IMG/VR virus record: IMGVR_UViG_2563367002_000001
Source: a virus
Taxonomy: Duplodnaviria > Heunggongvirae > Uroviricota > Caudoviricetes
Direction: 5' to 3' (one strand)
Length of the DNA stretch: 38,579 nt
Both the position numbers and the translations under genes were made by a program. Below the pieces are notes generated by a model that was not told where the DNA came from, ran no database searches, and saw only the letters and a program-made list of their open reading frames with translations. Of this stretch, positions 1-38,579 are shown in pieces; within the stretch, counting starts at the first letter, position 1, and each line of letters starts with the position of its first letter.

Positions 1-1143
1 CTATGCTGTTTTGATATCTACGATAATCCAGTCTTTACCACGATCATCATTGTATCGGTCGGTCATTTTTCTGGATTTATGACCTAACAACTTTTGCGTA
101 TCCAGACCCTGTTCCCGATATAACCGTTCTGACAGAGATCGCTGCTCATGAAATGTGGGCGCAGTTCCTGGCTCCCATTTTATGCCACATTTTTCCCTGG
201 CCTTTTTAAAAGCCGTTGTAAGAGTATTTGCAGACACCTGGTCTCCTCTGTTTGCTTGAGAGGTAGTGTGACGGTAATGGACCAGATATTTACTAACAAC
301 AGCATCCCTGCACTGAGATATAACTTCACGAAGGGTAATATTCAGAGCATCGCATTTCAGGTTAAGCGGAATAGCAAGTTTTGAACCGGTTTTTTCCTGA
401 GTAATGTGCAACATGTCGTCCCAGATATCAGAGAATTTCAAATTGCAGATATCGCCTAAACGTTGTCCAGTGACAAGAGCAAGTAGCATCCCGCATTTTA
501 AATAGGGCTGCCGTCTGCTTACGCTGTCAAATATTGCCTGCCATTCGGGCAGTGATAATCTTTGGCGGTTTACTCGATTTCGCGGTTGTTTTGTTGCCTG
601 CGCTGGGTTAAATCCTGGCGGAACATGTCCTGCGTGTTGTGCTTCTTTGAAGACGTCGATCAACACCATTCTCACGACTTGCGCCATCCTGTTATGACCT
701 TCAGCCTTTACAGCATCAATTATTTCGGCAATATCAAGTGCGGTAATATCCTTGAGGTGTTGCATTCCACAATGCTCACGGAAAAGACGAATGGGTTTGC
801 CTTTTTGCCGATAGGAGTTGGGTCTTAGTTCATTATGTTGCAGCCTGTCCTCCTGGATAGAAATATATTTATCAAGCCATTCTGTCACCGTAATGTCTGA
901 GCGCCTGCCTTTCATTCTTTCTAGACGCTCATTGACGCTTAATATTTGTCGGGTACGTTGTTCAGCAATAATGGTATTTGCTTCAGTAGCAACTTGTTTT
1001 GCTTCATTCTCATCAGTTCCTAAGCTATGAAAACGACCGGATAGTGGATGTTTGTATTGCCAATATACCTTTCCGGTTCGCTTATCTAATTTGCAATATA
1101 AATTGGGTATAGAGATTTTGTGAGATCGGGGTCTAGCAGCCAT
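1..1143 (-). CDS. int: Phage tyrosine integrase (site-specific recombinase), 380 aa
   Basis: Full ORF with stop at 1-3. C-terminal HKSRKMTDRY segment fits the tyrosine recombinase catalytic motif. Position at prophage end next to an excisionase-like gene. Lambda-type int/xis overlap. Confidence 0.9.
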   Translation of the reverse strand: MAARPRSHKISIPNLYCKLDKRTGKVYWQYKHPLSGRFHSLGTDENEAKQVATEANTIIAEQRTRQILSVNERLERMKGRRSDITVTEWLDKYISIQEDRLQHNELRPNSYRQKGKPIRLFREHCGMQHLKDITALDIAEIIDAVKAEGHNRMAQVVRMVLIDVFKEAQHAGHVPPGFNPAQATKQPRNRVNRQRLSLPEWQAIFDSVSRRQPYLKCGMLLALVTGQRLGDICNLKFSDIWDDMLHITQEKTGSKLAIPLNLKCDALNITLREVISQCRDAVVSKYLVHYRHTTSQANRGDQVSANTLTTAFKKAREKCGIKWEPGTAPTFHEQRSLSERLYREQGLDTQKLLGHKSRKMTDRYNDDRGKDWIIVDIKTA

Positions 1144-1369
1144 CAGCGATTATCCGTTGGAGTTTTGGGTTTGCGTTTATTGGGAGTTGCGGTTCTGCAA
1201 GCGTTCCTACAAAACGGGAATTTCGGTCAATCATCCAGTAGCGACCAACTTTTATAGCGGGTGGGGCCATCATTTTCCCTTGCGCGTATTTTTTCAGAAC
1301 TCGCTCACTTGGTGCTAAGTCCCCAAATTCTTCTTTAGCCCAGTCCTGTAAAGTGATTAGTCGAGACAT
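1133..1369 (-). CDS. xis: Excisionase-like small DNA-binding protein, 78 aa
   Basis: Small ORF immediately upstream of int and overlapping it by 11 nt. Strong RBS AGGAGG 5 nt before the ATG. Basic, Trp-containing protein typical of prophage excisionases. Confidence 0.75.
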   Translation of the reverse strand: MSRLITLQDWAKEEFGDLAPSERVLKKYAQGKMMAPPAIKVGRYWMIDRNSRFVGTLAEPQLPINANPKLQRIIADGC

Positions 1370-1508
1370 TTGTCCTCCTCTTAGCTGCTGAGGGAGTTTG
1401 TGACCGATATATCTGACATGATATTAAGCTCATGGCAGGTACATCTCTTGACTGGTCATAGAGATAAATTTAATGCTGAGAAATGCAGTATTGAATTTAT
1501 CAATTTTT

Positions 1509-1748
1509 CTATTTCCTGCGTATGGCACGTAACTTCTTAATGTGTTCTGCTGTTTCGATCTCTTCAGCTATCCGATCTGCGTCAGCTTTATTCACAGGTT
1601 CAAAGTCATGATTAAAGCGGAACATGCTGGCGATACATGTTCTGCCTTTTCGGATGTAGTGAACTTTGTTGTGAGTGGAACGCAGGATTTTGCAGGGAGT
1701 GCCGTGGTGGTCGACGTACCAGGTGTTAGGGTAAATCACTCTGAACAT
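1509..1748 (-). CDS. Small hypothetical early-left protein, 79 aa (DUF4222-like by recollection)
   Basis: ORF MFRVIYPNTWYVDHHG... in the same orientation as the int/xis operon. Family assignment is from memory only. Confidence 0.55.
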   Translation of the reverse strand: MFRVIYPNTWYVDHHGTPCKILRSTHNKVHYIRKGRTCIASMFRFNHDFEPVNKADADRIAEEIETAEHIKKLRAIRRK

Positions 1749-1773
1749 TCTTGACCTTGTGTTGTGCGGATTG

Positions 1774-2058
1774 TTATTCAGTGCCGATATTTACCTTTAT
1801 CGCGTATACCTTTACCGGTTTATCACCGAAGTGCGGATGTGTGATTGTCTTCACTTCATATCCGTCATACGGAACATCAACTCTGCGGCTGGAATCGTCG
1901 CGCTTCGGATATCCCTTTGTGATAATCAGGCGGTCATGCTTACGGTTAACGAGGCGCTTTTTCCAGTAGTCATTACACAGGCGATACTCTTCCGTTTTCT
2001 CTCCGCGAATCATGGCATCGAAGTATTCACCTTTAACGGCAAGTTGCAGGTTAGCCAC
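1774..2058 (-). CDS. Hypothetical protein, 94 aa, possible ASCH/PUA-like fold
   Basis: ORF in operon orientation. Proposed GTG start at 2058-2056 is preceded by AAGGAG with a 6-nt spacer; the track's upstream ATG at 2142 lacks an RBS and overlaps the upstream gene. Fold guess is weak (GEKTEEYRL motif). Confidence 0.5.
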   Translation of the reverse strand: MANLQLAVKGEYFDAMIRGEKTEEYRLCNDYWKKRLVNRKHDRLIITKGYPKRDDSSRRVDVPYDGYEVKTITHPHFGDKPVKVYAIKVNIGTE

Positions 2059-2791
2059 GGTTAACTCCTTGCTGTGTGGCGTCGAGTAATAAATCCCACA
2101 ACCGCTGAGAGCAATTTCCGCATGTACAGCGTTGACCCACAACGTTTATCGCGTTGCTGATTTCCGGCGTTACCTGTTTAGGAACCATAACCCAACCATC
2201 CGGAGTTACCGGAAGCGAGAACGGCAGCACATCTCTGTGAACAAGTTTTTGCTGTGACAGGTTATCCAGAACTTTCTGTACTGCTGCATCACCGAATACA
2301 CCAAGCGCATCTGCCATAACTCCTACAACCTGATAAGCCTCAGCGCATACCGTGGATAAACCATCCGGAATTACCGGAGAGTTGCCGGGTTCTTTAATGT
2401 GCAAGCGAGGCTCACCATCTTTTGGCTCAGGCCACTGGCGCTCCATGTTGATCTTCAATTTATCTTCCATAGCAACGGTAATTTCAGCATCGCTGATGCC
2501 AGCACGGCGCTGTGCATCCCACAACAGAAACTGCATATCAGCCCACTCGCTAAGATCGTCTGGTTCGGCTGCGGCTTCCAGTGCCTCTTTTGAGAGGTGT
2601 TTCAGTGGACCAATGGGGCCAACGCAGCCAAATGTGGAGTCAGACCATTTGGCATGCTCGTGGCGAATCTGTTCGCGTTCCAGTGATGCCAGTGCAATTC
2701 GTGCTAGTTCCATTTGTTCGCCACGAGTAAGCCCGTTTTCAAGCGGATTTTTAATGAACAATTCAATACGTTCTTTGGTAATAGTGGTCAT
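2051..2791 (-). CDS. Ead/Ea22-like early accessory protein, 246 aa (possible DUF550 / nucleotide pyrophosphohydrolase-like domain)
   Basis: Long ORF whose ATG overlaps the upstream stop as ATGA (translational coupling). Shares the motif NSPVIPDG with two neighbouring paralogues. Domain assignment is from memory and unverified. Confidence 0.65.
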   Translation of the reverse strand: MTTITKERIELFIKNPLENGLTRGEQMELARIALASLEREQIRHEHAKWSDSTFGCVGPIGPLKHLSKEALEAAAEPDDLSEWADMQFLLWDAQRRAGISDAEITVAMEDKLKINMERQWPEPKDGEPRLHIKEPGNSPVIPDGLSTVCAEAYQVVGVMADALGVFGDAAVQKVLDNLSQQKLVHRDVLPFSLPVTPDGWVMVPKQVTPEISNAINVVGQRCTCGNCSQRLWDLLLDATQQGVNRG

Positions 2792-2997
2792 GTGTTAATC
2801 CTCAAAACTTTATGCCCGGGCGCAAAAGTACGTGTTTTGTCTTTGCTTATTCGCCACCCGTCTTTACGGGCCTCTTTTGCACAACCAGACCATGACGTAC
2901 CGATATACTCACCGAAGTCTGGCACTGGATATACACCTTCCGTACACTGGCGACAATCACAATAGAGATGCATGGTGTAACTTGCGGCAATAGCCAT
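2788..2997 (-). CDS. Small Cys-rich hypothetical protein, 69 aa (MAIAASYTMHLYCDCRQC...)
   Basis: ATG at 2997 lies 1 nt after the upstream stop; its own stop overlaps the next start as ATGA. CxC...C pattern suggests metal binding. Confidence 0.5.
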   Translation of the reverse strand: MAIAASYTMHLYCDCRQCTEGVYPVPDFGEYIGTSWSGCAKEARKDGWRISKDKTRTFAPGHKVLRINT

Positions 2998-2998
2998 A

Positions 2999-3532
2999 TC
3001 ACTCTCTTTTTCCCTGAAGCATGGCAGCGTGGCAGGCATCCTCTACGCCCTTAACTGCATCTGCGCAGTAGTTATAGCGATTGCATTCCACTAACTTCTG
3101 CCTGAGATTTTCAATTGCTTGCGCGACATCAGCCTGTATTACAGGAACTGGCGGAACGGCTGTCTGCTGCTCTCGAACGTCATTAGTCGCTATCGGTTCT
3201 GCTGCCAACTGACTGGCATATTTGTTAATGGTAACGATAAGCTCTTGCTCAGCCTCATCCAGACAATCACCGATACCTCGCCTGTCGCCGTCAAAATCAT
3301 CGAAATCAGCACGAACTCTGGCAAATTTCAGGATTGCGGACAACACCTCACCAGGAATTACCGGAGAGTTGGTTGACGTTTCCGAAATTTCCCGAAAATT
3401 ATTGGTTGACGAATTCGCGTTTTCCCGAAAGTTTCCGGCATGAAGCATAGCCGCGCGGCAGGCGTTCCAGCCTCTCACCTCTGCAATAGCGGCAACAGCA
3501 TCGACCGCGTACATGCTAAGAGGGTTAGGCAT
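2999..3532 (-). CDS. Hypothetical early-left protein, about 177 aa; start uncertain
   Basis: ORF with an NSPVIPGE motif and a low-complexity NFREN/NFREI linker. The track start (TTG at 3607) overlaps the upstream gene with no RBS, so ATG 3532 or 3514 is preferred. Confidence 0.5.
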   Translation of the reverse strand: MPNPLSMYAVDAVAAIAEVRGWNACRAAMLHAGNFRENANSSTNNFREISETSTNSPVIPGEVLSAILKFARVRADFDDFDGDRRGIGDCLDEAEQELIVTINKYASQLAAEPIATNDVREQQTAVPPVPVIQADVAQAIENLRQKLVECNRYNYCADAVKGVEDACHAAMLQGKRE

Positions 3533-3549
3533 TGGTTTTTCTTCAGGTA

Positions 3550-3804
3550 CTACTGGCACTGGCTTGGCATATATAGCGGCTGAACATACCAACCCTTTGA
3601 TAACCAACTGTCAGCAATGTTTTTACTCCTCGTTATTGCCGGAATACCTAAGCCATTGTCTGAATGCAGCCATGCCACCGGATTCTCTTCCAGCGATGCC
3701 AGAGCAATTTCATAAGCCCGGCGCTCAACATTGTCTCGCACATCCAAACTGCTGATACGCTCTTTGATTTCTTTAATCAGTTCTTTGTCGGTAAAAGTGC
3801 TCAT
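3550..3804 (-). CDS. Hypothetical early-left protein, 84 aa (MSTFTDKELIKEIKERISSLD...)
   Basis: ATG at 3804 preceded by GGAG. The track ORF extends to 3870 only because the frame stays open into the IS end; those 17 N-terminal codons are IS-derived. Confidence 0.55.
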   Translation of the reverse strand: MSTFTDKELIKEIKERISSLDVRDNVERRAYEIALASLEENPVAWLHSDNGLGIPAITRSKNIADSWLSKGWYVQPLYMPSQCQ

Positions 3805-3893
3805 ATCAATCTCCATTGGTGTGAAGTGGTTTACTGAATTTGGCCACCTGAACAGAGGTGATATGCTCACCTCAGAACAACACAGGTGCCATA

Positions 3894-5819
<1,926 letters not shown>

Positions 5820-5823
<4 letters not shown>

Positions 5824-6041
5824 TTCGAACCTCTCTGTTTACTGATAAGCTCCAGATCCTCCTGGCAACTTGCACAAGTCCGACAACCCTGAACGACCAG
5901 GCGTCTTCGTTCATCTATGGGATCGCCACACTCACAACAATGAGTGGCGGATATAGTCTGGTAGTTCAGACGACGCATTTTTATTGCTGTATTGCGCTGT
6001 AATTCTTCAATTTCTGATGCTGAATCAATGATGTCCGCCAT
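5820..6041 (-). CDS. TraR/DksA-family C4 zinc-finger protein, 73 aa (lambda orf60a/Orf73-like)
   Basis: CxxC...CxxC motif (CCECGDPIDE...CRTCASCQ). Position between Ea22 and exo as in lambda. Start overlaps the neighbouring gene. Confidence 0.75.
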
Positions 6042-6139
6042 CTTTCATTAATCCCTGAATTGTTGGTTAATACGCTTGAGGGTGAATGCGAATAATAAAA
6101 AAGGAGCCTGTAGCTCCCTGATGATTTTGCTTTTCATGT

Positions 6140-6421
6140 TCACCGTTCCTTAAAGACGCCGTTTAACATGCCGATCGCCAGGCTTAAATGAGTCGGTGTG
6201 AATCCCATCAGCGTTACCGTTTCGCGGTGCTTCTTTAGTACGCTACGGCAAATGTCATCGACGTTTTTATCCGGAAACTGCTGTCTGGCTTTTTTGATTT
6301 CAGAATTAGCCTGACGGGCAATGCTGCGAAGGGCGTTTTCTTGCTGAGGTGTCACTGAACAAGCCCCATGTCGGCAAGCATAAGCACACAGAATATGAAG
6401 CCCGCTGCCAGAAAAATGCAT
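6140..6421 (-). CDS. Lambda orf61-like small protein; start uncertain
   Basis: C-terminal portion VTPQQENALRSIARQANSEIKKARQQFPDKNVDD... resembles a lambda early-left small ORF. The track ORF starts at the most upstream ATG and may be too long. Confidence 0.5.
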   Translation of the reverse strand: MHFSGSGLHILCAYACRHGACSVTPQQENALRSIARQANSEIKKARQQFPDKNVDDICRSVLKKHRETVTLMGFTPTHLSLAIGMLNGVFKER

Positions 6422-6431
6422 TCAGTGGTTG

Positions 6432-6623
6432 TCATACCTGGTCTCTCTCATCTGCTTCTGCTTTCGCCACCATCATTTCCAGCTTTTGTGAAAGGGATGT
6501 GGCTAACGTATGAAATTCTTCGTCTGTTTCTACTGGTATTGGCACAAACCTGACTCCAATTTGAGCAAGGCTATGTGCCATCTCAATACTCGTTCTTAAC
6601 TCAACAGGAGATGCTTTGTGCAT
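6432..6623 (-). CDS. Lambda orf63-like small protein, 63 aa
   Basis: Exact 63-codon ORF in the position of lambda orf63, between exo and orf61. Confidence 0.6.
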   Translation of the reverse strand: MHKASPVELRTSIEMAHSLAQIGVRFVPIPVETDEEFHTLATSLSQKLEMMVAKAEADERDQV

Positions 6624-6774
6624 ACCGCCTCCCGTTTATTATTTATCTTCTCAGCCAGCCGCTGTGCTTTCAGTGGATTTCTGATAACAGAAAGGCCGGG
6701 AAATACCCAGCCTCGCTTTGTAACGGAGTAGACGAAAGTGATCGCGCCTACCCGGATATTATCGTGAGGATGCG

Positions 6775-7455
6775 TCATCGCCATTGCTCCCCAAATACAA
6801 AACTAATTTCAGCCAGTGCCTCGTCCATTTTTTCGATGAACTCCGGCACCATCTCGTCAAAACTCGCCATGTACTTTTCATCCCGCTCAACCACGACATA
6901 ATGCAGTCCTTCACGCTTCATACGCGGGTCATAGTTGGCAAAGTACCAGGCATCTTTTCGCGTCACCCACATGCTGTACTGCACCTGGGCCATGTAAGCC
7001 GATTTTATGGCCTCGAAACCACCGAGCCGGAACTTCATGAAATCCCGGGAGGTAAACGGGCATTTCAGCTCAAGGCCGTTGCCGTCACTGCATAAACCAT
7101 CGGGAGAGCAGGCGGTGCGCATACTTTCGTCGCGATAGATGATCGGGGATTCAGTAACATTCACGCCGGAAGTAAACTCAAACAGGGCTCTGGCGTCGTT
7201 CTCGTACTGTTTTCCCCAAGCCAGCGCCTTAGCGTTAACTTCCGGAGCCACACCGGTGCAAACCTCAGCAAGCAGGGTGTGGAAGTAGGACATTTTCATG
7301 TCAGGCCATTTCTTTCCGGAGCGGGGTTTTGCTATCACGTTGTGAACTTCTGAAGCGGTGATGACGCCGAGCCGTAATTTGTGCCATGCATCATCCCCCT
7401 GTTCGACAGCTCTCACGTCGATCCCGGTACGCTGCAGGATAATGTCCGGTGTCAT
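6775..7455 (-). CDS. exo: Lambda exonuclease (Red-alpha), 226 aa
   Basis: Matches lambda Exo along its length ([42 protein letters not shown]...). Start overlaps the bet stop. Confidence 0.95.
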
Positions 7456-7911
7456 GCTGCCACCTTCTGCTCAGTGGCTTTCTGTTTCAGGAATCCAAGA
7501 GCTTTCACTGCTTCGGCCTGTGTCAGTTCTGACGATGCGCGAATGTCGCGGCGAAATATCTGGGAACAGAGCGGCAATAAGTCGTCATCCCATGTTTTAT
7601 CCAGGGCGATCAGCAGAGTGTTAATCTCCTGCATGGTTTCATCGTTAACCGGAGTGATGTCGCGTTCCGGCTGACGTTCTGCAGTGTATGCGGTATTTTC
7701 GACAATGCGCTCGGCTTCATCCTTGTCATAGATACCAGCAAATCCGAAGGCGAGACGGGCACACTGAATCATGGCTTTATGCCGTAACATCCGTTTGGGA
7801 TGCGACTGCCACGGCCCCGTGATTTCTCTGCCTTCGCGGGTTTTGAATGGTTCGCGGCGGCATTCATCCATCCACTCGGTAACGCAGATCGGATGATTGC
7901 GGTCTTTGCGG
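7452..7911 (-). pseudogene. bet: bet (Red-beta) 3' fragment; 5' part removed at the IS911 junction
   Basis: The frame reads ...RKDRNHPICVTEWMDECRREPFKTREGREITGPWQSHPKRMLRHKAMIQCARLAFGFAGIYDKDEAERI..., the C-terminal half of lambda Bet. It runs without a start codon straight into the IS end at 7911/7912. Confidence 0.9.
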
Positions 7912-7941
7912 TGAAGTGGTCAACAAAAACTGGCCACCGAG

Positions 7942-9089
<1,148 letters not shown>

Positions 9090-9161
9090 TATGGCACCTG
9101 TGTTGTTCTGAGGTGAGCATATCACCTCTGTTCAGGTGGCCAAATTCAGTAAACCACTTCA

Positions 9162-9568
9162 CACATCAGCAAAACGCTATTCACGCAGTACAGCAAATCC
9201 TTCCAGACCCAACCAAACCAATCGTAGTAACCATTCAGGAACGCAACCGCAGCTTAGACCAAAACAGGAAGCTATGGGCCTGCTTAGGTGACGTCTCTCG
9301 TCAGGTTGAATGGCATGGTCGCTGGCTGGATGCAGAAAGCTGGAAGTGTGTGTTTACCGCAGCATTAAAGCAGCAGGATGTTGTTCCTAACCTTGCCGGG
9401 AATGGCTTTGTGGTAATAGGCCAGTCAACCAGCAGGATGCGTGTAAGCGAATTTGCGGAGCTATTAGAGCTTATACAGGCATTCGGTACAGAGCGTGGCG
9501 TTAAGTGGTCAGACGAAGCGCGACTGGCTCTCGAATGGAAAGCGCGATGGGGAGATCGGGCTGCATGA
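9162..9568 (+). pseudogene. ninB: ninB (NinB/Orf-family recombination protein) lacking its first ~12 codons; fused in frame to IS-derived codons
   Basis: From the IS junction the frame reads HQQNAIHAVQQILPDPTKPIVVTIQERNRSLDQNRKLWACLGDV... to the native stop, matching lambda NinB as recalled. The native N-terminus is missing. Confidence 0.85.
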
Positions 9569-10092
9569 CTATCAAATCAAATACGCCAGCACACGACAAG
9601 GACTGCTGGCAAACGCCGCTTTGGCTTTTTGATGCACTGGATATTGAGTTTGGATTCTGGCTGGATTCGGCAGCGAGCGACAAAAATGCTCTGTGCGCTC
9701 ACTGGCTAACTGAGGACGACGACGCGCTCAATTCTGAGTGGGTAAGCCACGGTGCAATCTGGAATAACCCACCGTACAGCAATATCAGGCCGTGGGTGGA
9801 AAAAGCCGCTGAGCAGTGTATACAACAGCGACAGACGGTAGTGATGCTTGTGCCAGAGGATATGTCTGTCGGATGGTTCAGCAAGGCTCTGGAGAGTGTT
9901 GACGAAGTTCGTATTATCACTGATGGACGGATTAATTTTATCGAACCATCGACAGGGCTGGAGAAGAAGGGAAACAGCAAAGGCTCCATGCTGCTGATTT
10001 GGCGACCGTTCATCAGTCCTCGACGGATGTTTACTACCGTATCCAAAGCGGCATTGATGGCGATCGGGCAGGGCGTCAGGAGGGCTGCATGA
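9565..10092 (+). CDS. Phage N6-adenine DNA methyltransferase (Dam-like), about 175 aa
   Basis: NPPY catalytic motif ([10 protein letters not shown]). ATG overlaps the ninB stop as ATGA. Typical nin-region position. Confidence 0.8.
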
Positions 10093-10265
10093 GACGACAG
10101 CGACGAAGCATCACCGACATAATCTGCGAAAACTGCAAATACCTTCCAACGAAACGCTCCAGAAATAAACGCAAGCTAATCCCAAAAGAATCTGACGTAA
10201 AAACCTTCAATTACACAGCCCACCTGTGGGATATCCGGTGGCTAAGATATCGTGCGAGGAAATGA
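10089..10265 (+). CDS. ninE: NinE protein, 58 aa
   Basis: [29 protein letters not shown]... matches lambda/DLP12 NinE as recalled. ATGA overlap with the methyltransferase stop. Confidence 0.8.
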
Positions 10266-10609
10266 CAATGGATTATTCACAGTTAAGTGATTTTGAAATT
10301 AACAGAATGGTAGGAGACATAATTTTTAAAGGCCTTTGGGCAAGTAAACCGGAAACATCAGGGAATAACACCAACAAATGGTATTACGGAAATGCTGATA
10401 CAACTTTTGAGCCATTAAATCATTTGCCTGACTACTGCAATGATCCGAGCGCTTCATGGCCGATTATTGAGAAATACAGGATTTCTATCTTAGACCAGTT
10501 AACTGAATGGTGTGTGGATGCAAAAGGCGTAAGCCCAATATTTGATACCAGACCTCTCCGCGCCGCCATGATTGTCTTTCTCCTGATGCAGGAGGCCAAT
10601 AATGCTTAG
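10262..10609 (+). CDS. Hypothetical nin-region protein, 115 aa
   Basis: ORF starting [17 protein letters not shown]..., translationally coupled to ninE by an ATGA overlap. Function unknown. Confidence 0.6.
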
Positions 10610-10796
10610 CCCATCTCAATCCCTTCAATACCTGAAAGAAAGCATAGAGCGGGCTTCAATGTGCACAGAGTGGATTCTATCTAGGTTTAGCGCATACAGA
10701 AGATTGCCGGTAAAGGGCATGCCAAGCAAGTCGATGCTGCATATGCAAAAGAATGCGCGCTGGAAGGTATGGCGAGAACACAGGTTATGTGGCTGA
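10602..10796 (+). CDS. NinF-like small protein with divergent C-terminus, 64 aa
   Basis: The first 16 residues ([16 protein letters not shown]) resemble lambda NinF. The remainder lacks the Cys-rich NinF C-terminus I recall and is very basic and Trp-rich. Confidence 0.45.
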
Positions 10797-10815
10797 AAGA
10801 GGGGGTTATTAAGGC

Positions 10816-11178
10816 GTGAATACCTACAGCATCACATTACCCTGGCCTCCGAGCAATAATCGCTATTACCGCCATAATCGCGGGCGCACGCACGTCAGCG
10901 CAGAGGGGCAGGCATACCGCGATAACGTCGCCCGAATCATTAAAAACGCAATGCTGGATATCGGCCTGGCTATGCCTGTGAAAATCCGCATTGAGTGCCA
11001 CATGCCGGATCGCCGTCGCCGTGACCTGGATAATCTGCAAAAAGCCGCTTTTGACGCACTCACTAAAGCAGGTTTCTGGCTGGATGATGCTCAGGTCGTT
11101 GATTACCGCGTTGTGAAGATGCCTGTTACCAAAGGTGGGAGGCTGGAACTGACCATCACCGAAATGGGGAATGAATGA
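10816..11178 (+). CDS. rusA: Holliday junction resolvase RusA, 120 aa
   Basis: GTG start. The sequence [32 protein letters not shown]... matches E. coli RusA as recalled. Confidence 0.9.
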
Positions 11179-11315
11179 TGTTTGAGTTTAATATGGCAGA
11201 ACTTCTTCGCCACCGCTGGGGGCGTCTGCGCTTATATCGTTTCCTCGGTTCTGTTTTGACCGATTACCGAATACTGAAGAATTACGCCAAAACCCTGACA
11301 GGAACAGGAGTATGA
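11175..11315 (+). CDS. ylcG: YlcG-like small protein, 46 aa
   Basis: Short [49 protein letters not shown], below the 60-aa track cutoff. ATG overlaps the rusA stop. Matches DLP12 YlcG as recalled. Confidence 0.6.
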
Positions 11316-11400
11316 AGTCAGAGATAACAATCAACTAATACTGTTTTGTTGATTTTTGCTTGTAATTGGCGTTCTGGTCTGATTTTTGTGGAGTAAGTTG

Positions 11401-11784
11401 ATGCGTGATATTCAGATGGTTCTTGAGCGTTGGGGTGCGTGGGCGGCTAATAATCATGAAGATGTGACCTGGTCGTCCATTGCCGCCGGTTTTAAGGGAT
11501 TAATTCCTTCAAAAGTAAAATCTCGCCCGCAATGTTGTGACGATGACGCGATGATCATTTGCGGGTGCATGGCCCGTCTGAAAAAGAACAACAGCGATTT
11601 ACACGATTTATTAGTAGATTATTATGTATGTGGTATGACATTCATGTCACTGGCAAGTAAGCATTGCTGCTCGGATGGTTATATCGGGAAAAGGTTACAG
11701 AAGGCTGAGGGCATAATTGAAGGGATGTTAATGGCATTAGATATCCGGTTAGATATGGATATCGTTGCTAATAATTCTAATTGA
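11401..11784 (+). CDS. quuD: Late-gene antiterminator Q (QuuD-like), 127 aa
   Basis: ATG at 11401 preceded by GGAG. Cys-rich zinc-binding segment ([16 protein letters not shown]). Position after rusA-ylcG as in DLP12. Confidence 0.85.
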
Positions 11785-11808
11785 TATGCAATTGTTTACT
11801 AAAAGTTA

Positions 11809-11834
11809 TTAAAAATGGGGCGTGGAAACGCCCC
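11809..11834 (-). terminator. Rho-independent terminator for minus-strand transcripts (likely porin terminator)
   Basis: Hairpin GGGGCG-tggaaa-CGCCCC at 11817-11834. On the minus strand it is followed by ATTTTT (plus-strand AAAAAT at 11811-11816). Confidence 0.5.
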
Positions 11835-11921
11835 CAAAATAAAGGGTAATATATAACAGAAGGTTTATATAGTAAGAAGCAAGGTAGTGCTTCTAAAGGA
11901 AGTGGCTTGAGGGCTCCACTT

Positions 11922-11961
11922 ATATGTTGCGGAGGCAAAGCCTCCCGCAACATATCTTTTT
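11922..11961 (+). terminator. Rho-independent terminator for plus-strand transcripts downstream of Q
   Basis: Stem ATATGTTGCGG...CCGCAACATAT of about 11 bp plus an AGG/CCT extension, followed by CTTTTTCG at 11955-11962. Confidence 0.6.
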
Positions 11962-11972
11962 CGTAAGTCAGA

Positions 11973-21125: not shown

Positions 21126-22620
21126 TCTTTCACACATTATTGCAGCAGCATTCAATGAACCGCTGCTTCTGGAGCCCGCCTATGCGCGGGTTTTCTTTTG
21201 CGCGCTCGGGCGCGAGATGGGGGCAGCAAGTCTTTCGGTACCACAACAGCAGGTACAGCTTGATGCACCCGGAATGCTGGCTGAAACGGACGAGTACATG
21301 GCCGGAGGTAAACGACCGGCCCGTGTTTACCGGGTGGTGAACGGTATTGCGGTACTGCCGGTGACCGGCACGCTGGTGCACCGGCTGGGGGGGATGCGGC
21401 CATTTTCCGGAATGACTGGCTATGACGGCATTGTCGCCTGTCTTCAGCAGGCAATGGCAGATAGCCAGGTGCGGGGCATACTGCTGGACATTGACAGTCC
21501 GGGCGGGCAGGCCGCCGGCGCGTTTGACTGCGCTGACATGATTTACCGCCTCCGGCAGCAGAAGCCGGTCTGGGCACTGTGTAATGACACGGCCTGTTCT
21601 GCAGCCATGCTGCTGGCGTCGGCCTGCTCCCGACGGCTGGTTACCCAGACATCCCGTATCGGCTCCATTGGCGTGATGATGAGCCATGTCAGCTATGCCG
21701 GTCATCTGGCGCAGGCCGGTGTGGATATCACGCTGATTTATGCCGGGGCGCACAAGGTGGATGGCAATCAGTTTGAAGCGTTGCCGGCAGAGGTTCGCCA
21801 GGACATGCAGCAGCGGATTGATGCGGCGCGCCGGATGTTTGCCGAAAAAGTGGCGATGTATACCGGTCTGTCTGTTGATGCCGTCACGGGAACAGAGGCT
21901 GCCGTTTTTGAAGGTCAGTCCGGCATTGAGGCCGGGCTGGCGGATGAATTAATCAATGCGTCGGATGCCATCAGTGTGATGGCCACGGCGCTGAACAGTA
22001 ATGTCAGAGGAGGCACTATGCCGCAATTAACTGCAACGGAAGCCGCCGTGCAGGAGAACCAGCGAGTGATGGGGATCCTGACATGCCAGGAAGCGAAAGG
22101 ACGTGAACAGCTTGCCACGATGCTGGCAGGGCAACAGGGCATGAGCGTTGAACAGGCCCGGGCGATTCTGGCCGCGGCGGCACCGCAGCAGCCGGTGGCA
22201 TCCGCACAGAGTGAAGCCGATCGCATTATGGCGTGTGAAGAAGCGAACGGTCGTGAACAACTGGCAGCAACGCTGGCGGCGATGCCGGAGATGACGGTGG
22301 AAAAAGCCCGCCCGATCCTGGCTGCTTCACCGCAGGCGAATGCCGGGCCCTCACTTCGTGATCAGATCATGGCACTGGATGAGGCAAAAGGGGCTGAGGC
22401 GCAGGCTGAACAGCTGGCTGCCTGCCCGGGAATGACAGTGGAGAGCGCCCGGGCTGTGCTGGCTGCGGGATCAGGTAAGGCAGAACCGGTCTCTGCATCC
22501 ACAACCGCCATGTTTGAACATTTCATGGCGAACCATTCACCGGCAGCGGTACAGGGTGGCGTGGCACAGACGTCAGCAGACGGTGATGCGGACGTGAAAA
22601 TGCTCATGGCCATGCCATGA
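21115..22620 (+). CDS. C: Head maturation protease / scaffold C (S49-type peptidase), 501 aa, with triplicated C-terminal motif
   Basis: GTG start. The N-terminal two-thirds is homologous to lambda gpC (AFNEPLLLEPAYARVFFCAL...). The C-terminal region carries three tandem copies of a roughly 45-aa motif where lambda has one. Confidence 0.9.
   Translation: MRRNLSHIIAAAFNEPLLLEPAYARVFFCALGREMGAASLSVPQQQVQLDAPGMLAETDEYMAGGKRPARVYRVVNGIAVLPVTGTLVHRLGGMRPFSGMTGYDGIVACLQQAMADSQVRGILLDIDSPGGQAAGAFDCADMIYRLRQQKPVWALCNDTACSAAMLLASACSRRLVTQTSRIGSIGVMMSHVSYAGHLAQAGVDITLIYAGAHKVDGNQFEALPAEVRQDMQQRIDAARRMFAEKVAMYTGLSVDAVTGTEAAVFEGQSGIEAGLADELINASDAISVMATALNSNVRGGTMPQLTATEAAVQENQRVMGILTCQEAKGREQLATMLAGQQGMSVEQARAILAAAAPQQPVASAQSEADRIMACEEANGREQLAATLAAMPEMTVEKARPILAASPQANAGPSLRDQIMALDEAKGAEAQAEQLAACPGMTVESARAVLAAGSGKAEPVSASTTAMFEHFMANHSPAAVQGGVAQTSADGDADVKMLMAMP
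21856..22620 (+). CDS. nu3: Possible Nu3-like scaffolding protein from an in-frame internal start within C
   Basis: In lambda, Nu3 is the in-frame C-terminal third of C. Here an in-frame ATG at 21856 (MYTGLSVDAV...) is a candidate start; the RBS is weak. Confidence 0.3.
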   Translation: MYTGLSVDAVTGTEAAVFEGQSGIEAGLADELINASDAISVMATALNSNVRGGTMPQLTATEAAVQENQRVMGILTCQEAKGREQLATMLAGQQGMSVEQARAILAAAAPQQPVASAQSEADRIMACEEANGREQLAATLAAMPEMTVEKARPILAASPQANAGPSLRDQIMALDEAKGAEAQAEQLAACPGMTVESARAVLAAGSGKAEPVSASTTAMFEHFMANHSPAAVQGGVAQTSADGDADVKMLMAMP

Positions 22621-22656
22621 AGTCAGTGCTGACCATCAATAGGAGGTTTTTACAAT

Positions 22657-23004
22657 ATGGTGACGAAAACCATCACTGAACAGCGTGCGGAAGTACGTAT
22701 TTTTGCCGGTAATGATCCGGCTCATACCGCCACAGGCAGCAGCGGGATTTCCTCGCCAACACCGGCACTGACGCCCCTGATGCTGGATGAAGCCACCGGG
22801 AAACTGGTGGTCTGGGACGGACAGAAAGCCGGTAGTGCGGTTGGCATACTGGTACTGCCGCTTGAAGGCACAGAGACGGCGCTGACGTATTACAAGTCGG
22901 GAACCTTTGCGACGGAGGCAATCCGCTGGCCTGAAAGTGTGGATGAACACAAAAAGGCCAACGCCTTTGCTGGCAGTGCCCTGAGTCACGCGGCGCTGCC
23001 GTAA
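22657..23004 (+). CDS. D: Head decoration protein D, 115 aa
   Basis: DPAHTATG...TPLMLDEATGKLVVWDG...YKSGTF matches lambda gpD. RBS AGGAGG upstream. Confidence 0.95.
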   Translation: MVTKTITEQRAEVRIFAGNDPAHTATGSSGISSPTPALTPLMLDEATGKLVVWDGQKAGSAVGILVLPLEGTETALTYYKSGTFATEAIRWPESVDEHKKANAFAGSALSHAALP

Positions 23005-23061
23005 CACGTTATCAGGCCACCGCGGTGGCCTGACTGATTTCTGAATGAAAGGAACTGATTT

Positions 23062-24090
23062 ATGGGATTGTTTACGACCCGCCAGTTACTCGGTTATACC
23101 GAACAAAAAGTTAAATTTCGTGCGCTGTTTCTGGAGCTGTTTTTCCGCCGTACGGTGAATTTCCATACCGAAGAGGTGATGCTGGACAAAATTACCGGAA
23201 AAACGCCGGTGGCGGCCTATGTCTCCCCGGTTGTTGAAGGAAAAGTGCTGCGTCATCGTGGTGGTGAAACCCGCGTGTTGCGTCCGGGCTACGTCAAGCC
23301 GAAACACGAATTTAATTACCAGCAGGCGGTTGAGCGCCTTCCTGGTGAAGATCCATCTCAACTGAATGATCCGGCTTACCGCCGTCTGCGTATCATTACC
23401 GATAACCTCAAACAGGAAGAGCACGCGATTGTCCAGGTGGAAGAAATGCAGGCGGTAAATGCTGTGTTGTATGGCAAATACACCATGGAAGGAGACCAGT
23501 TCGAGAAAATTGAGGTCGATTTTGGCAGGTCGACGAAGAATAACATCACTCAGGGTAGTGGTAAGGAGTGGTCAAAACAGGATCGTGACACGTTCGATCC
23601 TACACATGATATTGACCTCTACTGCGACCTGGCCAGCGGTCTTGTGAATATCGCCATTATGGACGGTACCGTCTGGCGTCTTCTGAATGGTTTTAAGCTG
23701 TTCCGCGAAAAACTGGATACCCGTCGCGGTTCAAATTCTCAACTCGAAACGGCAGTGAAAGATCTGGGCGCAGTGGTGTCCTTCAAGGGGTATTACGGCG
23801 ATCTGGCCATTGTGGTGGCGAAAACGTCTTATATAGCAGAAGACGGTATCGAAAAACGTTATCTTCCAGATGGCATGCTGGTTCTGGGGAATACTGCTGC
23901 AGATGGGATCCGTTGTTACGGTGCCATTCAGGATGCTCAGGCGTTGTCCGAAGGTGTGGTGGCCTCTTCCCGTTATCCGAAACACTGGCTGACGGTAGGG
24001 GATCCCGCCCGTGAATTTACCATGACGCAGTCCGCGCCGCTGATGGTGTTGCCGGACCCGGATGAGTTTGTGGTGGTACAGGTGAAATAA
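23062..24090 (+). CDS. E: Major capsid protein E, 342 aa
   Basis: Homologous to lambda gpE throughout (PGYVKPKHE...YGDLAIVV...TGDPAREFTMTQSAPLM). Confidence 0.95.
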   Translation: MGLFTTRQLLGYTEQKVKFRALFLELFFRRTVNFHTEEVMLDKITGKTPVAAYVSPVVEGKVLRHRGGETRVLRPGYVKPKHEFNYQQAVERLPGEDPSQLNDPAYRRLRIITDNLKQEEHAIVQVEEMQAVNAVLYGKYTMEGDQFEKIEVDFGRSTKNNITQGSGKEWSKQDRDTFDPTHDIDLYCDLASGLVNIAIMDGTVWRLLNGFKLFREKLDTRRGSNSQLETAVKDLGAVVSFKGYYGDLAIVVAKTSYIAEDGIEKRYLPDGMLVLGNTAADGIRCYGAIQDAQALSEGVVASSRYPKHWLTVGDPAREFTMTQSAPLMVLPDPDEFVVVQVK

Positions 24091-24097
24091 TCCGTGA

Positions 24098-24127
24098 GCG
24101 GGGGCGAAATGCCCCCGTGTCTTTTTT
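24098..24127 (+). terminator. Terminator-like hairpin immediately after the major capsid gene
   Basis: GCGGGGGC-gaaat-GCCCCCGT followed by GTCTTTTTT at 24119-24127. Confidence 0.45.
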
Positions 24128-24141
24128 CACAGGGGGCTGAT

Positions 24142-24516
24142 ATGGCAACGAAAGAGCAAAATCTGAAACGGCTTGATGAACTGGCCCTGATTCTGGGGCG
24201 TGAGCCGGATATATCCGGGAGTGCCGCAGAGATAGCGCAGCGGGTGGCAGAATGGGAAGAGGAAATGCAGTCATCCGGCGATGATGTACAGGTTATGAAT
24301 ATGGATATCCGGGAGCGGGAAACCGCGGCTCATGATGTTCGTGAGGAAACATCCGGCGCGTTAACGCGCATCAGAGTTCTGACCTGCCTCCATCTCTGTG
24401 GCGTTGATGGTGAAACGGGGGAATCCGTTGAGCTTGCGGATGTTGGTCGGGTGATTCTGATTATGTCCTCAGATGCAAAAACACACGTTGATGGTGGAAT
24501 GGCTGTTTATGCGTGA
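24142..24516 (+). CDS. FI: DNA-packaging / head assembly protein FI, 124 aa
   Basis: Position and partial similarity to lambda FI (EIAQRVAEWEEEM versus lambda ELALRVAELKEEL). ATG at 24142 with RBS AGGGGG. Confidence 0.75.
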   Translation: MATKEQNLKRLDELALILGREPDISGSAAEIAQRVAEWEEEMQSSGDDVQVMNMDIRERETAAHDVREETSGALTRIRVLTCLHLCGVDGETGESVELADVGRVILIMSSDAKTHVDGGMAVYA

Positions 24517-24862
24517 TTTTCAGAATGCCTTTGATGCCGCCCTTGCCGGGGTGGACAGTACGATTGTTGAAGTGATGGGCATCAGTGCGCAGTTCACCTC
24601 CGGTGCACAGCGTGGCGGCGAGGTTCATGGCGTTTTTGACGATCCGGAGTCGCTGGGTTTTGCCAGTAGTGGGATCCGTATTGAAGGAAGTAACCCGTCA
24701 TTATTTGTGCTTACGGATACGGTTTGTGCTGTACGGCGTGGTGACACGCTGACCATTAACGGCGAGATGTTCTGGGTGGACCGTGTTTCTCCGGATGACG
24801 GAGGGAGTTGTTATCTCTGGCTCAACCGGGGGCAACCACCTGCCGCCAGCCGTCGCCGCTGA
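24509..24862 (+). CDS. FII: Head-tail connector protein FII, 117 aa
   Basis: FDAALAG...GVFDDPE...SNPSLFV...RRGDTLTI...FWVDRVSPDDGGSCYLWL matches lambda FII. Overlaps the FI end. Confidence 0.9.
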   Translation: MRDFQNAFDAALAGVDSTIVEVMGISAQFTSGAQRGGEVHGVFDDPESLGFASSGIRIEGSNPSLFVLTDTVCAVRRGDTLTINGEMFWVDRVSPDDGGSCYLWLNRGQPPAASRRR

Positions 24863-24873
24863 AAGGGGGATGT

Positions 24874-25452
24874 ATGGCCATAAAAGGTCTTGAGCAGGCC
24901 GTTGAAAACCTCAGCCGTATCAGCAAAACGGCAGTGCCTGGTGCCGCCGCAATGGCCATTAACCGCGTTGCTTCATCCGCGATATCGCAGTCGGCGTCAC
25001 TGGTTGCCCGTGAGACAAAGGTACGCCGGAAACTGGTAAAGGAAAGGGCCAGGCTGAAAAGGGCCACGGTCAAAAATCCGCAGGCCAGAATCAAAGTTAA
25101 CCGGGGGGATTTGCCCGTAATCAGGCTGGGTAATGCGCGGGTTGTCCTTTCGCGCCGCAGGCGTCGTAAAAAGGGGCAGCGTTCATCCCTGAAAGGTGGC
25201 GGCAGCGTGCTTGTGGTGGGTAACCGTCGTATTCCCGGCGCGTTTATTCAGCAACTGAAAAATGGCCGCTGGCATGTCATGCAGCGTGTGGCCGGGAAAA
25301 ACCGTTACCCCATTGATGTGGTGAAAATTCCGATGGCGGTGCCGCTGACCACGGCGTTTAAACAGAATATTGAGCGGATACGGCGTGAGCGTCTTCCGAA
25401 AGAGCTGGGCTATGCGCTGCAGCATCAACTGAGGATGGTAATAAAGCGATGA
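24874..25452 (+). CDS. Z: Minor tail protein Z, 192 aa
   Basis: Nearly identical to lambda gpZ as recalled (MAIKGLEQAVENLSRISKTAVPGAAAMAINRVASSAISQSAS...). Confidence 0.95.
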   Translation: MAIKGLEQAVENLSRISKTAVPGAAAMAINRVASSAISQSASLVARETKVRRKLVKERARLKRATVKNPQARIKVNRGDLPVIRLGNARVVLSRRRRRKKGQRSSLKGGGSVLVVGNRRIPGAFIQQLKNGRWHVMQRVAGKNRYPIDVVKIPMAVPLTTAFKQNIERIRRERLPKELGYALQHQLRMVIKR

Positions 25453-25844
25453 AACATACTGAATTCCGTGCAGCCGTACTGGATGCACTGGAAAAACATG
25501 ACACCGGGGCGACGCTTTTTGATGGTCGCCCCGCTGTTTTTGATGAGGCGGATTTTCCGGCAATTGCCGTTTATCTCACCGGCGCTGAATACACGGGCGA
25601 AGAGCTGGACAGCGATACCTGGCAGGCGGAGCTGCATATTGAAGTTTTCCTGCCTGCTCAGGTGCCGGATTCAGAGCTGGATTCGTGGATGGAAAGCCGG
25701 ATTTATCCGGCGATGAGCGATATCCCGGCACTGTCAGATTTGATCACCAGTATGGTGGCCAGTGGCTATGACTACCGGCGCGACGATGATGCGGGCCTGT
25801 GGAGTTCAGCCGATCTGACTTATGTCATTACCTATGAAATGTGA
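25449..25844 (+). CDS. U: Tail terminator protein U, 131 aa
   Basis: [45 protein letters not shown]... matches lambda gpU. ATGA overlap with Z. Confidence 0.95.
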
Positions 25845-25851
25845 GGACGAT

Positions 25852-26592
25852 ATGCCAACACCAAATCCTCTGGCACCGGTGAAAGGGGCCGGAACCACAC
25901 TGTGGGTTTATAACGGGAGCGGCGACCCTTATGCAAACCCGCTTTCAGACAATGACTGGTCGCGTCTGGCAAAAATTAAAGACCTGACGCCCGGCGAACT
26001 GACCGCTGAGTCCTATGACGACAGTTATCTCGATGATGAAGATGCGGACTGGACCGCGACCGGGCAGGGGCAGAAATCCGCCGGAGATACCAGCTTCACG
26101 CTGGCGTGGATGCCCGGAGAGCAGGGGCAGCAGGCGCTGCTGGCGTGGTTTAATGAAGGTGATACCCGTGCCTATAAAATCCGCTTCCCGAACGGCACGG
26201 TCGATGTGTTCCGTGGCTGGGTCAGCAGTATCGGTAAGGCGGTGACGGCGAAGGAAGTGATCACCCGTACGGTGAAGGTCACCAATGTGGGCCGTCCGTC
26301 AATGGCAGAAGATCGCAGTACGGTGACGGCGGCAACCGGTATGACCGTGACGCCTGCCAGCTCCTCGGTGGTGAAAGGGCAGAGCACCACGCTGACCGTG
26401 GCCTTCCAGCCGGAGGGCGCAACTGACAAGAGCTTCCGTGCGGTGTCAGCGGATAAAACAAAAGCCACCGTGTCGGTCAGTGGTATGACCATCACCGTGA
26501 ACGGCGTTGCTGCAGGCAAGGTCAACATTCCGGTTGTATCCGGTAATGGTGAACTTGCTGCGGTTGCAGAAATCACTGTCACCGACAGTTAA
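25852..26592 (+). CDS. V: Major tail tube protein V, 246 aa
   Basis: Near-identical to lambda gpV, including the C-terminal Ig-like domain. ATG at 25852 ([20 protein letters not shown]...). Confidence 0.95.
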
Positions 26593-26607
26593 TCCGGAGA
26601 GTCAGCG

Positions 26608-27030
26608 ATGTTCCTGAAAACCGAATCATTTGAACATAACGGCGTGACCGTCACGCTTTCTGAACTGTCAGCCCTGCAGCGTATTGAGCATCTCGCCCTG
26701 ATGAAACAGCAGGCAGAACAGGCGGAGTCAGACAGCAACCGGCAGGTTACTGTGGAAGACGCCATCAGAACCGGTGCTTTTGTGGTGGCGATGTCCCTGT
26801 GGCATAACCATCCGCAGAAGACAAAGCAGCCTTCCATGAATGAAGCCGTTAAACAGATTGAGCAGGAAGTGCTTACCACCTGGCCCGCGGAGGCAATTTC
26901 TCATGCTGAAAACGTGGTGTACCGGCTGTCCGGTATGTATGGGTTTGTGGTGAATGATGCCCCTGACCAGGCAGAGGACTCCGGGCCTGCAGAGCCTGTT
27001 TCTGCGGGAAAGTGTTCGACGGTGAGCTGA
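26608..27030 (+). CDS. G: Tail assembly chaperone G, 140 aa
   Basis: MFLKTESFEHNGVTVTLSELSALQRIEHLALMK... matches lambda gpG. Confidence 0.95.
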   Translation: MFLKTESFEHNGVTVTLSELSALQRIEHLALMKQQAEQAESDSNRQVTVEDAIRTGAFVVAMSLWHNHPQKTKQPSMNEAVKQIEQEVLTTWPAEAISHAENVVYRLSGMYGFVVNDAPDQAEDSGPAEPVSAGKCSTVS

Positions 27031-27446
27031 GTTTTGCCCTGAAACTGGCGCGAGAGATGGGGCGACCTGACTGGCGCGCCATGCTTGCCGGGATGTCATC
27101 CACGGAGTATGCCGACTGGCACCGCTTTTACAGTACCCATTATTTTCATGATGTTCTGCTGGATATGCACTTTTCCGGGCTGACGTACACTGTGCTCAGC
27201 CTGTTTTTCAGCGATCCGGATATGCATCCGCTGGATTTCAGTTTGCTGAACCGGCGTGAGGATGACGAAGAGCCTGAAGATGATGTGCTGATGCAGAAAG
27301 CGGCAGGGCTTACCGGAGGCGTCCGCTTTGACCCGGACGGAAATGAAGTTATCCCCGCTTCCCCGGATATGGCGGGCATGACGGAGGATGACGTAATGCT
27401 GATGACAGTATCAGAAGGGATCGCAGGAGGAGTCCGGTATGGCTGA
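26608..27446 (+). CDS. G-T: Tail assembly chaperone G-T fusion, made by programmed -1 frameshift
   Basis: Slippery heptamer G GGA AAG at 27006-27012 near the 3' end of G. The -1 frame continues VFDGELSFALKLAREMGRPDW..., the T frame, ending at 27446. Confidence 0.85.
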
Positions 27447-30000
27447 ACCGGTAGGCGATCTGGTCGTTGATTTAAGTCTGGATGCGGCCAGATTTGACGA
27501 GCAGATGGCCAGAGTCAGGCGTCATTTTTCCGGTACGGAAAGTGATGCGAAAAAAACAGCGGCAGTCGTTGAACAGTCGCTGAGCCGACAGGCGCTGGCT
27601 GCACAGAAAGCGGGGATTTCCGTCGGGCAGTATAAAGCCGCCATGCGTATGCTGCCTGCACAGTTCACCGACGTGGCCACGCAGCTTGCAGGCGGGCAAA
27701 GCCCGTGGCTGATCCTGCTGCAACAGGGTGGTCAGGTTAAGGACTCCTTCGGCGGGATGATCCCCATGTTCCGGGGGCTTGCCGGTGCGATCACCCTGCC
27801 GATGGTCGGGGCCACCTCGCTGGCGGTGGCGACCGGTGCGCTGGCGTATGCCTGGTATCAGGGTAACTCAACCCTGTCCGATTTCAACAAAACGCTGGTC
27901 CTTTCCGGCAATCAGTCGGGTCTGACGGCAGATCGTATGCTGGTCCTGTCCAGAGCCGGGCAGGCGGCAGGGCTGACGTTTAACCAGACCAGCGAGTCAC
28001 TCAGCGCACTGGTTAAGGCGGGAGTAAGCGGTGAGGCTCAGATTGCATCCATCAGCCAGAGTGTGGCGCGTTTCTCCTCTGCATCCGGCGTGGAGGTGGA
28101 CAAGGTCGCTGAAGCCTTCGGGAAGCTGACCACTGACCCGACGTCGGGGCTGACGGCGATGGCGCGCCAGTTCCATAACGTGACGGCGGAGCAGATTGCG
28201 TATGTTGCTCAGTTGCAGCGTTCCGGCGATGAAACCGGGGCATTGCAGGCGGCGAACGAGGCCGCAACGAAAGGGTTTGATGACCAGACCCGCCGCCTGA
28301 AAGAGAACATGGGCACGCTGGAGACCTGGGCAGACAGGACAGCGCGGGCATTCAAATCCATGTGGGATGCGGTGCTGGATATTGGTCGTCCTGATACCGC
28401 TCAGGAGATGCTGATTAAGGCAGAGGCTGCGTTTAAGAAAGCGGACGACATCTGGAATCTGCGCAAGGATGATTATTTTGTTAACGATGAAGCGCGGGCG
28501 CGTTACTGGGATGATCGTGAAAAGGCCCGTCTTGCGCTTGAAGCCGCCCGAAAGAAGGCTGAACAGCAGAGTCAACAGGACAAAAATGCGCAGCAGCAGA
28601 GCGATACCGAAGCATCACGGCTGAAATATACCGAAGAGGCGCAGAAGGCTTACGAACGGCTGCAGACACCGCTGGAGAAATATACCGCCCGTCAGGAAGA
28701 ACTGAACAAGGCACTGAAAGACGGGAAAATCCTGCAGGCAGATTACAACACGCTGATGGCGGCGGCGAAAAAGGATTATGAAGCGACGCTGAAAAAGCCG
28801 AAACAGTCCGGCGTGAAGGTGTCTGCGGGCGATCGTCAGGAAGACAGTGCTCATGCTGCCCTGCTGACGCTTCAGGCTGAACTCCGGACGCTGGAGAAGC
28901 ATGCCGGAGCAAATGAGAAAATCAGCCAGCAGCGCCGGGATTTGTGGAAGGCGGAGAGTCAGTTCGCGGTACTGGAGGAGGCGGCGCAACGTCGCCAGCT
29001 GTCTGCACAGGAGAAATCCCTGCTGGCGCATAAAGATGAGACGCTGGAGTACAAACGCCAGCTGGCTGCACTTGGCGACAAGGTTACGTATCAGGAGCGC
29101 CTGAACGCGCTGGCGCAGCAGGCGGATAAATTCGCACAGCAGCAACGGGCAAAACGGGCCGCTATTGATGCGAAAAGCCGGGGGCTGACTGACCGGCAGG
29201 CAGAACGGGAAGCCACGGAACAGCGCCTGAAGGAACAGTATGGCGATAATCCTCTGGCGCTGAATAACGTCATGTCAGAGCAGAAAAAGACCTGGGCGGC
29301 TGAAGACCTGCTTCGCGGGAACTGGATGGCAGGCCTGAAGTCCGGCTGGAGTGAGTGGGAAGAGAGTGCCACGGACAGTATGTCGCAGGTTAAAAGTGCT
29401 GCCACGCAGACCTTTGATGGTATTGCGCAGAATATGGCGGCGATGCTGACCGGCAGTGAACAGAACTGGCGCAGCTTCACCCGTTCCGTGCTGTCCATGA
29501 TGACAGAAATTCTGCTTAAGCAGGCAATGGTGGGGATTGTCGGGAGTATCGGCAGCGCTATTGGCGGGGCTGTTGGTGGCGGCGCATCCGCGTCAGGCGG
29601 TACAGCCATTCAGGCCGCTGCGGCGAAACTCCATTTTGCAACCGGAGGATTTACGGGAACCGGCGGCAAATATGAGCCAGCGGGGATTGTTCACCGTGGT
29701 GAATTTGTCTTCACGAAGGAGGCAACCAGCCGGATTGGCGTGGGAAATCTCTACCGGCTGATGCGCGGCTATGCCACCGGCGGTTATGTCGGTGGCACCG
29801 GAAGTCCGGCGCAAATGCGGCGTTCAGAGGGTATCAGGTTTGAGCAGAACAACAACGTGGTGATTCAGAACGACGGTACGAATGGTCTGCCAGGTCCACA
29901 GATGATGAAGGCGGTGTATGACATGGCCCGCAAGGGTGCCCGTGATGAAATCCAGGCACAGATGCGCGATGGTGGTCTGTTCTCCGGAGGTGGACGATGA
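27439..30000 (+). CDS. H: Tail tape-measure protein H, 853 aa
   Basis: Length and sequence match lambda gpH (MAEPVGDLVVDLSLDAARFDEQMARVRRHFSG...). Confidence 0.95.
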   Translation: MAEPVGDLVVDLSLDAARFDEQMARVRRHFSGTESDAKKTAAVVEQSLSRQALAAQKAGISVGQYKAAMRMLPAQFTDVATQLAGGQSPWLILLQQGGQVKDSFGGMIPMFRGLAGAITLPMVGATSLAVATGALAYAWYQGNSTLSDFNKTLVLSGNQSGLTADRMLVLSRAGQAAGLTFNQTSESLSALVKAGVSGEAQIASISQSVARFSSASGVEVDKVAEAFGKLTTDPTSGLTAMARQFHNVTAEQIAYVAQLQRSGDETGALQAANEAATKGFDDQTRRLKENMGTLETWADRTARAFKSMWDAVLDIGRPDTAQEMLIKAEAAFKKADDIWNLRKDDYFVNDEARARYWDDREKARLALEAARKKAEQQSQQDKNAQQQSDTEASRLKYTEEAQKAYERLQTPLEKYTARQEELNKALKDGKILQADYNTLMAAAKKDYEATLKKPKQSGVKVSAGDRQEDSAHAALLTLQAELRTLEKHAGANEKISQQRRDLWKAESQFAVLEEAAQRRQLSAQEKSLLAHKDETLEYKRQLAALGDKVTYQERLNALAQQADKFAQQQRAKRAAIDAKSRGLTDRQAEREATEQRLKEQYGDNPLALNNVMSEQKKTWAAEDLLRGNWMAGLKSGWSEWEESATDSMSQVKSAATQTFDGIAQNMAAMLTGSEQNWRSFTRSVLSMMTEILLKQAMVGIVGSIGSAIGGAVGGGASASGGTAIQAAAAKLHFATGGFTGTGGKYEPAGIVHRGEFVFTKEATSRIGVGNLYRLMRGYATGGYVGGTGSPAQMRRSEGIRFEQNNNVVIQNDGTNGLPGPQMMKAVYDMARKGARDEIQAQMRDGGLFSGGGR

Positions 30001-30326
30001 AAACCTTCCGCTGGAAAGTGAAACCCGGGATGGATGTGACATCGGCTCCTTCCGTCAGGGAGGTGCGCTTTGGTGATGGCTATTCCCAGCGTGCGCCTGC
30101 CGGGCTGAACGCTGACCTGAAAACGTACAGCGTGACGCTGTCTGTCTCCCGTGAGGAGGCCACGGCGCTGGAGTCGTTTCTGGCTGAGCACGGGGGCTGG
30201 AAGGCCTTTCTGTGGACGCCGCCTTATGGTTACAGGCAGATAAAGGTGACCTGCGCAAAATGGTCGTCGCGGGTCAGTATGCTGCGTGTTGAGTTCAGCG
30301 CAGAGTTTGAACAGGTGGTGAACTGA
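29997..30326 (+). CDS. M: Minor tail protein M, 109 aa
   Basis: MKTFRWKVKPGMDV...WTPPYGYRQIKVTCAKWSSRVSMLRVEFSAEFEQVVN matches lambda gpM. Confidence 0.95.
   Translation: MKTFRWKVKPGMDVTSAPSVREVRFGDGYSQRAPAGLNADLKTYSVTLSVSREEATALESFLAEHGGWKAFLWTPPYGYRQIKVTCAKWSSRVSMLRVEFSAEFEQVVN

Positions 30327-38579: not shown

Follow-up and report, generated by a model that had tools for sequence, protein, structure and literature searches.

The window analyzed here is a stretch of 38,579 nucleotides carrying a lambdoid prophage, in which xis (1133-1369) and an Ea22-like gene lie on either side of six small open reading frames (ORFs). This locus raises the question of whether its genes form a coherent takeover or anti-defence unit, as the first-pass annotation of the sequence had proposed, or an accessory segment assembled from separate parts. 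The region is organized as follows:

1509-1748, minus strand: g1, coding for a 79-aa protein, phrog_285
1774-2058, minus strand: g2, coding for a 94-aa protein, phrog_625
2051-2791, minus strand: g3, coding for a 246-aa protein, phrog_28084/60
2788-2997, minus strand: g4, coding for a 69-aa protein, phrog_926
2999-3532, minus strand: g5, coding for a 177-aa protein, phrog_14306
3550-3804, minus strand: g6, coding for an 84-aa protein, phrog_5117
3822-5071, plus strand: first copy of an IS911/ISEc52-like element of the IS3 family, 1250 bp, assigned by PGAP to the ISEc52 family
5038-5823, minus strand: Ea22-like gene (PF13935, E 4.1e-40)

The cluster indeed occupies the slot of lambda ea8.5, as had been recognized at first reading, but it is not in direct contact with the Ea22-like gene, the insertion sequence at 3822-5071 lying between them. 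The six ORFs were all recovered where they had been placed and each has its match among the PHROG families, at E values from 1e-21 to 1e-110; all are thus catalogued, but most of these families are without an experimentally defined function. Read in the minus-strand frames, the differences between g1-g6 and their homologues fall mainly on third codon positions, a substitution bias which argues that they are real genes and not chance ORFs; by the same pattern the plus-strand ORF at 1759-2064, which matches phrog_20945, was ruled out as a shadow ORF. Tight junctions, attributed at first to the whole cluster, are present at three sites only: g5/g4 (TGAtATG, with a 1-nt gap), g4/g3 (an ATGA overlap) and g3/g2, where the beginning of g2 and the g3 stop share 8 nt; the 25 nt between g2 and g1 and the 17 nt between g6 and g5 are instead true gaps. 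NCBIfam gave no match for any of the six proteins, direct sequence searches of the PDB returned nothing for g1, g2, g3, g5 and g6, and no homologue of Ea8.5 or of lambda orf55 was found among them. Rfam detected no RNA family within positions 1-8000 of the window, Tandem Repeats Finder reported nothing in 1400-3900, and sigma-70-like promoter sites inside the cluster were, at the scan threshold, no commoner than in shuffled sequence.

The ORFs g6 and g5 exist, but as separate genes they did not stand: the alignments indicate that they are the two halves of a single ancestral gene of the Ea22/EaA type, which a deletion of 1 nt has divided. Compared with PhiR47_1 and cdtI, one base is missing in CTATATAT[A/G]GCC at about position 3569; 51 phage records align across the g6/g5 junction as a single piece, and PGAP calls the pair a frameshifted pseudogene. 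The intact homologue is the 269-aa 'Ea22' of PhiR47_1, while in ASO78B, Ss-VASD and P7 the g5 sequence lies in the middle of an undivided protein or at its C-terminal end. The matches of g6 to phrog_5117 (E 1e-21) and of g5 to phrog_14306 (E 3.3e-110) correspond to a proximal part, comprising a leader and a small domain and ending with five out-of-frame residues, and to a distal part, for which an ATG 17 nt beyond the g6 stop may serve as a restart; both products would be modular proteins of the Ea22/EaA type. The site of the lesion is also a point of recombination:

3541-3575, minus strand: frameshift site and mosaic joint, located by alignments inside the PLY-AKPVPVVPEE linker

The sequence is PhiR47_1-like as far as GCCAAGCCAGTGCC and ASO78B/Ss-VASD-like from AGTAGTACC onward, with the missing base about 15 nt upstream of this joint; further on in g5, a 33-nt tandem duplication (3369-3433) is the source of the low-complexity stretch NFRE...STN. 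Programmed frameshifting was discarded, since CUAUAUAUGCC does not fit the X XXY YYZ pattern of a slippery site and the intact homologues have one more base; a 2-nt AT insertion at the junction was likewise rejected, the pattern being absent from IMG/VR, and IMG/VR yielded no unframeshifted form of the exact junction. The frameshifted arrangement is also carried by the viable phage ev017, so that the two halves may have gained separate roles. The corrected gene model therefore comprises five ancestral genes, one of which is split by a frameshift.

Among the six products, g3 is the one for which the initial statement that no function could be assigned proved too strong. Its residues 42-137 match PF04447 with 141.8 bits (cut-off 23; E 8.2e-42), covering profile positions 1-96 of 97, and profile comparison identifies it as an EaA-type modular protein with a predicted MazG-like, all-alpha NTP pyrophosphohydrolase domain. 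This DUF550/MazZ-like domain is preceded by a leader (1-41) and followed by the linker NSPVIPDG, a module at 146-195, the linker VTPDGW and a C-terminal tail (203-246). The DUF550 profile matches the structure of MazZ from cyanophage S-2L (7ODY) with E 6.7e-5; residues E69, E72, E82 and D85, forming the acidic metal-binding motif ExxE...ExxD, align with the equivalent helices of 7ODY and are invariant in an alignment with DUF550 proteins of Mycobacterium, Rhodococcus and Klebsiella phages, and the domain is probably catalytically competent. PMC12884076, citing Zhou et al. 2021, ascribes to DUF550 family members the conversion of dATP or dGTP to dNMP and PPi. By extension from these members, g3 would be a MazG/MazZ-type enzyme that releases PPi from dATP/dGTP, or from a related NTP, and leaves the monophosphate; in early infection it may alter or clean the pool of nucleotides.

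With its counterpart in the EaA proteins of Salmonella P22-like phages the domain shares 80-83% identity; other comparators are S-2L MazZ and a DUF5664-DUF550 protein from Acinetobacter phage SH-Ab 15497. In g3 an Ea22-type leader precedes the domain and two unrelated modules follow it on the C-terminal side, whereas most close relatives end in DUF551, and its context is the otherwise standard lambdoid gene set of a temperate phage with canonical DNA, in which nothing of a Z-genome setting (PurZ, DatZ) is apparent. Relatives of g3 exchange both the leader and the C-terminus, the latter usually for DUF551, and the split of g3 in the PGAP annotation is an artefact of its mosaic leader. The early description of g3 as carrying a pyrophosphohydrolase-type region was borne out. 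The Ead_Ea22 model (PF13935) matches none of g3, g5 and g6 at E<=0.1, whereas it recognizes the neighbour at 5038-5823 with E 4.1e-40. With proteins labelled Ea22 or EaA, g3, g5 and g6 share only leader and linker modules.

The g2 gene has no ATG; it starts at a GTG at 2058, preceded by a GGAG Shine-Dalgarno sequence (GTGGCTAA). Its product scores 15.5 bits against PF04266 (ASCH), below the gathering threshold of 21.2, and in 16 of the 28 homologues, too, the matches to this model stay below the threshold. The residues G19, K21, E24 and R26 are invariant in the 28 sequences of the family and form the GxKxxExR motif, by which Iyer et al. reportedly defined ASCH in 2006. A search of the PDB with the g2 profile gave no ASCH match by sequence, so that comparison of its predicted structure was needed; this gave a PUA-like beta-barrel, nearest to solved ASCH structures, and g2, suspected at first reading to have an ASCH/PUA fold, is thus supported at the fold level as an ASCH-fold protein. 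The known ASCH proteins used for comparison were PH0355 (2z0t), EF (3iuw), the ac4C amidohydrolase YqfB of Escherichia coli and the Zymomonas ASCH protein (5guq): sequence identity with the solved ones is 13-23%, g2 being a minimal version of 94 aa, and no activity can be transferred to it from these relatives. Its beta-barrel is putatively one that binds nucleic acid or a nucleoside ligand.

The identification of g1 as a DUF4222-like protein was confirmed by PF13973 (67.7 bits, above the gathering threshold of 27; E 6.4e-19) and by phrog_285 (E 3e-36), and its differences from the ev207 sequence are distributed 1/1/6 over the three codon positions. At 25% identity over 68 aa (E 1e-5) with CFT073 C1493, the orthologue of RgdR, g1 appears to be a distant relative of this prophage regulator of the DUF4222 family (ECs1581 / C1493), which acts on type III secretion and motility. 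The two have in common the Pfam family, the small size and the location in a prophage; they differ in length (79 aa in g1, 99 aa in RgdR) and in the element that carries them, lambdoid and P4-like, respectively. The RGD motif, which is required for the activity of RgdR on type III secretion, is replaced in g1, where P7-N8-T9 aligns to R20-G21-D22 of C1493. Judging from its family, g1 might, like RgdR, be a small basic protein that binds DNA and modulates transcription in the host.

The Cys-rich character noted for the 69-aa g4 protein corresponds to a conserved C-C-C...H pattern, and this small protein, a member of an uncharacterised phage family, probably binds zinc. It has no sequence or profile similarity to lambda Ea8.5, a homeodomain/zinc-finger hybrid.

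The combination of RNA-binding fold and nucleotide hydrolase had been singled out as meaningful; comparison with other phages speaks against this, as the adjacency of the ASCH and hydrolase genes is not conserved and the two are found apart. In the sister phage ev207 the ASCH gene adjoins orf73, and in Citrobacter it is near xis/int, both times with no DUF550 gene; in an Erwinia prophage it is located in the nin region. The epsilon15-like podovirus phiV10, which is unrelated, keeps the order g4-X-ASCH and the 8-nt overlap, with identical overlap junctions, but its central gene has a different, non-DUF550 core. This recurrence in phiV10 could mean some functional linkage and not mere co-transfer.

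The cluster, or its g4-g3-g2 core, could be imagined as a coherent anti-defence or superinfection-exclusion module, in which the pyrophosphohydrolase would destroy dNTPs or an immune signalling nucleotide, while the ASCH protein would recognise modified nucleic acids or nucleosides. Such a module would be in keeping with the early-left accessory slot, the tight g5/g4/g3/g2 junctions, the arrangement maintained in phiV10, the intact catalytic motif of g3 and the fact that relatives of ASCH (EVE, YTH, PUA) read modified bases. We consider it unlikely, however: the defence component models of PADLOC-DB gave no match for g1-g6 at E<=0.1, the neighbours are variable, the central gene of phiV10 has another core, ASCH occurs apart from DUF550 in the ev207, Erwinia and Citrobacter elements, nin region included, relatives of g4 are found in nin regions that have no ASCH gene, and the DUF550 domain, mostly fused with other modules, is spread over 512 records of phages that differ widely in type. 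A cassette system, shared by a lambdoid siphovirus and phiV10, in which the zinc-binding adaptor (g4) and the ASCH reader would flank a swappable effector and the linkers would be recombination joints for exchanging effectors against host defences, appears very improbable; if it existed, a dATP/dGTP pyrophosphohydrolase would take the effector's place in this cluster and a different core would do so in phiV10.

The state of the surrounding prophage bears on whether these genes still have a role. The first IS copy, with ends TGAAGTGG...CCACTTCA and flanks GTG/GTA, was inserted 17 nt upstream of the g6 ATG, at a site uninterrupted in ev017, and it replaced the final three codons of the Ea22-like gene, whose ev017 orthologue ends ...NIDTNGD*, with ten IS-encoded codons. 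A second copy is located further along:

7912-9164, minus strand: second IS copy, inverted, joining a truncated bet to a truncated ninB

The two copies form a 99% inverted repeat. The bet ORF (7452-7871) spans positions 145-195 only of the RecT profile, the NinB match begins at profile position 11, and the entire interval between them is missing from the window. In lambdoid phages this interval carries gam, kil, cIII, N, cI, cro, cII, O and P, as well as pL. The prophage is thus defective through an IS-mediated deletion between bet and ninB, and by analogy with lambda its cluster would be without the pL promoter; since an IS copy also lies directly upstream of g6, the cluster is here probably silent or only weakly read through. 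In the first-pass annotation three features had gone unnoticed: that g6/g5 is frameshifted, that an IS is inserted and that the whole immunity and replication region is lost.

It might be asked whether the block is a decaying, functionless, pseudogenised remnant that hitch-hikes in this prophage, as the frameshift, the PGAP pseudogene calls, the two IS copies and the lost interval could suggest; the same prophage in CFT073 has further insertions, IS3 in xis and ISEc10 in ea22, as compared with the IS911/ISEc52-like copies and the bet-ninB deletion of the window. This appears improbable, as all the reading frames are intact save for the single frameshift, the homologues show the third-position substitution bias, and over positions 1400-3820 the window is 100% identical at the nucleotide level to the viable isolated phages ev017 (Jouyvirus, NC_049948), where the region is uninterrupted by IS, and PhiR57_1; this identity indicates that the frameshift is older than the decay and that the genes are not degraded. 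Identity of 100% over the same interval extends to 88 E. coli genomes, among them CFT073, ABU 83972 and ATCC 25922, whose prophage is integrated at icd and shares gene order and frameshift with the window; in the identical clusters the genes are annotated as DUF4222, ASCH, DUF550 and hypothetical proteins.

Parts of the cluster are much more widespread, being found in 4252 of 5426 E. coli genomes and in 431 phage records, and the swapping of modules is directly visible in P0002, P0003, P0005, P0006, P0010, P0025 and P0093, as well as in the alignment. Short conserved linkers (ALASLE, NSPVIPDG, VTPDGW, PVPVVPEE) lie between the modules, and linker DNA recurs in g3 and g5, with no matches expected by chance. 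The exo-xis region of lambda (ea8.5, ea22, orf73, orf61, orf63, orf60a) and the Ea22 variants of Stx phages share the slot, the operon and the leader and linker modules, and mosaicism of ea22-region genes has already been described (PMC10834534). We therefore hold it to be probable that the cluster is a dispensable accessory segment of the 'ea-type', mosaic in build, within the lambdoid early-left operon, and not a dedicated multi-gene system; its five ancestral genes, including the split one, would have been built from interchangeable modules joined by the conserved linkers. In a parent phage of the ev017 type, following the lambda scheme, transcripts started at pL would reach them by N-antiterminated read-through past exo-orf60a-orf63-orf61-orf73-ea22, and their translation would depend partly on coupling.

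The region is an already catalogued mosaic accessory region, and the value of the present analysis lies mainly in its annotation: the corrected gene model, the fold-level support for ASCH, the probable competence of g3 and the seemingly promoterless, IS-scarred setting. For the role of the EaA/DUF550, ASCH, DUF4222 and small zinc-protein families in temperate coliphages, ev017 would be a better system than the defective prophage.

The six minus-strand ORFs that the first-pass annotation had placed between the excisionase and Ea22-like genes are present in the window, exactly where it had located them. They lie transcriptionally upstream of the integrase and excisionase genes, in a prophage whose position adjoins icd, as seen in the matching genomes. 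The features considered are:

1-1143, minus: lambdoid integrase, at the window start
1133-1369, minus: excisionase (PF07825)
1509-1748, minus: g1, 79 aa
1774-2058, minus: g2 (ASCH gene), 94 aa
2051-2791, minus: g3 (DUF550 gene), 246 aa
2788-2997, minus: g4, 69 aa
2999-3532, minus: g5, 177 aa
3550-3804, minus: g6, 84 aa
about 3822-5071, plus: IS911/ISEc52-like element, copy 1, 17 nt upstream of the g6 ATG
7912-9164, inverted: IS911/ISEc52-like element, copy 2, 99% identical to copy 1
9505-10092, plus: Dam-type N6-adenine methyltransferase, moron-type, in the nin region
11973-13115, minus: Gram-negative porin, moron-type (Porin_1, 2e-151), between Q and the lysis genes
14846-15187, minus: Bor, moron-type

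The junctions, read from the sequence, are a 17-nt gap (g6/g5), a 1-nt gap in TGAtATG (g5/g4), an ATGA overlap (g4/g3), an 8-nt overlap, GTGGCTAA, in which g2 starts at a GTG behind GGAG (g3/g2), and gaps of 25 nt (g2/g1) and 139 nt (g1/xis). All six ORFs match PHROG families (E 1e-21 to 3e-110); moreover, homologues differ mainly at third codon positions of these frames (58 vs 22 and 15 in g2, 17 vs 3 and 5 in g6, 6 vs 1 and 1 in g1), which indicates that g1-g6 are genes and not chance ORFs. A plus-strand ORF antisense to g2 (1759-2064, 101 aa) also matches a family, phrog_20945 (4.6e-55); it was rejected as a shadow ORF, since amino-acid identity among homologues is 33% in its frame vs 71% in the ASCH frame, and phrog_20945 itself appears to derive from genes called on the wrong strand. 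PGAP cuts the g3 ORF (2051-2791; 4652-5392 and 4152-4892 in the comparison loci L001 and L002) into a shorter "DUF550 domain-containing protein" and a pseudogene fragment, likely because other proteins match its N-terminal leader, which is exchangeable; the full-length ORF, coupled to g4 through ATGA, is the simpler model. The g1-xis spacer belongs to a stretch that phage 21 and ev207 match at 94-95% identity; it contains an AT-rich inverted repeat with a 16-bp stem (1463-1501, GATAAATTTAATGC...GCAGTATTGAATTTATC), followed by a T-run on the plus strand. This repeat could serve as a binding site or as a terminator that stops antisense transcription.

Judged from the alignments, the six ORFs are five genes, g6 and g5 being one frameshift-split gene; PGAP annotates 3353-3804 as a frameshifted pseudogene. 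A virtual g6-g5 fusion gives an unbroken alignment with 51 phage records, while two pieces are needed in the window, and DNA alignment with phages PhiR47_1 and cdtI shows one base absent at CTATATAT[A/G]GCC, where intact relatives read ...GWYVQPLY(I/M)AKPVPVVP... As a consequence of this deletion, g6 stops five out-of-frame codons further on; g5 could be synthesized only through re-initiation at ATG 3532. Programmed frameshifting was rejected, as no slippery heptamer is present at the site. About 15 nt downstream of the deletion is a mosaic joint, the sequence being PhiR47_1-like as far as GCCAAGCCAGTGCC and like phages ASO78B and Ss-VASD from AGTAGTACC on. The leader and linker modules of both ORFs are those typically seen in proteins with an Ea22, EaA or DUF551 annotation; the Pfam Ead_Ea22 model matches neither. 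Within g5, a 33-nt tandem duplication (3369-3433, 78% identity) encodes a low-complexity repeat, NFRE(N/I)xxSSTN.

Module exchange extends to g3: close relatives share residues 1-202 at 98-99% identity and end in DUF551 instead, others have the leader exchanged, and the relative P0006 joins in series a g6-type leader, the g5 N-module, DUF550 and the g3 tail. The linker DNA AACTCTCCGGTAATTCCGG (NSPVIPG/D) is present in both g3 and g5, with none expected by chance, and that of PVPVVPE is found again in the Ea22-like gene. Mosaic genes of the ea22 region were previously described (PMC10834534).

The family guesses of the first-pass annotation were largely right. Residues 42-137 of g3 match PF04447 strongly (141.8 bits), that is DUF550, currently named dATP/dGTP pyrophosphohydrolase; K68, E69, E72, D79, E82, D85, R96, K111, N115, R118 and W120 are kept in an alignment with Mycobacterium, Rhodococcus and Klebsiella phage members, and the profile of these sequences finds the crystal structure of cyanophage S-2L MazZ (7ODY, 6.7e-5). 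Family members hydrolyze dATP and dGTP to monophosphates, as stated in a passage of PMC12884076 citing Zhou et al. 2021. In all, 512 phage records carry the domain, with P22-like EaA proteins, lytic Klebsiella Webervirus and mycobacteriophages among them. For g2, the Pfam ASCH score is sub-threshold; its AlphaFold model, from 28 homologues, has a pLDDT of 83.6, and G19, K21, E24 and R26 are invariant among them. The g1 product is a DUF4222 protein (6e-19), as is RgdR, a prophage protein that regulates type III secretion and motility and binds DNA non-specifically (PMC3378721); however, g1 has only 25% identity to the RgdR orthologue of CFT073 and has no RGD motif. Pfam, NCBIfam and PDB gave no match to g4, and it is unrelated to lambda Ea8.5; among 1.84 billion representatives, a profile search found 328 relatives, nearly all of 60-90 aa, whose common pattern, YCDCxxC...A(R/K)xxGW...Cx(A/C)Px(H/C), suggests a small zinc-binding protein.

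A meaningful pairing of the ASCH and DUF550 genes, proposed earlier as part of a takeover or anti-defence cluster, found no support: a PADLOC search of the cluster gave no matches, and the ASCH gene is without a DUF550 neighbour in several other phages and prophages. In the sister phage ev207, DUF4222-ASCH is directly followed by orf73; the ASCH gene follows P in the nin region of an Erwinia prophage, and in a Citrobacter prophage it lies near xis/int, without DUF550. Kosakonia and Pantoea prophages carry g4 relatives in their nin regions. The sole hint of gene linkage, a reading of low probability, is a block in the podovirus phiV10 (L014 332-1513), with a g4 homologue, a gene X and ASCH in the order of the window and with its overlap junctions, the 8-nt one included; X (233 aa) has leader and tail linkers as in the window and a different core.

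The first IS copy takes the place of the last three codons of the Ea22-like gene, whereas ev017, an isolated phage, has the same site without the insertion. The two copies flank ea22-orf73-orf61-orf63-orf60a-exo-bet', and copy 2 links the C-terminal third of bet to a ninB devoid of its first codons, with no other sequence between these two genes. In the standard lambdoid order, the bet-ninB interval holds gam, kil, cIII, N, cI, cro, cII, O and P, and pL with them; its replacement by the IS thus leaves a prophage without immunity, N or replication genes. A scan found no sigma-70-like promoter beyond chance inside the cluster, which we infer to be silent or weakly read through in this genome; in the parent arrangement, as in ev017, pL would drive its expression with delayed-early timing. 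Strain C 691-04A has a related, larger deletion, with g6 joined to ninB via a single IS. Between the orf61-like gene (6140-6421) and orf73 (5820-6041), a GC-rich minus-strand hairpin (6101-6119) followed by TTTTATTATT looks like an intrinsic terminator within the early-left operon, for N antitermination to override.

Copies of the stretch 1400-3820 with 100% identity are found in 88 complete E. coli genomes, among them CFT073, ABU 83972 and ATCC 25922, and in two isolated phages, ev017 (Jouyvirus) and PhiR57_1; of 5426 genomes, 4252 contain fragments of the cluster, as do 431 phage records, and RefSeq already labels its products DUF4222, ASCH, and DUF550 or dATP/dGTP pyrophosphohydrolase. The cluster first proposed consists of real genes with families largely as assigned, with four corrections needed and its functional pairing unsupported. 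The region is probably a highly mosaic accessory segment, already catalogued, in a defective prophage.
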